A stretch of DNA of 64,000 bases from an uncultured Methanosarcinales archaeon (GTDB lineage Archaea; Nanobdellota; Nanobdellia; Woesearchaeales; CAZPJY01), in the NCBI GenBank assembly GCA_964587045.1, contig CAZPJY010000002.1:1-64000 (forward strand). Reading direction: 5' to 3'. How positions within the stretch are numbered: the first letter of the stretch is position 1; every line of letters starts with the position of its first letter. The notes under the pieces are model-generated. The model was not told the DNA's origin. It did not search any database and worked only from the letters and a program-made list of their open reading frames with translations. Position numbers and translations under genes: made by a program. This document shows positions 1 to 64,000 of this stretch, piece by piece.

Positions 1-460
1 TCTTGCTGGTGGGCTCGCCTTTGGCGTAGGTCTGGTAGTAAACCTTGCCGTCCCGCCTGACCTCGACCTCCAACTCCTCAGAAAGCGCGCTGGTCACAGA
101 TATTCCGACGCCGTGAAGGCCTCCCGAAACCTTGTAGACCTTGGAGTCGAACTTTCCGCCGGCGTGCAGCTTGGTCATGACGACCTGGAGCGCCGGCACC
201 CTGAACTTGGGGTGCATGTCTACAGGGATCCCCCTGCCGTCATCCCTGACCGTGACCCTGCCGTCCTTGTGTATGATGACCTCGATCAGGGTGCAGTACC
301 CTGCGAGGGCCTCGTCGATTGCGTTGTCCACAGCCTCGTAGACCAGATGGTGGAATCCCCTGATGCCGGTGGAGCCGATGTACATGCTGGGCCGCTTCCT
401 GACAGCGTCCAATCCTGACAGCACTTGGATGTCCTCTGCTGAGTAACTTTTCTTGTCCAT
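1..460 (-). CDS. gyrB: DNA gyrase subunit B, N-terminal ATPase part (runs off the window)
   Basis: My translation from ATG 460 (not in the ORF track): [29 protein letters not shown]...[14 protein letters not shown]...DDGRGIP...LHAGGKF...[11 protein letters not shown], the GHKL/GyrB signature. Confidence 0.93.
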
Positions 461-550
461 TGCAACCGATTCCTCGACTCAGAACTCACCTGATTTTCCC
501 GGCTTTATCCTCGATAAAACAGAAGTCCGCATACTATATAAATCTATCGT

Positions 551-1639
551 TCAACCCAGCGAGAATTTTGTGATCTTTACCTCGCCTGGCTTGACGCTGA
601 ACAGTATCTCATCCTTTTCCGTGAACTTGGTGAGGTTCGTTATCACCTCAGGCAGGAGTATCCTGTTGCCGCGCAGGTCCAGGTTGGTCAGTATCTCCTT
701 TGTGGCCATCTCCGTGCTCCTGATGCCCACCTCGTCCATGATCTTGCCGTGCTGGTCGTGCTTGTTGGCCTCAATGAAATCTTGGGTCCTCCTGGCGAGG
801 AACCTGGCTATCAGGTCGGCGACGTCCACCTTGGTCGCCTTGGTGATGCCCTGCAGTCCCGGCGACAGGTTGGCCTCCAGCACCATCGGGCCCCTTGGGG
901 TCTCCAGCAAGTCAACTCCGCAAATCTCAGCCCCGAGCGCCTCTGCGGTCTTGACTGCGATCTTTTTGGTCTGCGCGTCGAGCACCACCGGCTCCCCCCT
1001 GCCTCCGGCATGGATGTTGGCCCGCTGCTCTTGGCTTGATGCCACGCGCCTCATCGACGCGACGACCTCGTCCCCGACCACGATCGCGCGTATGTCTGTC
1101 CCGTCCGTGTCCATGAACTCCTGTATCAGGAAGGGCTGACGGAGAGAGTCCAGTGCGTCGAGCAGCGAGGATGCTGACGCGTATGAGTCTGCGAACATGA
1201 CCCCCCTACCTTGGGTGCCCTGCGGGAACTTGAGGACGATGGGGTAGTTGATGCGCTCAAGTATCTGCTTTGCTGCCTTGGGGCTGCTGGACACGTAGGT
1301 CGTGGGCATTGGGATGTTGTGCCTCTGCATGGCGAGGTGGGAGAGCAGCTTGTCGTGGACGGTTGTGAAAGCGGTGTGCTTGACCGGGAGGTAGCATGAG
1401 TTGTGGAGCAGCGAAGTTAGCGACCTCAGGAGGGGAGCGAAGCGGAATGAGCCCTTGACGTAGAAGCAGTCGTAATGGCTGATAGGCTTGCCGTCGTAGT
1501 AAATCTTGTACTTGTCCTGGCCGAGGCGGATCTCTATCTTCTTGATGTTCAGGGAGTGAACCTCATCGAAGTACTTGGTCATGGCCTCGTACGTCCATTC
1601 GGAGCTCAGGCTCCCCTGGCTTATTATCGCTGCTCTCAT
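551..1639 (-). CDS. rimK: RimK-family ATP-grasp alpha-L-glutamate ligase with C-terminal AbrB-like extension
   Basis: DKL..H..., YPIVLKFPQGTQGRGV, LIQEF, DIRAIVVG, RANIHAGG, CGVDLL, VLEANLSPGL. Confidence 0.88.
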   Translation of the reverse strand: MRAAIISQGSLSSEWTYEAMTKYFDEVHSLNIKKIEIRLGQDKYKIYYDGKPISHYDCFYVKGSFRFAPLLRSLTSLLHNSCYLPVKHTAFTTVHDKLLSHLAMQRHNIPMPTTYVSSSPKAAKQILERINYPIVLKFPQGTQGRGVMFADSYASASSLLDALDSLRQPFLIQEFMDTDGTDIRAIVVGDEVVASMRRVASSQEQRANIHAGGRGEPVVLDAQTKKIAVKTAEALGAEICGVDLLETPRGPMVLEANLSPGLQGITKATKVDVADLIARFLARRTQDFIEANKHDQHGKIMDEVGIRSTEMATKEILTNLDLRGNRILLPEVITNLTKFTEKDEILFSVKPGEVKITKFSLG

Positions 1640-1971
1640 TTTTCGTTTGGGTCAATAAAAAATCCTCTCCTGAGGATGTTTTTTCCTATGAGCACCCTGT
1701 ATTTCATCCCTTGCCTGTCTGCCAGGCTGAACTCGACTCGCATCCTCTTCCTGTGGATGACCACATCTGTCCTGACTATCCTCCTTTTCTTCCGGCCGTT
1801 CGCTGACCTGATCATGGTGCTACGTACAGGAGGCCCTATCTTGAGGGACTTGGCGAGCTTCTCATCTATAGAACTAACATCAGCGCCAGTGTCAATCTTA
1901 GCGACGTATTTCTTGCGTTTGCCGCTGCTGATAAAAGTCACATTCTCAGTCAAGCCGATGACTGTTCTCAT
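1636..1971 (-). CDS. RimK-associated retropepsin-like (RimB / 'ATP-dependent Zn protease') protein
   Basis: IGLTE, AKIDTGADVSSID, EFSLADR..MKYRVLIG; stop overlaps the rimK start. Confidence 0.88.
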   Translation of the reverse strand: MRTVIGLTENVTFISSGKRKKYVAKIDTGADVSSIDEKLAKSLKIGPPVRSTMIRSANGRKKRRIVRTDVVIHRKRMRVEFSLADRQGMKYRVLIGKNILRRGFFIDPNEK

Positions 1972-2099
1972 CGGTCCTTGAGAATGCAGCTTGATTTATA
2001 AACATTGTGCTGCCTGGCCTGTTTTAAATCAGCGCCTTATATTCTCCTTACCTTAATGGCAAAGGATTATACTTTTCCGCTGCCACCCCGCTTCCGGTG

Positions 2100-2567
2100 A
2101 TGGAAATGATTGCGAACAAGGACCTTGAAATCATATCTCACCTGCGGAGGAACGCGAGACAGAAACTGACCCTGCTCTCGAGGAAGACGAAAATCCCAGT
2201 GAGCACGATTTACGACAAGATAAAGAGCCACGAGGAGGGCCTGATCGTCGGCCACACCAGCCTGATCAACTTCGCAGTGCTGGGATTCGCAACTCGTGCG
2301 AACATAACAATCAAGGTGCCAAGGGAGGTGCGGGACGAGGTGAAGACCTACCTGTCAAAGCACCAGAACATCAACTCGCTCTTCAAGATCAACAACGGCT
2401 TCGATTTTCTAATGGAGGGGATATTCCGCCACATCAAGGACCTAGAGGATTTCTTGGAGGCCTTGGAGGCCAAGTTCAAGGTCCAGGATAAGAGGGTATA
2501 CTACATAATTGAGGACCTGAAAAGGGAAGCCTTCCTGTCGCAGCCCGATTTGCTCAAGATAGTCTGA
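2100..2567 (+). CDS. Lrp/AsnC family transcriptional regulator
   Basis: DLEIISHLRRNARQKLT..S HTH plus C-terminal RAM-like domain; start could be 2097, 2100 or 2106. Confidence 0.85.
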   Translation: MEMIANKDLEIISHLRRNARQKLTLLSRKTKIPVSTIYDKIKSHEEGLIVGHTSLINFAVLGFATRANITIKVPREVRDEVKTYLSKHQNINSLFKINNGFDFLMEGIFRHIKDLEDFLEALEAKFKVQDKRVYYIIEDLKREAFLSQPDLLKIV

Positions 2568-4037
2568 TTACTTCTTCCTCATGGTAGGGAAGAGGATCAC
2601 GTCTCTGATGGTTGCGCTGTCGGTCAGCAGCATGACTATGCGGTCCACCCCCAGCCCGACGCCGCTCGTCGGAGGCATGCCCTGTTCGATGGACTCTAAG
2701 AAGTCCTCATCCATGGGGTGGGCCTCCTCGTCGCCTCCCCTGCCCAGCTCAGCCTGCTCCTCGAGGAACTTGCGCTGGAGTATCGGGTCGTTTAGTTCTG
2801 AGTAGGCGTTTCCCACCTCCCAGCCGTTGATGTAGGCCTCGAACCTCTCCACGAACCTCTCGTCGCCTCCGCGGTGGGGCTTGGCGAGCGGCGTGCTCTC
2901 GACAGGGTAGTCCATGATGAAGGTGGGCTGGATGAGGTGCTCTTCGCACTTGGCCTCGAAGATGGCCATCACCAGCATGCCCCAGTTGGACTGCTCGTAC
3001 TCGATACCGTTCTTGTCGCAGTAGTCCAATAGATCCTCGCGGGACATCCCAAGCACGTCAAGCTCGGTGTACTTCTTGATGGCGTCGGTCACCTTCAGTC
3101 TCTTCCAGGGAGACTTGAGTTCGATCTCGGTGCCTTGGTATTTGATCTTGGTCCTTCCGAGGACGTCCTTTGTGGCGTTGCTCACCACGTCCTCGAAATT
3201 GCGCATGCCCTCCTCATAATCCCCGTATGCCTGGTACCATTCGACCTGCGTGAACTCCGGATTGTGTGTGCGGTCTATGCCTTCGTTTCGGAAGTCCTTG
3301 ACGAACTCGTACACCCTCTCGAAACCTCCGACGAGGAGCCTCTTGAGGTAGAGCTCGTTTGAGATTCTCAGGTACAAGGTCATGTCCAGCGCGTTGTGCT
3401 TGGTGACGAAGGGCTTTGCGTTCGCTCCGCCGTATATTGGCTGCAGCACAGGGGTTTCCACCTCGAGGAAGCCTTTGCCGTCTAGCGTGCGTCTCATTGA
3501 CTGTATGATTCTGCTGCGGATCCTGAAGGTCTCCCTGATCTCAGGGTTCATAATCAGGTCCAAGTAGCGCTTGCGGTACCTCATCTCGGTGTCCTTGATG
3601 CCGTGGAACTTCTCAGGCAGGGGGCGAATCGATTTGCACAGAATTGTGACCGACGAGGCGTAGACTGATATCTCACCGGTCTTGGTGGTAAATACCGTGC
3701 CCTCGACCCCTATGTAGTCCCCCAGGTCCACCTTCTTCCAGATAGAATAAGCCTTCTCGCCCACGTCGTCCTGCCGGACGTACACCTGTATCCTGCCAGT
3801 GCTGTCCATTATGTGCGAGAAGCTTGCCTTGCCCATCCTCCGCAGGTTGGTGACCCTGCCTGCGACTGAGACCTTCTTTTTCGTCTTGGTCTCCTTCTTG
3901 AGGTTCTTGTTCTCCTCAAGAATGGTAGCAGCGTGGTGGGTAACTCTGAACTCGTATGGGTAGGGGTTTGCCCCCAGTTCCCTGAGCTCGCTTATCTTCT
4001 TGATTCTTTCAGCGATTAGCCTGTGGTCCGGTTCCAT
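2568..4037 (-). CDS. lysS: Lysyl-tRNA synthetase, class II
   Basis: OB fold (VAGRV..R.MGKASF), RYRKRYLDL, FLEVETP, FRNEGIDRTHNPEFT, GLGVDR; start moved to ATG 4037. Confidence 0.96.
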   Translation of the reverse strand: MEPDHRLIAERIKKISELRELGANPYPYEFRVTHHAATILEENKNLKKETKTKKKVSVAGRVTNLRRMGKASFSHIMDSTGRIQVYVRQDDVGEKAYSIWKKVDLGDYIGVEGTVFTTKTGEISVYASSVTILCKSIRPLPEKFHGIKDTEMRYRKRYLDLIMNPEIRETFRIRSRIIQSMRRTLDGKGFLEVETPVLQPIYGGANAKPFVTKHNALDMTLYLRISNELYLKRLLVGGFERVYEFVKDFRNEGIDRTHNPEFTQVEWYQAYGDYEEGMRNFEDVVSNATKDVLGRTKIKYQGTEIELKSPWKRLKVTDAIKKYTELDVLGMSREDLLDYCDKNGIEYEQSNWGMLVMAIFEAKCEEHLIQPTFIMDYPVESTPLAKPHRGGDERFVERFEAYINGWEVGNAYSELNDPILQRKFLEEQAELGRGGDEEAHPMDEDFLESIEQGMPPTSGVGLGVDRIVMLLTDSATIRDVILFPTMRKK

Positions 4038-4069
4038 ATTGGTGTGTAAGAAGCATTTGTATTTATTAT

Positions 4070-5053
4070 TTACTTCATTACGTTCCAAATGAGGTACGCG
4101 AAGATGCCTATCAGGTCCCTGAGGAAGATGCTGACGAATTCGAGCAGCATCAGTGTCGTGATGGCAGTGATGTAGGGGAACGCCTTCCTGAAGTAGTCGA
4201 TTATGCGGAGGGCCGTGTTGATCTGGCCCTGGTTGGCGGACAGCCCGCCCCTCATGATCTCGTCGTCTGCGGCCTCCTTGGCCTGGTTCGTCAGCTCCTC
4301 AAGGCTGGAGTTGATGGCAAACAGGCAGTTGATCTGCTCAGGGCCTGAGAGGTCGCTGTTCTGCGCAAGACTCAATATGAGTGACGTCCCCACCATGTCG
4401 ATCATGTGGTGCGTCGCCTCTTTTTGGTGCTCGAGCATCGCCTCGTTCATGCTGGAGATGTCCTCCACTGATATGCCGATGCTCGACTGGAAGAGCGAGT
4501 CAAGCTCCTTTTCGGCAAGCAGGGGATTGTTCAGCGAGAAGAGGAAGAGCGCGATTGCGGCAGCAATGTTAAAAATCCTGAGGCCTGTGGTCAACGAGTG
4601 CGTGCTTATCACGTAAGGCTTGACCTTGATGTATGTATGTTCTGCCACTGTGACCTTCCATGAGGCTGCGATGAGACCGATTATCATCCCCGCGAAGATG
4701 AGCAGGGTTATGACAGACAAGCCGAGCAGGCCCAGGGTTCCTCCTGCGAAAAGTAGTATTGCTATTATCGGAGGCCAGTCGAGCTTCTTTTCGAGGAACA
4801 GGTACACCATCAGCATCGAGATGCCGAATGCTAGCAGGAGTAATCCGCCCAGTAGCGGCCAAAGGGAGATGCTGCTGTCCCCCCTGGATATCCCGATGAA
4901 GACGCTGAACGGTTCTGTGAAGATATGGTAGTCCAGCTTAGATATCATGAGGAGAACGACGCCCCCAATTGAGAAAAGCAGGAAGCCTATAACCATCGCG
5001 ATGCGCAGGGACCGCGGAGATTCCTGATTATCTGTCACCTCTTTTTCTGGCAT
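4070..5053 (-). CDS. Multi-pass membrane protein, unknown function
   Basis: About 6 hydrophobic segments plus a soluble loop. Confidence 0.7.
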   Translation of the reverse strand: MPEKEVTDNQESPRSLRIAMVIGFLLFSIGGVVLLMISKLDYHIFTEPFSVFIGISRGDSSISLWPLLGGLLLLAFGISMLMVYLFLEKKLDWPPIIAILLFAGGTLGLLGLSVITLLIFAGMIIGLIAASWKVTVAEHTYIKVKPYVISTHSLTTGLRIFNIAAAIALFLFSLNNPLLAEKELDSLFQSSIGISVEDISSMNEAMLEHQKEATHHMIDMVGTSLILSLAQNSDLSGPEQINCLFAINSSLEELTNQAKEAADDEIMRGGLSANQGQINTALRIIDYFRKAFPYITAITTLMLLEFVSIFLRDLIGIFAYLIWNVMK

Positions 5054-5088
5054 CAGAATCAGATTGCGCAACGGAGCTATATAAAACT

Positions 5089-5433
5089 TTACATCATGCC
5101 CAGGCTGCCTGTAACCCCATCAATCTTTTCCTCAAGGTCAGGCCCAATCCCGACGCAGGTCTTGGTGCCTGGAGCTATCACAGTCTTTCCCGCATCTGTG
5201 ATCAATGCGGTCTTGAGACCCGCGTCCTTTGCTCTCGTCATGACCTCAAGCATCTCCTTTTCGCCAGCGACCTTCAAGACCACCTTCTTCATGCCGGCCT
5301 GCCTCCACACCTTGACCAGCGACGCGTCGGACCTCAAGAGGGCTTCTGCCGACGCGTGCGCTACCTGGGCTGCCATCTTGCCCTTGGGCAGTTTGAGGTC
5401 CTGTCTTACCACGATGACTTGCTTGAGCTCCAT
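5089..5433 (-). CDS. pth2: Peptidyl-tRNA hydrolase 2
   Basis: KQVIVVRQDLKLPKGKMAAQVAHA, DAGKT..APGT.TCVGIGP. Confidence 0.95.
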   Translation of the reverse strand: MELKQVIVVRQDLKLPKGKMAAQVAHASAEALLRSDASLVKVWRQAGMKKVVLKVAGEKEMLEVMTRAKDAGLKTALITDAGKTVIAPGTKTCVGIGPDLEEKIDGVTGSLGMM

Positions 5434-5494
5434 GAGTCGTTCTGTGTGCTTAGCAGCTATTTAATCCTTTGTGGATAAATTTATAAACCGGTGA

Positions 5495-6412
5495 ATGTAT
5501 CTCGAAGGCAGAGGGACAACATTGTTTGAAGAAGAGAAGATACGTTTCAGCAAACCAAATGTCCCCCTGCTGAGGGGGAAGGGTTATTCTTGCGTCGACA
5601 TGCATTTTCACACCCGTTATTCTGACGGTTCCTCGCGCGTCGACACCGTAAAGAAGAAGCTGAAAAAGCGGCAGATTGGTGTGGCGATAACCGACCACAA
5701 CGAGATCAAGGGCTCGGTGAAGCTCATCAGGAGCAACGGAAAGCTGCTGGTGATTCCGGGAATAGAGCTCTCGAGCAGCGAAGGGAGCCATTACCTCTTC
5801 TATTTCAATAATGTGGGTGATATGCAGCACTTCTACAAGTCTCATATCATCCCGGCCAAGGACATCCACCCTCATTTCGCGCTGAAGATTTCGACCGATG
5901 AACTACTTGACCTTGCGCAAGACTACAACTGCTTGACATCTGTCGCACACCCGTACCTGCCCAACTTCTTCGGCGTCCTCAAGAACATCAGGCGCGGATA
6001 TGTATCAAAGGATGTTATAAAACGGTTCGATGCAGTCGAGGTCATCAACGGCAACCTCCTGGAGAAGATGAACCTCAAATCGGTCAAGATGGCGTACGAC
6101 CTCAACAAGTCGTACACAGGCGGCACTGATGGTCATGTCACCAGGGCTCTTGGCAAGGTCCTGACCTGCGCACACGCCGAGACTCCTGAGGCGTTCCTGG
6201 ATGAGATCAGGAGGAAGAGGAACATCGTCGTCGGTAAGGAGAGCATGCTTATAAGCAAGACCTGGCCGACTGTTCTTGCGACAAGGCACAACCTACGCCA
6301 TCAATTCAACGGCTACTGGCACTACAAGGCCAAGCACTGGAACGAGCGTTTTGTCAAGTACCACGCGCGTCAGATCAGGGAGACTCTCTCGGCGCTAAAA
6401 GAGAAAATTTAA
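5495..6412 (+). CDS. PHP-domain metal-dependent phosphoesterase
   Basis: DMHFHTRYSDG, AITDHN, PGIE, AHPY, GGTDGH. Confidence 0.88.
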   Translation: MYLEGRGTTLFEEEKIRFSKPNVPLLRGKGYSCVDMHFHTRYSDGSSRVDTVKKKLKKRQIGVAITDHNEIKGSVKLIRSNGKLLVIPGIELSSSEGSHYLFYFNNVGDMQHFYKSHIIPAKDIHPHFALKISTDELLDLAQDYNCLTSVAHPYLPNFFGVLKNIRRGYVSKDVIKRFDAVEVINGNLLEKMNLKSVKMAYDLNKSYTGGTDGHVTRALGKVLTCAHAETPEAFLDEIRRKRNIVVGKESMLISKTWPTVLATRHNLRHQFNGYWHYKAKHWNERFVKYHARQIRETLSALKEKI

Positions 6413-6445
6413 TATTGCTCGCTTCTCTCCTCTGCAATCAAGCGA

Positions 6446-6519
6446 GCCCCTGTAGTCTAGTTTGGATAGGACGCCAGCTTGCGGAGCTAGTAACCCGGGT
6501 TCAAATCCCGGCAGGGGCA
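6446..6519 (+). tRNA. tRNA-Arg(GCG)
   Basis: GCCCCTG/CAGGGGC acceptor stem, anticodon loop TTGCGGA, T arm CCGGG-TTCAAAT-CCCGG; one C.A mismatch in the anticodon stem. Confidence 0.93.
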
Positions 6520-6658
6520 TTCTAGTATACATCAAAGCTCCAGGATTAGACTAATATACAAAAATATATAATAGATTATATGCGTTCCAAAGGATAGTTA
6601 GCACAAAATAGTAAAGTTTAATAAAGAGTAGGTCTCTCTTTTTGTGGGAGGGTGGTTA

Positions 6659-6937
6659 ATGAAAAAGGATGAAATCTTTAATGTCTTCTTTCGAGAAAAG
6701 CCTGCCTCGATGCTGGTCGAGCTCAAGAACGCAAAAGGCGAAATGTACGCGTCATCCCTCGCAAAAACCGTCGACTGCACTTATTCCCATGTCGTAAAAA
6801 TCCTGCAGGAGATGGAAAAGTCCAACCTGGTAAACTTCGACAAGCAGGGACGGCTGAAACTTCTGACCCTTACCAAGAACGGATCTGATGTCGCTGATCA
6901 CATTGAGCGGATCAGGAACCTCCTAAACAAGCGCTAA
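6659..6937 (+). CDS. Winged-helix (MarR-like) DNA-binding protein
   Basis: YASSLAKTVDCTYSHVVKIL...KQGRLKLLTLT.NG; strong SD GGGAGGGTGG before ATG 6659. Confidence 0.82.
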   Translation: MKKDEIFNVFFREKPASMLVELKNAKGEMYASSLAKTVDCTYSHVVKILQEMEKSNLVNFDKQGRLKLLTLTKNGSDVADHIERIRNLLNKR

Positions 6938-7224
6938 GGCACGACGCCAAACTCTTCATGTCCCTTGTAAATTATCTTGGTGAATTGAGAATAAAGCTCC
7001 ATGTCACTTGACTTCAATTCCTTGAAAGTGGTGTGCTCGTTTATGTCATATATTCCCCCTTTCAAAATATCGATTTTCCATGCCCCGAGGAGCCCATTGA
7101 TGGACCTCCGGCTGTGGTTTGTTTTCGCGTCCGGTGGAAGCATTTCTAATTCGAGGGAGAACATTGAAATCGTATTGCACACCGTTTGGTTGTCAATAAG
7201 GTCGCATAGCTCATCATATTCCAT
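6934..7224 (-). CDS. Hypothetical protein
   Basis: 96-aa ORF filling the gap, with an upstream TTTATA. Confidence 0.55.
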   Translation of the reverse strand: MEYDELCDLIDNQTVCNTISMFSLELEMLPPDAKTNHSRRSINGLLGAWKIDILKGGIYDINEHTTFKELKSSDMELYSQFTKIIYKGHEEFGVVP

Positions 7225-7257
7225 AAAGAAAAGGGGAAAATAGGTAAAATATAAAGC

Positions 7258-7713
7258 TTATTCAATGAAGAGCTTGATTCTCTCAGGGTCGAACTTCCAG
7301 GCCTTGTCCAGTTTTCCGTTCTCCTTGTAGTACCAAACCAGCCTCTTGATCTTCGACTCAGTGAGCTGCAGGCCGCGAAGAGCGGTCCTGTCGCCCTTGT
7401 TGAGCTCGAGGTGCTTCTTTATCAGGACGTCCTTCCTCATCAGCGCCATCAGGTCTTCGGGCACCTCTCCAATGAGCTTCTTCTCCGCAAGGATTGAAGT
7501 GATTCTCTTCTTGGTGAGGGCCTTGGTGCTCGGGATGCCGTAGGTATCCCTTAGGGCGAGGCCTATCTGCGAAGCGGACTTGCCTTCCTTTGCGAGCTTG
7601 ACGACAAGCATCTCTATCTCTTTTGTCTTGTACCTGCTCCAGCTCGGGGCTGTCTTCTTGACCGGCTTGGTGCTTCCGGCCTTACCTTTCTTCCTTGAAT
7701 GCATTCGTGCCAT
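7258..7713 (-). CDS. rps15: 30S ribosomal protein uS15 (archaeal S15P/S13e)
   Basis: MARMHSRKKGKAGS, SQIGLALRDTYGIP, PEDL..L, LQLTESKIKRL..YYK. Confidence 0.97.
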   Translation of the reverse strand: MARMHSRKKGKAGSTKPVKKTAPSWSRYKTKEIEMLVVKLAKEGKSASQIGLALRDTYGIPSTKALTKKRITSILAEKKLIGEVPEDLMALMRKDVLIKKHLELNKGDRTALRGLQLTESKIKRLVWYYKENGKLDKAWKFDPERIKLFIE

Positions 7714-7819
7714 TTTCTAGTGCCTCAGGAAACAAAGAATCAGACTTTGTCTCCAGCATGGGCAAGCCGAAACCGGCCCATCTCTCGAACGAAGGTGGGA
7801 AACGCTCAGGGTTTATAAA
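7714..7819 (-). promoter_or_regulatory. rps15 promoter and structured 5' leader (candidate r-protein leader)
   Basis: TATA TTTATAAA 7812-7819; hairpins ATGGGC..GCCCAT (7758-7781) and GGAGACAAAG/CTTTGTTTCC (7728-7754). Confidence 0.55.
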
Positions 7820-7822
7820 TTT

Positions 7823-9133
7823 TTAGATGAAAAACTTCTTCCTCCGTTCCATCGCGAACGGGTAGAATCCCTTCGGGACGGTCGTGATGAAACCACCGCC
7901 GTACAGTGTCACTGATTTAGCCCCATAGCGGGCTGCGTCCTTATTGGCGTCGACCCCAATCTCGGTTTCAGGTGGGATGGAGTTCTCCTTGTCGATTATC
8001 GCGTTTTGTATCTTGCAGTGCCTGCCTATCTCGGTGTTCTCGAAGACGAGGGAGTCATCTATTGTGGTGTAACTGTTCACCCTGACATTCCTCGATATGA
8101 TGCTATGCCTAACAAGGGCACCGCTGATGATTGAGCCTTCGCCGGTCATGGACTGGATGACGTCCCCTCTACGCCCTTCTTCATCATGTACCGTCTTCGC
8201 AGGTGGCAGCCCTTCTACCTCATTCGTGATGATCTTCCACTGCTTGTTGTACAGGTTGAACACAGGTTCTGCTGAGATGAAATCCATGTTGGCATCATAA
8301 TATGCGCCGATGGTGCCCACGTCACGCCAATAACCTCTCTCCCTCTCAGTCATACCAGGCACATTATTCAATGAGAAGTCGTACCCGTAGACCTTCTTGT
8401 TGTTCTTTATCATCCATGGGATGATGTTCTTGCCGAAATCATGTTCAGTTTTCCCCTTGCCTTTCCCGTATGCCTTGCGGCTGTCGACCTCCAGAGCTTC
8501 CATCATCGGGTCAGTCTTGAAGGAGTAGATGCCCATGCTAGCGAGCACGCGTGTAGGATCGCCTGGGATAGTGTGTGCTTCCTCGGGCCTGGGCTTTTCC
8601 TGGAATCCGTTTATCAGCCCTTCACGGTCGATCACCGCGACTCCGAAATGATGGGATTCCTCCCTTATGACGGGTATGAGACCTATGGTGATGTCAGCAT
8701 CTGTCTCCTTGTGGCGGTCCATCACCTGGCCGATGTGCATCTTGTAGATGTGGTCGCCTGCCGCGATGAAGACATGTTCTGGGTTGAAATCCTCGATATG
8801 GTTTCTGTTGTGCCAGATGGCGTTCGCAGTACCTGTGTACCAGTCGCCCGCCTTACTCATCTGGGCTGGCACCACATCGATGAACTCATCGAGGCTCCGG
8901 CTCAGCTTATTGGCCCAGGTCGAGGGTATGTGCCGCCCCAACGATTCTGATTTATACTGCGTAAGCACTTTGATCTGCCTGAAGCCCGAATTGACCAAAT
9001 TACTTAGGGGTATATCGATAAGGCGGAACTTCCCTGCAAGTGGGACTGAGGGTTTGCTCCGCATTTTCGTGAGGGGATAGAGCCTCGAGCCCTCCCCTCC
9101 TGCTAAGACATATGACAGGTTCTTTATTATCAT
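7823..9133 (-). CDS. glgC: Glucose-1-phosphate adenylyltransferase (ADP-glucose pyrophosphorylase)
   Basis: LAGGEGSRLYPLT..RSKPSVP, WYTGTANA, GDHIYKM, FQEKP, ASMGIYSF, HDFGKNIIP, YWRDVGT; left-handed beta-helix C-terminus. Confidence 0.95.
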   Translation of the reverse strand: MIIKNLSYVLAGGEGSRLYPLTKMRSKPSVPLAGKFRLIDIPLSNLVNSGFRQIKVLTQYKSESLGRHIPSTWANKLSRSLDEFIDVVPAQMSKAGDWYTGTANAIWHNRNHIEDFNPEHVFIAAGDHIYKMHIGQVMDRHKETDADITIGLIPVIREESHHFGVAVIDREGLINGFQEKPRPEEAHTIPGDPTRVLASMGIYSFKTDPMMEALEVDSRKAYGKGKGKTEHDFGKNIIPWMIKNNKKVYGYDFSLNNVPGMTERERGYWRDVGTIGAYYDANMDFISAEPVFNLYNKQWKIITNEVEGLPPAKTVHDEEGRRGDVIQSMTGEGSIISGALVRHSIISRNVRVNSYTTIDDSLVFENTEIGRHCKIQNAIIDKENSIPPETEIGVDANKDAARYGAKSVTLYGGGFITTVPKGFYPFAMERRKKFFI

Positions 9134-9241
9134 GTTCTCACCTCAGATACCCCTTTGGAGTGACAATTAATTTATAAATTTATGTTATATTTATCAAATG
9201 ATAAGCTTTATATTCCATTTTCCTTCTCCTTATACATATCC

Positions 9242-9314
9242 GGGCTCGTGGTCTAGTGGCTATGACACCACCTTCACACGGTGGGGGTCGCCGGTTCAAG
9301 TCCGGCCGGGCCCA
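9242..9314 (+). tRNA. tRNA-Val(CAC)
   Basis: GGGCTCG/CGGGCCC acceptor, CCACC-TTCACAC-GGTGG anticodon arm, GCCGG-TTCAAGT-CCGGC T arm. Confidence 0.94.
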
Positions 9315-9351
9315 TTAATTTTATATATTCCATCTCACACAACAATAAATA

Positions 9352-9840
9352 ATGCGAAAAATTGCCAAGCTAATCCTTACCAGTGCACTTTCTCTATTCA
9401 TGGCAACACCCTTGGCAGCTGGTGATAAGGACCACAACTCGACTGTCAACGTCTGCATGGGAGTCTCCATCCAGGAGGGAAACCATGAGAACCATACCTT
9501 CACAGGAGGGGGCATCGCCCTTCGCCTTTGCAAGAGAAGCACTTACCTAGAGAGCAGGATCGACACCTTCAACGGAATCCTAGGAGACCATTCAATTTCA
9601 TCGATTGGCCTGAAATCCTACCTCTTCAGCGATGCCAGCCTGAATCCTTACGCAGGGGCCGGCGCTGAGTACAGGTTCTACCCGGTCGGCGATGGGGTGA
9701 TCAACCCGTATGTCAAGGGGGGTCTGAAGCTGTTCGACCTGGTTTATTTCGAGTACCAGCACAACATCGGGCAAGACAAGAACACTTACTATCCCAACTT
9801 TGATCTCGCAAGGGTTGGACTCGAGTTTAAAATCAGGTAA
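9352..9840 (+). CDS. Secreted protein resembling an 8-stranded outer-membrane beta-barrel (OmpA/OmpW-like)
   Basis: Sec signal peptide; LNPYAGAGAEYRF, NPYVKGGLK, VYFEYQH and terminal ARVGLEFKI amphipathic strands. Confidence 0.55.
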   Translation: MRKIAKLILTSALSLFMATPLAAGDKDHNSTVNVCMGVSIQEGNHENHTFTGGGIALRLCKRSTYLESRIDTFNGILGDHSISSIGLKSYLFSDASLNPYAGAGAEYRFYPVGDGVINPYVKGGLKLFDLVYFEYQHNIGQDKNTYYPNFDLARVGLEFKIR

Positions 9841-9872
9841 GGTTTAAATAGTATCCTGCACGTTGTAAAGCT

Positions 9873-11171
9873 ATGCTTCGTGGGAAAAAGGGGTCGTCTC
9901 AGGTCGATTGGGTCATAAGCCTGTCGCTCTTCTTGCTCTATCTCGCATGGTATTTCATCTTTCTCAAGCCGCAGCTGGAAGATAAGTATTCACTGGCTCC
10001 ACTGGCAGGCACGCTCGAAGACAGGGTGCATGACGAGCTCTACTGGAGCGTCGACAGAATACCATTGAGGCTCAGCACCAACGTGACAGGAGCTTATCAT
10101 ATTGTGGAATTAGACGTGCCATACAACTGGACACGGGACTACATACTGCTGCCTGAAGACCTTTATTTCCAGATAGAGGGCGGACGCATGCTGATGCTCG
10201 CCAACCTCACAGCCGGTGATGAGACGCTTTGGCTAATGCATTCTGACGAGCCGTACAACCATACAGGGATAGTCGAGGACATAATCGCTGAAGACAGCTA
10301 CGTATCCCTGGGCAGCGTCGAGATGAGGGTGGACTACGAAGATATGATGCCAAACAAGGTGGAATACAGGGACAGGCCGATGGTATACAGCATCGAATAC
10401 GCCCTCAACGGCTCCGGTCTGTCCATCCAATTCGAGAACTTCAGCATCACACCCATCTATGCTAAATACTGGGTGGCGACACCCCAGTTCAACCACACAT
10501 CACGGGTTTATGCGAGGAACTCAAAGGTGGTAAACGAGATAGCACTCAACGATGTTGACACGCCCTATTCCCTGTCATTTTCCCTTGAGCTTCAGGATTT
10601 CGATTACTACTTCGCCAACAACAGGGATTCCGGACTCATTAACTACACCAAGCAAGGATGCCGGACCTTCACATCGCCGTTCATGGATTTCTACGACAGC
10701 CTGGGCGGATTGGCATTCCTCTTCTCAAGCGATGCCGATTTCCGTTTCTGCTTCACCAATTCGTCAGACCTCAATCTGAACATCACCTGGCCGCTGGAGG
10801 AGGGCGGCCGGTATAACATCATCCCTCACGACGGCGACTACCTAGATGTCAGCCAGCAGTTCGCCGATGTGGCATACGAGTTCGGCCTGCTCGACGCTGA
10901 GGAAGGGCTGTCGCTCCAACTCATAGAGGATTTTTCCCAACGCGACTATGAAGACCTAAAAGACGACTGGAACATCCCTGGGGGCGTGCAGCTCGTCGTA
11001 TACAATTCGACGCTGAAGGCGTACCTGAGAGGCGAGGGCGACGTACTGCTAGACTACTCGCCCGAGACTCCCAAAGCCAACACGCAGGCCGAATCAGTGG
11101 AGAGGAACGCGTGGGTGATTGACAAGTACGGCAACCTGAGCATAGCATCATACAAGATAAGGGTGTGGTAG
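9873..11171 (+). CDS. Large pilin-like surface protein with class III signal peptide
   Basis: KKG/SSQVDW plus hydrophobic helix; many N-x-S/T sequons. Confidence 0.65.
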   Translation: MLRGKKGSSQVDWVISLSLFLLYLAWYFIFLKPQLEDKYSLAPLAGTLEDRVHDELYWSVDRIPLRLSTNVTGAYHIVELDVPYNWTRDYILLPEDLYFQIEGGRMLMLANLTAGDETLWLMHSDEPYNHTGIVEDIIAEDSYVSLGSVEMRVDYEDMMPNKVEYRDRPMVYSIEYALNGSGLSIQFENFSITPIYAKYWVATPQFNHTSRVYARNSKVVNEIALNDVDTPYSLSFSLELQDFDYYFANNRDSGLINYTKQGCRTFTSPFMDFYDSLGGLAFLFSSDADFRFCFTNSSDLNLNITWPLEEGGRYNIIPHDGDYLDVSQQFADVAYEFGLLDAEEGLSLQLIEDFSQRDYEDLKDDWNIPGGVQLVVYNSTLKAYLRGEGDVLLDYSPETPKANTQAESVERNAWVIDKYGNLSIASYKIRVW

Positions 11172-11570
11172 GTGGACAAGAGAGGATTCGTAAAAACGAT
11201 CGAGGTCATCTTCGCGATAGTGATAACCTTCATCTTTCTCGTCTATGTGGTCCCCGACAGGTTTATTTCAAGACCCAAGGAACAGACCTTCGATTACCTG
11301 GCCCCGCTCGAGATGAATCCGCAGTTCCGCGAGGAGGTTCTCAACCGCGCTGAGGGGTGCTACACCGATGACAACACCACCATGACCTTGTTGGTGGACG
11401 AGATGGTGCCGCAGGCTTTCAACTACACGCTCTGCGTCTCGGAAGACCCGTTCTACCTGGGAGAGGAGCTGCCTTCCGCAAAGGTCTCTGCCAACAGCTT
11501 CGTGATATCCAACAGCTCTGAGACCAGGGTGGTGAGGCTCTTCTACTGGGTCGAGCCCGGCCGCATATGA
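11172..11570 (+). CDS. Small pilin-like protein with class III signal peptide
   Basis: KRG/FVKTIE plus hydrophobic helix; abuts the previous gene. Confidence 0.65.
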   Translation: MDKRGFVKTIEVIFAIVITFIFLVYVVPDRFISRPKEQTFDYLAPLEMNPQFREEVLNRAEGCYTDDNTTMTLLVDEMVPQAFNYTLCVSEDPFYLGEELPSAKVSANSFVISNSSETRVVRLFYWVEPGRI

Positions 11571-11607
11571 CAAATTATTTATAGTCTGCAGGCGTCATCA
11601 GGCATGC

Positions 11608-11802
11608 ATGAAGATAACTATCGACACCAAGCATGATAGCGCAGACGAGATCCGCGAGGTCATCGAATTCCTGAAAAAGGTGGTTGGTTCCGGAGGGGAC
11701 GTCAGCGACGAGGGCGGCCAGGCGTTCGGCAGCATGTTCGGGAGCGATTCCCCCAGTAAGCCTCCGGAGGACGACGACATCCCCAAGATAGAACCTTATT
11801 AA
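11608..11802 (+). CDS. Small hypothetical protein
   Basis: 64 aa, upstream TTTATA, genome-typical codon usage. Confidence 0.65.
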   Translation: MKITIDTKHDSADEIREVIEFLKKVVGSGGDVSDEGGQAFGSMFGSDSPSKPPEDDDIPKIEPY

Positions 11803-11841
11803 GGAATACCTTTTTATACCGCCAAGGGCTCCTGCGCTACT

Positions 11842-12252
11842 ATGAGATTCAAGTTCGTGCAGGACCTGACGAGTGATGTGATGTTCGAGGCCTACGGGAA
11901 GGACGAAAAGGAGCTTTTCGAGAACTGCGCCATCGCGCTCGCGAGCGTCATATGCAAGATAGACCAGGTGCCTGCGGTTAAGCAGACCCAGATCAGAATC
12001 AAGGCGGATTCGCTGGAGGACCTGCTGATAGACTGGCTCCAGGCAATAATAGCCGCTGTCGACACCGAGATGCTGTTCTATTCCAAGTTCGAGATAAAAA
12101 AGATAACAGAGAACGAGCTAGAAGCGGTGGCCTACGGCTCGCCGGTCACCCCTGAGCTTGGCGAGACTGTAGTCAAGGCAGTCACGTACTACAAGTTCAG
12201 ACTGGAACACACGGGAAAGGTGTTCAAGGCTGTAGTAAGCCTTGACATATGA
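11842..12252 (+). CDS. Archease
   Basis: TSDV.FEAYG...ELFEN, EDLL.DWL, VKAVTYY, SLDI; adjacent to rtcB. Confidence 0.93.
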   Translation: MRFKFVQDLTSDVMFEAYGKDEKELFENCAIALASVICKIDQVPAVKQTQIRIKADSLEDLLIDWLQAIIAAVDTEMLFYSKFEIKKITENELEAVAYGSPVTPELGETVVKAVTYYKFRLEHTGKVFKAVVSLDI

Positions 12253-13661
12253 AGATGAAAGAAAAGCTGGTGAGGGAGAAGGAGTACGAGTGGGTCCTGC
12301 CAAAAGAGGTCAGGACTGGCATGAACGTCGACGCAAAGGTCATAGCCTCGTCCGAGATGCTCAAGCACATCGAAAACGAGGCTGTCGAGCAGCTCACGAA
12401 CGTCGCGATGCTCCCCGGGGTGATCGAGCCAGTGCTAGCCATGCCTGATGCCCACTGGGGCTACGGACTTCCCATGGGCGCGGTCGGCGCCTTCCATGCA
12501 GAGGATGGTATAATCAGCTCTGGACTTTGCGGCTTTGACATCAACTGCGGAATAAATCTCATCAGGACAGACCTGAAATACAGCGAGCTCGCGCCCAAGC
12601 TGAAGGAGATCATCCCTAATCTGTTCAGGAACGTTCCGAGCGGAGTTGGCGCCAAGGGAAGGCTCAGGCTGGGCCACGAAGAGCTCGATGACGTCCTCAG
12701 GCTCGGCTCAGGATGGGCGGTCGAAAACGGATACGGCGTCGCGCGCGACCTCCAGCACACGGAGGAGGGAGGCGGCATGAAGGGCGCGGACCCGCAGAAG
12801 ATTTCTCCTCTGGCCAAGAAGAGGGGCGCTCAGCAGCTCGGCACTCTTGGTGCCGGAAACCACTTCCTCGAGATACAGAGGGTTGGTGAGGTATTCGACG
12901 AAAAGAAGGCAGGGGAATGGGGTGTCCATGGTCCCGACCAGGTCCTGATCATGCTGCACTGCGGATCGCGAGGCCTAGGCCACCAGGTGGCGACTGACTA
13001 TCTCAAGATCCAGGAGCAGGCTGTCAAGAAGTACAACATCAAGATACCTGACCGGCAGCTCGCGTGCGCTCCGGCCAACTCCCCTGAAGGGAGGGATTTC
13101 TTCGCCGCGATGCAGGCGGCTGTCAACTTCTCTTTTGCCAACAGGCAGGTCATGACGCACTGGATTCGGGAGACCTTCGAGCAGGTCATGGGCCGCGACT
13201 GGGAATCGATGGGCATGCACACCGTATACGGCATCTGCCACAATGTAATAAAGCTCGAGGAGCACAAGGTGGCCGGAAAGAAGCAGAAGGTCTTCGTCCA
13301 CAGGAAGGGAGCCACCAGGAGCTTCCCGGGGCAGCCCGTCCTTATCGCAGGCTCAATGGGCACTTCGTCATACCTGCTTCAGGGGACGCAGTACGCCATG
13401 GAGGCGACCTTCGGGAGCTCGGCTCACGGCGCAGGACGTGCGATGTCCAGGCATCAGGCTCTCAGGCAGTTCGACGGGAGAGCCATCCAAACGGAGTTGG
13501 AGTCCAAGGGCGAGGTGGTCAAGGCGACAAGCCCGAGAAGCCTTGCTGAGGAGGCGCCGAAAGCCTATAAGGACGTCGACCTGGTGATAGAATCAGTGCA
13601 TGGTGCGGATGTCTCAAGAAAGGTGGCGAGGATGTTCCCTATAGGCGTGGTGAAGGGCTAG
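12249..13661 (+). CDS. rtcB: RNA-splicing ligase RtcB
   Basis: MPDAHWGYGLPMG, GFDINCG, LGTLGAGNHFLE, HCGSRGLG, HRKGAT, HGAGR, EEAP.AYK. Confidence 0.96.
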   Translation: MKMKEKLVREKEYEWVLPKEVRTGMNVDAKVIASSEMLKHIENEAVEQLTNVAMLPGVIEPVLAMPDAHWGYGLPMGAVGAFHAEDGIISSGLCGFDINCGINLIRTDLKYSELAPKLKEIIPNLFRNVPSGVGAKGRLRLGHEELDDVLRLGSGWAVENGYGVARDLQHTEEGGGMKGADPQKISPLAKKRGAQQLGTLGAGNHFLEIQRVGEVFDEKKAGEWGVHGPDQVLIMLHCGSRGLGHQVATDYLKIQEQAVKKYNIKIPDRQLACAPANSPEGRDFFAAMQAAVNFSFANRQVMTHWIRETFEQVMGRDWESMGMHTVYGICHNVIKLEEHKVAGKKQKVFVHRKGATRSFPGQPVLIAGSMGTSSYLLQGTQYAMEATFGSSAHGAGRAMSRHQALRQFDGRAIQTELESKGEVVKATSPRSLAEEAPKAYKDVDLVIESVHGADVSRKVARMFPIGVVKG

Positions 13662-14326
13662 AGCTCTATTACCTTGCCCTTCCTGCCGACATTGACTACT
13701 CTTGTGTTGCCAATCTTCTCCTCGATGCCTTCAGCCTCGTGGACGTGGCTGCAGAGCATGATGTCGGGCTTGAACTTGTCGATGGCGCGCTTCACGCCGT
13801 CGCTTCCCGGAAAGAACTTGGTGAACTTCTCCATCTTGGTCCCTGAGGGGTGGACGTGGGTGACCATTATCTTCTTCTCTAGGTACTTGATCTTCTTGAA
13901 GCCCTGCTCGAGCAGGTCATAAATCTCCTTTTCGCTGAGCTGGTGTATCCCGATGTTCGCGCCGCCTGCGCCGAAGATCCCGATGTCCTTGTACTTGACA
14001 GAATAACCGTGGATGTTCTTGACACCGTAGACCTCGGCCAGGAAATCTGCTGTCGCGACCGTCTCATGGTTGCCGGGGATCAACAGCACTTTCTTGTGCT
14101 TCTTGACGAAAGGGCCGATGATGTCGTCGGTCGACTGCTCCTGGAACGTGAGGTCGCCGCAGAGGATGACGAGGTCGATGTTCTCCTTTTCCGCGCGTTC
14201 TGCCAGCTTGTTGGCCAGGATTGAGTCCCCATGTATGTCGCCTGCGGCGAGAATTCTCAGCTTGTCTTCCCTTATCTTCTTGGTAAGGCCTGATTCATCG
14301 TTCGATGACGGATGGTTTGGTTTCAT
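13658..14326 (-). CDS. Calcineurin-like metallophosphoesterase
   Basis: GDIHG, CGDL, PGNHE, THVHP, SHVHE. Confidence 0.9.
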   Translation of the reverse strand: MKPNHPSSNDESGLTKKIREDKLRILAAGDIHGDSILANKLAERAEKENIDLVILCGDLTFQEQSTDDIIGPFVKKHKKVLLIPGNHETVATADFLAEVYGVKNIHGYSVKYKDIGIFGAGGANIGIHQLSEKEIYDLLEQGFKKIKYLEKKIMVTHVHPSGTKMEKFTKFFPGSDGVKRAIDKFKPDIMLCSHVHEAEGIEEKIGNTRVVNVGRKGKVIEL

Positions 14327-14870
14327 CTGCTAGGTTTATTATCTTCGAAGGCCGGACTTCCTTTTCTCCTTCGTATATTATCATGTTGATGTGGGTCTTG
14401 ATGTCTGGATCGAGATCTTCGAGTGAGGTCATGAAGTCCTTTCCCACCTTGTTGGCGCTGGTCGTGATTATCGGCATGTCAAGCTCACGGACCACTTCGC
14501 TGATCCAGTGGTTGGGTATGCGCACCCCTATGGTGGTGAGGCCTGGAGCCACGTTGGGCGCGAGCACCCGGTCGTTCCTGATGTTAAGTATGAGCGTGTA
14601 CGGGCCGGGTAGCTTGTCAACCCACTCGAGGGCTTTTCCCTCGACGTTGCAGTTCTCGAGTATCCATTCCTTGCTTGGAGCAATTATCGAGAAAGGCTTG
14701 CTGGAGCGTCCTTTTAGCTCCCTGATTTTTTCCACAGCAAGCTCGTTGGTGGCATCGCAGCCGAGACCATAAATGGTGTCTGTGGGGTGAATGAAAACTG
14801 CCCCGTCAGCCACATGCATGAAGAGCATCTCCTTGTTTTGGAGGAACTCCTCTTTGGTGAGCGTTTCCAT
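14295..14870 (-). CDS. tsaC: L-threonylcarbamoyladenylate synthase (TsaC/Sua5 YrdC domain)
   Basis: PTDTIYGLGCDA, K.R...KP, LPGPYTLI, GVRIP, TTSAN. Confidence 0.92.
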   Translation of the reverse strand: METLTKEEFLQNKEMLFMHVADGAVFIHPTDTIYGLGCDATNELAVEKIRELKGRSSKPFSIIAPSKEWILENCNVEGKALEWVDKLPGPYTLILNIRNDRVLAPNVAPGLTTIGVRIPNHWISEVVRELDMPIITTSANKVGKDFMTSLEDLDPDIKTHINMIIYEGEKEVRPSKIINLADETKPSVIER

Positions 14871-14910
14871 ACGCCGAAGGAAACCGGTTCTCTTTTTATA
14901 TCTTCTGTTG

Positions 14911-14936
14911 AAAAGAAAAACGGGGGCTAAGCCCCC
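14911..14936 (-). terminator. Hairpin plus U-tract terminator overlapping the micro-ORF stop
   Basis: Minus strand reads GGGGGC-TTA-GCCCCC-G-TTTTTCTTTT. Confidence 0.6.
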
Positions 14937-15082
14937 AGGTAACCAGCCATGAAACCGGCATCGCCGGGCGTGATGACGTCTTCGTCCGCGAGGTGTTCGA
15001 GTGCGTCAGAGAAGTAGATATCATGCTCGATTGAGGGCTCAGATTTCGGAATCTCACCCAGCCTGGCTCTCTTGGCCTTCAT
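14927..15082 (-). CDS. 51-aa acidic small protein (below the ORF-track cutoff)
   Basis: MKAKRARLGEIPKSEPSIEHDIYFSDALEHLADEDVITPGDAGFMAGYLGA; GC3-rich codons; followed by a terminator. Confidence 0.65.
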   Translation of the reverse strand: MKAKRARLGEIPKSEPSIEHDIYFSDALEHLADEDVITPGDAGFMAGYLGA

Positions 15083-15189
15083 AAGAAACACCATTGCTGT
15101 GTTTTAGGCTCGATTCCAATCGACCTCATCGTCACCATCTTCATCTGTTTGAAAAAGAGATTCCTTATGTGCTCCGGGCTCGTGTCCAT
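15079..15189 (-). CDS. 36-aa small protein / leader peptide
   Basis: Strong SD GGAGGTGA just upstream of the ATG; MDTSPEHIRNLFFKQMKMVTMRSIGIEPKTQQWCFL; ATGA overlap with the next ORF. Confidence 0.5.
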   Translation of the reverse strand: MDTSPEHIRNLFFKQMKMVTMRSIGIEPKTQQWCFL

Positions 15190-15361
15190 GAGATCACCTC
15201 CAATGCTTATACCCGTGGGTTCGCGGCCTTTTATACCTCACCGGGAGGGATGTCCAGTGGTAATGGGAAGCATAGGAAGAGAAAGGCTCTCCCTTCTGTG
15301 TGAGGAAGATATCAGCGATGCGCACAATCCTTTATAAATCCCTGTGTTCTTCCCCAAGTCC

Positions 15362-15868
15362 ATGGACCTCGAGTCATACGGTGTGTACGGAAAGGAAGGA
15401 AGACACCTCACCCTTGCCGATCTCCGCATACTGCAGGACGGGACCCGTGTCAAAGAGGGGGGCTGGGGGGTAGGATTGGGGGCATATTTCTCGTCCCCCT
15501 ACCACCAGTGCCGCGCCCTCGCGTTGAGCGACGGCATAAAAGCGGGCCTCGCGCACATATATCCTCACCAGTTGAGCGGATCCTACCTGGAAGACATGCT
15601 CAAGGAGTTCGGAGGCGGGGCGAGAGCAATAGTTGTAGAGGTTATCGGGGTGTGGGGCTCGTCATCCTCGGAATGTCTGGAGAAGGGCATCGAGTGCCGG
15701 ACGATAAGCATCGAGATGCTGCGCGACCCGACCATCAAGCATATGACCTGGTACCGCATCCTTCCAAGAGGTGTCATAGCGACTCCTGAGAAGGTCATAG
15801 TATTCGACGAGCGCCAGAGGTTAGAATGCAGTTTCCGGTACTTTTTTAAGGCACCTCCTGTTCCCTGA
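15362..15868 (+). CDS. Hypothetical protein, possible CheD/YfiH-like Cys-His fold
   Basis: HQCRALALSDGIKAGLAHIYP; TATA at 15331. Confidence 0.55.
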   Translation: MDLESYGVYGKEGRHLTLADLRILQDGTRVKEGGWGVGLGAYFSSPYHQCRALALSDGIKAGLAHIYPHQLSGSYLEDMLKEFGGGARAIVVEVIGVWGSSSSECLEKGIECRTISIEMLRDPTIKHMTWYRILPRGVIATPEKVIVFDERQRLECSFRYFFKAPPVP

Positions 15869-15872
15869 ACCC

Positions 15873-16484
15873 ATGCTGCAAAATCTCATCTTCGACTGGT
15901 CAGGAACTCTCAGCGACGACTTCATCTTAGTCTACAAAGCAGTGATGCAGGTCTTTAAGGAACTGGGCCTGGATGAGATCAGCATCGATGAGTTTCGGCG
16001 CGAACAGGTCTTCCCGTATCTGAAGTTCTACCATAAGTACGACCCTAGCATCACTAAGGAACAGGTCGAGGTGTTGTTCGAGGCGGCAATCCATGAGGTC
16101 GGCGATCCGAAATTGTACCCCGGAGTGGTTGAGACTCTCAGCGCGCTAAAGGAGAAAGGTTGCCGCATGGTGGTCCTGAGCACTGTTCCGCAAGGCAAGC
16201 TCGACAAGGAAGCTAAGGAGTACGGCGTAGGGAATTTTTTCCTCGAGCTCCTGGGAAGCGTCTATGACAAGACCGAGGTCGTTCATGACCTCATGAGACG
16301 TCATGGCTTCAATCCGGAAGAGACCGCCTTCGTCGCAGACATGGAGCATGACATGGCCGTCGCCAGGGCAGCGGGAGTCAAGGCAATCGCGATAACATGG
16401 GGCTACCGGACGGCTCAGCGCCTGGCGGAGGAGAAGCCGTACGCAATCATATCGAGGATAGAAGAGCTGCTGAAACATATCTAG
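15873..16484 (+). CDS. HAD-family hydrolase (phosphoglycolate phosphatase-like)
   Basis: LIFDWSGTLSD, LYPGV, K, FVADMEHD..VA..AG. Confidence 0.9.
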   Translation: MLQNLIFDWSGTLSDDFILVYKAVMQVFKELGLDEISIDEFRREQVFPYLKFYHKYDPSITKEQVEVLFEAAIHEVGDPKLYPGVVETLSALKEKGCRMVVLSTVPQGKLDKEAKEYGVGNFFLELLGSVYDKTEVVHDLMRRHGFNPEETAFVADMEHDMAVARAAGVKAIAITWGYRTAQRLAEEKPYAIISRIEELLKHI

Positions 16485-17551
16485 AAGTCCGTTATCTTCT
16501 TGCTTGTGTCCGCGGACAGTATGGTGGTGGAGCCTTCGGTCCCGCCTACAATCTTCTTGGTCTGGATGAACCTGTTGTCTGACAGCTTCTTCACTTTCCG
16601 CTGGAAAGTCTTGTATACCGCCTTGCCGCCTTCCTTTTGGTAGATGGCGAACAGTTCGCCGATCCGCTTGCCGGTGTGCTTCTTTATCAGCGACAGTATA
16701 AACCGCGCGTCCTCGTCCAGCTCTGAATCCTTCTTGGTGGAAAACTCCGTCATCTTGGCTATGGCGCTCTGAACATCCTCCTTGGTGATCCTCTTGGAAG
16801 CCCGGCTCTCGGCGGCGTTGCCCCCTTCCCTCAGGAGGTAGAGGCCCCTCCTTATGTCGCCCAGCTCATATGCCTTGTCTGCCACCACGTCGAAGGCGTC
16901 GTCATCCCACACACCCTTGACGAATGCGTACCCCAGGCGCTGCTTGAGTATGCCCTTGGTCTCCGTCTTGCTGTACTGCTTGAACTCCACCATTTCGAGC
17001 ATCATCCTGGACTTGATGCGGTCGTCCAGGTCTATGGCCCACTCCTTATAGTTCGTGATGAGCACTATCGACCTCCTGTACACCTCCTCGAGGATCGAGT
17101 ACAGGAACCCCACATCCTCGACCTTGTCTATCTCGTCGAAGACGAACACGGCCGACTTCTTGTTGACATTGTCCCTGACTATCCTGAAGAGCTCTTCGGT
17201 CTTCTTGTTGTGTGTGAACTTGTAGTCCAGCAGCTCGCAGAGCTCCGCCATTATCTTGAAGGTGGTGTTCTTCTGCCAGCAGTTGATGTAGAATGGGAGT
17301 ATCTCGTCGGTCTCCTCCTCGAGCTCGCGCAGGAGGTGCTTTATCGCCACAGTCTTGCCCACGCCGGGCGGTCCGTGGACCAGCACGTTCTTGCCGCTGC
17401 GCTTCATGAAGAGAGGCTTGATGCAGTCAGCCACGTAATGCTGCTCCTTCTCCCTGAAGGGCACGAGCTTTGGGATGTAGTCGTAGTCCAGCGCGACCGT
17501 GTCCATGAAGAGCGACTCCCCGCTGCCCAGCATATCCTTGAACATAGACAT
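16481..17551 (-). CDS. cdc6: Cdc6/Orc1 replication initiator AAA+ ATPase
   Basis: LDYDYIP..VPFRE, GPPGVGKT, YINCW, VFDEID, RIKSR, GDIR. Confidence 0.92.
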   Translation of the reverse strand: MSMFKDMLGSGESLFMDTVALDYDYIPKLVPFREKEQHYVADCIKPLFMKRSGKNVLVHGPPGVGKTVAIKHLLRELEEETDEILPFYINCWQKNTTFKIMAELCELLDYKFTHNKKTEELFRIVRDNVNKKSAVFVFDEIDKVEDVGFLYSILEEVYRRSIVLITNYKEWAIDLDDRIKSRMMLEMVEFKQYSKTETKGILKQRLGYAFVKGVWDDDAFDVVADKAYELGDIRRGLYLLREGGNAAESRASKRITKEDVQSAIAKMTEFSTKKDSELDEDARFILSLIKKHTGKRIGELFAIYQKEGGKAVYKTFQRKVKKLSDNRFIQTKKIVGGTEGSTTILSADTSKKITDF

Positions 17552-17605
17552 GTCCAGTGGTTACTGGAAGACTGTATTTATAGTTTTTGGTGCGATGTCC
17601 AGTGG
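17550..17605. repeat. ORB-like repeats at the cdc6 promoter
   Basis: ATGTCCAGTGG at 17550-17560 and 17595-17605; inverted TTACTGGAA at 17561-17569; TATA lies between them. Confidence 0.5.
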
Positions 17606-17606
17606 G

Positions 17607-17993
17607 TCAGCGGAGCTGCGTCCCGCACGACCTGCAGAACTTGTCGTTGGCCTGCGCCTGCGCTCCGCAGGATGGGCAGAAACTGGAGGGAGGCCGGGTT
17701 TGCTGGGCCGGGTTCGCAGCCTTTGCAGCCTGCTGCACCCTTAGGTCTACCCTGTTGGGCCTGTCCTGCTGCGGGCGCTGCTGAGGATGGTTCGTCTGCC
17801 TGTGGAGCTGGTGCCTATGCGGCGGGTGGTGGACCTTGCCCTTCCTCCACTCGTTCAGTCCGTAGAAGATGCAGATTATGCCGGCGATCGCAAAGAGCGT
17901 CATCTTGAGGTCGCCTGCGATGATGTTCATGGCAACGGAAGCGATGGTCACGACCGCTCCGAAGGCAACCCAGGCAGGCCCGTATCCCATCAC
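17607..17993 (-). CDS. Membrane protein with C-terminal zinc ribbon
   Basis: 2 TM segments, Q/H/P-rich linker, FCPSCG..ANDKFCRSCG. Confidence 0.8.
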   Translation of the reverse strand: MMGYGPAWVAFGAVVTIASVAMNIIAGDLKMTLFAIAGIICIFYGLNEWRKGKVHHPPHRHQLHRQTNHPQQRPQQDRPNRVDLRVQQAAKAANPAQQTRPPSSFCPSCGAQAQANDKFCRSCGTQLR

Positions 17994-19267
17994 TTGCCAC
18001 CTATCTTCTTCTTGCCGCCCATGAAAGGCTGCAAGGGTTTGGGCACGCTGACCGTTCCGTCGGCGTTTTGGAAGTTCTCGAGTATTGCGGTCATGGCTCT
18101 CGAGGTCGCTATGGCCGTGGAGTTGAGGGTGTGCACCAGCCTGTTGCCCTCAGGCGTCTGGTACTTTATATTGAGCCTCCTGGCCTGATAGTCGGTGCAG
18201 TTCGAGCAGGATACCACCTCGCCGTACTTGCCCTGGCGCGGCAGCCATGCCTCCAGGTCGTACTTCTTGGCCGCGACTATCCCGATGTCGCCGGTGCAGA
18301 TGTTTACAACGCGGAAAGGGATGCCCATCTCCTTCCATATATCTTCGGCGTTCTTTATGAGCTCCTCGTGATACTTCCATGAGTCTTCCGGCTTGCAGAA
18401 TACGAACTGCTCGACCTTCCAGAACTGGTGGGTCCTCCACGTCCCCCTCTCGTCGATTCCGTGCGAGCCTATCTCCTTCCTAAAGCAGGGGGAGAATCCT
18501 ATGAGCTTGAGTGGGAGCTCCTTTGGGTCGAGGACGCGGTCCATCATCATGGCTGCTATCGGATGCTCTGACGTGGCCACGAGATATAGGTCCTCGTCCT
18601 CCACCTTGTACATCATGGTCTCGAAGTCGTCCAGGTCGGTCACGCCTTCGTAGGGCTTGCGTCTGAGCATGAGCGGGGGCTCGACCAGGACGTATCCTTT
18701 TGCGGACATGCGCTGTATTGCCAACTGCATGAGGGCCTGGTTGAGCAGGGCGAGGTCTCCCTTGAGGTAGTAGAACCCTTTTCCCGCGACCTTGCCGGCA
18801 GATTCGAAATCCGCAAGTCCCGCATCTTCTGCCCACTCCCCGTGGGGTTTGAGCTCGAACTTGGGCTTCCCAGCCTTGCCCCACTTGCGGACCTCCTGGT
18901 TCTCGGAGTCGTCCTTTCCGTAGGGAACCGACTCGTGCAGGATGTTGGGCAGGCGCATGAGGTAGCTGTCGATGTCTTTTTTCAGGGAATTCTGCCGCTC
19001 TTCCGTCTTCTGGATTTTATGAGGTATTAGAGAGGCTTCCTTGAGCTTGGCGGTTGCGTTCTTGCCTGACTTCTTCAGCAGCGCTATATCTCTGGAGAGC
19101 TTGTTCCTGTTCGCCCTGAGCTGCTCTGCCTCCTGCTTTACATTGCGCCATTCCTCATCCTTCCTGAGTAGGTCCTCGAACCACTTCAGCTTCTCTGGGT
19201 CCTTCCTCTTCTTGAGGTCCTCCCTGACGATGTCGGGCTTCTCCCGTATCATGTGTATGTCCAGCAT
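17990..19267 (-). CDS. serS: Seryl-tRNA synthetase
   Basis: MLDIHMIR, LPNI, ATSEHP, CFRKEIG, R.HQF.KVEQF, KKYDLE, SCSNCTDYQARRL, HTLNST. Confidence 0.97.
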   Translation of the reverse strand: MLDIHMIREKPDIVREDLKKRKDPEKLKWFEDLLRKDEEWRNVKQEAEQLRANRNKLSRDIALLKKSGKNATAKLKEASLIPHKIQKTEERQNSLKKDIDSYLMRLPNILHESVPYGKDDSENQEVRKWGKAGKPKFELKPHGEWAEDAGLADFESAGKVAGKGFYYLKGDLALLNQALMQLAIQRMSAKGYVLVEPPLMLRRKPYEGVTDLDDFETMMYKVEDEDLYLVATSEHPIAAMMMDRVLDPKELPLKLIGFSPCFRKEIGSHGIDERGTWRTHQFWKVEQFVFCKPEDSWKYHEELIKNAEDIWKEMGIPFRVVNICTGDIGIVAAKKYDLEAWLPRQGKYGEVVSCSNCTDYQARRLNIKYQTPEGNRLVHTLNSTAIATSRAMTAILENFQNADGTVSVPKPLQPFMGGKKKIGGK

Positions 19268-19312
19268 AGTTATCACTTGGTGTCGGGCATGTTTAAAAAT
19301 CTTTTGGGGCGT

Positions 19313-19498
19313 CTATTTGAACTTGAGTGAATGCTGCTCCCCGCCGCTTCCCCAGTTCTCCTTTTCAGTCTCGTTGATCAGAACGGTGACTGCCTGCGCG
19401 GGTATTCCGATCGACGTGAAGACATCAGTGATCTTCTGGATGATGATTGGCTTCTTGTCCTTGTCGATGGGCCAGGTATCGATGTGTACTATCGGCAT
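19313..19498 (-). CDS. 4-oxalocrotonate tautomerase family protein
   Basis: Catalytic N-terminal Pro (MPIV), V.VLINE...ENWG.GG; SD GGAGGTGG. Confidence 0.88.
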   Translation of the reverse strand: MPIVHIDTWPIDKDKKPIIIQKITDVFTSIGIPAQAVTVLINETEKENWGSGGEQHSLKFK

Positions 19499-19593
19499 TT
19501 TTTTCCACCTCCGAGTATAGCAAATGACGTTTTTTTTTAAATCTTGCCGCCCCTAAGTCAAAGCTTTTATAGTCTGCTGTCTAACCTATCGCT

Positions 19594-20058
19594 ATGGAAA
19601 GGGAGCGCATCCTCCACAGAATCTTCATAACAAGCATCATCATCAAGGGTATGGACGGAATCCTCGAGCTGTTGGGGGGCATCGCTCTCTTCATTGTGAG
19701 GTCCGAATCCCTCACCGGCCTGGTGCGGTCGGTGTTCTCTCACGAGCTGGTCCAGGACCCGACAGACCTCCTCGCAAACTTCCTCCTGCATGCTGCGCAG
19801 ACGGCAACTGCCAGCACGGTATCGTTCATCGCATTTTACCTGATTATCCACGGAGCAATCAAGATAGGGCTGGTTGCGGGACTCATGCTCAAGAAACTGT
19901 GGGCTTATCCCTTAGCTGGAGTGGTTCTTTCACTGTTGGTCATATACCAGGTGATCAGGATAATCAGGGCACACTCAATCCTTCTAATAATCTTGACCGT
20001 GGTTGACCTTATCATCATCGCGCTTCTTCATTCCGAGTATATGCGCTTGAAGAAGTGA
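19594..20058 (+). CDS. DUF2127-like membrane protein
   Basis: IKGMDGILELLGG, HELVQDPTD, YLIIHGAIK, KLWAYP. Confidence 0.8.
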   Translation: MERERILHRIFITSIIIKGMDGILELLGGIALFIVRSESLTGLVRSVFSHELVQDPTDLLANFLLHAAQTATASTVSFIAFYLIIHGAIKIGLVAGLMLKKLWAYPLAGVVLSLLVIYQVIRIIRAHSILLIILTVVDLIIIALLHSEYMRLKK

Positions 20059-20724
20059 TCATCCCGGACACTGCCCTTCGGTCCACCTGTCCACTTTCGG
20101 GTCCATGCACGCAAAGCACGAGTTGGTATAAGTGCCGGCGCAAGGGTACCTGATGCACTGGATGCTCTGGTTGAACCAGCCGCACACCGGCATGTAGATT
20201 TCGAAGCATACCTCAGCTGCCTTCTGCTCCTCTGTGCATGTGTGCTCCTCAAGTCCTTCCTCAGTTACGGTCGTGTTCCTGACTGCGCTGTGCTCTACTG
20301 TCACCGTGACGTCGACAATGCCGGTCGCACCTGATGTCTTGGTAACGTTGAAGGTGTAAGTGAAGGTCCAGCAATCATCACACTCCACGTTGCTCTCGAC
20401 CTTGGACAATGTAATCTCTGCCGGATTATAGAGTTTGTATTGAGAGGTGTCCTTCACGCTCCGCAAGGCCAGGCTCTCAGCTGCCCTGTATGAAGGAAGG
20501 TCCTCGAGATTTTCCGCGCCTGTGCTCTCGCATCCACATCCGCAGGCGTCAGAGAAACCGGCGGTGCCGCTCTCGCATAGAAAGTTGATGACGCAGTTTG
20601 GGTCTTGCTTCACGTAATTCCTCGATGGGTCGTCATAGTTGCAGGCTGGGGACTGCAGGCCGCATCCCGCAACGACTGCGCCTGCCATCAGAAAGGTTAT
20701 CGCAAAAAGTATATTCAGTTTCAT
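20059..20724 (-). CDS. Secreted/lipoprotein with Cys-rich modules (C-terminal Kazal-like)
   Basis: Signal peptide ending VVAGC; CFEIYMPVCG...TYTNSCFAC...GQC. Confidence 0.7.
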   Translation of the reverse strand: MKLNILFAITFLMAGAVVAGCGLQSPACNYDDPSRNYVKQDPNCVINFLCESGTAGFSDACGCGCESTGAENLEDLPSYRAAESLALRSVKDTSQYKLYNPAEITLSKVESNVECDDCWTFTYTFNVTKTSGATGIVDVTVTVEHSAVRNTTVTEEGLEEHTCTEEQKAAEVCFEIYMPVCGWFNQSIQCIRYPCAGTYTNSCFACMDPKVDRWTEGQCPG

Positions 20725-20813
20725 GATGCTGGGTATGTTGCCTCATTATATAAAGATTTTCTAGAACTTGCGTTAACAAACTATTTATACTGCAAAAAAG
20801 CCCCCCTTTTACT

Positions 20814-21527
20814 ATGGAAATAAGGGACAAAGTCGCTATCGTGACAGGCGCTTCCTCGGGAATAGGGCTTGCGACAGCGAAGCTGCTATCAGAGAAAGGG
20901 GCCAAGGTCGTGCTTGCTGCGCGCTCGTTTGACAAGCTGCAGAAGCTATCAAAAGGCCTCAAGGATTCTCTAGCGGTACAGGCTGACATGACCAAGCCCG
21001 AAGACATCAAAGCCATGGTGGAAAAGGCCGTCGAGCGCTTCGGAAGGGTAGACATACTGGTCAACAACGCGGGTCAGGGTTATGACGCGACGGTCGAGGA
21101 GACTGATACCAAACACCTCGACCACATTTACAGGCTTGACCTAGTGGGGCCAATCCTGGCGATGCAGCAGGTCATTCCCATCATGAGGTCGCAAGGCGGC
21201 GGGGCCATAGTCAACATCAGCTCTGGCACGGCACTGATGTTCCTGCCTGGGATGGGAGGCTACTCTGCGATGAAGCGAGCTCTGGTTGGCATCAGCCTGA
21301 CCGCCCGTGAGGAGCTGAAGGACGACAACATAATGGTAAGCGTTGTCTACCCGTACATCACGGCGACCGATTTCGGGAAGAATACCATAGGCAGTTCTGG
21401 AGACACCGGGGAAATCTTCTCTAAGGCAGACTCCGCCGAACACGTGGCGAAGAAGATCCTTGAGGCGTTGAAGCAGGGAGTTCCCGAGGTCTTTGCACAC
21501 GACTGGATGGGCAAGCCAATCCAATAA
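20814..21527 (+). CDS. Short-chain dehydrogenase/reductase
   Basis: VTGASSGIG, DILVNNAG, NISS, YSAMK. Confidence 0.93.
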   Translation: MEIRDKVAIVTGASSGIGLATAKLLSEKGAKVVLAARSFDKLQKLSKGLKDSLAVQADMTKPEDIKAMVEKAVERFGRVDILVNNAGQGYDATVEETDTKHLDHIYRLDLVGPILAMQQVIPIMRSQGGGAIVNISSGTALMFLPGMGGYSAMKRALVGISLTAREELKDDNIMVSVVYPYITATDFGKNTIGSSGDTGEIFSKADSAEHVAKKILEALKQGVPEVFAHDWMGKPIQ

Positions 21528-21556
21528 ATATTTATACACCGCGTTCTTAGCATTGC

Positions 21557-22018
21557 ATGATGGATTCTTTCATGCAGGCAGCATACGACGAAGCGAAATC
21601 CGGCATGGATGCCAGAGAAGGCGGCCCGTTCGGAGCTGTGGTTGTGAAGGATGGGGAGATAATCTCGCGCGCCCACAACGAGGTAGTCGCATCCAACGAT
21701 CCGACGGCTCATGCCGAAGTTCTAGCCATAAGAAGGGCTGCTCAGAGTCTGGGCAGGTTCAAATTGGACGATTGCGAGCTTTACACGACCTGCGAGCCCT
21801 GCCCGATGTGCGCAGCTGCACTGCATTGGGCGCGCATGCCAAAGGTTCATTTCGCCTGCACGGCGCAGGACGCTACAGATGCCGGCTTCGACGACAAGCT
21901 GATGTATGAGGAGTTCAGGGGCAGCAAGAAGTCCCCAGTGATCAAGGCCAATGAGGGTAGGGATGAATGCCTGCGCCTGTTCGACGAATGGAAGGCCAGG
22001 AAGCACACTCAGTACTAG
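21557..22018 (+). CDS. Nucleoside/guanine deaminase (GuaD-like)
   Basis: GGPFGAVVV, DPTAHAE, CEPCPMC, DAGFDD. Confidence 0.9.
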   Translation: MMDSFMQAAYDEAKSGMDAREGGPFGAVVVKDGEIISRAHNEVVASNDPTAHAEVLAIRRAAQSLGRFKLDDCELYTTCEPCPMCAAALHWARMPKVHFACTAQDATDAGFDDKLMYEEFRGSKKSPVIKANEGRDECLRLFDEWKARKHTQY

Positions 22019-23997
22019 AATATACTCGTATGCACCCATCTCAGGATGTCGTTGAAGAATATCAGAACATGCTGCCATGCCGTCGCATCATTCATCTCAA
22101 TCGTAAATTCGGTCTCTGTGCTATACGGTTTTCCGTTCTCATCCTCCCAGGACGCCTGCAGCTTGACGGCGTTTGGGCCCAAAGAGAGTGATTTTCCTTC
22201 CAGCCAGACGATGAACTCCCTGTCCATGTCAAGGGTGGAAAGGTCCCAATCAGTCGGCATCCCATCCAGCAGGAAAGTGACCATCATGTCCCTTCCAGGG
22301 GATTGGGCAAGCCTTTCGAGGGTGAAGTTCACGGCGAACCTTTCGCCGTAGCTCACAGAGGAAGGAGCGCTTATCTCAGCGAAGCCGAATGAGGGCAATT
22401 CCATCACATCATATGTTAGCTGATACCTCCTCTCCAGTTCCGCATTGGTCGCATTTGCGACTGCGATGCCGATTCCAGCAGAGTCTAGATGGAGCTTGAA
22501 GCCCACCTCTGCGGTCTCGGTTATACCAAGGTCGATTACCTTGCACTCTTCCAGGCAGACCTTGAGGTTCTTGATGAACGTGTTTCCCTGGTTTTCGACA
22601 GTGCACGTCACCGCAGGCTGTTCGTAGACATAGTAGCTGTCCTTGTCCAGCTCGCACTCGAATGACAGGCCGGTCGAGAGGGCAGGTGGCTTCTCGTCTG
22701 GCACGAGCTGGTCCATGTCCCTTTCGCTGTAGGTCCTGGTGTAGCTGTCTGCCCTGAACTCTGCTGTGGCTGCCTGCTCGTTGTCCACATAGGCTGCGAG
22801 AGGCATGGTGTAGATCCCGTTCCTGTCGAGGCCATCCGGCACCCTCACCACCCATGCGATCTCCCTGGTCCCGCTGGGCCCCACAAGGACGAGCTGCCTG
22901 TTCTCTCCCCCGATTTCGATCTCCCTGGGCTTGGAGAGGTACAGGTCGACTGCCAGGTAGTGATCCCTTTGGTTGGTAAGGCTAACTGTCACGAGGTTGT
23001 AAGAGCCGAACCCCACCCTATCCTTAAACACTCTCAGCTCTGCGGAGACAGGGGCCCGGAGGTAGGGTCCTGTCTCGACCACCTGGGTATCGATGTCAAG
23101 GCTGGAAGTGCTGATGTCGTAATCATACCCCCTCCACTCGTACTTCGTGGAGGAGCTTGTGGAATCTGTGCTCTCACCCAGCTTTATGTGCGTGGCATCG
23201 ACGTACCCAACCTGGCCGTAGGTGACATCGAAAGGCACCCAGCCGACTCCTGGGAAGTATACCTCAGCCCAGCCGTGAGGCCCCCAGTTCTCCTCGAACT
23301 GCTCGGAGTTGGTGTAGGAGACGCCGGACACAAACTTCGCGGGTATCCCGAGTGACCTGGCCAGGGCGATGAAGAGGTTGGTGATCTCATCGCAGACCCC
23401 GTAGCGGTTGGCCAGCACCCAGCTGGCCTTCTGCGATGCTGATGCTGTCAGAGTGCTCAGCGAGTAGTTGACGTTGTGCTTGGTCCAGTCAGCGAGCTCA
23501 AACACCACCTCGAAGAGGTCGTCCTCTCCCTCTGCCAGCTGTGACGCTTGCTCTATGATGTCCCTGTCGCCTGAATCAATCCTCTCTGAGGGCTTTGTAT
23601 AAGGCTTCACTTCAGGAGGGAGGGCGGACCCTATGGGAAAGGCTATTCTTTCCTTTACAGGCTTGTACCTGTTGTGAGTCTTCAGGGTGGCTTCGACGTC
23701 GAAGCCGAACCTGCTCTTGGCCGGTTTGTCCCACCTGAACAGGAGTCCGTCGTCTGTCGGCAATGGGCTTGGCTGAGCCTGGAAGACCATGACTTCCTGA
23801 TCATCGCTGTCCCTTGGGTAGAAGGCGAGATCGGCTGTCACGTAGTCGAGGTACGCGTCAGTGCCGCTTGGGATGGTGGTTATGTCTGCGCCTATCTTGA
23901 GGTTCAGGATCAGCCATTCGCTGTTGAAGAGATCATTTGCCGAGACCGTTGGCAGGATGAGCAGTAATACTAGGACAATCCACCTCTTTTCCGGCAT
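22015..23997 (-). CDS. Secreted transglutaminase-like domain protein
   Basis: Signal peptide; GVCDE, ARSLGIPA, HGWAEVY...GWVPFDVT triad; Ig-like C-terminus. Confidence 0.88.
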   Translation of the reverse strand: MPEKRWIVLVLLLILPTVSANDLFNSEWLILNLKIGADITTIPSGTDAYLDYVTADLAFYPRDSDDQEVMVFQAQPSPLPTDDGLLFRWDKPAKSRFGFDVEATLKTHNRYKPVKERIAFPIGSALPPEVKPYTKPSERIDSGDRDIIEQASQLAEGEDDLFEVVFELADWTKHNVNYSLSTLTASASQKASWVLANRYGVCDEITNLFIALARSLGIPAKFVSGVSYTNSEQFEENWGPHGWAEVYFPGVGWVPFDVTYGQVGYVDATHIKLGESTDSTSSSTKYEWRGYDYDISTSSLDIDTQVVETGPYLRAPVSAELRVFKDRVGFGSYNLVTVSLTNQRDHYLAVDLYLSKPREIEIGGENRQLVLVGPSGTREIAWVVRVPDGLDRNGIYTMPLAAYVDNEQAATAEFRADSYTRTYSERDMDQLVPDEKPPALSTGLSFECELDKDSYYVYEQPAVTCTVENQGNTFIKNLKVCLEECKVIDLGITETAEVGFKLHLDSAGIGIAVANATNAELERRYQLTYDVMELPSFGFAEISAPSSVSYGERFAVNFTLERLAQSPGRDMMVTFLLDGMPTDWDLSTLDMDREFIVWLEGKSLSLGPNAVKLQASWEDENGKPYSTETEFTIEMNDATAWQHVLIFFNDILRWVHTSIF

Positions 23998-24071
23998 GTG
24001 TTATCCCTTCTCAGATAGGTTTATAATATTTTTGGAAAGGGATTAATATCTCTTCTTGTTCCGTGCACCGC

Positions 24072-24803
24072 ATGAGACTCGGTTTGTCGACTGGGTGCAT
24101 CTACAAGTGGTGCGAAGGAAACGACCATGAGATAGAGGTCCTGAAACGCCTCGATATGAATGCGCTCGAAATCAACTACGCCCAGGTGACTGAGCTGAGA
24201 AGGTCGGTGTCAGAAAAGCATGTGGATTTCCTGAAAGGTCTTGACTACCTCTCCCTGCACGCTCCCTTCTACTGGGATGCAAAGGACACCATGACCTACA
24301 GGCATGACGACAGGACTATTAGGACGCTCTCAATGCTAGAAAGGGAGGTCAGGAGGCTGGATGCTGATTCGGTCGTTCTGCATCCGCAGATAGTGGAAGA
24401 TTTTTCGGTCTTTGAGGACTTCGAACTTCCCTTGCTCCTCGAGAACTTGCCCTACAACGATGTGGATTACATGGTAAACCAGTTCGAGGAGCATCCGGAA
24501 TACGGCATGGTGCTAGACACGGCCCATGCCTTGGCCAATTCTCCTGAGACCTTGGACTTGATGGTGGGCCGCTTCTCTGGCAGGATCAGGCAGGTGCATC
24601 TGAGCGACCGCAGGTTCGACCCGCGTTACGGCCAGGTAAAGGACCATCAATCAATCTCATCCTGCGCCGACCTTTCCATCTTCGATGAAGTGGTCAGACT
24701 GGAGTGCCCTTTCATACTGGAGATCGAGCTGGATGACGTCAACTCGGTTGCCGAGGAATCGGCTTTCGCCAAGAGTTTTCTCGATACCACTTCTAGAAAG
24801 TAA
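24072..24803 (+). CDS. Xylose isomerase / AP-endonuclease-2-like TIM barrel
   Basis: SLHAP, VLHP, LLENL, VLDTAHA, VHLSD, DH, LE. Confidence 0.82.
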   Translation: MRLGLSTGCIYKWCEGNDHEIEVLKRLDMNALEINYAQVTELRRSVSEKHVDFLKGLDYLSLHAPFYWDAKDTMTYRHDDRTIRTLSMLEREVRRLDADSVVLHPQIVEDFSVFEDFELPLLLENLPYNDVDYMVNQFEEHPEYGMVLDTAHALANSPETLDLMVGRFSGRIRQVHLSDRRFDPRYGQVKDHQSISSCADLSIFDEVVRLECPFILEIELDDVNSVAEESAFAKSFLDTTSRK

Positions 24804-24829
24804 CGCATGTTTTTTAAGCTCGGAAGTCC

Positions 24830-26077
24830 ATGGAACAGCTAATGTCATTAATGCTGCTGCTGATCATAACCGGCATCCTGTTCGGTGGTATACTGATAAT
24901 CCTGCTATCAAAGGCCGTCCGGCTGCCGAAAGTCCTGCTCCTCCTGCTTTTTGGCCTGGTCCTCCAAAATATTGCCCTACCCGGAGGGGGGAGGGTGACT
25001 GTCCCGCAGGACTTCACCACCAACCTCGCGATTTTCGGGCTGGCAATCATCATCTTCCAGGGGGCCTCGAAGTTCAAGTTCCGCGACTTCATCGAGAACT
25101 ACCTCAAGATCATCAAGCTGATAGTCATCTTCATGCTGCTCAACAGCATCTTCGTCGGTGCGATATCCTACTTCGCCATCGGGACTTCAGTGCTGCTGGC
25201 CCTGCTCGTCGGCGTGCTCACAACTGCCACGGCTGCTGAGATCACCATCAGCATGTTCGAGAATCCTGACTCCAAGATTGCCAAGCTGCTCAACATCGAG
25301 TCCATAATCAACTCGCCCCTGATAGTCATCATCCCAGCGATCATCATCCAGGGCCTGATGCATGCTGTGTCTTTCAATGCGTTGGAGCACGTCCAGCCCT
25401 TCCTGCAGCAGATCATCACAGGCATCGGCGCCGGTGTCTTCTTCGGATTCCTGATACCTTTGATACTGTCTTCGAAGCAGCTGAAGGAGAACGCAAACCT
25501 CTCAGAGCTCATGATCATAGTCGGCGCCCTCTTCTCATACCTCGTAGCTGAGGCGCTCGGCGGGAACGGGGTCCTCTCAGTGACGGTCACAGCGCTGATG
25601 TACGGCAACATAGGGTCAAAGGATAGGCTGGGCCTGGAGCAGTTCCCCGAGGTGCTCTCTGAGGCGTTTCAAATCCTAATCTTCGTGATACTCGGGCTCA
25701 TCATGGAGCTTCCCTTCGACGGCGCTTTCTGGATAGTCGTGGGCATTATCTACCTGGGCCACACCGCCGCGAGGCTGCTGGCGGTCCAGCTTTCCTTCCC
25801 GTCGATCAAGTGGGCTGAGAAGATTTTCCTGACCCTCATGGTCCCCAAAGGGGTTATTCTGGCGATTGTTGTGCTATCCTTCTTTGCGCTGCCCATCCCG
25901 AACATCAGGAACACGCTGACTTATGTGACAGCGATAATCCTCGTGAGCATCATCATATCTTCGGTAACATCAGTCTTCTACAACATCTACAGCCGCAGGG
26001 TAAAGGAGGAAGAAGACCTGCTCCACGAGGTCGAGAACCTAAACTCAGCAGAGTCGGACAGCCTCGTTGACACGTAG
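24830..26077 (+). CDS. Cation:proton antiporter (CPA1/NhaP-like)
   Basis: About 12 TM segments; IESIIN, AEALGGNGVLSV, PKG. Confidence 0.85.
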   Translation: MEQLMSLMLLLIITGILFGGILIILLSKAVRLPKVLLLLLFGLVLQNIALPGGGRVTVPQDFTTNLAIFGLAIIIFQGASKFKFRDFIENYLKIIKLIVIFMLLNSIFVGAISYFAIGTSVLLALLVGVLTTATAAEITISMFENPDSKIAKLLNIESIINSPLIVIIPAIIIQGLMHAVSFNALEHVQPFLQQIITGIGAGVFFGFLIPLILSSKQLKENANLSELMIIVGALFSYLVAEALGGNGVLSVTVTALMYGNIGSKDRLGLEQFPEVLSEAFQILIFVILGLIMELPFDGAFWIVVGIIYLGHTAARLLAVQLSFPSIKWAEKIFLTLMVPKGVILAIVVLSFFALPIPNIRNTLTYVTAIILVSIIISSVTSVFYNIYSRRVKEEEDLLHEVENLNSAESDSLVDT

Positions 26078-26148
26078 GGAGCCAACAATTTGGATGCGTG
26101 AAAGGCTTTTCTTGATCCGAAGACGGGAGGGGTTGCTGCAGAAATAAA

Positions 26149-26416
26149 ATAATCTTAATCGTGGTTCCGACGAACAATGAGAGCGCGGATTACCTACATG
26201 ACGCGTTGAACAGTATAGTCAACCGGCAGATGATCTAGCTGATAGAGATATCTACCCCATGAAGGCGTGCTTGAGCAGTTTTGGGTGTCGAAGAAGGCTT
26301 ACCATTAGCTTGGTTCTGACAATGTCCGCATGGTAACAGGTCCTGAAGGTCACAGATTCTACCCAATCGCAGCTTGGCCACTCACCTTGAGATTTGCAAG
26401 CGCAAGCTCTTTTTGA
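26149..26416 (+). pseudogene. Possible degraded gene fragments (GT2-like and alpha/beta-hydrolase-like)
   Basis: No-start frame IILIVVPTNNESADYLHDALNSIV; second frame KAYH*LGSDNVRMVTGPEGHRFYPIAAWP with an internal stop. Confidence 0.3.
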
Positions 26417-26454
26417 AAACAATCCTTAAATACGGCTTGCGCATTTCTGAATGG

Positions 26455-26898
26455 ATGGATGGATTAATTTTCTGGAAGGAGCGGCATAAGAGGCTACTTG
26501 AGAAGGCCAAGTCTTTCTCAGATGTGGGCAGGGTCGCCTTTGCCGTTCAGAGATCGATGCCCGCACCGATATCCCAGGTCTGCGGCCCCATCTCGACTGG
26601 AGGGTATAACATCATTGCCAGGAACATGGAGATGCTGCGAGAGGCCATTGCGCACGTGGCGCGCAGCGAGGTAGTCTTCAACCAGCTGCCGATGGAGCAG
26701 TCGATGTTCAGGATAAGGGCGCAGCTGGGGGAAAGCTACAATCCTTTCGAGCTGCTCAACGAGGTCTACCTCCCCATGTTCGAGCAGCCTAAACTGAGAA
26801 GGTTGTATTTCGTCAAGGGCTGGAGGTCTTCACAAGGCTCACGGTGGGAGCACGAACAGGCTCTGAGGCTCGGAAAGGATATAATTTACCTTCCCTAA
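26455..26898 (+). CDS. DUF4406 / N-deoxyribosyltransferase-like protein
   Basis: VCGPISTG, GWRSSQGSRWEH..A..LGK.I; ATG 26455 after TTAAATA. Confidence 0.7.
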   Translation: MDGLIFWKERHKRLLEKAKSFSDVGRVAFAVQRSMPAPISQVCGPISTGGYNIIARNMEMLREAIAHVARSEVVFNQLPMEQSMFRIRAQLGESYNPFELLNEVYLPMFEQPKLRRLYFVKGWRSSQGSRWEHEQALRLGKDIIYLP

Positions 26899-27356
26899 TT
26901 CAACACTGCGATCGCGACGTTCAGCACGGCAGCAAAACTGACCCAACAGATGTATGGGACCATCAGGTACGCCGCAGTGGTCGACAGCTTCTTGAAGGCA
27001 AGTATCGTGCCCAGGATGGCGCCCCAGAGCAAAACTATCTCGATGAAGGCGAGCCAAGGGCTCTTCAGCCCGAAGAACAGGATGCTCCAAAGGGCGTTTA
27101 AGACTATTTGGGCGCCGAACCATACGAATGCGTTCCTCCTCGGGCCTTTAGAGGTCCAAACCAGGTACAATGCAATGCCCATCAGGATGTAGAGCGCAGT
27201 CCACACAGGCCCGAACAGCCAGTTGGGCGGGTTGAAGGCAGGCTTCTCGAGGGCCGCGTACCATGTGGGTATGGCTGAGGACGTGAAAATCGAGCCTATT
27301 GCTCCAGCGATGAGAGGGATAAGAACAGATATTACCAGCCGGATCGCTTTACGCAT
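26895..27356 (-). CDS. tspO: TspO/MBR tryptophan-rich sensory protein
   Basis: WYAALEKPAFNPPNWLFGPVWTALY, LNALWS.LFFG, PY..WVSFA. Confidence 0.93.
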   Translation of the reverse strand: MRKAIRLVISVLIPLIAGAIGSIFTSSAIPTWYAALEKPAFNPPNWLFGPVWTALYILMGIALYLVWTSKGPRRNAFVWFGAQIVLNALWSILFFGLKSPWLAFIEIVLLWGAILGTILAFKKLSTTAAYLMVPYICWVSFAAVLNVAIAVLN

Positions 27357-27391
27357 CCTAATTGGAATACCTGCCCTCTTTTTAATAGTTA

Positions 27392-28330
27392 TCATAAAAG
27401 GTCGTTCTCATAAATCGCGCCTGCGATATTTGCCGCTATCAGCCTGTAGCCCCTGGCATTTGGATGCCAGTTGTCGTACGGGAACACGTACTGCCGAATC
27501 TCCCCACTCTGGATCAGGGGAAAGAAGAGGAGGTCGTTCCTGACCAGCGGAATGCCGAGATCATTCGCGAGACGCTCGAACTCGTTGCCCGAAAGGTAGG
27601 TCGGGTTGATGTGATAGGTCATCAGCAGCACTGGGACGCCTTCGTCCTTGGCGGCCTGCACAATCTCGGTGACGTCATACCTCCACAGCTCGACGAACGC
27701 CCCCCTGTTGCTCATGGCAAAAGAGTAGACCCATCCCTCAGGAGGGAACCTCGCAAGCTCGGGTCCGCCCCAGACATAATCCATGGATTCCAGCCGCTGA
27801 ACGTGTTCAGGGTCTTCCCTGTTGACGAACCTCAAGTACAGGTACCTCAGCAGCCGGTAGCTCCTGAATCGGTCTAGGAAGGTCAGCAGCCTTATGCGCG
27901 CGGCGTCCTTTCCTCCGACGAACCTCGCAATCCTGCTCTCAGCAAGTGACCACTCGTTGTTGTATCCCACCATCAGGAGTATGAGGTCGGGCCTGTACTC
28001 CTCCAGGTGCTCACCTATCCTGTTGGCTATCTGCCCTGTGTTCTGCCCCATGTGGACAGGTACCACGACGCTGATTTCCTTTCCGGGATAGGCTTTCTTC
28101 AGGATGGACTCCAGCTGCGCCGGGTACGATTCGTTCCAATCGACCCACAGGCCAGCTGTCGAGGACTCGCCCAGCGCAAGGATGACAGTCGCGTTCCCGC
28201 CATCCCTTTGGTAGGGCCTTGTAGCGATTGCTCCAGCGATCCTCAACCCTGCCTCCAGGAGGACCAGGGCCATAAAAGAGATGAGCACGACCAGGAGGGC
28301 GACCTTCAGCTTAGGGCTCAATTTATTCAT
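27392..28330 (-). CDS. Membrane-anchored SGNH/GDSL hydrolase
   Basis: TM ending LEAGLR; LALGESSTAG, G.NN, DNWHPNA.GY. Confidence 0.82.
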   Translation of the reverse strand: MNKLSPKLKVALLVVLISFMALVLLEAGLRIAGAIATRPYQRDGGNATVILALGESSTAGLWVDWNESYPAQLESILKKAYPGKEISVVVPVHMGQNTGQIANRIGEHLEEYRPDLILLMVGYNNEWSLAESRIARFVGGKDAARIRLLTFLDRFRSYRLLRYLYLRFVNREDPEHVQRLESMDYVWGGPELARFPPEGWVYSFAMSNRGAFVELWRYDVTEIVQAAKDEGVPVLLMTYHINPTYLSGNEFERLANDLGIPLVRNDLLFFPLIQSGEIRQYVFPYDNWHPNARGYRLIAANIAGAIYENDLL

Positions 28331-28404
28331 GGTCGCATGAGAGAAGAGCCAGTCTTTTAAAGATATTGGAAACGAATAAATAGCATCGTTGGGTACAGGT
28401 CGTA

Positions 28405-29439
28405 ATGGAAGAAATTCAGCGCCCAGTTGACAGCTACTCTGGGACATCTCCGATACTCTGCGTCAACAAGGGGCATGGAATCCACCATGTGAGGGAAAGG
28501 GGCTATGTCGAAAGCCCGGTTAGGATCAGGGCGATTTTGGGACGGCTGATTCCGTCGGGAATTTTTACGATGATGAATCCGAAGCGCTATCCCGAAAGCT
28601 TCATCTTGTCAGTGCACGGTAAGGGCTACCTTTCATATTTCAAGAAAGTCTGTGAAAGGCTGCCTCCGGGAAAGTCGCTGTACCCGTACGTTTTCCCGAT
28701 CCGTAACACCGCGAAGCCTCCAAAGGAGCTTGAGGTTCGCGCCGGCTATTACTGCATTGACACTTTCACTCCGCTGAACAAGAACGCATACCTGGCGGCT
28801 CGAGGTGCGGTCGACTGTGCGCTCACCTGCGCTGACAGGATACTGGCTGGCTCGGCCCTTGCGTACGCGCTGGTGAGGCCTCCGGGGCATCATGCCGAGC
28901 ATTCTGCTTTCGGCGGCTTTTGCTACTTCAACAGCGTGGCGATCGCTGCGCAGCACCTGAGCGGACACGGCAGGGTCGCGATTCTCGACGTAGATTACCA
29001 TCACGGCAACGGCCAGCAGAACATCTTCTACGAGCGAAACGACGTTCTTACCGTAAGCATACACGGACACCCCCGCTTCGCTTATCCCTACTTCAGCGGC
29101 TTTGAAGAGGAGGGGGGTGAAGGCAATGGAATTGGTTTCAATGTGAACATGCCCCTCCCGGAGCATGTCGACGGGGAGGCTTACCGCAAAGCGTTGAGGA
29201 AAGCAGTCCGCAGGGTTTCTGAATATGCACCCGATTACCTCATCGTCGCGCTCGGACTGGACACGGCAAAGGACGACCCGACAGGCACGTGGAGCCTTGA
29301 AGCCCAAGATTTTGTTGAGAACGGGAAGCTGATAGCATCGCTGAAGCTCCCGACCCTTGTCGTGCAGGAGGGCGGCTACAAGAACGATGTGCTTGGCAGA
29401 AACGCGCTCGCTTTCTTCAAAGGACTGGCCGGACGATAG
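28405..29439 (+). CDS. Histone deacetylase family (acetylpolyamine amidohydrolase-like)
   Basis: ESP.RI, RPPGHH, GGFCYFN, DVDYHHGNG, GLD, QEGGY. Confidence 0.92.
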   Translation: MEEIQRPVDSYSGTSPILCVNKGHGIHHVRERGYVESPVRIRAILGRLIPSGIFTMMNPKRYPESFILSVHGKGYLSYFKKVCERLPPGKSLYPYVFPIRNTAKPPKELEVRAGYYCIDTFTPLNKNAYLAARGAVDCALTCADRILAGSALAYALVRPPGHHAEHSAFGGFCYFNSVAIAAQHLSGHGRVAILDVDYHHGNGQQNIFYERNDVLTVSIHGHPRFAYPYFSGFEEEGGEGNGIGFNVNMPLPEHVDGEAYRKALRKAVRRVSEYAPDYLIVALGLDTAKDDPTGTWSLEAQDFVENGKLIASLKLPTLVVQEGGYKNDVLGRNALAFFKGLAGR

Positions 29440-29475
29440 TCAAGTTATTATATTCGGTATGCTTTCCCTGAGAGT

Positions 29476-29874
29476 ATGAGAATCGCCATATGCAGCAGCA
29501 TGGCATTTGCCAAGGAGATGATCGCTGCAAGGGACGAACTGAAGGGGATGGGCCACGAAGTGGTCATCCAAGACGACGTAGAAGAGCACGCGTCCGGAGC
29601 CATCAAAGTGGAGGACAAGTGGAGGAAGCTGCAGATCGACCCGTTCAAGACCTATTATGAGGAGATCAAGAATTCTGACGCCATCTTGGTCATCAACATC
29701 ACCAAGAAGGGGGTGGAGAACTACATCGGAGGGAACACCCTCATCGAGATGGCGTTCGCCTACGTGCTGGACAAGAAGATATTCCTGCTCAATCCAGTTC
29801 CGGAGATGAGCTATGCTGACGAGATCGTGGCGATGAGGCCTGTGGTCTTGGAAGGAGACCTCTCAAAGATTTGA
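29476..29874 (+). CDS. N-deoxyribosyltransferase-like hypothetical protein
   Basis: IAICSSM.F, SDAILVIN, NYIGGNTLIEM.FA. Confidence 0.7.
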   Translation: MRIAICSSMAFAKEMIAARDELKGMGHEVVIQDDVEEHASGAIKVEDKWRKLQIDPFKTYYEEIKNSDAILVINITKKGVENYIGGNTLIEMAFAYVLDKKIFLLNPVPEMSYADEIVAMRPVVLEGDLSKI

Positions 29875-29883
29875 GGACATTTT

Positions 29884-30627
29884 CTAGGGTTCGGCGACTT
29901 TCCAAAGTACGTCGAAGTAAGATTTGAAAGTCGTGACCGTGTTCTTGTCTGTTATCATCGTGCAGCTTATCGGCTCTTGGTAATGGAGGATCAGAACGAT
30001 GTCGTCCCCGTAAATGTCGATTCCGACAGGCGTGTCCTTCTTCATGAACCTGACCGCTATGCCCTCCTCATTTTTCAGATCGTTGAATATCCTGCCCCTC
30101 TCGGAGAGTATGTACCTGCCTGTCACCCTCTTTTCCATGCGCATCTTCTCCCATCTTACCCAATAGCTTTGGCTCCAAGCGTTGATATCTGAGATTCCCA
30201 GGGAGAGGATCTCCTTTCCAGGCTCGGTCTTTTCGAGGGCCTCCTCAGCCGCTGTGACGATGCCCCGAAATCCCTTGTATGTGACTATCCTCTTTTCAGG
30301 AAGTTTTTCCTCCCTTATCTGGTCGAGGGCAGGGATCATCTCGTTGATCAGCGCCTCTTCTTCTCTTAGAGAATTCTTTTTCTGTTCGAGATACCCTATC
30401 AGCTGCTTGGGCGGCGCCGGTGTGAACAGCCGGGTGTTGTTCTCCACGGTCTCGCTCACGAGGCCCTTGTCCTTGAGCTTGTCGAGGATCTCGTATATCT
30501 TCCCTGAGTTCAGTCCTGAGGACTTTAGTATGGCTCCGGTCTTGGATGTGCCCAGCTTTAGCAGGGTCAGGTATGTTATGCTCTCGTTCCGGGTCAGGCC
30601 TATCCTTTCTAAAACTTCAGGGTTCAT
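29884..30627 (-). CDS. TrmB-family transcriptional regulator
   Basis: GLT.NE...Y.TLL, KIY.IL..L..KGLV, YKG..G, F..YF..LW. Confidence 0.88.
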   Translation of the reverse strand: MNPEVLERIGLTRNESITYLTLLKLGTSKTGAILKSSGLNSGKIYEILDKLKDKGLVSETVENNTRLFTPAPPKQLIGYLEQKKNSLREEEALINEMIPALDQIREEKLPEKRIVTYKGFRGIVTAAEEALEKTEPGKEILSLGISDINAWSQSYWVRWEKMRMEKRVTGRYILSERGRIFNDLKNEEGIAVRFMKKDTPVGIDIYGDDIVLILHYQEPISCTMITDKNTVTTFKSYFDVLWKVAEP

Positions 30628-30703
30628 TCCTCTACACTTAGTGGGGGGTATTATTTATATATTTGTCACTTCTACTAAGTAGTATCAATATTGAGGTGAT
30701 AAA

Positions 30704-30892
30704 ATGAAACTGAAAGAAAGGGCAAAGAAGACCGCATTAGGCTTCCTGGTAACATATTGCGTACTTGGGAGCATACACGGCTGCACAGAATACCTCATGG
30801 GCAGCACGACCGGGCATGGGAGTGCAGACCTCTATTTGGGCCTGAAACAACCGACCAAACTTGAAAAGCTGATAATGGAGGCGTTCAAATGA
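30704..30892 (+). CDS. Small hypothetical membrane protein
   Basis: SD GAGGTGA; 1 TM. Confidence 0.55.
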   Translation: MKLKERAKKTALGFLVTYCVLGSIHGCTEYLMGSTTGHGSADLYLGLKQPTKLEKLIMEAFK

Positions 30893-31173
30893 AATCAGAC
30901 AAATGGATTCAGATTGGGATGGGTGCCATGGCCGGAATGTACTACCGCGCCTTCTATGAGCCTTTGCCGTTTTTGCTCCCGGCAGAGCTCATGAGCGAGG
31001 CAGTTACGGCATATGCCGCAGGCGGCTTTATGTCCAAGTTCCTCCAGGGAGAGAAATTCCACTCCAAGAGCACTTTGAAGAACGCTCTCTGGTTCACAGC
31101 AGGCATGGCCATCTCAAACATAGACAGGATAGTGATGGCAGGAAACGCGCTTGGGCAGTACCTGATGAAGTAG
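30889..31173 (+). CDS. Small hydrophobic hypothetical protein
   Basis: SD GGAGG; ATGA overlap with the previous ORF. Confidence 0.55.
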   Translation: MKSDKWIQIGMGAMAGMYYRAFYEPLPFLLPAELMSEAVTAYAAGGFMSKFLQGEKFHSKSTLKNALWFTAGMAISNIDRIVMAGNALGQYLMK

Positions 31174-31175
31174 CA

Positions 31176-33125
31176 TCAGCGTCCCGGGTCGTACACGACT
31201 CCGGGCACTATGCTTACCTCATCCAGCCCTATGTCCCTTGAGATGATAACCGTAGGCTTTTTGTAGTCTCCCTTGTAGTCGCCGATCTTGACCATGGTCC
31301 TAGCGAGGGCCGTGTACATCTCGTCGACTGGGTTGTTCGATAACCTTTTGGTCTTCCTGAACGCCTTTTCCCTGTAATCATCCCAGGCCTGGTAGTCTAC
31401 GACGTATATCTCCTCGCCGTTGTGGGGGTTGACCTCGATGAGCCTGTTCTTGTAGCTGCCGAACTCGCTGTCCATGTGATGCCCCTCGATTGGGTAGTCC
31501 TCGGCCGCGCTGTTCGGTTTTGGCTTTCCAATCCCGCACCAGATGAATCCGTTGTACGCCTCCTTTGGGAATTCTCCCTCGGTTCCCCAGCTGCACAACC
31601 GCCACCCAGGGACTATCGCCGCCCTCTCATCGACCAATACCTTGCTCGGATCGCCTCCGGTGAGCACGACCTTTGCGGCCTTCTTTTCGCTGATCCAAGT
31701 ATAAAGGGGGCCTATCTCCTTTGGGTATGGGACGGCGTCCGGTTTGTTGGTCTCTTGCTCCTTTGCGACAGGTGTTGCGAGTATTTTCTCAAGCACGTTC
31801 TCCTCAAGCCAGCCGGCGATTCTCTTGCTCTCTTCTTCCCAGCTCTTGTCGGGCTTGGGGTCGGGGCGATCTATGCCCCAATGTTTCCTCTTCCTGTACA
31901 TCTGGTCCCTGTAGCTGTCGCCCTCGTACCCGCGGCCCATCGCATCCACCCTGCTGTTGGTGTAGTCATTGCCCTTCTCCTTGATGAATATACCTGAGTC
32001 GTCGTCGTAGAGGGTCAGTTCAAGCTGCAGAGGCTTAATTATGATTCTATAAGGCATCCCTGTTTCGTTGTACTTATCAAGATACGCCCTGCCTGACTTG
32101 CGGCAGTTGTATATCTGGAATTTGCTGGTCTCTATGTAGCGAATCATCGTGAACACGCCCTTGCCTGTCTCATCCATGCTCACCCTGACCTTCCCAAGCC
32201 CTTCGATCCCAATCTCTTCCTCTGCGCCCTCCTGCGTGAACCTGTAGGCGTCCAGCCTCCTGGGCAGGCGCTTCGATATCTCAGTGCTGATCCTGTCGCA
32301 CACCTCATCGACGTGCTCGAACCTCCTGCTTTCCCCGAGCCTGATGCCGCCCAGGGCTTCCTCGTGGATTATCACATGTTGAGGATAACGCTTAGAGAAG
32401 ATCTTTTCCAGGTCGCTTAAGGCAACCTGCGGCAGGGTTTTTCCTTGCTTCCACCTTATCTTGTCTCTCTTGTCCTGCTCTGCGGAGATGAGCATGTCAG
32501 ACAGGAAGCCTCCGACATCCAGGCTGTTGTTCCTCCTCGCCCTATGCTTCTCCTGCTCGAACTCGGAGTCAGAGAGTTCTGTGAGCGCTGATGAGTACAC
32601 ATGAGGGTCCGGGATTTCTCCTCTGCTGATCATGTCATATTTTATCTGGTGTTCCTCGAGGGCATTCTCCTTCTGAGCCTCCTGCTTGATTCCTTCAAGG
32701 AAGATCTCGAGAATCTTCATCTCCCCTGGGGAGCGGTTGGTGAAATAGAGCTTTTGCATGAGAGCGGCACCGCGCATGTGGTCGTCTCTGAACCTGATTC
32801 CTCCCAACTCCTTGGTCAGGTAGAACAGCTCCTTTACCCTGATTCCGGGGTTGAGGTCGACTGCCTTGAGCCCGTAAAGAATGGCTTCCTCCCCCTTCGA
32901 TGTTAAGGCGTATTCCAAGTAGATGTCAGCTAGGCCGCGGAGCATCCTACCTCCGGTCTCACTCAGTCCTTTTGGGAAAAACCCGGAACTGTAGGCGGCT
33001 AGCGCAAAGGCAGTGTTGTTGATTGTCCCTTTCTCCAACACCTTGATGTACCTGCCCAGGACATCCCTCACACTCTCGATTGGTACTGAGCCTTCCGGGT
33101 CCGTCTGATCTTCTAATGAAGACAT
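31176..33125 (-). CDS. Large hypothetical protein (649 aa)
   Basis: Long ORF, upstream TTTTATAT; no family recognised. Confidence 0.75.
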   Translation of the reverse strand: MSSLEDQTDPEGSVPIESVRDVLGRYIKVLEKGTINNTAFALAAYSSGFFPKGLSETGGRMLRGLADIYLEYALTSKGEEAILYGLKAVDLNPGIRVKELFYLTKELGGIRFRDDHMRGAALMQKLYFTNRSPGEMKILEIFLEGIKQEAQKENALEEHQIKYDMISRGEIPDPHVYSSALTELSDSEFEQEKHRARRNNSLDVGGFLSDMLISAEQDKRDKIRWKQGKTLPQVALSDLEKIFSKRYPQHVIIHEEALGGIRLGESRRFEHVDEVCDRISTEISKRLPRRLDAYRFTQEGAEEEIGIEGLGKVRVSMDETGKGVFTMIRYIETSKFQIYNCRKSGRAYLDKYNETGMPYRIIIKPLQLELTLYDDDSGIFIKEKGNDYTNSRVDAMGRGYEGDSYRDQMYRKRKHWGIDRPDPKPDKSWEEESKRIAGWLEENVLEKILATPVAKEQETNKPDAVPYPKEIGPLYTWISEKKAAKVVLTGGDPSKVLVDERAAIVPGWRLCSWGTEGEFPKEAYNGFIWCGIGKPKPNSAAEDYPIEGHHMDSEFGSYKNRLIEVNPHNGEEIYVVDYQAWDDYREKAFRKTKRLSNNPVDEMYTALARTMVKIGDYKGDYKKPTVIISRDIGLDEVSIVPGVVYDPGR

Positions 33126-33213
33126 GAGGTGGGTTCAAAAGTCCTTATATAAAAAAGTTAATGTTTGCTCCACAAAGATACAAGCGATGACGGCTCCTGT
33201 CAGCCAAAGTCTT

Positions 33214-34014
33214 TCAGGCTTTTATGTACTGCATCAACACCGAAGACGGGACCTGGGAGATTTCCGGCCAGTACACGTTGGTCTCATGCTCGTAGAACGG
33301 CGACCTATGCCACTTGATTGCTTCTTTGAGGTCATGGGGCAGAGGCTGCATCCCAATAATTTTTTGTAGGTAGAATCCCTTCTTTTCGATGTTGTCGAGA
33401 TAGGTTCCAAGTGAGCGGTGGAAGTGGGGAAGGTAGAAAGTCCTGTTTTCCTCGACGATAGGGTACATGCAAAACGTGGTGCCTTCCTCCCTGCCGATTA
33501 TCTCCTCGTGTTTCTTGAGCATGAGCTCGGTGAATTGGGGGTGCACCATCACATTGATGTATATTCCTCCTTTCTTCAAGGTGTCTGATGCGGCTCCGAC
33601 GACTTCAAGGTAGTCCGGCGTGTCGTGAAGGACGAAGAGGGTGGTTACGAGGTCAGCCTTTCCCCTGAGTTTGTGTTTTCTAATGAGATTGCGGGAATTG
33701 CCTGCTTCAAAGATTATTTTGTCATCATTGGCATTCCCTATCAAGGTCTCATTTATGTCGAACCCATATGTATCGGGTTGACCTAAATATGCGTGGAGGT
33801 ACTGCGTTTCGGAACCGTCGCCGCAGCCGATGTCCACATAAAGTTCCGGGCGATGGAAATTCAGGTGTCTTGCTGGCTCATTTATCAGAGCCTCTAATAA
33901 ATGCTCTCTGACAAGGAAGTCCCTGTAATTCTTATCCTGCTTCCTTCCAATCCAGTGCTTTTCCGCTTCTCTCCACAGACGATCAGCTTCTTTTTTCCAG
34001 AATCGTTTTTCCAT
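33214..34014 (-). CDS. Class I SAM-dependent methyltransferase
   Basis: VDIGCGDG, GFDIN, DLV...FVLH, LKKGG, VHP, HRSL. Confidence 0.88.
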   Translation of the reverse strand: MEKRFWKKEADRLWREAEKHWIGRKQDKNYRDFLVREHLLEALINEPARHLNFHRPELYVDIGCGDGSETQYLHAYLGQPDTYGFDINETLIGNANDDKIIFEAGNSRNLIRKHKLRGKADLVTTLFVLHDTPDYLEVVGAASDTLKKGGIYINVMVHPQFTELMLKKHEEIIGREEGTTFCMYPIVEENRTFYLPHFHRSLGTYLDNIEKKGFYLQKIIGMQPLPHDLKEAIKWHRSPFYEHETNVYWPEISQVPSSVLMQYIKA

Positions 34015-34028
34015 ACTTTACTGGTCAG

Positions 34029-34056
34029 TGATAAAAAAATATAAAATTTTTTATCA
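34029..34056. promoter_or_regulatory. Inverted repeat in an AT-rich divergent promoter (candidate Lrp operator)
   Basis: TGATAAAAAA-N8-TTTTTTATCA. Confidence 0.35.
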
Positions 34057-34109
34057 ATTTTTTTTGAATAATCGTAAATTTTATATAAAAAATATGATTT
34101 ATTATCAAA

Positions 34110-35009
34110 ATGGACAAGACTGATAGGAACATCCTCTCTGCGCTCTGCGAAGATGCGCGCATACCCCTTACGAGGCTTGCAAAGAAGGTCAGGCTCAAGC
34201 GCGAGACCTTGCACTATCGGATACAGCAGCTCGAAAAGGGGGTAATAAGGGGCTACACTGCGAGAGTAAACCTGGCTGCGACAACATGCACGTTATACCT
34301 AATCCTCCTCCGCTCAAGCAAAGCGTCTAAGAGGATTGCGGGAACGCATTGGATCGCCAAGATCAGCGGTGATTTCAACTATCTGATAACCTTCTCAGCA
34401 GACAATACACTCCAGTTGAAGTCCAGGTTGCGCAAAATTCTCGAGCATTATGAGCCCTCAGACCACATTATCATGACACTCATAGAGGAGTACAAGGACG
34501 ATTTCAGGTTCTATTTCTCTACGCCTGAACCGCCCTGCAGAGTAAACATCACGCCCACGGCATGGTCCCTTGACGTAAAGGACGAAAAACTTATTGCCGC
34601 ACTATCTACGAACGCCCGCAGGACAAACAGGAGCATAGCAAATGAGATGTCGATTTCCGAGGAGAATGTTAGGCATAGGATCAAACTGCTTGAAAAGAAC
34701 AAGGTGATATTGGGGTATCGTACCAAGCTTGACCCAAACAAGATGGGCTACACCAGCTTCAATGTTTTGATAAAACTCCACAAGCCCACTGAAAGCACCT
34801 TCGAGAGGATTAAGCTCTATCTCCAGGCACATCCGCGCGTAATCTACGCCTCAAGACTGATAGGATTTTATGACATCCTCATCGAGCTGTATACTGATGC
34901 GATGGCTGACTATGTGAGACTCATGTCAGACCTTCAGAGTGAGATACCTGAGGTCCAGAACCTGAGCCATAACCTGTTGCTGTCAGTTGAAGAGCATCAT
35001 TACGTTTGA
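34110..35009 (+). CDS. Tandem (double) Lrp/AsnC regulator
   Basis: Two HTH units: DKTDRNILSAL.EDAR and DVKDEKLIAALSTNAR. Confidence 0.87.
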   Translation: MDKTDRNILSALCEDARIPLTRLAKKVRLKRETLHYRIQQLEKGVIRGYTARVNLAATTCTLYLILLRSSKASKRIAGTHWIAKISGDFNYLITFSADNTLQLKSRLRKILEHYEPSDHIIMTLIEEYKDDFRFYFSTPEPPCRVNITPTAWSLDVKDEKLIAALSTNARRTNRSIANEMSISEENVRHRIKLLEKNKVILGYRTKLDPNKMGYTSFNVLIKLHKPTESTFERIKLYLQAHPRVIYASRLIGFYDILIELYTDAMADYVRLMSDLQSEIPEVQNLSHNLLLSVEEHHYV

Positions 35010-35109
35010 AGAAAAGCGCCGGGGATGATGGTAAGTTCAGCTCTCGAATATTTTTTCCGAGATAATCAAGGAAAATTTTATAAATATAAGAATATTATAA
35101 CATTATAAG

Positions 35110-35304
35110 ATGTCATTAACAACAATACCCCTACAAAAAGATACCAGAGACCGGTTGCGGAGAATCGCGAACAAATCAGAAAGCTGGGACGATGTGCTGA
35201 ACAGGCTATACAAACACGAGATAACCAGGATGAACGCCCAAGTCTTCTTCAGTGCTGACACGTTATCGCTGGATGAGGCATTGGAAGAGATTGAAAAATG
35301 GTAG
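35110..35304 (+). CDS. Putative antitoxin (RHH-like)
   Basis: TTI.L.K.TRDRL...ESWDDVLNRL; acidic tail; overlaps the next gene. Confidence 0.7.
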   Translation: MSLTTIPLQKDTRDRLRRIANKSESWDDVLNRLYKHEITRMNAQVFFSADTLSLDEALEEIEKW

Positions 35305-35627
35305 TTGAGTTCTCCAGAGCTTTCCTTAAGTTATTAAAAAAGCACATCACGAAGGCAGAAGCCAAGGTCCTGATGAAAAAGCTTGCCATGACGACTCCTT
35401 CGGACGGAGATTTTATCGCGATGGTTGCAAATATTGTGATTAGAGAGAAAAGGCAAAAGACATTCCGTTTTTATTTCGTTGTGGGTGAGAAAAGAAAGCA
35501 TGTGATAACAAAAGACGAATTAAGAGAATTCTTAATCAAGTTCGTGGCCTTGAGCAAGAAGAATAACCAGCAGGAGGTTATCGATAAGCTTAAGGAAGAT
35601 CTGAAAACATACGGTTTCGAGTTTTAA
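35298..35627 (+). CDS. Putative RelE/ParE-like toxin
   Basis: VEFSRAFLKLLKK, IRE.R..TFRFYF; basic protein downstream of the antitoxin. Confidence 0.62.
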   Translation: MVVEFSRAFLKLLKKHITKAEAKVLMKKLAMTTPSDGDFIAMVANIVIREKRQKTFRFYFVVGEKRKHVITKDELREFLIKFVALSKKNNQQEVIDKLKEDLKTYGFEF

Positions 35628-35669
35628 GGTGGAGAATTACTTTTCGGTGTGTCGTGACAGTTAACCACA

Positions 35670-35910
35670 TTATTTCACCAGGTGGATATCATAGATTGTC
35701 CTCTCAGCCACATTTTTCCCATTGAGCAGGTCCATTCCAATCTGGAGGGCAAGTTCACCCAGTTTTCTCGGGTGTGTGTCTACGGTCGTAAGCATTTTTC
35801 CTTTCTTGATATTTTCCAAGCCTTGTTTGGTTGCATCAAAGCCGCATACAATCGCTTTTTTGTGTAACTTCCCGAGTGCTTTGATTGCACCATTCGCCAT
35901 GTTATCGCTT
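35670..35910 (-). pseudogene. C-terminal fragment of an RbsB/LacI-type sugar-binding protein
   Basis: SDNMANGAIKAL...IVCGFDAT...IKKG.M.TTVD.HP..LG; in-frame stop just upstream. Confidence 0.7.
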
Positions 35911-36460
35911 GATTAATTGAATGGGGGAGGACCGCCATCTTTCTGTTATATCTGTGTGACATAGGTACCTCGTATTTTTTTGCGATATTTTTTGCTTCCT
36001 GGTAGACCGCGTTCATTCTTCGTTTAACTGATTGTCTTTCGTCTTGCCCCAACCACTGGAGGATGAGCAATCCGTCCAGAGCTGTGGCTACATCGCCTGT
36101 CCTTTTGCTTCTCTCGATCATTTTGTAGCCTTGCTCCATGTACCTGCCGACCCAGTAGGGATCTTTCGGAGCAAGTACTGGTTTTTTCTCCGTTCCCAAA
36201 CAAACAGTTCCGCCATTGAGCATGATTTTCTCCTCAGTATACCCGCATTTGATATCCATCATGGAATACTTTGGGGTTCTGTAGCTGAGGAGCTTGTCGA
36301 TGATGTTTGAAGTTTTCCCTTGTTCATGCTGAAGGCCTTTTTTTAACCTGTGTCTAGCTATCCTGTATATTTGACTTTTCACGCTGTTAGTCGTATAGTC
36401 AGCTGTTTCGTTGATAAAATCCTTGATTATTGTTCCGAGAGTGGTTTGTTGGTTTTCCAT
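35780..36460 (-). CDS. Hypothetical protein; 3' end reads out of frame into the RbsB remnant
   Basis: ATG 36460 downstream of a TATA; last ~43 codons overlap the RbsB fragment. Confidence 0.5.
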   Translation of the reverse strand: MENQQTTLGTIIKDFINETADYTTNSVKSQIYRIARHRLKKGLQHEQGKTSNIIDKLLSYRTPKYSMMDIKCGYTEEKIMLNGGTVCLGTEKKPVLAPKDPYWVGRYMEQGYKMIERSKRTGDVATALDGLLILQWLGQDERQSVKRRMNAVYQEAKNIAKKYEVPMSHRYNRKMAVLPHSINQAITWRMVQSKHSGSYTKKRLYAALMQPNKAWKISRKEKCLRP

Positions 36461-36497
36461 AGTGAATGGGATGGGAAACAAAACACTTAAATATTCC

Positions 36498-36515
36498 TCC
36501 TACCAATTGGTAGGA
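36498..36515. promoter_or_regulatory. Perfect 18-bp palindrome, candidate TrmB operator
   Basis: TCCTACCAATTGGTAGGA between TTAAATA and ATG 36519. Confidence 0.6.
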
Positions 36516-36518
36516 TAT

Positions 36519-37247
36519 ATGGATACTAAGATTTTCGAGGAATTAGGCCTCACAAAGACCGAAATAGAGGTCTATCTGGCCCTTTTAGAACTGGGATCTT
36601 CTAGCGTGGGAAGAATTATTGAAAAGTCGGCATTGCCCTCATCAACAATTCACAGGGATCTCAACAGCCTCATCGCACGAGGGCTTATCAACTACATCTT
36701 GGAAGGGAGGAGGAAAGTCTATCAAGCGACAAGACCTGAGCAATTCCTCGATTTTATTGATGATAAGAAAAGAAGGTTTAGGGAAATCCTGCCGGAGCTC
36801 AAACAGAAACAGGTGTTTGCTGAAAATAAGGAAAATGCCTCTGTATACAAAGGTATTCGGGGCATCAAAGAAGTTTATAGTATTATGATTAACACAGAAG
36901 GCAAAGAGTATAACACATTCGGTGGAGGGCCAATCACCGCAGAGATAATGGGATTTGCGTGGTGGATGAACTTGCACAAGCGAAGGGTCGAGAACAAGCT
37001 ACCGGCAAGACAAGTATTCGATGAGTCAGTTAGGTGGGGAGGAAAGGACATTAGTAAAAATCCACTCACACAGATAAGGTACCTTGATAAAAACTTCGCG
37101 CAATTCCAAGAGACAGTCATCGTTGGAAATAGAATAGCAATCACAGCGTTCTCTGAGACACCTTACGCATTCTTGATCGAAGACAAAGCAATCGCAGATA
37201 GTTATCGAAAACACTTTGAGCTACTCTGGAACCTTGCGAAAGAATAA
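36519..37247 (+). CDS. TrmB-family transcriptional regulator
   Basis: GLTKTEIEVYLALLELG, L..RGLI, YKG.RG, IADSYRKHFE.LW. Confidence 0.88.
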   Translation: MDTKIFEELGLTKTEIEVYLALLELGSSSVGRIIEKSALPSSTIHRDLNSLIARGLINYILEGRRKVYQATRPEQFLDFIDDKKRRFREILPELKQKQVFAENKENASVYKGIRGIKEVYSIMINTEGKEYNTFGGGPITAEIMGFAWWMNLHKRRVENKLPARQVFDESVRWGGKDISKNPLTQIRYLDKNFAQFQETVIVGNRIAITAFSETPYAFLIEDKAIADSYRKHFELLWNLAKE

Positions 37248-37279
37248 GTGCGCCCCTTTAGGGGTACAAAAAGGGTAAG

Positions 37280-37364
37280 CGCCGCGGGGGAGATTTGAAC
37301 TCCCGTGTCCCGGAGGACATCGGATTAGCAATCCGACGCAATGGCCAGGCTATGCGACCGCGGC
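37280..37364 (-). tRNA. tRNA-Ser(GCT)
   Basis: GCCGCGG/CCGCGGC, TCGGA-TTGCTAA-TCCGA, long variable arm, G73. Confidence 0.94.
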
Positions 37365-37392
37365 AACAAGTGGCAGAAGCGTGATTCAGTTT

Positions 37393-38055
37393 TTATACGT
37401 TTCGGTGGAGGGCCGCGTCGATCAGTCCAAGGAGCGTGTCAGAGTCGCTGCTGTGGTACATTATCTCGCCCTGCCCGTCCACAAGCCGCCAGTCCTTGCT
37501 CTCTATCCGGAGCTTGTTCCCCTTGTAGTGCGGGAAGTACTCCTCGTACAGCTGGTTGAGGTCTGCTAGGTAGGTGTCGCCGTCAGCCAGAAGGCCCCGT
37601 TCGCCCTCCCTCACGCGTCCTTCCCGGTTCAGGCGGTTGCGGATGCGCGCCTTGAGATCATCCACTTCGGTGAAAGGGTAGATTACCAGGTCGGGCTCTG
37701 GAATCTTGAGCTTCATCGCGTCGTACTGGTGGGTGATGGTCATCTTCTCAGCCCTTGACAAGAAGCCGTCCCTGTAGTTCTTCTCTGTGAAGATGTGGAT
37801 ATCTTCTGCCATCAGCCTGTCGGTCACAGCCGAGAGAGGAGAGATGGTCATGTGCCACCAGTTTCGGAACCTGCTTGACAGGAAGAATATCTGGGTGTTG
37901 TAAGCGTGCTCCTTTCGGTCGTTGTAGTAGAAGTTCAGGACGAGCTCGTTGACCTCCTCGGGGTAGAACTCGAAGTTCCAGCGCTTCTGGATCAGCTTGC
38001 AAAGCGTGGTCTTGCCTGCTGAGATGTTTCCCATCACGCCGATTATCCGTTTCAT
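37393..38055 (-). CDS. Deoxynucleoside kinase
   Basis: GNISAGKTT, FY.D..., Q.FFL..R, DR...ED, PDLVIY, RI..R.R..E. Confidence 0.9.
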   Translation of the reverse strand: MKRIIGVMGNISAGKTTLCKLIQKRWNFEFYPEEVNELVLNFYYNDRKEHAYNTQIFFLSSRFRNWWHMTISPLSAVTDRLMAEDIHIFTEKNYRDGFLSRAEKMTITHQYDAMKLKIPEPDLVIYPFTEVDDLKARIRNRLNREGRVREGERGLLADGDTYLADLNQLYEEYFPHYKGNKLRIESKDWRLVDGQGEIMYHSSDSDTLLGLIDAALHRNV

Positions 38056-38795
38056 CTGAACAGCCGCTCCATGTCAGGTATCAGCTTCACCATCTCTTCG
38101 ACGACGAACTCAAGACCCTCATCGGTGCGTATGTCATAGGTCTGGGTGTCGATTACGATCTTTGGGAACTCGCACTCCACGATCCAGGGCCTGTAAAGGT
38201 TATCCAGCTCTTTTAGGTAGGTATTCTCGGGCTTGGCGAGCTCGAATTCCTCGACGCGCTCGCGCTCCAGTATCCTCCTCTTAAGGGTCGGCACGTCGCT
38301 TTCCATGTAGATGATGAGATCGGGTTTGGGCTTGCTCTCCATGTGCAGCTTGAAGAAATAGTTGTACCTCTCCAGGTCCGCCTGCGATATGTAGCCGTGG
38401 TTCCTTGAGTTCTGGGTGAAGAGCTGGTCCTCGTAGATGCTCCTGTCCTGGACCACTGACGCCTCTCCTTTCCTAAGCATCTTATCGATCACCGTTAGGT
38501 CGAGCAGCCTGGTGAAGAAATAGGCCTCCTGCAGCGTGAAGCCCCAGTACTCAGCCTCCTGCTTGGCCTTCTGGAAGGCCTCGAAGTTGGTCTTCTCAAG
38601 CTTTTCCGCCTTAACCTTCTCGTACTCGATGACCGCGTCATAGTACTCCTCCAGGTAGCGGTGCTTCTTTACGTAGTCCACCTGCTCGAGGAAGGCGACG
38701 AGGTTCCCGTCGGTGTGCTCCTCAAGCCTCCTGGCGAGCGTGGTCTTGCCCGCGCCGATGTTGCCTGCCACAGATATGAAATAGTTCTTCATCAT
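38052..38795 (-). CDS. Deoxynucleoside kinase
   Basis: GNIGAGKTT, QDRSIYED, KPDLIIY, RILERER..E, YL..L...Y. Confidence 0.9.
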   Translation of the reverse strand: MMKNYFISVAGNIGAGKTTLARRLEEHTDGNLVAFLEQVDYVKKHRYLEEYYDAVIEYEKVKAEKLEKTNFEAFQKAKQEAEYWGFTLQEAYFFTRLLDLTVIDKMLRKGEASVVQDRSIYEDQLFTQNSRNHGYISQADLERYNYFFKLHMESKPKPDLIIYMESDVPTLKRRILERERVEEFELAKPENTYLKELDNLYRPWIVECEFPKIVIDTQTYDIRTDEGLEFVVEEMVKLIPDMERLFR

Positions 38796-38886
38796 GACCC
38801 CCCGAACAAGATGCTGATTTGGCACAGCTTATTAATATGTGTATCGCGATAGATTTAAATAGAGACTTTCGTTCCATTGACGCTAC

Positions 38887-38961
38887 AGCGGGGTAGGGCA
38901 GTCAGGAGTGCCCGCAGGGCTCATAACCCTGAGGTCGGAAGTTCAAATCTTCCCCCCGCTA
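38887..38961 (+). tRNA. Initiator tRNA-Met(CAT)
   Basis: A1:U72 pair; GGG/CCC anticodon stem around CTCATAA. Confidence 0.95.
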
Positions 38962-38990
38962 CTTTCTCTTTATAATAAAAATATTGGGAA

Positions 38991-39905
38991 TTAATGATAA
39001 AAATTCCCATGCTTTGTCAGAAGTGCGCATATGAACTTGTTGTTGTCCAAGAAGAAGCCACCAAATTGATTATTTATCAGCTCATCGCGAAATCGCTCCC
39101 GGCAAGGCTTTCTGGATTTAAAGGTGAAAATGCGGTCACCTATCTTGACTCGTTTTGTTTTGTTGACTAACCAGGGGACATTCTGCACCTTGAAGCTGCC
39201 TTCAATCATCTCATATTCTTCGTCGAAAGTGATATCCACCTGATCTATCTCGAACCCAAGCTTCTTGGCCCCTCCTGTGAATCCCTCTTTATAATCGCTA
39301 TTCTTGTAGGAGTTGATGAGCCGTCTGATATTCTTCGGTCGCAATTGTGCGGATACATAAAGTTGGTCTTGCGGCCCCATGAATTCATGTACTGGGGTTA
39401 GAATTTCGGTTGGGTCAAAATTGCTGTACGTGGCTCCAAGATAAATGAACCTTGGCGGTTCGCCTGCGAACGACTCAAAGATGGTGTCAAGCGTCCCGAG
39501 ATCTTTGGTGAAGTCACCCAGGTAGTACTGCTGAGGCACATCGTACTCTTTCAGCTGCTCTTGGGTATGCTTTAAGATGATCTCGCTGATATCAATTGCA
39601 GAGTATTGTACATCAATTTCCTTGAAGGCGTCAAGCATTATCTTTGCTTTGTCTCCGGCGCCGGGACCTAAATCAACTATGCGCATGGAAGGGTAATGCG
39701 CAGCCATCGCGAGTATGCGTTTCAGCAGATCTGTCTCAGGTATGATCATCTGCTTCCTGTACTCCTCCTCTTCATGGATTGAGAGATAGGCCTCGGCTTG
39801 CTCCTTGCTTGCATACCAAGTCTTGCTGTCGTCTAGGTGGTGCTCATCACCTATGAGGTACATTGAATCTATAAGCTCTTGCTGCTCCTTTAAATCGGTT
39901 ATCAT
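38991..39905 (-). CDS. SAM-dependent methyltransferase, EgtD-like (Methyltransf_33)
   Basis: VDLGPGAGDKA, YSAIDIS, GDFT, YLGATYSNF. Confidence 0.78.
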   Translation of the reverse strand: MITDLKEQQELIDSMYLIGDEHHLDDSKTWYASKEQAEAYLSIHEEEEYRKQMIIPETDLLKRILAMAAHYPSMRIVDLGPGAGDKAKIMLDAFKEIDVQYSAIDISEIILKHTQEQLKEYDVPQQYYLGDFTKDLGTLDTIFESFAGEPPRFIYLGATYSNFDPTEILTPVHEFMGPQDQLYVSAQLRPKNIRRLINSYKNSDYKEGFTGGAKKLGFEIDQVDITFDEEYEMIEGSFKVQNVPWLVNKTKRVKIGDRIFTFKSRKPCRERFRDELINNQFGGFFLDNNKFICALLTKHGNFYH

Positions 39906-40008
39906 GTTATCACCAAATAGTGGTATTATATTTGATATTATTAATTTTTCTTATAATTTTTTTATAAAAACAAAATATTGATATAGTAATTGTTGCAATT
40001 TAATAATT

Positions 40009-40953
40009 ATGCAATTGGATGCCAAGGACAGGAAAATACTGCAGGCCCTGGACCAGGACGTGAGATCCTCCTTCTCCAAGATTGGAAAATATGCACGCAT
40101 CTCAAAGGAAGTAGCGCAGTACAGGGTCAAACAGCTCCAGAAGAGGGGAATCATCACCAACTTCTGGGCCATTCCGAGGATTGGCACAGGCAACCGCGTC
40201 TACAAATTGCTCTTGAAGAATAGGAGCCTCAGTAGCGATAAAAAAAAGGAATTTATTGATTTCTGTGTTGGCAACAAAGCTGTCTCTTGGTTTGCCCAGA
40301 CTGAAGGCAACTGGGATTTTGTGGTCTCCTCATATGTGCGGGATGACACAACCTTCTCAGAGTTCGCAATTTCGCTACTTGACCGATTTGGGTCTTATTT
40401 TAAGGAAAAGCAAATTGTTAAAGCGACTGGCCTCATCCTTCTCAATGAGAAGTACCTTTATGATACGCCAATCGCCAAGGTAACCGAGGATTCGTTCCTC
40501 AAACCTATCGAGAAAATAGATAGCCGCGACCAGGCGATAATTAGGATGCTTGCGAACAACGCGAGGGCGTCCTTTACTTATATGGCAAAGGAACTTGGTA
40601 TAACGGCTGAGGCTGTTAGGGCTCGGTTTAAAACGATAATGCAGCGGAAATTGATTATTGGCATGAATCCGCGCATCAGCCATGAGAAAATAGGACTTCA
40701 GTATTATCACTTGTTCATCAGCATAAGAAATTATGGAGCGAGGGATACGTTGCTCAAATTCTACCAGCAGCACCCAAAATGTGTTTTCTTAATGAAACAC
40801 ATAGGTTGCTATGACTTACACCTTGAACTGGTGATGAAGCATGATGAAGTCGAATCAGTTATTGACGAGCTTGCTTTACGTTTCGGCTCTGACATAGAGT
40901 CCTATGAGTTGCTGCGGATTCAGAAAGAGCATTTAATGATTGTTACAAGGTGA
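40009..40953 (+). CDS. Tandem (double) Lrp/AsnC regulator
   Basis: LDAKDRKILQALDQDVR and IDSRDQAIIRMLANNAR. Confidence 0.88.
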   Translation: MQLDAKDRKILQALDQDVRSSFSKIGKYARISKEVAQYRVKQLQKRGIITNFWAIPRIGTGNRVYKLLLKNRSLSSDKKKEFIDFCVGNKAVSWFAQTEGNWDFVVSSYVRDDTTFSEFAISLLDRFGSYFKEKQIVKATGLILLNEKYLYDTPIAKVTEDSFLKPIEKIDSRDQAIIRMLANNARASFTYMAKELGITAEAVRARFKTIMQRKLIIGMNPRISHEKIGLQYYHLFISIRNYGARDTLLKFYQQHPKCVFLMKHIGCYDLHLELVMKHDEVESVIDELALRFGSDIESYELLRIQKEHLMIVTR

Positions 40954-41008
40954 GATGTCAGCATTTTGGTAGTAAGTTTAAAACTTCTCCCCGCCAGTAT
41001 TCCTCTTT

Positions 41009-41368
41009 TTATGACCAATGCTCCTGTAACTTTCCTACAATATCGCAGAGCTTCTCACCGGTGTCGAAGTCCAACTTGTCCTGCTTTACGAGCTCCTCCA
41101 GCCTAAACAGCACGCCAGCTGCGTTGATGTATGAATTCTTGTGTCTCTCGATATCCTTTTGGTTCCGCTGCTCGTCCACCTGCTCTGAGATTCCGGCTTC
41201 GATGTAAGATAACCTAAGCTCAATTTGCTTATAGAGGGTTCTCTTCTCCATCTCAACATATTCGAGAAAATCAAGGAAAGGCATCTGCTGGACTTCCCCA
41301 TCAAGTTTTAAGTACTCCGACCTGATGCTTTCTACTGCCTCATGAAGGTAGTATTCGCTCGCTTTCAT
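41009..41368 (-). CDS. Helical hypothetical protein (119 aa) coupled to the LysM gene
   Basis: ATG 41368 (MKASEYYLHEAV) overlaps the upstream stop as ATGA. Confidence 0.6.
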   Translation of the reverse strand: MKASEYYLHEAVESIRSEYLKLDGEVQQMPFLDFLEYVEMEKRTLYKQIELRLSYIEAGISEQVDEQRNQKDIERHKNSYINAAGVLFRLEELVKQDKLDFDTGEKLCDIVGKLQEHWS

Positions 41369-42453
41369 AGGTTCAGCCACACCTTTGCCGAATGGATGGG
41401 ATTGTTGCTCGCGCTCCTTCCCCACTGGTTGGCCTCGTGCCCGTACTCGTAGCCCACTCCGAACTTGCCAAGGTCGGCTCCGATGCCGTAGGTCAGCTTG
41501 AGCATCTCGAAGTCCTTGCCTGCGAAGAACCACTCGCCGAAGCCCACCAGCTTCCAGGGCAGCTTGACCCAGTAGTCCATCTCCCACCTGTCGGGCCCGT
41601 TGTCGTCCTCCTTCCCGCTCACCCAGTAGTAGTTGAACTTCTGGCCGCCTGTTATGCGTATCTTAACCTCATCGTGGCTTACCCCTCCTGAGAAGCCTGC
41701 GGTCCCGAAGCCGTCCAGCGACAGGCTGTTGTCCCGAAAGGATGTGTTCATCGCACCGACGCTCCCTGTGAGGTCAAGATAAAATATGCCTGAGCTGAGC
41801 AGGTTGCGGAACAGCCTGAACTCGCTCCTAGCGACAGCGTTCCTGCCGTGCCTGAACTTGAAGGCCGTCCCAGAGTGTTCCTTGGCCAGGCCCTGCTGGT
41901 ACTTCTTGCCGAACGTGCCCTGCAGGATCAGTTCGGGCATCTTGTGGTCGGGCCCTTCGATCTTGGGGTTGTAAATCAAAGAGAATGTCAGCTTGTCGAT
42001 GGACACGCCTTCCTTCCTGTTATGGTAGGCGTACCACTTGTTCACCTCATTTGCGTGGTCCAGCGCGTAGGGCAAGTTGTTGATCGCCACGATGATACGC
42101 CTCTGGTTTCGGATCACCTCGTCGAACTTGCCGTCGATGCTCTTCAGGAACGGCGCTGGGAACTTCGCTTCCGGCCTTTCCTGTTTTATCTTCTTTTCGA
42201 TGACGCTCGGGAACGGAACGTTGATCGTCTGTCCCTCCTTGATCAGGTGCGGGTCCTCGATGTCAGGATTGTACTCCTTGTAGATGTACTCCCAGTGCAT
42301 CGGGTTGCCGTCGTTTTTCTCTGCAATCTGTGACAGCGTATCCCCCTCCCTTACCTTGTACTTGTAACAGTCCTGTTGCTGCGCCTGGGCCCCGAACGTC
42401 AGCCCGAGGACTCCCAGCCCCACCAGTCCGTATTTTGTGATCCTGTTCATCAT
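41365..42453 (-). CDS. Secreted LysM protein with predicted C-terminal beta-barrel
   Basis: Signal AQA/QQQ; LysM YKVREGDTLSQIA...NPDIEDPHLIKEGQTINVP; series of amphipathic Gly/aromatic strands; SD GAGGTGA. Confidence 0.75.
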   Translation of the reverse strand: MMNRITKYGLVGLGVLGLTFGAQAQQQDCYKYKVREGDTLSQIAEKNDGNPMHWEYIYKEYNPDIEDPHLIKEGQTINVPFPSVIEKKIKQERPEAKFPAPFLKSIDGKFDEVIRNQRRIIVAINNLPYALDHANEVNKWYAYHNRKEGVSIDKLTFSLIYNPKIEGPDHKMPELILQGTFGKKYQQGLAKEHSGTAFKFRHGRNAVARSEFRLFRNLLSSGIFYLDLTGSVGAMNTSFRDNSLSLDGFGTAGFSGGVSHDEVKIRITGGQKFNYYWVSGKEDDNGPDRWEMDYWVKLPWKLVGFGEWFFAGKDFEMLKLTYGIGADLGKFGVGYEYGHEANQWGRSASNNPIHSAKVWLNL

Positions 42454-42531
42454 GATTCACCTCGACGATCGGCTGGAAAACCTGTTATATTTAAGTATAT
42501 GTTTTTAAAGGGAAGAGGCCTTCCACCACTC

Positions 42532-43176
42532 ATGAGACTGCTGGGCATCGACGAGGCAGGGAGGGGGCCGGTCATCGGTCCGCTAGCCATCGCAGGGGTT
42601 GTCGTCGAGGATGAGGCGCCCCTGATCAGGTTGGGCGTCAAGGACTCAAAGCAGCTAACTCCGGAGGAGAGGGAAAAGCTCTTCGACAAGATAATCAAAA
42701 GCAGCATTGACCATTCCATAGCGCTTGTGGTGCCTGAGGAGATAGACGCGTTCCTCAGCTGGTCGAATCTCAACAGGCTCGAGGCGCACACGATGGCTAA
42801 GGTGATAGCGGAGCTGAAGCCTGACAGCATCATCCTCGACCTTCCCGGGAGGGACCCTTCCAAGTACCTCAACTACATGAGGGAGAAGGTATCCCTGCCG
42901 ACGAGCGTGACAGCTGAGAACAAGGCAGACGAGCGCTACCCTGTTGTGAGCGCCGCCTCAATCCTTGCCAAGGTGGCGCGCGACCGCGAGATAGAGAAGC
43001 TGAAAAGTCGGTTCGGCGTGGAGTTCGGAAGCGGCTACCCAGCAGACCCCATGACCAAGGCCTTCCTAAAAGAGAGGTGGGACGACCCCAAGCTTCGGTC
43101 CCTGTTCAGGACCAGCTGGGAGCCGTGGAAGGAGCTCAAGCGCAGCTCGTCCCAGTCCAGCCTCGACTCATGGTAA
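42532..43176 (+). CDS. rnhB: Ribonuclease HII
   Basis: GIDEAGRGPVIGP, DSKQL, KAD..YPVVSAASILAKV.RD, GSGYP.DP.T; PIP-like QSSLDSW. Confidence 0.95.
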   Translation: MRLLGIDEAGRGPVIGPLAIAGVVVEDEAPLIRLGVKDSKQLTPEEREKLFDKIIKSSIDHSIALVVPEEIDAFLSWSNLNRLEAHTMAKVIAELKPDSIILDLPGRDPSKYLNYMREKVSLPTSVTAENKADERYPVVSAASILAKVARDREIEKLKSRFGVEFGSGYPADPMTKAFLKERWDDPKLRSLFRTSWEPWKELKRSSSQSSLDSW

Positions 43177-43210
43177 TGTTTTTATATCAGATGAATAGAG
43201 CTTGATTCCC

Positions 43211-44044
43211 ATGACTTCATACAAGGACGTGTCGGAAAAGGATCTGAGACCCCTGCTAAGCCAGGGATTCTACCTCGATGAGGCCAAGACCCCGCAGGAG
43301 GTCATACGCCTGAAAGGGCCAGCGACCCTGATACTCTACCAGAACGGGAGGCTGCTGGTCCAGGGGAACCCAGTGCTGCTCAAGGCTGTGGAGGGCCAGC
43401 TCGAGGAGCTGGGGCTTGAGCCTGCCGAAAAAGAATCTGCGGAGAAGAGGTACATGGACAAGAAAGGGATCATCATAGGAAGCGACGAATCCCTGAAGGG
43501 AGACACTTTCGGCGGGCTCGTTGTTGCCGCGGTCAAGTGCGACGACAACACCAGGCTTGAGCTGATGCAGAACGGTGTGACCGACTCAAAGCGAATCGCC
43601 GACGAGCGGATTCCCGACCTGGCAAGGATAATCAAGAAGAGGTGCAGGTACCATATCCGGGACCTGCCTCCTGAAGAGTACAACAAGCACAACATGACCA
43701 TCCTCCTCAACAGGCTTCACAGCGAATGCGTAAACGCCCTGCTGCCCGCTGACAAGATAGTCATAGACAAGTACCCAGGATGCGACCTGCCTGCTACCCT
43801 GTTGCCCAGGGCGGAGCTGGAGTACGTCGAAGTGGCCGCAGCATCCATACTCGCAAGGGAAGCAGCCATAGCCCAGTTCGAGCGGATGTCCGAGGAGCTC
43901 GGGTTCGAAGTGCCCAAGGGCAGCTCCCACGTCGAAGACGCGCTCAGGAGGCTTATCGAGAAGAGGGCCCCCTTCAACAGGTTCGTGAAGATGCATTTCA
44001 TGAACGTGAAGGAGGCCATACGGCGCTACGGAGAGGAAGCATAA
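43211..44044 (+). CDS. rnhC: Ribonuclease HIII
   Basis: N-terminal TBP-like (ILYQNGRLLVQG); IGSDESLKGDTFGGLVV, DSK, AE...VAAASILAR, PKG, KMHF. Confidence 0.82.
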   Translation: MTSYKDVSEKDLRPLLSQGFYLDEAKTPQEVIRLKGPATLILYQNGRLLVQGNPVLLKAVEGQLEELGLEPAEKESAEKRYMDKKGIIIGSDESLKGDTFGGLVVAAVKCDDNTRLELMQNGVTDSKRIADERIPDLARIIKKRCRYHIRDLPPEEYNKHNMTILLNRLHSECVNALLPADKIVIDKYPGCDLPATLLPRAELEYVEVAAASILAREAAIAQFERMSEELGFEVPKGSSHVEDALRRLIEKRAPFNRFVKMHFMNVKEAIRRYGEEA

Positions 44045-44084
44045 ATTTTATATAGTGAAAACCCGCGCCGTAGAGATGTCGAGA

Positions 44085-47000
44085 ATGACTAAGATTAGCA
44101 GGTTGATGATGCGTGGGTTCAAGTCGTTTGCCCACAAAACAGAGATACAGTTCGGCGACGAGTTCAACTGCGTCCTAGGACCGAACGGGTCGGGGAAGTC
44201 CAATGTCCTCGATGCCGTGTGCTTCGTGCTGGGCAAGGGTTCTGCGAAAGGGCTTAGGGTCGAGCGCGCCTCCAACCTTCTCTACAACGGCGGAAAGACC
44301 AAGAAGGCTGCAAAGGAGGGAGAGGTATCCATATTCTTCAACAACTCCGACGGGACCTTCCCGACCGAGGACAAGGAGGTGAAGGTCACGCGCATCATCA
44401 AGGCCAGCGGGCAGAGCACCTACAAGATAAACGACAAGACCCGCACCAGGCAGCAGATACTGGACCTGCTCTCAGTGGCCAGGGTCAATCCCGACGGGTA
44501 CAACATCGTGCTCCAGGGCGACATCATAAGGCTGGTTGAGATGTCACCTGCTGAGAGGCTCAAGATAATCGAGGAGATTTCAGGTATCGGCATCTATGAG
44601 GACAAAAAGCACAAGGCCGAGCTTGAGCTGGCCAAGGTCGAAGAGAGGCTCAAGGAGGCCGAGATCGTTCTGACAGAGAGGGACACCTTCCTAAAAGAGC
44701 TCAGACGGGAGCGAAACCAGGCCCTCAAGTACAAGGAGCTCAAGGAGAAGATAAAGGACAACAAAGCGACCCACCTGAACAACCAGATGGAGGTCAAGCG
44801 CGGGGAGCTGGCCAAGGTCCAAAAGCAGATAGACGACGCCGAGTCCAAGTCCAAGAAGATCGACGACGAGGTCGCAAAGCTCAGGAATGGTATCAAGGAG
44901 AACAAGGACCGCATAGAGGAGATCAACCGCGAGGTCGAGGAGAAGGGCGAAAAGGAACAGGTCGAGATTCACAAGGAAGTGGAGGCCCTCAAGGTCAAGA
45001 TAGCGACCGACGCGAACAGGATGAAAAGCCTGGAAGGAGAGCTGGCCAAGGTCAAGCAGAGGAGGGAGCAGCTCAACCAGAACTTCAAGGAACTTGAAGA
45101 CAAGATATCCATACAGACCAAGGAAAAGGAAGCCTTCGTAAAGCGGAAACAGCAGAAGGAAAAGGAGATAGCGCTCCTGAAGGGCAAGATAGAGCAGTTC
45201 AAGAAGAAGCACAAGCTGGACTACCAGGTCGAGGAGGTCGACAAGCAGGTCGAGGAGCTTGACAAGGAATCAGATGTCAAGCAAAAGGAGATACAGGAGC
45301 AGAGGGAGCAGCAGCAGGAGCTGCTCCGGGAAAAGGACCGCCTCGAGTACCAGATCAAGAGCGCGGATGAGAAGATCGAGAAGGTCCTGTCCGTGGCAAA
45401 GGAGCACAAGAAGGAGCTCGAGGACCTCAAGGGCAGGAAGGCCAGGTTCAAGACCATAACGCTCGACCTCTCCAAGAGGCTCAACGAGGACTCAAGCCTC
45501 GCAAGCCAGCTCGCCACAGCAAAGGGCAAGCTGGTCGGGCTCGAGGAGGAGCATGCCAAGCTGAGGGCGCGCGACATCGGAATCAAAGAGAGCATTGCAG
45601 GCGGCACCGCTGTCCAGAAGATTGTCGAGAACAAGTCGAGGTTCAAGGGCGTGCACGGCACCATATCGGACCTGGGCGAGGTCCAGGCCAAGTATTCCAT
45701 GGCCCTCGAGGTGGCGGCCGGCCCGAGGCTCAAGTCATTAGTCGTGGACACCGACGCAACCGCCGCTTCGTGCATCAAGTACCTGAAAGACAACAAGCTG
45801 GGCGTGGCGACCTTCCTCCCTCTCAACAAGATAAAGAGCCCGGACATCCCGGCAGAGGCCAAGAAGACAGCCAAGGCCCAGGGTGCGCACGGCCTGGCCA
45901 TAGACCTGGTCAAGTACGATCCGCAGTTCAAGAAGGCGTTCCTGTACGTGTTCGGCAGCACCATCGTGGTGGATGACATCCAGGTCGCCAGGAGGATCGG
46001 TGTCGGCAGGATAAGGATGGTCACGCTCGACGGCGACCTGGTCGAGCTGTCAGGCGCGATGGTGGGCGGCTTTAGGGCGCGCAAGAAGGAGGGCTCAGGC
46101 TTCCAGGTCAAGGAGGTAGCAAACGAGCTTGAGGCGCTCGAGAAGAAGATAAGCGATATAAGGGGAGTGGTCAAGCGCCTGGAGGGCGACAAGAGTGACA
46201 ACGAGGAGATGATCAACAAGCTGCGCGAGCAGAAGGCCAATCTGGAAGGGGAGATCATACGTATCGAGAAGGGACTGCACCTGGAGTCTGACGACCTCGA
46301 GATTAACCGCAAGCTAAAGAAGGAGTTCGATGAGAATCTCGAATCGGTTGAGAAGAAGCTGAGGGAGATCCAGGCCAAGGTAACTGCGTCGAACTCTGAG
46401 CTGGCCAAGCTCAAGATACGGAGGGGTGAGCTTCGCCAAAAGATCACCGAGCTGAGGAACCCGCGCCTCGTCGCAGAGCTCACGACTTTCGAGCAGAAAA
46501 TCAGCGAGCTGAAAGAGGACATAATCAAGATAGACGCTGAGATGAAGGGCATCGACACGAGGATAGAGAACATATTCGCCCCGGAAAAGGAGAACAACGA
46601 GCGCATACTTAAGCAGCTCGACAAGGAGGAGGAGGACTTCAGGAAGGAGTTCGCAGCCCTCGAGGAGAGTGCCAAGTCCGACAAAGCAGACCTAAAGGAG
46701 AAGGAAAAGAAGGAGAAGGCCTTCTACGAGCAGTTCAAGGAGCTGTTTACCAGGAGGAACAAGCTGTCCACCCAGCTCCAGCAGCTGGAGGCGAAGATGG
46801 CGGCCAAGTCCGAGGAGCAGAAGAGCTACGAGATAAGCAGCAGGTCGGTAGCAATCGAACGAGCCCGCCTTGCGGCCGAGTTGGCGGCATTCGAGGAGGA
46901 GTTCAAACAGTACGAAAGCGCTACCATTTTGAAAGACAAGCCTGAGGAGGTCCTCAAGCGCGAGATAAGCCAGTTCGAGAGGCTTGTCGAGAACCTTGGC

Positions 47001-47585
47001 GCGGTCAACATGAAGGCGCTCGAGATTTACGAAAAGGCGCAGGAGGAGTACAAGACCCTGCTCGGAAAGAAGGAGACCCTTGGCAAGGAGAAGGAGGACG
47101 TACTGGTCATGATGAATGAGATCGAGAGCAAGAAAAAGGAGCTCTTCATGCGCACGTTCAACGTGCTAAAGGACAACTTCATGACCATATTCAGCCAGCT
47201 GACAGTTAAGGGCAACGCCGAGCTTGTGCTCGAGAACGAGGAGTCTCCCTTCGACGGTGGGCTCCGCATCAGGGTTAGGATAACCGGCAAGAAGTACCTT
47301 GACATAAGGAGCCTTTCTGGAGGCGAGAAGACCCTCACCGCCCTCGCGTTCATGTTCGCGGTGCAGGAGCACGACCCAGCGCCGTTCTACTTCCTCGATG
47401 AGGTTGATGCGGCGCTGGACAAGAGGAACTCTGAGAAGCTGGCGCATTACGTCAGGCAATACTCCAAGAAGGCGCAGTATTTCGTGATATCGCACAACGA
47501 CGCGGTGATATCCGAGGCAGACAACCTCTATGGGGTTTCTATGGATGAGCACACCATTAGCAAAGTGGTGAGCCTGAAGATCTAA
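44085..47585 (+). CDS. smc: Chromosome segregation protein SMC
   Basis: GFKSFA, GPNGSGKSN, VLQGD, coiled coils, hinge (G.ATFLPL, VTLDG..GAMVGG), LSGGEK, LDEVDAALD. Confidence 0.96.
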   Translation: MTKISRLMMRGFKSFAHKTEIQFGDEFNCVLGPNGSGKSNVLDAVCFVLGKGSAKGLRVERASNLLYNGGKTKKAAKEGEVSIFFNNSDGTFPTEDKEVKVTRIIKASGQSTYKINDKTRTRQQILDLLSVARVNPDGYNIVLQGDIIRLVEMSPAERLKIIEEISGIGIYEDKKHKAELELAKVEERLKEAEIVLTERDTFLKELRRERNQALKYKELKEKIKDNKATHLNNQMEVKRGELAKVQKQIDDAESKSKKIDDEVAKLRNGIKENKDRIEEINREVEEKGEKEQVEIHKEVEALKVKIATDANRMKSLEGELAKVKQRREQLNQNFKELEDKISIQTKEKEAFVKRKQQKEKEIALLKGKIEQFKKKHKLDYQVEEVDKQVEELDKESDVKQKEIQEQREQQQELLREKDRLEYQIKSADEKIEKVLSVAKEHKKELEDLKGRKARFKTITLDLSKRLNEDSSLASQLATAKGKLVGLEEEHAKLRARDIGIKESIAGGTAVQKIVENKSRFKGVHGTISDLGEVQAKYSMALEVAAGPRLKSLVVDTDATAASCIKYLKDNKLGVATFLPLNKIKSPDIPAEAKKTAKAQGAHGLAIDLVKYDPQFKKAFLYVFGSTIVVDDIQVARRIGVGRIRMVTLDGDLVELSGAMVGGFRARKKEGSGFQVKEVANELEALEKKISDIRGVVKRLEGDKSDNEEMINKLREQKANLEGEIIRIEKGLHLESDDLEINRKLKKEFDENLESVEKKLREIQAKVTASNSELAKLKIRRGELRQKITELRNPRLVAELTTFEQKISELKEDIIKIDAEMKGIDTRIENIFAPEKENNERILKQLDKEEEDFRKEFAALEESAKSDKADLKEKEKKEKAFYEQFKELFTRRNKLSTQLQQLEAKMAAKSEEQKSYEISSRSVAIERARLAAELAAFEEEFKQYESATILKDKPEEVLKREISQFERLVENLGAVNMKALEIYEKAQEEYKTLLGKKETLGKEKEDVLVMMNEIESKKKELFMRTFNVLKDNFMTIFSQLTVKGNAELVLENEESPFDGGLRIRVRITGKKYLDIRSLSGGEKTLTALAFMFAVQEHDPAPFYFLDEVDAALDKRNSEKLAHYVRQYSKKAQYFVISHNDAVISEADNLYGVSMDEHTISKVVSLKI

Positions 47586-47586
47586 A

Positions 47587-47919
47587 ATGGAAGGGACAGC
47601 ATTAGGACTAAGCAACACCGACGAGATGGTTTGGTACCGGCTCGCTCCTGAGGATGCGACTCTGCAGGTGCTGAGCTCGATCTTCGACCTGAAGGACAAG
47701 CTCGCGCAGGAGGACTCAGAGGACCTGATGACCTACGCGGCCCTGACGGAGAACGGAGAGATATTCTTCCACAGGGAGACTGAGCAGTACGTCGCTTACT
47801 TCATCTTCAACCGGCAGCACGCTCACGTGCTCCTCAGGAAGACCTTTGAGTGGGAGCAGTTTAACACTCAGATGGAGGAGCTCTTCCGTTTCGTCGAGCC
47901 CAAGAACGAGGGGACTTAA
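47587..47919 (+). CDS. Hypothetical protein
   Basis: 110 aa, starts 1 nt after the smc stop. Confidence 0.65.
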   Translation: MEGTALGLSNTDEMVWYRLAPEDATLQVLSSIFDLKDKLAQEDSEDLMTYAALTENGEIFFHRETEQYVAYFIFNRQHAHVLLRKTFEWEQFNTQMEELFRFVEPKNEGT

Positions 47920-49043
47920 AGGTTCTCCAACACCTTGCTGATCTTTTCGACAGTGGTCTCCCAGCGGAAGCCGTTGACGATGGTCGCGCGGGCGTTCCTT
48001 CCCAGCTTAATCCTCAACTCCGGCTTTGAAACCAGATTCTCAAGGTGCTTGTACAGTATGTATGGCTCGTGGAATGGGAACAGCAGCCCGTTGTAGCCGT
48101 CCTTGATGTAGGATCTGACATACCCGACAGGTGTTGCGGCAACGGCGCACCCGCAGGCCATCGCCTCCATCGTAGCAAGGGAGGAAGTCTCGGTGAGCGA
48201 TGGGAGCACGAATATGTCCATCGCCTGCAGCCAGGGGACTACGTTGTCCACCGCTCCTGTGAGGATGATGCTATCCCTTGCCTTGAGGGTGCTCTTGACG
48301 TCCTTTACGCCCTCGCCGATGATGAGGAGCTTGACGTTGGGGAACTTCTTCTCCAGCCTGATGAATGCCCTGTAGAGCGTTATCAAGTCTTTCTCCCTAG
48401 CTATCCTTCCTGAAAAGCCGATGATGATATTGTTCTGAGAAAATCCTACTTGTTCCTTTGCCTTGGACTTGACTGTTGGGGGAGTGAACTTGCTAGTGTC
48501 AGTGCCGAGGTGTATCACTTCCTTCTTGGTGTCGATCTTGGCCCACCTGAAGATCTCTGCGACGTTGTATGAAGGTACCATGAGCACGTTGCAGCGCCTG
48601 TACAGGTCCCTTGCGAGATTCTTAATGAAGTGGTATGAGAATCTCTTTAAAGGGTTGTAAGGCGAGAGTCCCTTGGACACCAGGTCCCACTCGAACGAGT
48701 GTATGTACGCTGTCAGGGGTTTTTTGAGCTTCCTTGCCTGGTTGATGGTGGTCATGCCTATGGGCCCGATGGTCTGCGTCCACACCACATCCGCTGACTG
48801 AATCACCCTCCTGATGGACTTCTTCTGAAACCTGCTCGGGATGAAGTCTGCCACCTGGAACCCGTAGGTTGGGATCTTGACGACCTTGGTGCCCTCAATG
48901 TGTGGCGGTTCCTTGCCGAAGTCTGGGACTATCAGCGTTATCTTGAACTTCTCAGCAAGAGGTGGGACCACCTCTGAGAGGAAGCGTGAGATTCCGTCCC
49001 ACCTAGGGAGGTAGGAGTCCGAAGCTATGACGAGGTGCTTCAT
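47916..49043 (-). CDS. GT4 family glycosyltransferase
   Basis: ASDSYLPRWDG, GRIAREK, DIFVLPS.TETSSLATMEAMACG; true start ATG 49043. Confidence 0.92.
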   Translation of the reverse strand: MKHLVIASDSYLPRWDGISRFLSEVVPPLAEKFKITLIVPDFGKEPPHIEGTKVVKIPTYGFQVADFIPSRFQKKSIRRVIQSADVVWTQTIGPIGMTTINQARKLKKPLTAYIHSFEWDLVSKGLSPYNPLKRFSYHFIKNLARDLYRRCNVLMVPSYNVAEIFRWAKIDTKKEVIHLGTDTSKFTPPTVKSKAKEQVGFSQNNIIIGFSGRIAREKDLITLYRAFIRLEKKFPNVKLLIIGEGVKDVKSTLKARDSIILTGAVDNVVPWLQAMDIFVLPSLTETSSLATMEAMACGCAVAATPVGYVRSYIKDGYNGLLFPFHEPYILYKHLENLVSKPELRIKLGRNARATIVNGFRWETTVEKISKVLENL

Positions 49044-49696
49044 TTTATCTTCCAGAAAACCTCCGCATATTTTACTTTGTTCTGCAGTCCCAGCTTGAGG
49101 GCCTTGTAGTAGACTGACCAGAGCAACGATACCATCGAGACCCACTGGCTCTTGAAGCAGCGCAGGGCTTTGATCTTGATCTTGAAGGTGTCTGTGATGT
49201 CCACGACCAGCTTGGGCAAGTCCCGATCTTTGAGGTTCAGCGGCGTCCAAATGTCGTATGCGTAGACCTCGCACTGGCATCCGGTCCGCTTCAGGGTCTC
49301 CATTAGGAGCCTGTTCACCTGCTGGTGGTCTGGGTGCGGGTCGCCGCCAGAGTGGGTGAATATCTTGGAAGGATTCTCCTTTTGAAGGATAGCCCGGAGC
49401 TTGGCCTTGAACTTCTTCTCCTCAAAATCCTTTGCGAACCTGCCCTCCTTGAAGCCGAAGAAGACCACGCCAGACCCTCCTATCACCCTGTCTGCCGCCT
49501 GCGCCTCGCGCACGCGGGTCTCGACCGCGACCCGCCTCTGGAGCCAGGGATGAGTCATCTCACCGTATGAGAAGATGTATGTCTTGATGATCTTTCCTTC
49601 CTTGGCGTACTTGGCGACAGTGCCTCCCGGTCCGAAGATCTGGTCGTCGGAGTGGGCCCCAAAAACCAGGACGGTTTCCTTTGCTTGCTCTTCCAT
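49040..49696 (-). CDS. PIG-L family N-acetyl-sugar deacetylase
   Basis: AHSDD, R..EA, FTH...DPHPDH, K..AL....SQ. Confidence 0.9.
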   Translation of the reverse strand: MEEQAKETVLVFGAHSDDQIFGPGGTVAKYAKEGKIIKTYIFSYGEMTHPWLQRRVAVETRVREAQAADRVIGGSGVVFFGFKEGRFAKDFEEKKFKAKLRAILQKENPSKIFTHSGGDPHPDHQQVNRLLMETLKRTGCQCEVYAYDIWTPLNLKDRDLPKLVVDITDTFKIKIKALRCFKSQWVSMVSLLWSVYYKALKLGLQNKVKYAEVFWKIK

Positions 49697-49773
49697 GGGG
49701 GTGGAATGGTTTCTGTTGTAAATAAATGTTTTGGCCAGTTAGCTTTAAATATAGACATTTTTTCCACGCTACC

Positions 49774-50289
49774 ATGGAAAAGCTAAGGTTCAGCAAGGTC
49801 GAAAAATCGGTAGTTCAGAATGCTTTGGATTTCCAAGGTCCAGATGCGAAACCTTACGGGTATCTGCATTGGCTGGTGAGACCGACCCAACTGGTGGACA
49901 TAATTTATTCAGAAGGGGAAAGGGAAGTTTTGGTATACAACATTTTTACCGCTTATAACGATGGCTATAAGGGTGATTTCGAATTCGACAAGACTGTCAG
50001 GTACGGTGACCTAGCCCAGACTGTCGACGATTTCCTGGTATTCGGTGATAAGATTAATCTCGGCTTGCAGACTTCCCTCAATTCGAGAATGAAGGAAAGG
50101 ACAAAGGATTACGAGTGGAATATCCCTCTCATCAAGATAAATCCCTGCAGGAATAGGACACCACGGGGGGGATTGCTTGGTTTTCCCGGATTTTTCTCAA
50201 TACAGGGTTACGACGTGCGCCGCATAGATAAGGTCATAGGTATCATCAAGTCCACCCTAGTGAGCAAGCTGCTTGAACCGTATAGATGA
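49774..50289 (+). CDS. Hypothetical protein, paralog A
   Basis: Shares EVLV...DFL.F.DK...N.RMK.RTKDY.W..PL with the next gene. Confidence 0.7.
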   Translation: MEKLRFSKVEKSVVQNALDFQGPDAKPYGYLHWLVRPTQLVDIIYSEGEREVLVYNIFTAYNDGYKGDFEFDKTVRYGDLAQTVDDFLVFGDKINLGLQTSLNSRMKERTKDYEWNIPLIKINPCRNRTPRGGLLGFPGFFSIQGYDVRRIDKVIGIIKSTLVSKLLEPYR

Positions 50290-50344
50290 GCAAAATTCTT
50301 CTTATTACATTACCTTTAAATATTGATGTTTTTCCCACGCTGGT

Positions 50345-50839
50345 ATGACCAAGAACGAGTGCAGGTATGAGGCAGTTGGTAGGAGTATAACCAAGGTTGA
50401 AATCCAATTTGAGGATTCTCAGATAGATTACGGATGGGGCAAACCAGTTTCCGAGATATTAAAATCTGTTTACCGGCCCGAGGAGCTCGAAGTCCTTGTC
50501 TTCTCATGTTCTTCAATTTATGATGGATATGATTTTTGCCAGGCCTCCCGAATAGATGGGATCGATAAAATTGTGAAAGACTTCTTAATTTTTCGAGATA
50601 AGCAACATATGGTCGTCCGATCTTCTTTCAATAAAAGAATGAAACCAAGAACTAAGGATTATGTTTGGACCACGCCGCTCCTCGCATTACAAGAGACCTA
50701 CCGAAACAATTTGAGAATACATGTTGAGGGATACAACCCTGAGCGCATGAAGGAGATGGTTGAAGTAATCAAGGAAGAGATGGTCTACGGGGATAAGAGC
50801 CTGGCTATAGGGAATGAGGTAAATCAGGGACTGAGGTAA
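50345..50839 (+). CDS. Hypothetical protein, paralog B
   Basis: Same shared motifs as paralog A. Confidence 0.7.
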   Translation: MTKNECRYEAVGRSITKVEIQFEDSQIDYGWGKPVSEILKSVYRPEELEVLVFSCSSIYDGYDFCQASRIDGIDKIVKDFLIFRDKQHMVVRSSFNKRMKPRTKDYVWTTPLLALQETYRNNLRIHVEGYNPERMKEMVEVIKEEMVYGDKSLAIGNEVNQGLR

Positions 50840-50846
50840 ATTCCTA

Positions 50847-51118
50847 TCATCTGCGCTCGTTNNNNNNNNNNGCTCTAGCTTCTTGAGGAAAACCTCTTCT
50901 AGATTTATCTTGTGTATCCAGCAGAGCTTGTTCAGCTGCCAGAGTATATCGGCAACCTCACCCTCAAAATCCTCCCTCTTCTGCTTCTCCCGGACTGCCT
51001 CGCACACCTCGCCGACTTCCTCGACCAGGTGCAGCAGTACTTCTGTGCCGTCCTTCGGCAGGCATCCCTTCTTTTCCATCTGTTGCATCTGCCTTTCGCC
51101 TAACTCATGCAGGTCCAT
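50847..51118 (-). CDS. MazG-like NTP pyrophosphohydrolase (spans the N gap)
   Basis: LVEEVGEV.E, E.EVAD; after the gap reads NERR-stop, so the 143-aa ORF-track product is an artefact. Confidence 0.85.
50862..50871. other. Scaffold gap (10 N)
   Basis: Run of N. Confidence 1.
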
Positions 51119-51123
51119 TTAGT

Positions 51124-51663
51124 TCACCTCTCAAGGAATGAATTGAACTTCTCGAAAGCCTTCTTCCTGTGTGAAATTCGGTTCTTTTCCTCTGCTGGCA
51201 TCTCCGCAAATGTCTTCCTCTTACCAGCAGGCTGGAATATCGGGTCCCATCCGAAATTCGAGATTCCCCGCGCTTCCACAATCTTGCCCCTGACAACACC
51301 TTGGAAAACCTTAGGCGCTTTGCCTGGCTCGCAGTATCCGATCGTCACGATTGCCGAAGCCTTCTTGTCGCTAAATCCGTCGAGGAGCCGCGGGAGTTTC
51401 TCGACCCCAATCGCTTGCTCAAAGTCCTTGATATACGGTCCGGGCATGCCGCTGAGCGCGTCGAATGAGAGGGCCGTGTCCTCCACAAAGCAGGTCTCAC
51501 CCACTATCTCGGCTGCCATCGCAGCCTTCCGCTTCGCTATATCGATGGGCTTGCCCTGCAGCTCGGGAAGCTCAACCTTCATGCCAGAAATGTCGTGTCC
51601 CTTCAGTATCTGTCTTGCTTCCCTGAGCTTATTCCTGTTTCCAGTGACAAATATTAGTTTCAT
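51124..51663 (-). CDS. rdgB: Non-canonical purine NTP pyrophosphatase (RdgB/HAM1)
   Basis: FVTGN.NKL.E, ELQG, VEDT.L...ALSGMPGPYIK, FGWDPIF, TFAEM, KNRISHR. Confidence 0.94.
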   Translation of the reverse strand: MKLIFVTGNRNKLREARQILKGHDISGMKVELPELQGKPIDIAKRKAAMAAEIVGETCFVEDTALSFDALSGMPGPYIKDFEQAIGVEKLPRLLDGFSDKKASAIVTIGYCEPGKAPKVFQGVVRGKIVEARGISNFGWDPIFQPAGKRKTFAEMPAEEKNRISHRKKAFEKFNSFLER

Positions 51664-52058
51664 GAGATCCCCCTGATCCTGGTGTTCTTCTTCATCCACA
51701 TCATTATGTCTTCCTTGCTACGGAAGAACTCCGTGTAATATTCTCCCTCACCATTCTTTTCACATTCGTCCTGGTTGTATTCCCTGCAGACATCGGGGCG
51801 TTCCTTGTAGGTGGTGCACAGCTGGTTCTTGCCAAGGCCTGAGCAGGGAGTGCGGAACTCGACGAACCAATCGCCGTCGCCGTCGATAAAAACGTAGACA
51901 TTATGGTGGAGGACGTACCATATTATCTCATCGAAGTCGGATTTCTTCCTGGGTTTGTTGATATGTATCGTTACGTGCTCGCAGCATAGCGAGCAGCCCT
52001 CACACAGATGCTTGTTCCTCTCGTCGGGGTCGCGGACCCTGTGGTGTCCTATCGTCAT
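51660..52058 (-). CDS. YkgJ-family CxxCxxCC Fe-S/Zn cluster protein
   Basis: CEGCSLCC, PC..L....C..Y..RP..CREY. Confidence 0.87.
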   Translation of the reverse strand: MTIGHHRVRDPDERNKHLCEGCSLCCEHVTIHINKPRKKSDFDEIIWYVLHHNVYVFIDGDGDWFVEFRTPCSGLGKNQLCTTYKERPDVCREYNQDECEKNGEGEYYTEFFRSKEDIMMWMKKNTRIRGIS

Positions 52059-52220
52059 TGCGCGAAGGATGAGAGGTTGGTTTAAATAATTTTCCGAACC
52101 TTTCCGGACGGACAGAAGTTTTTTATATTATTACATCATTGCTGAAATACAATTGGAACATTTTCAATCTTGTTTTGTCTGATTCAAGCTTGATTAATTC
52201 TGATTGGAGGACTTTTCGAT

Positions 52221-52439
52221 ATGAAAGGACATAAGAAAAAGAATAAGGCAGGAAAGACCGTTGATTTCTCCAGGTTCAGCGACCTGAACCGGGGCGGTCA
52301 CGAATTCCAACAAAGGGAGAGGCACAAAGCAACCTGCGCTGATTGCGGAAAGGAATGCGAGGTCCCTTTCGTCCCGACTGAAGGCCGGCCCGTTTACTGC
52401 AGGGAGTGCTTCGCCAAGCGCAAATCACAAGGGTCTTGA
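52221..52439 (+). CDS. CxxC-x17-CxxC domain protein
   Basis: ATCADCGKECEVPFVPTEGRPVYCRECF; SD GGAGG. Confidence 0.88.
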   Translation: MKGHKKKNKAGKTVDFSRFSDLNRGGHEFQQRERHKATCADCGKECEVPFVPTEGRPVYCRECFAKRKSQGS

Positions 52440-52441
52440 AA

Positions 52442-52606
52442 ATGCCGAAATGCAAGAAATGTGGTAGCACTAACATAAGGAGCCGCAGGAACTACACCCA
52501 CGGGACCAAGTCCCGTCCGACCACGATCCTGAGATGCAAGGACTGTGGATCTTACGATCTCGAAGCAGAGCAGCAGAGGAATAGGAGAAATTTCCGGAGA
52601 AGGTGA
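52442..52606 (+). CDS. Small basic zinc-finger protein (54 aa)
   Basis: MPKCKKCGS...RCKDCGS; Arg-rich tail; starts 2 nt after the previous stop. Confidence 0.65.
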   Translation: MPKCKKCGSTNIRSRRNYTHGTKSRPTTILRCKDCGSYDLEAEQQRNRRNFRRR

Positions 52607-52614
52607 TGCTTGCA

Positions 52615-52686
52615 TGCGGCGGCCGGGATTCGAACCCGGATAGGCGGCTTGGAAGGCCGCAATCATAGCCATTAGATCACCGCCGC
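52615..52686 (-). tRNA. tRNA-Gly(TCC)
   Basis: GCGGCGG/CCGCCGC, GCGGC-CTTCCAA-GCCGC, CCGGG-TTCGAAT-CCCGG. Confidence 0.94.
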
Positions 52687-52763
52687 GGGCGGTTGAGAAG
52701 AACCGTCGTCACTTTATATAATTTTGCACAATCTTTTTAAACACGCCTAGATTCTTTTTGGGT

Positions 52764-54131
52764 ATGGTCCTTGACAAGCTAGGCAGCTCCCTGAAGGGGA
52801 CACTGCAAAAGATTGCGAAGTCGATGTTCGTAGATGAAAAGCTCATCAACGAGCTGGTGAAGGACATCCAGCGTGCGCTGCTGCAAAGCGACGTCAACGT
52901 CAAGCTGGTGTTCGACCTCTCAAAGCAGATCAAGGAGCGTGCTCTCAAGGAGGAGACGCCTCCCGGGCTCTCGAAGAAGGAGCACCTGATAAACATAGTC
53001 TACGAGTCTCTCGTCACCTTCCTGGGAGGGGAGGGCCTCAGGCTCGATTTCAAGAAGAAGCCGGTCGTCCTGATGCTCGTCGGCCTGTTCGGCAACGGCA
53101 AGACCACAACTGCCGGAAAGCTCGCCCACTATTACCAAAAGAGAGGCCGCAAGGTGGCCATGGTCCAGACCGACACTTGGCGTCCGGCAGCCTACACACA
53201 GCTCAAGACCTTGGGTGGTCAAATCAAGGTCCCGGTGTATGGAGACCCCAAAGGCAAGGACCCGGTTAAGATTTGGAAGGATTTTGCCCCGCAGAAGGGC
53301 AAGTTCGACCTGATCATCGTTGACACCGCGGGACGCGATGCTCTCTCTAACGACCTCATCAAGGAGCTCAACGGAATCAACGAGGCTGTCAGGGCAGACA
53401 CCCGCCTGCTGGTGATTGGAGCCGACGTCGGCCAGGCAGCGGAGAAGCAGGCCCGAGCCTTCCACGACACCTGCGGCGTCACCGGAGTGATCATCACGAA
53501 GCTCGACGGCACAGCCAAGGGTGGAGGGGCCCTCATAGCTTGCGCGGTGACAGAGGCGCCTGTGATTTTCGTGGGTGTTGGAGAAAAGATTGACGCTTTC
53601 GAGGAGTTCCGGCCCAAGGGTTTCGTTGGCCGTCTTCTGGGCATGGGCGACCTTGAAGCGCTGCTGGACAAGGCCAGGGAGGCCATCAGCGAAGAGGACG
53701 CAAAAGACATCAGCAAGAAGCTCCTGAAGGGTGACTTTAACCTAATAGACCTCTATGAACAGATGCAGGCCGTGCGCAAGATGGGTCCACTTTCTAAGGT
53801 GATGGAGATGGTTCCTGGCATGGGGCAGCTGAACATCCCAAAGGAGATGCTCAACGTGCAGGAAGGGAAGCTTGAGAAGTGGAAGCACATCATGGGCTCC
53901 ATGTCAAAGGAGGAGCTTGAGGACCCGGACATCATGTCTGTTTCACGCATCGATCGGGTGGCGAAGGGCTCAGGCATAGGTGCTTCGGAGGTAAGGGACC
54001 TGCTCAAGCAGTACAAGCAGTCCAAGAAGCTTATGAAGATGCTCAAGGGCGGCTCCCCCAAGTCTATGGAGAAGATGATGAAGCGCATGGGCGGAAAGGT
54101 CCCGGGAATGGGCAATGTCAGGATCAGGTGA
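52764..54131 (+). CDS. srp54: Signal recognition particle protein SRP54
   Basis: ALL.SDVN, GLFGNGKTTT, DTWRPAA, DTAGR, TKLDGTAKGGGAL, Met-rich M domain. Confidence 0.96.
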   Translation: MVLDKLGSSLKGTLQKIAKSMFVDEKLINELVKDIQRALLQSDVNVKLVFDLSKQIKERALKEETPPGLSKKEHLINIVYESLVTFLGGEGLRLDFKKKPVVLMLVGLFGNGKTTTAGKLAHYYQKRGRKVAMVQTDTWRPAAYTQLKTLGGQIKVPVYGDPKGKDPVKIWKDFAPQKGKFDLIIVDTAGRDALSNDLIKELNGINEAVRADTRLLVIGADVGQAAEKQARAFHDTCGVTGVIITKLDGTAKGGGALIACAVTEAPVIFVGVGEKIDAFEEFRPKGFVGRLLGMGDLEALLDKAREAISEEDAKDISKKLLKGDFNLIDLYEQMQAVRKMGPLSKVMEMVPGMGQLNIPKEMLNVQEGKLEKWKHIMGSMSKEELEDPDIMSVSRIDRVAKGSGIGASEVRDLLKQYKQSKKLMKMLKGGSPKSMEKMMKRMGGKVPGMGNVRIR

Positions 54132-54603
54132 GCTTCGAGTTAAGGATTTTCCTCAGCTTCTGGTATGCAGGTTGATTTTCAGGAAATAAGTAGTCGGTTA
54201 TCGATTCGATGATCCCATTCCTCTTAATGAGGTCATAGTACCCGTAGCCGATCTGCCTTGCTACGTTTTGGTGCCAACTGGCTGCGAGCGCCTGGTTGAC
54301 TTCATCTTCGTATCTGGGGTTGGTAATGCCGTTCACTTCTTTTGGGGTCTCGCATTTGATGTAATTCAACTGCTGCGTTAGGTCGATTATCTCCGCCAGC
54401 TTCAGTCGGAGCAGGCGGTCATACGATTTCATCAGCATCTTCACGCAGAACCCGTAAGCCTTCCTGACCCCATTTGGCCTGATGTCCTCATAGCCTTCCA
54501 CGAGATCAGCCAGCTTCCGGTAGGGCGTGTCGAATATGCCGAGCCTTTGCTTCTTCTCCAGAATCCGCGCTTCCAGAGTCTCGACGTACTCATCCTTATC
54601 CAT
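54124..54603 (-). CDS. Hypothetical protein (third gene of the transglycosylase operon)
   Basis: SD GGAGG; overlaps the upstream gene end. Confidence 0.6.
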   Translation of the reverse strand: MDKDEYVETLEARILEKKQRLGIFDTPYRKLADLVEGYEDIRPNGVRKAYGFCVKMLMKSYDRLLRLKLAEIIDLTQQLNYIKCETPKEVNGITNPRYEDEVNQALAASWHQNVARQIGYGYYDLIKRNGIIESITDYLFPENQPAYQKLRKILNSKLT

Positions 54604-55159
54604 TGGCATCCTCCAAGACGTCATCAAATGCGTGGTACAGCACAAACAGACCTGCTGAATTGATAGTGAGGTACTCGGAGGTAAGGGTGCTGGTCCTGCC
54701 GAACACCCTGTAAGTGGAAAAAAGGCGAAGCTCTGGATTTGGGCTCTCCTTGAGGTCTTGTACCCTGATGTCGTTTAGGAACTGCTTCTTCTCACGGCTG
54801 AAGTCGATACTGTAGAATTTCTTTCTGAGCTTCCCCAATGACAGCCTGTCAACCAGGAAACGGATTGAACCGTTGTCGTAGTGATCAAGGAACTTCTCAA
54901 GATGCTTTTTGCCGGTATCAATGATGTAATTTTTTGAAAGTGCTGGATCCAGGCACAGGTCACACTCCGGGCCCTGGTAATCGAATTCCTTTTCTGGGTG
55001 GTCGAGCATCGCCTGCCTCTGGGCTGAGAACCTGATTTTCTCTTCCCACGACAGGTCGAAATCCCGCGACCGCTCAGTGAGGGCGCTGATTATCTTGTCT
55101 TGGTTTTCGTGTAGGAACCTGCTGACGTGTTGGCAGTATAAGCTATTGGTTTTTTCCAT
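54596..55159 (-). CDS. Hypothetical protein (second gene of the transglycosylase operon)
   Basis: SD AGGTGA; overlaps the transglycosylase 3' end; one CxxC. Confidence 0.6.
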   Translation of the reverse strand: MEKTNSLYCQHVSRFLHENQDKIISALTERSRDFDLSWEEKIRFSAQRQAMLDHPEKEFDYQGPECDLCLDPALSKNYIIDTGKKHLEKFLDHYDNGSIRFLVDRLSLGKLRKKFYSIDFSREKKQFLNDIRVQDLKESPNPELRLFSTYRVFGRTSTLTSEYLTINSAGLFVLYHAFDDVLEDANG

Positions 55160-56468
55160 GATCTCTCACCTTCAGTTTTGCTCCTTCCAGGATTTTATGG
55201 TTTTTGAGTCCGTTCCATGCCATGATGTCAGATATGGATGTTCCGTACATGCGTGACAGGCGTCCAAGGGTCTCACCCTTCTTCACTATGTGGTGCTCCC
55301 CGGTATTTTCGGCCACGTTGATTTCGTAGAATTCCTTCGGGTCCATGAAAAGTTTGGGGTCCATCTTCACTGGCAGGCTCTCTTCTTGAGGCCCTCCGAA
55401 CAGGAAGGACATGGCATAGACCTTCCCGACGTATCTCTGTGTTTGCTCGAGGAACAGGTCTTTCATGACCCAGTAGTTGTTGGTCCGCATCTTCCTCCTG
55501 ACATCGTCGACGGTCTTCCTTCCGCAGTTGTACGCTGCGAGCGCAAGTGGGAAGGCCATTTGTTCTGGGTACTGCTCGTTTGAGAGCTCCTTTCTGTAGT
55601 ATTCGAAGTTGTCTAGGAGATGTTTTGTTCCAGCTTTGACGTTGCCTTTCAATTTCAATACGTTCTCTCCGTAGAGCTCGCCGGTCTCCTTGAGGACCTG
55701 CAGAAAACCGTAGGCTTTCGCCTTCGATTTGATGACTTTTCCGTCCTTGGTGTGGTAACCTTGGCTCTCGACTACCGCAAGCCCCTTTACCAGGGCCAGG
55801 TCAAGGTCGAGGTCATCGCACATGTCTTTTAGGATATCATTGTGCTGTTCGACCCTGTCAACGATTTCTTCATAAGTCCTGACCTCGAATATGGTGTTCA
55901 AGGCCTTGTAGTACTCAGCATATATGGTGTTCTCGACACCTTGTGTGTATTGGTCTGACGTCCAGATCAGCTTATCGATTCCGACCGCTTCGATCTTTTC
56001 GAATACCTCTTTGTTCGGGAAGAGGGTTTGCCTCTGTGCGATGTAGGCCTTGTTGATGGTTTCGGTCTTGGCAGCTATATCAGATATGGTCAGGGCGGTG
56101 TAGACAGCTGCGGGCAGTAGAATCGCGGAAGCTGCGTAGGCTGTTCTGTACATCCCCCGGACTGCGCCGCCCTTGTTGGTGTCGTAATCGTCGTAGGATG
56201 CTGAGAGCCTGTCAATCTTCTGCCTGTTCCTGCTCACGATGTTGGTTGCGCCTTTCGCTGCCAGCCCGGTGAGTCCTCCCAACACGATGTATGCTATGCC
56301 CAGAGCGCTCGGATTGCTCTGCATGGTGACCGTGTCGGTCATCTTGTGCGCCCCTATCACCCCTCCTATCACCGGGATGGATATCGCTGATGCGTAGAGG
56401 GCTGCTTTGAACCAGTTGGTCTTCCTGCCGATTCTCCTTTTCCTGATCTCTTCTTCTGTCTTGCGCAT
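55143..56468 (-). CDS. Membrane-anchored GH23 lytic transglycosylase with C-terminal LysM (MltD-like)
   Basis: 3 N-terminal TM; LAVVES (catalytic Glu), AYGFLQ, ALAAYNCG, QTQRYVGKV; LysM HIVKKGETL..LS..YG.SISDIMAWNGL. Confidence 0.88.
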   Translation of the reverse strand: MRKTEEEIRKRRIGRKTNWFKAALYASAISIPVIGGVIGAHKMTDTVTMQSNPSALGIAYIVLGGLTGLAAKGATNIVSRNRQKIDRLSASYDDYDTNKGGAVRGMYRTAYAASAILLPAAVYTALTISDIAAKTETINKAYIAQRQTLFPNKEVFEKIEAVGIDKLIWTSDQYTQGVENTIYAEYYKALNTIFEVRTYEEIVDRVEQHNDILKDMCDDLDLDLALVKGLAVVESQGYHTKDGKVIKSKAKAYGFLQVLKETGELYGENVLKLKGNVKAGTKHLLDNFEYYRKELSNEQYPEQMAFPLALAAYNCGRKTVDDVRRKMRTNNYWVMKDLFLEQTQRYVGKVYAMSFLFGGPQEESLPVKMDPKLFMDPKEFYEINVAENTGEHHIVKKGETLGRLSRMYGTSISDIMAWNGLKNHKILEGAKLKVRDHGKNQ

Positions 56469-56594
56469 GTGGGGGGAGGTTCAAAAGGCCATATATAAAA
56501 CTTTCCATTTTTAACCACTTATTAGTAGTTAATATTTTATCAAAGGGTTTAAATACAGCTGATGACTTGCTCAATCCTTTCAAGTTGATTTAAT

Positions 56595-57623
56595 ATGGCA
56601 TTGAGCGAGAAGGAGATCAAGAGCATCCGAAAGGAGCTCGAAAGTAGCGACAATCCACTATTCTTTTTCGACGACGATCCGGACGGCCTATGCTCTTTCC
56701 TCCAGGTCTACAAATTCACAGGCAGGGGACACGGCATAATAGCCAAGATGCACCCCGTCCTCGGAGAGCCACTCCTCAGGAAAGTTGTAGAATACGGTCC
56801 TGACAAGATCTTCATCCTCGACGTCCCAGATGTGAGCCAAGAATTCATAACCGGAGCCAACGTGCCTGTCTTCTGGATTGACCACCACATGCCCCTCGAG
56901 AGGGAGGGGGTGAATTATTTCAACCCGCGGAAGATGGATTCAGCTGACAGGATGCCTGTCGCCTATTGGTGCCATAAAATCACGGAGACCAGCATATGGA
57001 TTGCCATGGTAGGCTGTGTGGCAGACTGGACCTTGCCTGATTTCAGGGAAGAGTTCGAAAGAGAGTACCCGGGTCTGCTGCCTCCAGAAGTCGACACTCC
57101 TGAGAAGGCTCTATTCGAGACCAAGCTCGGGCAGCTAGCAAGGATATTCTCGTTCATCCTCAAAGGCAAGACCCAAGAGGCTATGCGGTGCGTACGCATA
57201 CTCACCCGGATCGAGGACCCCAACGAGATACTCAAGCAGACCACCTCAAGAGGGGCTTACATCCATAAGAGATACCTCCAGATGAAGGAGGAGTACGATG
57301 CGATAAAATCCAAGGCGAAGGTGACGGACGACGAGCTCATAGTCTTCACCTACACCGACAACCAGACCTCCTTTACATCCGAGCTCTCGAACGAGCTGCT
57401 TTACCGGCACCCAGACAAGGTAGTCATTGTCGCAAGGGAGAAGAATGGGGAGATGAAATGCTCAATCAGAAGCTCCAAGGTCGTCATCAACAAGATCCTC
57501 GAGAAGGTGCTTGAGGGCCTCGACGGCTATGGGGGAGGCCACGAATATGCCTGTGGCGCCTGCGTCAAGACAGGCGATTGGGGGACCTTCCTCGAACGGT
57601 TGAGGCAGGAGCTTCGCAAGTGA
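56595..57623 (+). CDS. DHH/DHHA1 phosphoesterase (RecJ/NrnA-like)
   Basis: DDDPDGLCS, ILD, IDHH, G..AD, SIRS, GGGHEYACG. Confidence 0.9.
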   Translation: MALSEKEIKSIRKELESSDNPLFFFDDDPDGLCSFLQVYKFTGRGHGIIAKMHPVLGEPLLRKVVEYGPDKIFILDVPDVSQEFITGANVPVFWIDHHMPLEREGVNYFNPRKMDSADRMPVAYWCHKITETSIWIAMVGCVADWTLPDFREEFEREYPGLLPPEVDTPEKALFETKLGQLARIFSFILKGKTQEAMRCVRILTRIEDPNEILKQTTSRGAYIHKRYLQMKEEYDAIKSKAKVTDDELIVFTYTDNQTSFTSELSNELLYRHPDKVVIVAREKNGEMKCSIRSSKVVINKILEKVLEGLDGYGGGHEYACGACVKTGDWGTFLERLRQELRK

Positions 57624-57651
57624 TTAATATTACCCCTGCGTTCTAGTTTCC

Positions 57652-58887
57652 ATGAATGTCATTTGCGTCAAGTGCAAGGGCCGAGACCCTTCCAACTGCG
57701 GTCGCACCTTCTGTCCGATAACAGCGAAGGTAAACTCGATGTACAAGGCAAGGGACAGGCTTTCCACAGACCATTTCTTCGGCGAGAGTCCGTCCCCTTT
57801 CGTCGGCCGGTTCGGCTACCCTTATGTCAATGTCGGTGTGCTTACGCCTCCGGATCCTGAGGACGAGGCTTGGCTGTACGACGCACCCAGGGAATGGGCT
57901 TTGAGGGGCTTCGACATCCTCAAGGTCATGGATCTGCGCACGGCGCTAATCAACTCCAGGGCCCTCGCCGACGTCAGGATGGCGAAGAGGTCTGTTGAGG
58001 TAAGCCAGCTGGTTGGGATGTCTTCAAAGCCTGTCGATGTGGAGGTCGAGCTCACCAAGAAGCCGCATCTGGCTGTCTCGTACTCAGACGCCTCCGCCCC
58101 GACGGGGGCTACTGCCCAGCTAAAGAGGATTCAGATGATCTCTAACCCCAAGGTCTCACCCAAGGTTGAGCGGGTCGTTGATGACACTGACCTCAAGGCG
58201 GCAAGCGCTGTTACATCCCTTTACGAGAAGGGATTCGACGAGAACTTCCTCTCGCGGATGCTGTCCGTTGGCACTGTCGGCGTCAAGGTGCAGCGCAGGT
58301 TCGTGCCTACCAGGTGGAGCATAACCGCGACCGATGACATGATTGGACGCCATCTCATTACGAAAGTCCGAGATCTTCCTGAAGGGGATACGCACTTCGT
58401 GAGGTTTGGGGGATATTTGGGCAACTACTACCTCCTGCTCTATTTCCCTGACGTCTGGAGCTATGAGCTGTTCGAGACCTACCTGCCCAGGGCCTCTTGG
58501 AACCCCACGGGCGAGATCCAGTTCGTGACAGACCGCGAGGGATACAATGGCAGGAAGGACTACGCAGCGGACACAGCCGGGGGATACTACGCCGCCCGTC
58601 TCGCTATCCTCGAGGACCTGGTCAAGGCCAAGAAGCAGCACACTATCATCGCCCTTCGGTTCATCACCGGAGAGTATGCCGTCCCCCTCGGGGTTTGGGT
58701 AGTGCGCGAGGCCACCAGGAAAGCAGTGGCAGCTGCTCCCGCAACCTTTTCTTCACGCGAGCTGATGATCCAATACGTTATGGATTTTGCCAAGAAGAAA
58801 TTCGGCGCTGACATCAGCGGGATGGTGGAATCCTCCATCCTCTTGAGGAATATCCGGACGCAAAAGAAGCTACGCTCCTATTTCTGA
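57652..58887 (+). CDS. nreA: Nre-family DNA repair protein
   Basis: C..CKG...CG...CP, FVGRFGYP.V.VG, VPTRWSITATD, GGYYAARL, PLGVW.VRE; PIP QKKLRSYF. Confidence 0.92.
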   Translation: MNVICVKCKGRDPSNCGRTFCPITAKVNSMYKARDRLSTDHFFGESPSPFVGRFGYPYVNVGVLTPPDPEDEAWLYDAPREWALRGFDILKVMDLRTALINSRALADVRMAKRSVEVSQLVGMSSKPVDVEVELTKKPHLAVSYSDASAPTGATAQLKRIQMISNPKVSPKVERVVDDTDLKAASAVTSLYEKGFDENFLSRMLSVGTVGVKVQRRFVPTRWSITATDDMIGRHLITKVRDLPEGDTHFVRFGGYLGNYYLLLYFPDVWSYELFETYLPRASWNPTGEIQFVTDREGYNGRKDYAADTAGGYYAARLAILEDLVKAKKQHTIIALRFITGEYAVPLGVWVVREATRKAVAAAPATFSSRELMIQYVMDFAKKKFGADISGMVESSILLRNIRTQKKLRSYF

Positions 58888-58894
58888 TGTATGA

Positions 58895-59175
58895 GGGTGG
58901 ATACCGAGGTATCCACCCGTTTTGGGATCACTCCCGAGGCAAACCCTTGAAGTCTTGTGAAAGAAAAAGCGGCTCCCTGGGCGGGTATCGAGGGGGGTGG
59001 TTGATAGAAAACTCAGGGAGCCGACTTTTGTGTGATCGTACTCTTATCCTCAGGATAAGAATAAAGGCTCCTGGCCTGGGTAAAAGGGGGGTGGTTCGGT
59101 TAGAATCGGCCGAGGAGCCCTTGAGCGTGCAAGCTTCCATCTTACAGAGGGAAGCCACCATGATATCCGCTATTT
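58895..59175. ncRNA. Candidate novel structured ncRNA with two C-rich (or G-rich) loop hairpins
   Basis: Six hairpins between convergent genes; repeated AGGGGGGTGGTT loops; minus-strand TATA near 59201-59208. Confidence 0.6.
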
Positions 59176-59291
59176 CCAATATAACATAGGATACACTAGT
59201 ATATAAATGTTACGAAATTGTATACTAATTTAGTGTTTACCCCATTCTTATTTATAAATGGGATATCACACAACCGAATAAAGATACAAGC

Positions 59292-61130
59292 CTATCTGAA
59301 GAAATCCTCAGCCTTGATTGCGAAATCAGGCGTGACCTCGAGGTCCAGTCCACCAGGAAAATATGCCCTGTAATTTGGGTAGGCGTAACGCTCGTCGAGG
59401 AAGACCACCAGCCCCCTGTCGTGTGCAGACCTGATGCACCTCCCGGCCGCCTGCAGAGCCTTGTTGAATGCAGGCAGGATGTAGGCGAACTCCCAGCCCT
59501 TTGAGAACTTACGGTCGTAGTAAGCGATGAGCTCCTTGGTCTCCAGATCCGGCTGCTGGAAGGGAAGTCCGACGATAACCACACAAGACAGCAGGTCTCC
59601 AGGCAGGTCGACCCCTTCTGAGAACGAGCCTGAGACGCATCCCAGGAGCACTGCGCCCGGGTTCGAGAGCATCCTAAACTTCTGCAGGGTCTCGGTCCTC
59701 TCCCGCTTGGTCATGCTGGGTGCCTCGTAGAGCACCTCCCTGGAGGTGAGCTTCTCGAAGTACTGCGCCACATGGTCGCGGAGGGCGTAGCTGGGAAAGT
59801 AGATAGCAGTGTTGCCCTTCACCCTGTCAGCGATGGCTGAGGTTATGGTTGCTATCTTCTCATACTCCCTTGGAGACCTGTTCGAGAACTTGGTCGAGGC
59901 CAGCGGCACAATCAGGTTCCTCCTGTTCTCTTTAGGGAAAGGGCTACCGAAGGTCTTTTCGACTGCGCGTCCCACACCCAGTAGCTCGCGGTACATGGAG
60001 GTGGGTGAGAGGGTGCCTGACATTACGATGGTCGAGTGGCTCTGGTTTATCACCGGGGCCGCTATCAGCGACGGGTCCAGGCACCTGTATGACAGTGTGA
60101 GGATGGGATACCTGCCTGAGTCCTTGGTCGAGAGTATCCTTGCGAAACCCTCATCAGGCCCCTGCCATGCGTCCAGGAACGTGGCGACGCTTGCGATATA
60201 GCTCTTCTTCTCCTGCTCACGTACAGTGTCCCCCAACAACGCCAGCTCTGAAGTGAGGAGGTCATAATCCTGTATGGGCTCGACGAAGGCATCCTTTGAA
60301 ACGAGGATCTCATCCTCACCTTCCTTTGCTAAGCCCATGATGGTATCCTGCACCTTGATCAGTTTGGTTGCAACCTCGTTGTACCCCATCTTCTTGGCTT
60401 CTGTAATGGCGCGCTGGAGCATCATGGTGGAGAGCCGTTCGCTTGCCAGGTCCTTGATCCTGGACGGCAGGTTGTGGCCCTCATCAACGATGATTATGGC
60501 CTTCTCCAGCTCCTTTGATGCCTTCTGGAAGAACGACTCCCTGATCTTGGGGTTGAAGATGTAGAAGTAGTCTGTCACGATGACTGAGGACTCAGATGCC
60601 AGCTTCATCGATATCTCGTACGGGCAGAGCCTTTCCTCAGCGCATCTCCTGATGGTCCCTTCAGTATGGGTCGGGCCAGCCTTCTTGAGCTCTCCGAGCA
60701 TCCTCTTGGCCTCGACAGAGAGTCCGCCCTTGGTGCGCGTGCGCTCGTAGAACTCGCACCTGTTATCCTCCCTGACAGCGCGGCAGTAGTCGGCGAACTC
60801 AGAAGAATGGAGATCCTCGACGCCGGGAACAGGGCACATCCACTTCTTGCCTATGATGTTGGTGACATTGAACTTCTCCTTGTGCTTCTCCCTTATCGCC
60901 GCCAGCGTATCGACCGCTATCGCGTGCTGGGTGTGCCTGGATGTGAGGAAGAAGACAGTCAGCCCGTGCTCGAGGGCGTAATCGAGCGCCGGGGCGATGG
61001 TGGCCGCGGTCTTCCCCAGGCCTGTCGGGGCGTGGGCGATGAGGTTACTTCCCTCATTCAGGACCTGCCTTACGCTCTCCATGAACTCCTTTTGGACAGG
61101 GCGGATGCTGTCATGCGGGAAAAGCCTCAT
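59292..61130 (-). CDS. xpd: XPD/Rad3 Fe-S DNA helicase
   Basis: R..Q, HAPTGLGKT, 4 Fe-S Cys (CPY), VDEGHN, MSGTL, FPSY, SEGVD, QAAGRCIR. Confidence 0.93.
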   Translation of the reverse strand: MRLFPHDSIRPVQKEFMESVRQVLNEGSNLIAHAPTGLGKTAATIAPALDYALEHGLTVFFLTSRHTQHAIAVDTLAAIREKHKEKFNVTNIIGKKWMCPVPGVEDLHSSEFADYCRAVREDNRCEFYERTRTKGGLSVEAKRMLGELKKAGPTHTEGTIRRCAEERLCPYEISMKLASESSVIVTDYFYIFNPKIRESFFQKASKELEKAIIIVDEGHNLPSRIKDLASERLSTMMLQRAITEAKKMGYNEVATKLIKVQDTIMGLAKEGEDEILVSKDAFVEPIQDYDLLTSELALLGDTVREQEKKSYIASVATFLDAWQGPDEGFARILSTKDSGRYPILTLSYRCLDPSLIAAPVINQSHSTIVMSGTLSPTSMYRELLGVGRAVEKTFGSPFPKENRRNLIVPLASTKFSNRSPREYEKIATITSAIADRVKGNTAIYFPSYALRDHVAQYFEKLTSREVLYEAPSMTKRERTETLQKFRMLSNPGAVLLGCVSGSFSEGVDLPGDLLSCVVIVGLPFQQPDLETKELIAYYDRKFSKGWEFAYILPAFNKALQAAGRCIRSAHDRGLVVFLDERYAYPNYRAYFPGGLDLEVTPDFAIKAEDFFR

Positions 61131-61155
61131 GAAAAGCGGAAAAGGGGAGATGTAT

Positions 61156-61809
61156 TTATTCTTTCTTGCTGACCCGGTCTTTTATCTCATCATAGAAATC
61201 CTTGGCCTTCTCCGAGGCCTTGTGGAGCATCTTGGTATGCTTTGCACCGAAGTTCTTGAGGGCCTTGTCCTTGTCAAGTATCTTGTTGCCGTACTCCTCG
61301 AAGAAAACCATTATCTCCAGGTCGTAGCGCTCGGAGCTGGGAGGCTTCTCGTCAGCATAGCCGATAGGGACGATGACATAGGGTATGATCCCTTCAGGGA
61401 TGCTTAGGATCCGGCTGACCTCGGCCTCGTCGAACGCGCTCACCCAGCAGGCTCCCAGACCCTCTGCAGTCGCGGCGAGGAGCAAGTTCTCCGTGGCAGC
61501 GGCGCAGTTTTGCACGGTGTAAAGGTTTGAGCCCCTTGGCCCGTAGAAGCGCTCTGCCTTGGTGGGATCGCCGCAGACCACGACGAAAACCTGAGCCTGG
61601 GCCATCCAGTCCTGCTGCAGGGCAGCTTCTGCCAGCTTGACCCTCTTGTCCTTGTCAGTCACGATGATGAAGGACCAGTTCTGCAGGTTGCCAGCCGACG
61701 GGGCCAGGCTGGCCGCCTCGATGACGCTTGCCACCTTGTCGAACTCGACAGGTATGGATAGAAACCTCCTGACCGACCTCCGCTCCTTTATCGCATCCTC
61801 CACATTCAT
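61156..61809 (-). CDS. Nitroreductase family protein
   Basis: RRSVRRF, APSAGNLQNW, ENLLLAA...GLGACWV. Confidence 0.92.
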   Translation of the reverse strand: MNVEDAIKERRSVRRFLSIPVEFDKVASVIEAASLAPSAGNLQNWSFIIVTDKDKRVKLAEAALQQDWMAQAQVFVVVCGDPTKAERFYGPRGSNLYTVQNCAAATENLLLAATAEGLGACWVSAFDEAEVSRILSIPEGIIPYVIVPIGYADEKPPSSERYDLEIMVFFEEYGNKILDKDKALKNFGAKHTKMLHKASEKAKDFYDEIKDRVSKKE

Positions 61810-61855
61810 GACACAATCTTTATAAAGTTCTCCTATTTATACTTACCGGGTTATC

Positions 61856-63631
61856 ATGGACTATTCTTTACTCGTAAAGGCGTATGAGGAGCTCGAGTCG
61901 ACTTCCAAAAGGATGGAGAAGACAGGCATCCTGATCATGTTCTTTCGGGAGCACCTCTCAGACCTCGAGGAGTTCGACAAGCTGGTGCTGCTCCTCCAGG
62001 GAAGGGTGTTCGCTCCTTGGGACGAGAGGAAGGTGGGGATGGCAAGCCAACTCGTGCTGAAATCCATAAGCATGGCGACAGGGGTGTCCATACCCAGGCT
62101 TGAGTCCTCTTGGAAAGAGAGCGGAGACCTGGGGGAAGTGGTGGCCCATCTGGCCTCGAAGGGAAGGCAGTCGACACTTTTCTCCAGGCACCTGACTGTC
62201 AGGAAGGTGTTCGACAACCTCCGCAACGCATCGGGGCTCTCAGGCAAGGGCACCGTCTCAAAGAAGGTCCAGTTGGTCACAGAGCTGCTCACCTCAGCCA
62301 CTCCGGCAGAGGCCAAGTACGTGGTCAGGACCGTGCTCGAGGACCTAAGGGTGGGGATAGGTGAAGGGATAATCAGGGATGCCATAGCATGGGCCGCCCT
62401 GTTCGGTGACAGGATGTCCTTTGAGGGAGGCAGGCTGCTGTTCGATTCGGAGGAGGCCAAAGCATCTGCCGGATCTGAGCTCGCACAGGCATCTGAGCTG
62501 GTGCAGGAAGCCTACGACCGCACCAATGACATGGTGGAGGTAGCAAGGATTGCCCTCAAGAAGGGTAAGCAGGGTCTCAGGGAGGTGTCCATCAGGGTGG
62601 GCAAGCCAGTTAAGGTTATGCTTTACCCCAAGGCTTCGAGCGTCGAGGATGCCTTCAACACGGTAGGGCGGCCCGCTGCAATCGAATTCAAGTATGACGG
62701 GTTCAGGATACAGGTCCATAAGGAGGGGGAGAAGATACGGCTTTTTACCAGAAGGCTAGAGGAGGTAACTGAGCAGTTCCCGGATGTCGTGTCTGCTGTG
62801 AAGAGCAACATATCAGCCAAGACATGCATACTCGATGGCGAGGCGGTCGGCTTCGACCCCAAGTCTGGCAAGTACCTGCCGTTCCAAAGCATTAGCCAAA
62901 GGATCAGACGCAAGTACGACATCGCCAGCATGGCCAAGCGATTCCCGGTTGAATATGTCGTGTTCGACCTTATCCACATTGATGGCAAGGATATCACAAG
63001 GATTCAGTTCAAGGATCGTCGCAAGAAGATTCTCAAGATTCTAAATCCTGTGCACCAAGCGATAGTGCCAGCCAAGCAGCTGATCACGGGAGATGATGAG
63101 GAGGCCGGCAGGTTCTACCAAGAGGCACTTGACGCGCAAGAGGAAGGCGTGATGTTCAAATCCCTCAGTTCTGCATACAAGCCTGGGGCGCGAGTAGGGT
63201 ATGGCATCAAACTCAAGCCGGTCATGGAGAGCCTGGACCTTGTGATTATCGGAGCAGAGTGGGGTGAGGGCAAGCGGGCGAATTGGCTGACCAGCTTCAC
63301 CCTGGCCTGCAGGAATGAAGATGGCTCCTTCCTTGAGATAGGCAAGGTCGGCACAGGACTAAAGGAGAAGGATGAGGAGGGCCTCTCCTTCAATCAGGTC
63401 ACAGAGCTGCTTAGGCCCTACATCCATAAGGAGAAGGGAAGGGAAGTGGCAATCAATCCTGCTGTCGTGCTCGAGATCAACTATGAGGAGATCCAGAAGA
63501 GTCCGACCTATGCTTCAGGGTACGCTTTGAGATTCCCGAGGGTTGTCCGCCTGAGGGATGATAAGGGTCCTGACGACGCCTCCTCCATCAAGCAGGTGGA
63601 GGAGCTGTACGAAGGGCAGAGGGCTTCTTGA
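61856..63631 (+). CDS. lig: ATP-dependent DNA ligase
   Basis: EFKYDGFR, ILDGE, VFD, EGVMFK, KLK, LDLVIIG, ALRFPR..RLR.DK. Confidence 0.96.
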   Translation: MDYSLLVKAYEELESTSKRMEKTGILIMFFREHLSDLEEFDKLVLLLQGRVFAPWDERKVGMASQLVLKSISMATGVSIPRLESSWKESGDLGEVVAHLASKGRQSTLFSRHLTVRKVFDNLRNASGLSGKGTVSKKVQLVTELLTSATPAEAKYVVRTVLEDLRVGIGEGIIRDAIAWAALFGDRMSFEGGRLLFDSEEAKASAGSELAQASELVQEAYDRTNDMVEVARIALKKGKQGLREVSIRVGKPVKVMLYPKASSVEDAFNTVGRPAAIEFKYDGFRIQVHKEGEKIRLFTRRLEEVTEQFPDVVSAVKSNISAKTCILDGEAVGFDPKSGKYLPFQSISQRIRRKYDIASMAKRFPVEYVVFDLIHIDGKDITRIQFKDRRKKILKILNPVHQAIVPAKQLITGDDEEAGRFYQEALDAQEEGVMFKSLSSAYKPGARVGYGIKLKPVMESLDLVIIGAEWGEGKRANWLTSFTLACRNEDGSFLEIGKVGTGLKEKDEEGLSFNQVTELLRPYIHKEKGREVAINPAVVLEINYEEIQKSPTYASGYALRFPRVVRLRDDKGPDDASSIKQVEELYEGQRAS

Positions 63632-63736
63632 ATCTGGAAACAGCCAGCAGATGATGCTGACTAAGCTGGTGTATTAAAAATGGAACACTGTTCCAAAATC
63701 GAAACGAATAAATATTACCATTATTTTTAATAGATA

Positions 63737-64000
63737 ATGGAGAACCTGGCAATCCTTGCTGAACTCTTCGATTCGAAGATGCTGGGCGTCCTCAAAGAGC
63801 TTTTCTCGGACAGGGAGCAACAATGGGGCGTCCGTGAGCTGGCGCGGGCCGCTAAAGTTCCCCCTGCAACCACCCACCGCATACTGAAGCGCCTCATGGA
63901 GCTGGATATAGTCCATTCCCAAGGCATAAAGAGCATTAAGCTCTATTCTCTTGCGAAGAATGAGAAGGTGACCTTCCTGGAGAGTTTCATAAAACAGGAC
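63737..64000 (+). CDS. HTH DNA-binding protein (partial, runs off the window)
   Basis: My translation: MENLAILAELFDSK...GVRELARAAKVPPATTHRILKRL. Confidence 0.75.
   Translation, partial: MENLAILAELFDSKMLGVLKELFSDREQQWGVRELARAAKVPPATTHRILKRLMELDIVHSQGIKSIKLYSLAKNEKVTFLESFIKQD

Follow-up and report, generated by a model that had tools for sequence, protein, structure and literature searches.

A conserved hairpin family with C-rich loops in one order of DPANN archaea, and a putative small RNA gene that carries two copies

The locus at 58895–59210 of the window (the whole 64 000-nt stretch of DNA that was analysed) contains two large hairpins that are confirmed as members of a conserved family and are not chance structures. 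They represent a defined RNA element, about 55 nt long, which is conserved in over 50 families of a single order. The best explanation of the locus itself is a small non-coding RNA gene, predicted on the minus strand with its own promoter, the transcript of which would probably be about 215 nt long (about 59176 to about 58962). Since the hairpin loop resembles the sequence with which the ribosome docks on mRNA, the RNA may control translation. To our knowledge, almost nothing is known of post-transcriptional regulation in DPANN archaea, which have tiny genomes and are mostly uncultured. The locus lies between two convergent DNA-repair genes, those for an Nre_N/Nre_C protein (nreA; 57652–58887, plus strand) and an XPD-type helicase (xpd; 59292–61130, minus strand). 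Its features, listed in the direction of the minus strand, are the following.

59195–59228, no strand assigned: palindromic operator-like element ACTAGTATA..N..TATACTAAT (inverted repeat AGTATA/TATACT), overlapping the TATA box
59196–59213, minus: 18-nt promoter motif GTAACATTTATATACTAG, with a BRE-like GTAACA and the TATA box TTTATATA (59207->59200), from sequence and conservation
59174–59177, minus: predicted transcription start, from promoter-to-ATG spacing in relatives
59133–59155, minus: 5' hairpin GCUUCC/GGAAGC, from sequence and fold; specific to the source genome (G000), with no homologue seen in relatives
59120–59129, minus: flank CACGCUCAAG, directly 5' of hairpin A; the first hairpin of genome G003 is preceded by the same flank (CACGCUCAAA)
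59066–59119, minus: C-loop hairpin A, GGCUCCU(C)GGCC .. UUCUAACCGAACCACCCCCCUUUUACCC .. GGCCAGGAGCC; covariance model R1, 50.4 bits, E 1.5e-7 (genome)
59042–59060, minus: small spacer hairpin UCUUAUCC-UGA-GGAUAAGA, from sequence and fold
58970–59023, minus: C-loop hairpin B, CGGCUCCCUG .. UUUUCUAUCAACCACCCCCCUCGAUACCC .. CAGGGAGCCG; model R1, 58.8 bits, E 2.4e-9
58960–58969, minus: U-tract CUUUUUCUUU, directly after hairpin B, from reading the sequence
58895–58935, no strand assigned: two short stems, GGGUGGAUAC/GUAUCCACCC (58895–58918) and GGGA/UCCC (58924–58935; minus-strand loop GUGA), from reading the sequence

All six stems named in a first-pass annotation of this DNA, and the motif common to the two large loops, were found at their coordinates when the sequence was read. 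Both large loops have the form GGGTA..AGGGGGGTGGTT..TAGAA, and the exact 11-mer GGGGGGTGGTT occurs within the window only in these loops and twice in the whole 1.6-Mb assembly; the locus is also the only place in the assembly with GGCTCC..GGAGCC hairpins that have C-rich loops. Hairpin A contains one bulged base and has U-A at pair 7, where most alignment rows have C-G. The region folds better than shuffled sequences (z −3.3 on the plus and −6.2 on the minus strand), none of 100 shuffles being as good on either strand.

A covariance model (R1) was built from nine hairpins and 151 genomes of the same order were searched with it at E<=0.01. Matches were obtained in 58 of them (the source genome and 57 others), mostly as one copy each; five genomes, the source genome among them, have two, and hairpin B was the top match of the entire search. 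A phylum-level search gave 25 genomes with a match (source genome included), all from the same order, as was every genome listed. The family is characterized by the stem GGCUCCC/GGGAGCC and a G-poor loop with UUCU and AACCACCCCC. That the two large hairpins share a model with homologues in 57 other genomes is the strongest evidence that they are more than chance, and the claim that they are paralogous, with an anti-Shine–Dalgarno-like loop, stands. The conserved unit, however, is the single hairpin and not a 280-nt RNA.

In an alignment of the stem (38 sense rows), 96.4% of cells pair and seven of nine pairs show changes on both sides; this level of pairing was reached in 0 of 500 shuffles, and slid controls were at most 63% paired. 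At the same time the sequence of the stem hardly varies (33–37 of 37 rows per pair have GGCUCCC). The loops of the 38 rows consist of 40% C and 6% G and contain UUCU (38/38), CCCCC (30/38) and ACCACCCC (26/38), figures which hold partly by construction, as it was the model that had retrieved these rows. UUCU and the C-run are separated by a variable spacing (0–10 nt), and loop length ranges from 20 to 50 nt. By manual count, 19 of 33 homologous hairpins are followed within 15 nt by a run of at least four U. Among the first nine stem pairs of 34 hairpins there are six G-U or U-G pairs and one A-C pair; together with the promoter motif, which lies upstream in 29 of 30 loci, this favours the minus strand of the window as the RNA strand. 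The minus strand proposed by the first-pass annotation, which had called the wobble-pair evidence mixed, is thus supported.

The promoter motif (18-mer, up to three mismatches) precedes the hairpin or its associated gene, described below, in those 29 of the 30 loci fetched from the order; by BLAST the 18-mer was detected in 14 of 41 genomes, the source genome included. A minus-strand TATA box had been proposed at about 59201–59208; it is present, one base away. The overlapping inverted repeat is the best match to AGTATA/TATACT in the assembly, and relatives share the arrangement (CCAGTATAC-N-GTAACATTTATATACTAGT), so that this palindrome can be considered a putative operator. In relatives the leaderless ATG of the associated gene lies 18–21 nt past the last base of the promoter motif (TATA-to-ATG mostly 22–26), and the start given above was predicted by applying the motif-to-ATG spacing to the source genome. 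At the other end, the U-tract is likely to be an archaeal terminator of the RNA. A length of about 215 nt is more probable than the roughly 280 nt first suggested, and the stems at 58895–58935 are beyond the U-tract on the minus strand. They adjoin the nreA stop and have no homologue seen in relatives; on the plus strand the first of them lies 8 nt past that stop and is followed by GTTTTGGG. They are probably the nreA 3' end and not part of the conserved RNA. Two metagenome contigs of low depth, which need not come from one organism, bear on the same region. One is near-identical, with two substitutions and two indels over 58927–59091 and, in the spacer hairpin, substitutions in the 3-nt loop only; in the other the promoter (59177–59240) is unchanged, and the xpd-side spacer (59241–59297) differs by 17 substitutions and eight indels.

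Comparison with known families supports the original description of an unannotated structured RNA. Rfam 15 returned five tRNAs only for the whole window at gathering thresholds, and for 58700–59400 at E<=10 only snR52, a junk match of 18.9 bits against a cut-off of 45. The first-pass annotation had noted the absence of SRP helix-8 and RNase P consensus motifs, and neither model gives anything at the locus. The SRP RNA model (RF01857; helices 5, 6 and 8 with their conserved loops) had a sole, weak match in the assembly, on contig C18 (10.9 bits), while the same model detected SRP RNA in 20 of 20 relatives (18 above cut-off); a divergent SRP RNA was considered for this reason and was rejected, no helix-8 type motif being seen and the hairpin coexisting with a normal SRP RNA in relatives such as G017 and G010. 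The genome's RNase P RNA (RF00373) is at C16:15997-16300 (156 bits), and none of the weak extra matches to that model falls in the locus. Nor is the region a MITE- or REP-like repeat: BLAST of 328 nt against the assembly returned itself and short chance matches, and relatives mostly have one copy. H/ACA guide RNAs have an ACA box 3' of the stem and a K-turn or K-loop with GA pairs, and C/D RNAs have the boxes RUGAUGA and CUGA. The stems here are followed by UUUAUU and GCUUUU and not by ACA, the loops are nearly without G and therefore allow no GA pairs, and no snoRNA family passed in the Rfam search of 58700–59400. A consensus scan of the same interval for intrinsic-terminator-like hairpins (GC-rich stem, loop of 3–8 nt, U-run) found none; the loops of the source genome are 31–34 nt long, with a U5 run after hairpin B.

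Structured RNAs were also tried as targets of the loop. GGGGG[TG]GG is present in 0 of 32 tRNAs, for which duplex scores were meaningless, the loci for 16S rRNA, SRP RNA and RNase P RNA hold no 10-mer target with up to one mismatch, and 23S rRNA contains only 7-mers at chance level; one of these, GGGGUGG, is found in four of four relatives, at what we take to be the P-loop region. A scan of genome contigs with the loop pattern gave one match, in a bacterial MAG and apparently by chance, and a scan of viral contigs gave none. In metagenome contigs the 16-nt flank CACGCTCAARGGCTCC proved an unspecific pattern (at least 120 matches; the hairpin in 0 of 80 loci with DNA). The literature searched contains no description of the hairpin element.

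In 24 of the 30 fetched loci the hairpin is situated just 3' of a conserved gene for a 130-aa winged-helix protein, its partner gene. Hairpin and gene are unlinked in the source genome, where the gene is on contig C10, and in at least six others; six of these seven hairpins have their own copy of the promoter, and in the unlinked genomes the gene has a G-rich Shine–Dalgarno (SD) leader. Promoter and hairpin with no gene between them occur in at least six genomes from six families (G000, G003, G004, G026, G038 and G074), three of which (G000, G003 and G038) have two hairpins at such a locus. In G004 the xpd stop is followed by the operator/promoter and, after some 87 nt, by the hairpin, a U-run, a second promoter and the gene, and the xpd-promoter-hairpin part of this order is common to the source genome; in G026 the promoter motif precedes both the gene and the unlinked hairpin. 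Among 37 gene loci, six have GGGGG 6–9 nt before the start and none of these a 3' hairpin, 22 have a 3' hairpin (detected by regular expression) and none of these a G5 leader, and 0 have both. In the gene tree, which is poorly resolved (20 of its 34 inner branches are open), the well-supported branches require that the unlinked state arose at least twice. The same loop is also present on another type of stem, GCCUUCAU/AUGAAGGC, after ftsZ in G009, G011 (variant stem), G016, G024 and the source genome.

The 130-aa protein has a predicted winged-helix structure (pLDDT 83.5; PadR probability 0.97; winged-helix domains at Z about 8), and its closest folds are DNA-binding regulators, with weak rows to ribosomal protein eS19. 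By sequence, Pfam gave only KfrB at E 0.2 and NCBIfam nothing, no RNA-binding family was matched in either, the best PDB match was no better than E 0.45, and a protein atlas returned matches only of its own kind. There are 3865 homologues, and 'hypothetical protein' is every source-given name among the 120 listed. The source organisms named for homologous proteins indicate that the present organism belongs to the DPANN archaea.

The reading that we put first, while holding it somewhat less than evenly probable, is that the locus makes a regulatory RNA and that the C-rich loops of this RNA base-pair with ribosome-binding sites of the GGGGGU type. The promoter with its operator-overlapped TATA box would drive the transcript as far as the U-tract, and the working parts would be the two large loops, each exposing UUCU and AACCACCCCCC single-stranded. 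At least two unpaired C-rich motifs in conserved loops, as seen in sRNAs that target SD sequences through C-rich boxes, are present, AACCACCCCCC being found in both. This loop sequence is the exact Watson–Crick complement of GGGGGGUGGUU, a version of the SD sequence with G for A and U for C that has to use wobbles to pair with the 3' tail of 16S rRNA; such an RNA would therefore bind these sites more tightly than the ribosome does. The tail was GGAUCACCUCCU in nine of ten full-length 16S genes read from relatives, so that GGGGGT-type SDs need wobble with the ribosome and none with the loop. The RNA would repress translation of the GGGGGU-type class of mRNAs. Among them would be the mRNA of the unlinked C10 gene, which has GGGGGUG about 8 nt before its ATG; the winged-helix protein encoded there is likely to bind the operator. 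The structure and its conservation, the strand, the promoter motif, the gene linkage and the use of this SD class are seen in the sequences; we infer transcription and the transcript ends, the pairing with SD sequences and the contact between protein and operator. GGGGGU-type SDs are in use in these genomes: GGGGGTG is 3.5-fold enriched before candidate starts in the source genome, where 48 of the 199 copies precede an ORF of 60 aa or more by 2–12 nt, and GGGGGT-N3-10-ATG exceeds its reversed control in five of five genomes (105/47, 59/26, 27/4, 24/15 and 8/5). Occlusion of ribosome-binding sites would be consistent with this usage. Should loop and 16S tail indeed compete for such sites, the choice between wobble-type and canonical SDs would amount to a regulatory code, and the principle of C-rich-loop sRNAs would extend from Firmicutes to Archaea.

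Several observations temper the SD-pairing reading. GGAGG-type SDs are at least as common as the G5 type and would meet an A-C mismatch with the loop. In most relatives (24 of 30 loci) the hairpin is behind a leaderless gene without an SD and so could not act on the mRNA that carries it. In G017, a genome of 0.6 Mb, GGGGGTGGTT occurs nowhere except as the antisense of the hairpin. G5-type SDs precede 13 of 269 ORF starts in the fetched loci, a set biased by locus fetching; since they are common in the order, their presence before unlinked winged-helix genes is less special. A reading of the G004 and G026 loops shows poor pairing with their own gene leaders outside the G-run, and a duplex scan of start regions in the source genome picked up mainly G-rich internal GTG codons, so that no target list could be drawn from it. 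Finally, a near-invariant stem is not required by pure seed pairing and fits recognition by a protein.

Likenesses to known regulators are partial. With CsrB/RsmZ, whose loops carry GGA and bind CsrA, the element shares repeated hairpins with the same short loop motif; a CsrB-type sponge was rejected, however, as neither loop of the source genome contains GGA, and the hairpins differ further in their G-poor loops, in number (only two copies) and in having no more than a candidate for a partner protein. Bacterial 3'-UTR sRNAs are made by two known routes, which match the two settings of the hairpin: with its U-tail it is the mRNA 3' end in most relatives and has its own promoter in some. It differs from them in being archaeal and in having a large conserved loop in place of a seed 5' of the terminator. 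RsaE/RoxS and RNAIII are short stable RNAs with at least two unpaired C-rich motifs in loops or linkers; their UCCC motifs are described as binding G-rich SD sequences and a block of the initiation complex is proposed (PMC2790875). The present motif is AACCACCCCC(C), of 10–12 nt, against UCCC; the RNA is from DPANN archaea and not Firmicutes, has no sequence or structure match in Rfam, is usually a 3'-UTR element of one gene and free-standing only in some genomes, and its action on SDs is here a proposal. A review (PMC5867862) presents sRNA41 of Methanosarcina mazei as an archaeal intergenic sRNA for which masking of ribosome-binding sites has been proposed, at sites inside polycistronic ACDS mRNAs; it is from an unrelated phylum and has an unrelated sequence, and it is not known to have a link to a winged-helix gene or a conserved operator.

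A protein-binding role is possible, and nearly as likely as SD pairing. A protein would recognize the invariant stem and the UUCU..AACCACCCCC loop, candidates being the linked winged-helix protein or another RNA-binding factor; the hairpin would then be a cis-acting 3'-UTR control element behind the gene and ftsZ, and the twin hairpin of the source genome would serve as a sponge or decoy, or as the RNA component of a ribonucleoprotein. Hairpin and gene stay together in three arrangements (gene-hairpin in 24 of 30; hairpin-gene in G004; unlinked under the same promoter in G026), the stem is conserved beyond the needs of pairing, the same loop is found on a different invariant stem after ftsZ in five genomes, two identical tandem loops fit a sponge, and leaderless genes, which have no SD to be targeted, are followed by the hairpin as well. 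RNA binding is known for some winged-helix domains, and the eS19 rows, weak as they are, agree with this. However, the closest folds are DNA-binding and the palindromic operator on the promoter already provides a DNA target, the protein matched no RNA-binding family in Pfam or NCBIfam, and the variable UUCU-to-C-run spacing and loop length are loose for a single protein site. Even if protein binding is its role, the family merits an entry in an RNA database, which would improve annotation of genomes of this order.

SD pairing and the protein may also be combined, in a mixed feedback circuit peculiar to the order that we regard as unlikely as a whole. The protein would close the operator-promoter that its own gene and the hairpin RNA have in common; this RNA, a 'super anti-SD' and all-Watson–Crick complement of GGGGGUGGUU-type sites, would out-compete the 16S tail and selectively silence G5 mRNAs, including the protein's own where gene and hairpin are unlinked; and the ftsZ 3'-UTR loop would tie the circuit to cell division. 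If true, no conserved riboregulator would have been described from DPANN archaea before it, and wobble-type and canonical SDs would define two separately controllable gene sets.

It is improbable that the hairpins merely serve at 3' ends, as transcription terminators or as barriers to 3' exonucleases of a kind typical for the order, with the locus of the source genome a remnant after the winged-helix gene moved off. Most copies do lie directly past a stop codon (0–20 nt in 22 loci), and U-runs follow 19 of 33, as CUUUUUCUUU follows hairpin B. But archaeal termination requires only a U-tract, and a loop of 20–50 nt with conserved sequence therefore has no role in terminating; the terminator scan of the region was negative; and the six or more genomes, of six families, that retain promoter and hairpin without the gene argue against a relic, which would decay. 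The hairpin region and promoter are, on the low-depth metagenome contigs, little changed compared with the diverged xpd-side spacer.

That the element acts as DNA, its inverted repeats being protein sites or an origin-like feature with a G-run like the G-string of archaeal origin recognition boxes, is very improbable. In its favour are a palindromic stem of conserved sequence, a G-string on the plus strand and the AT-rich stretch that follows (GC 0.375, 59100–59299). Against it, G-U pairs exceed A-C pairs six to one in favour of one RNA strand, the copies around the AT-rich part are direct and not inverted, the element lies behind genes, in their sense direction, at 24 of 30 loci, no orc1/cdc6 gene was noticed beside it, and origin recognition boxes have another order of G-string and dyad. 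There is scarcely any likelihood that the region encodes a small protein, although a 100-aa plus-strand ORF (58887–59189, starting on the nreA stop as TGATG with a one-base overlap as in coupled genes) and an 83-aa minus-strand ORF (58928–59179) are open across it, because neither has a Pfam match, tblastn against all fetched loci gave a best E of 0.27 with short matches on the hairpins themselves, the homologous units of G003 and G004 have at least two stops in all six frames (longest open stretches 81 and 45 codons, neither spanning the whole unit), no conserved frame was found, and palindromic, GC-rich DNA tends to have open frames on either strand.

The genes nreA and xpd converge on a gap of 405 nt, in which the window sequence shows all six stems described by the first-pass annotation, correctly placed. 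The features concerned are:

57652-58887, plus strand: nreA (Pfam Nre_N, Nre_C)
59292-61130, minus strand: xpd, an XPD-type helicase (DEAD_2, HBB, Helicase_C_2)
59066-59119, minus strand: hairpin A
58970-59023, minus strand: hairpin B

The loops of hairpins A and B do carry the same motif, as had been noticed: the core GGGGGGTGGTT is common to both, and this 11-mer has no third site in the window and two sites in the whole assembly (G000; 1.6 Mb, 50 contigs). The region, which is single-copy in that assembly and hence not a dispersed repeat, folds better than 100 out of 100 shuffles on either strand (z = -3.3 for plus, -6.2 for minus). No known Rfam family was recognized there: at gathering thresholds the whole window gave five tRNAs elsewhere and nothing at the hairpin region, for which a permissive scan returned a meaningless snR52 row alone.

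When 40 genomes of the same order were searched by BLAST, matches were confined to the last ~30 nt of the query. Common to the matched loci is a motif, ACTAGTATATAAATGTTACG, with a partial inverted repeat after it, and several of them possess downstream, on the other strand, a hairpin with a stem and loop like those of hairpins A and B. A covariance model (R1) was derived from nine such hairpins (alignment A1); at E <= 0.01 it matched 58 of the 151 genomes of the order, and 45 of the 115 whose completeness is 90% or more. A single match per genome is usual, and five genomes have two (G000, G003, G029, G038 and G065); the top two scores in G000, 58.8 and 50.4 bits, belong to hairpins B and A, both on the minus strand. 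This search of the order indicates that the conserved unit is one hairpin. One genome flagged as unpublished (G131, locus L046) adds one row to the genome, locus, alignment, gene-locus and tree counts and is the sole basis of no claim.

In 38 sense-strand rows (alignment A4, fitted to the model and thereby favouring the structure), 96.4% of the cells of the nine-pair stem are paired and seven of the nine pairs show changes on both sides (e.g. AACUCCC/GGGAGUU, AGCUCCC/GGGAGCU, GGUCCCC/GGGGACC). None of 500 shuffles attained any of five pairing measures, and pairing fell to 35–63% when the partner was slid by one to three columns. The wobble evidence on strand, previously called mixed, is settled for minus: over the first nine stem pairs of 34 hairpins there are six G-U or U-G pairs against a single A-C, which points to the strand with the C-rich loop as the RNA strand. 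The loops of the 38 rows are 20–50 nt long with 40% C and 6% G, and contain UUCU (38/38), CCCCC (30/38) and ACCACCCC (26/38), figures that are partly by construction since the rows were retrieved with a model having those features.

In 24 of 30 loci a gene of 120–146 codons (the partner gene) lies directly 5' of the hairpin; the G000 copy is on another contig (C10:22789-23181). Upstream of the hairpin or the partner gene, 29 of the 30 fetched loci have, with at most three mismatches, the motif found here at:

59213->59196, minus strand: promoter motif GTAACATTTATATACTAG, a purine-rich BRE-like element followed by a TATA consensus

The TATA part matches the archaeal consensus. A palindrome, CCAGTATAC..TATACTAG, encloses the motif, and its right half overlaps the TATA box. 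The partner-gene ATG of relatives comes 18–21 nt past the motif and the gene is therefore leaderless there; the same spacing applied here predicts an RNA start at 59177-59174 on the minus strand. The first strong U-tract on that strand, CUUUUUCUUU (58969-58960), is directly 3' of hairpin B, and together with the predicted start it suggests an RNA that is likely ~215 nt long with four of the six stems inside. Of the ~280-nt, six-stem transcript proposed earlier, the structured RNA is thus retained in shorter form, the stems at 58895-58935 probably lying beyond it. A look-up of sequencing runs listed no RNA run that contains this stretch. On the plus strand these two stems are 8 nt past the nreA stop codon, with GTTTTGGG after them, on which grounds we would assign them to the 3' end of nreA. 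In one relative (L014, genome G008) an ftsZ-like gene also has the operator/promoter motif, ~80 nt upstream, which hints that ftsZ and the partner gene may share a regulator.

The partner protein starts with MVILFDRFN and has an invariant YNKRQFYDR. At E <= 0.001 a search gave 3865 homologues; among the 120 listed, every source-given name is 'hypothetical protein', from Woesearchaeota, Nanoarchaeota or DPANN archaea, and Pfam and NCBIfam searches gave no family. Its AlphaFold model (mean pLDDT 83.5) reached a top Foldseek probability of 0.97 to Bacillus subtilis PadR (E 0.08), and winged-helix domains aligned by VIA-align at Z ~8, a level that the tool itself calls common. The modelled fold is a winged helix, and a reasonable reading is that of a putative dimeric repressor of this type, which would act on the palindrome.

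Seven genomes have the hairpin elsewhere than behind the partner gene, and the G000 layout was compared with that of G004. The latter has, in order, the xpd stop, operator/promoter, ~87 nt, hairpin, long U-run, second promoter and gene; the order xpd, promoter, hairpin is common to both. In G026 the motif stands ahead of the gene and again ahead of the unlinked hairpin; promoter and hairpin occur without the gene between them in G003, G038 and G074; G098 has a hairpin without the motif and its partner gene elsewhere; and hairpin and gene are divergent in G029, where the leader is GGUGGGG. Among 37 distinct gene loci, GGGGG is found 6–9 nt before the start in six (G000, G004, G026, G038, G074 and G098), none with a 3' hairpin, 22 have the hairpin and lack this leader, none has both and nine have neither by the strict pattern, several of these having variant stems matched by the model (e.g. 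L015/L050, L053, L063); the genomes being kin, these counts do not amount to a statistical test. Resolution of the gene tree is poor (20 of 34 inner branches open), and at least two origins of the unlinked state are required by the branches with good support.

Our tentative proposal is that the loop pairs with ribosome-binding sites. The 16S rRNA 3' tail of relatives is GGAUCACCUCCU in nine of ten full-length genes, the tenth running off its contig end; the G000 gene is truncated at the end of contig C34. The loop core AACCACCCCC equals this tail with U changed to C, and its perfect complement, GGGGGUGGUU, could by our reading pair with the tail at all ten positions, but only through three wobbles. 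Motif counts indicate that G-rich Shine–Dalgarno (SD) sequences are in use. Before candidate starts in G000, GGGGGTG is enriched 3.5-fold versus 2.0-fold for GGAGGTG, and 48 of its 199 copies lie 2–12 nt ahead of ORFs of 60 codons or more, the C10 partner gene included. GGGGGT-N3-10-ATG outnumbers its reversed control in each of five genomes (105/47, 59/26, 27/4, 24/15, 8/5), as does GGAGGT-N3-10-ATG (187/92, 73/44, 44/33, 57/25, 24/10). Relatives also have full GGGGGTGGTT sites directly before ATG; as the loop pattern itself was used to retrieve those loci, the number of such sites is meaningless. Being fully complementary to the G-rich SD class and not to the other, the loop would bind the former without wobble and mismatch the GGAGG type. 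Such action would resemble that described for RsaE and RNAIII, whose C-rich boxes bind SD sequences (PMC2790875), and that proposed for archaeal sRNA41 (review PMC5867862).

Several observations argue against pairing: the hairpin is mostly behind a leaderless gene, G017 has no GGGGGTGGTT except antisense of the hairpin, a target scan of G000 gave no usable target list, a genome's loops match its own leaders poorly outside the G-run, and the stem sequence varies far less than pairing would require. Moreover, the same loop is borne by an equally constant second stem behind ftsZ, and two further C-loop hairpins on contig C4 have other stems. As a separate observation, a conserved 23S rRNA stretch, GGCUGGGGUGGCAC, presumably the P-loop region, contains in four of four relatives (L256-L259: G017, G084, G016, G024) GGGGUGG, which is complementary to CCACCCC of the loop core; for a 7-mer in 3 kb, such a match is at about chance level.

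The additional G000 hairpins are:

C2:65798-65848, plus strand: second-class C-loop hairpin, stem UUGCCUUCAUU/AAUGAAGGCGA, loop ..AAAUCACCCCCGACG..
C4, ~63270-63150, minus strand: two further hairpins, their loops C-rich and devoid of G (cAUUCUAACCUCCCCACCCCCUCACUCCAU and ..UUCUACCCCCCCCAACCGA)

The former, of the GCCUUCAU/AUGAAGGC type found 20–90 nt 3' of ftsZ in five genomes, is ~1.8 kb past the window end and 87 nt after ftsZ (C2:64635-65711), and is followed by a GC hairpin, then a U-run. The same stem and loop are behind ftsZ in G009, G016 and G024, and G011 has the loop on a variant stem, GGUUUUGCCUUC/GAAGGCAAAAUC. The C4 hairpins are located between a 45-codon ORF and a 99-aa ORF, downstream of a promoter resembling that of the hairpin RNA; flanks GAGGUGA and UCACCUCC extend the first stem. 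Conservation of one loop on different stems, 3'-terminal in particular mRNAs, suits recognition by a protein about as well as a pairing seed; pairing is therefore preferred only tentatively, and a protein-recognized RNA element is nearly as likely. In 7 of 33 loci (L038, L040, L042, L045, L046, L048, L063) a second conserved element, YCCUCGC-RRGGGAAAAAGAG-GUGAGGA, immediately follows the hairpin. It is itself a small hairpin whose loop is purine-rich, and it includes a perfect SD-like GAGGUGA that lacks a start codon at SD spacing.

That the hairpin is purely a terminator or a relic is unlikely, because promoter and hairpin persist without the gene in at least six genomes of six families (G000, G003, G004, G026, G038, G074) and are kept in metagenome contigs near this genome. 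In the two contigs compared (depth <3, possibly different organisms), the hairpin region (58927-59091) has 2 substitutions and 2 indels and the promoter (59177-59240) is unchanged, versus 17 substitutions and 8 indels in the spacer to xpd (59241-59297). An element acting at the DNA level is very improbable, as it leaves the wobble asymmetry unexplained. Least credible is a coding region: open frames do run through it (58887-59189, plus, 100 codons, starting on the nreA stop as TGATG; 58928-59179, minus, 83 codons), but neither is conserved or matches a protein family, the best tblastn E-value is 0.27 and homologous units have at least two stops in each frame.

Literature and full-text searches found no description of such an element in DPANN or Woesearchaeota; the RNA family, operator and partner gene appear undescribed, and the mechanisms judged most probable belong to known kinds. 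A 23S rRNA search of the G000 assembly gave none and its 16S is cut, so structured-RNA genes seem under-assembled, and the missing SRP RNA (best 10.9 bits, versus presence in 20 of 20 relatives) is probably an assembly gap. C2:68001-76000 has a GC content of 0.39–0.40 versus ~0.53 for the contig and is possibly a foreign island.
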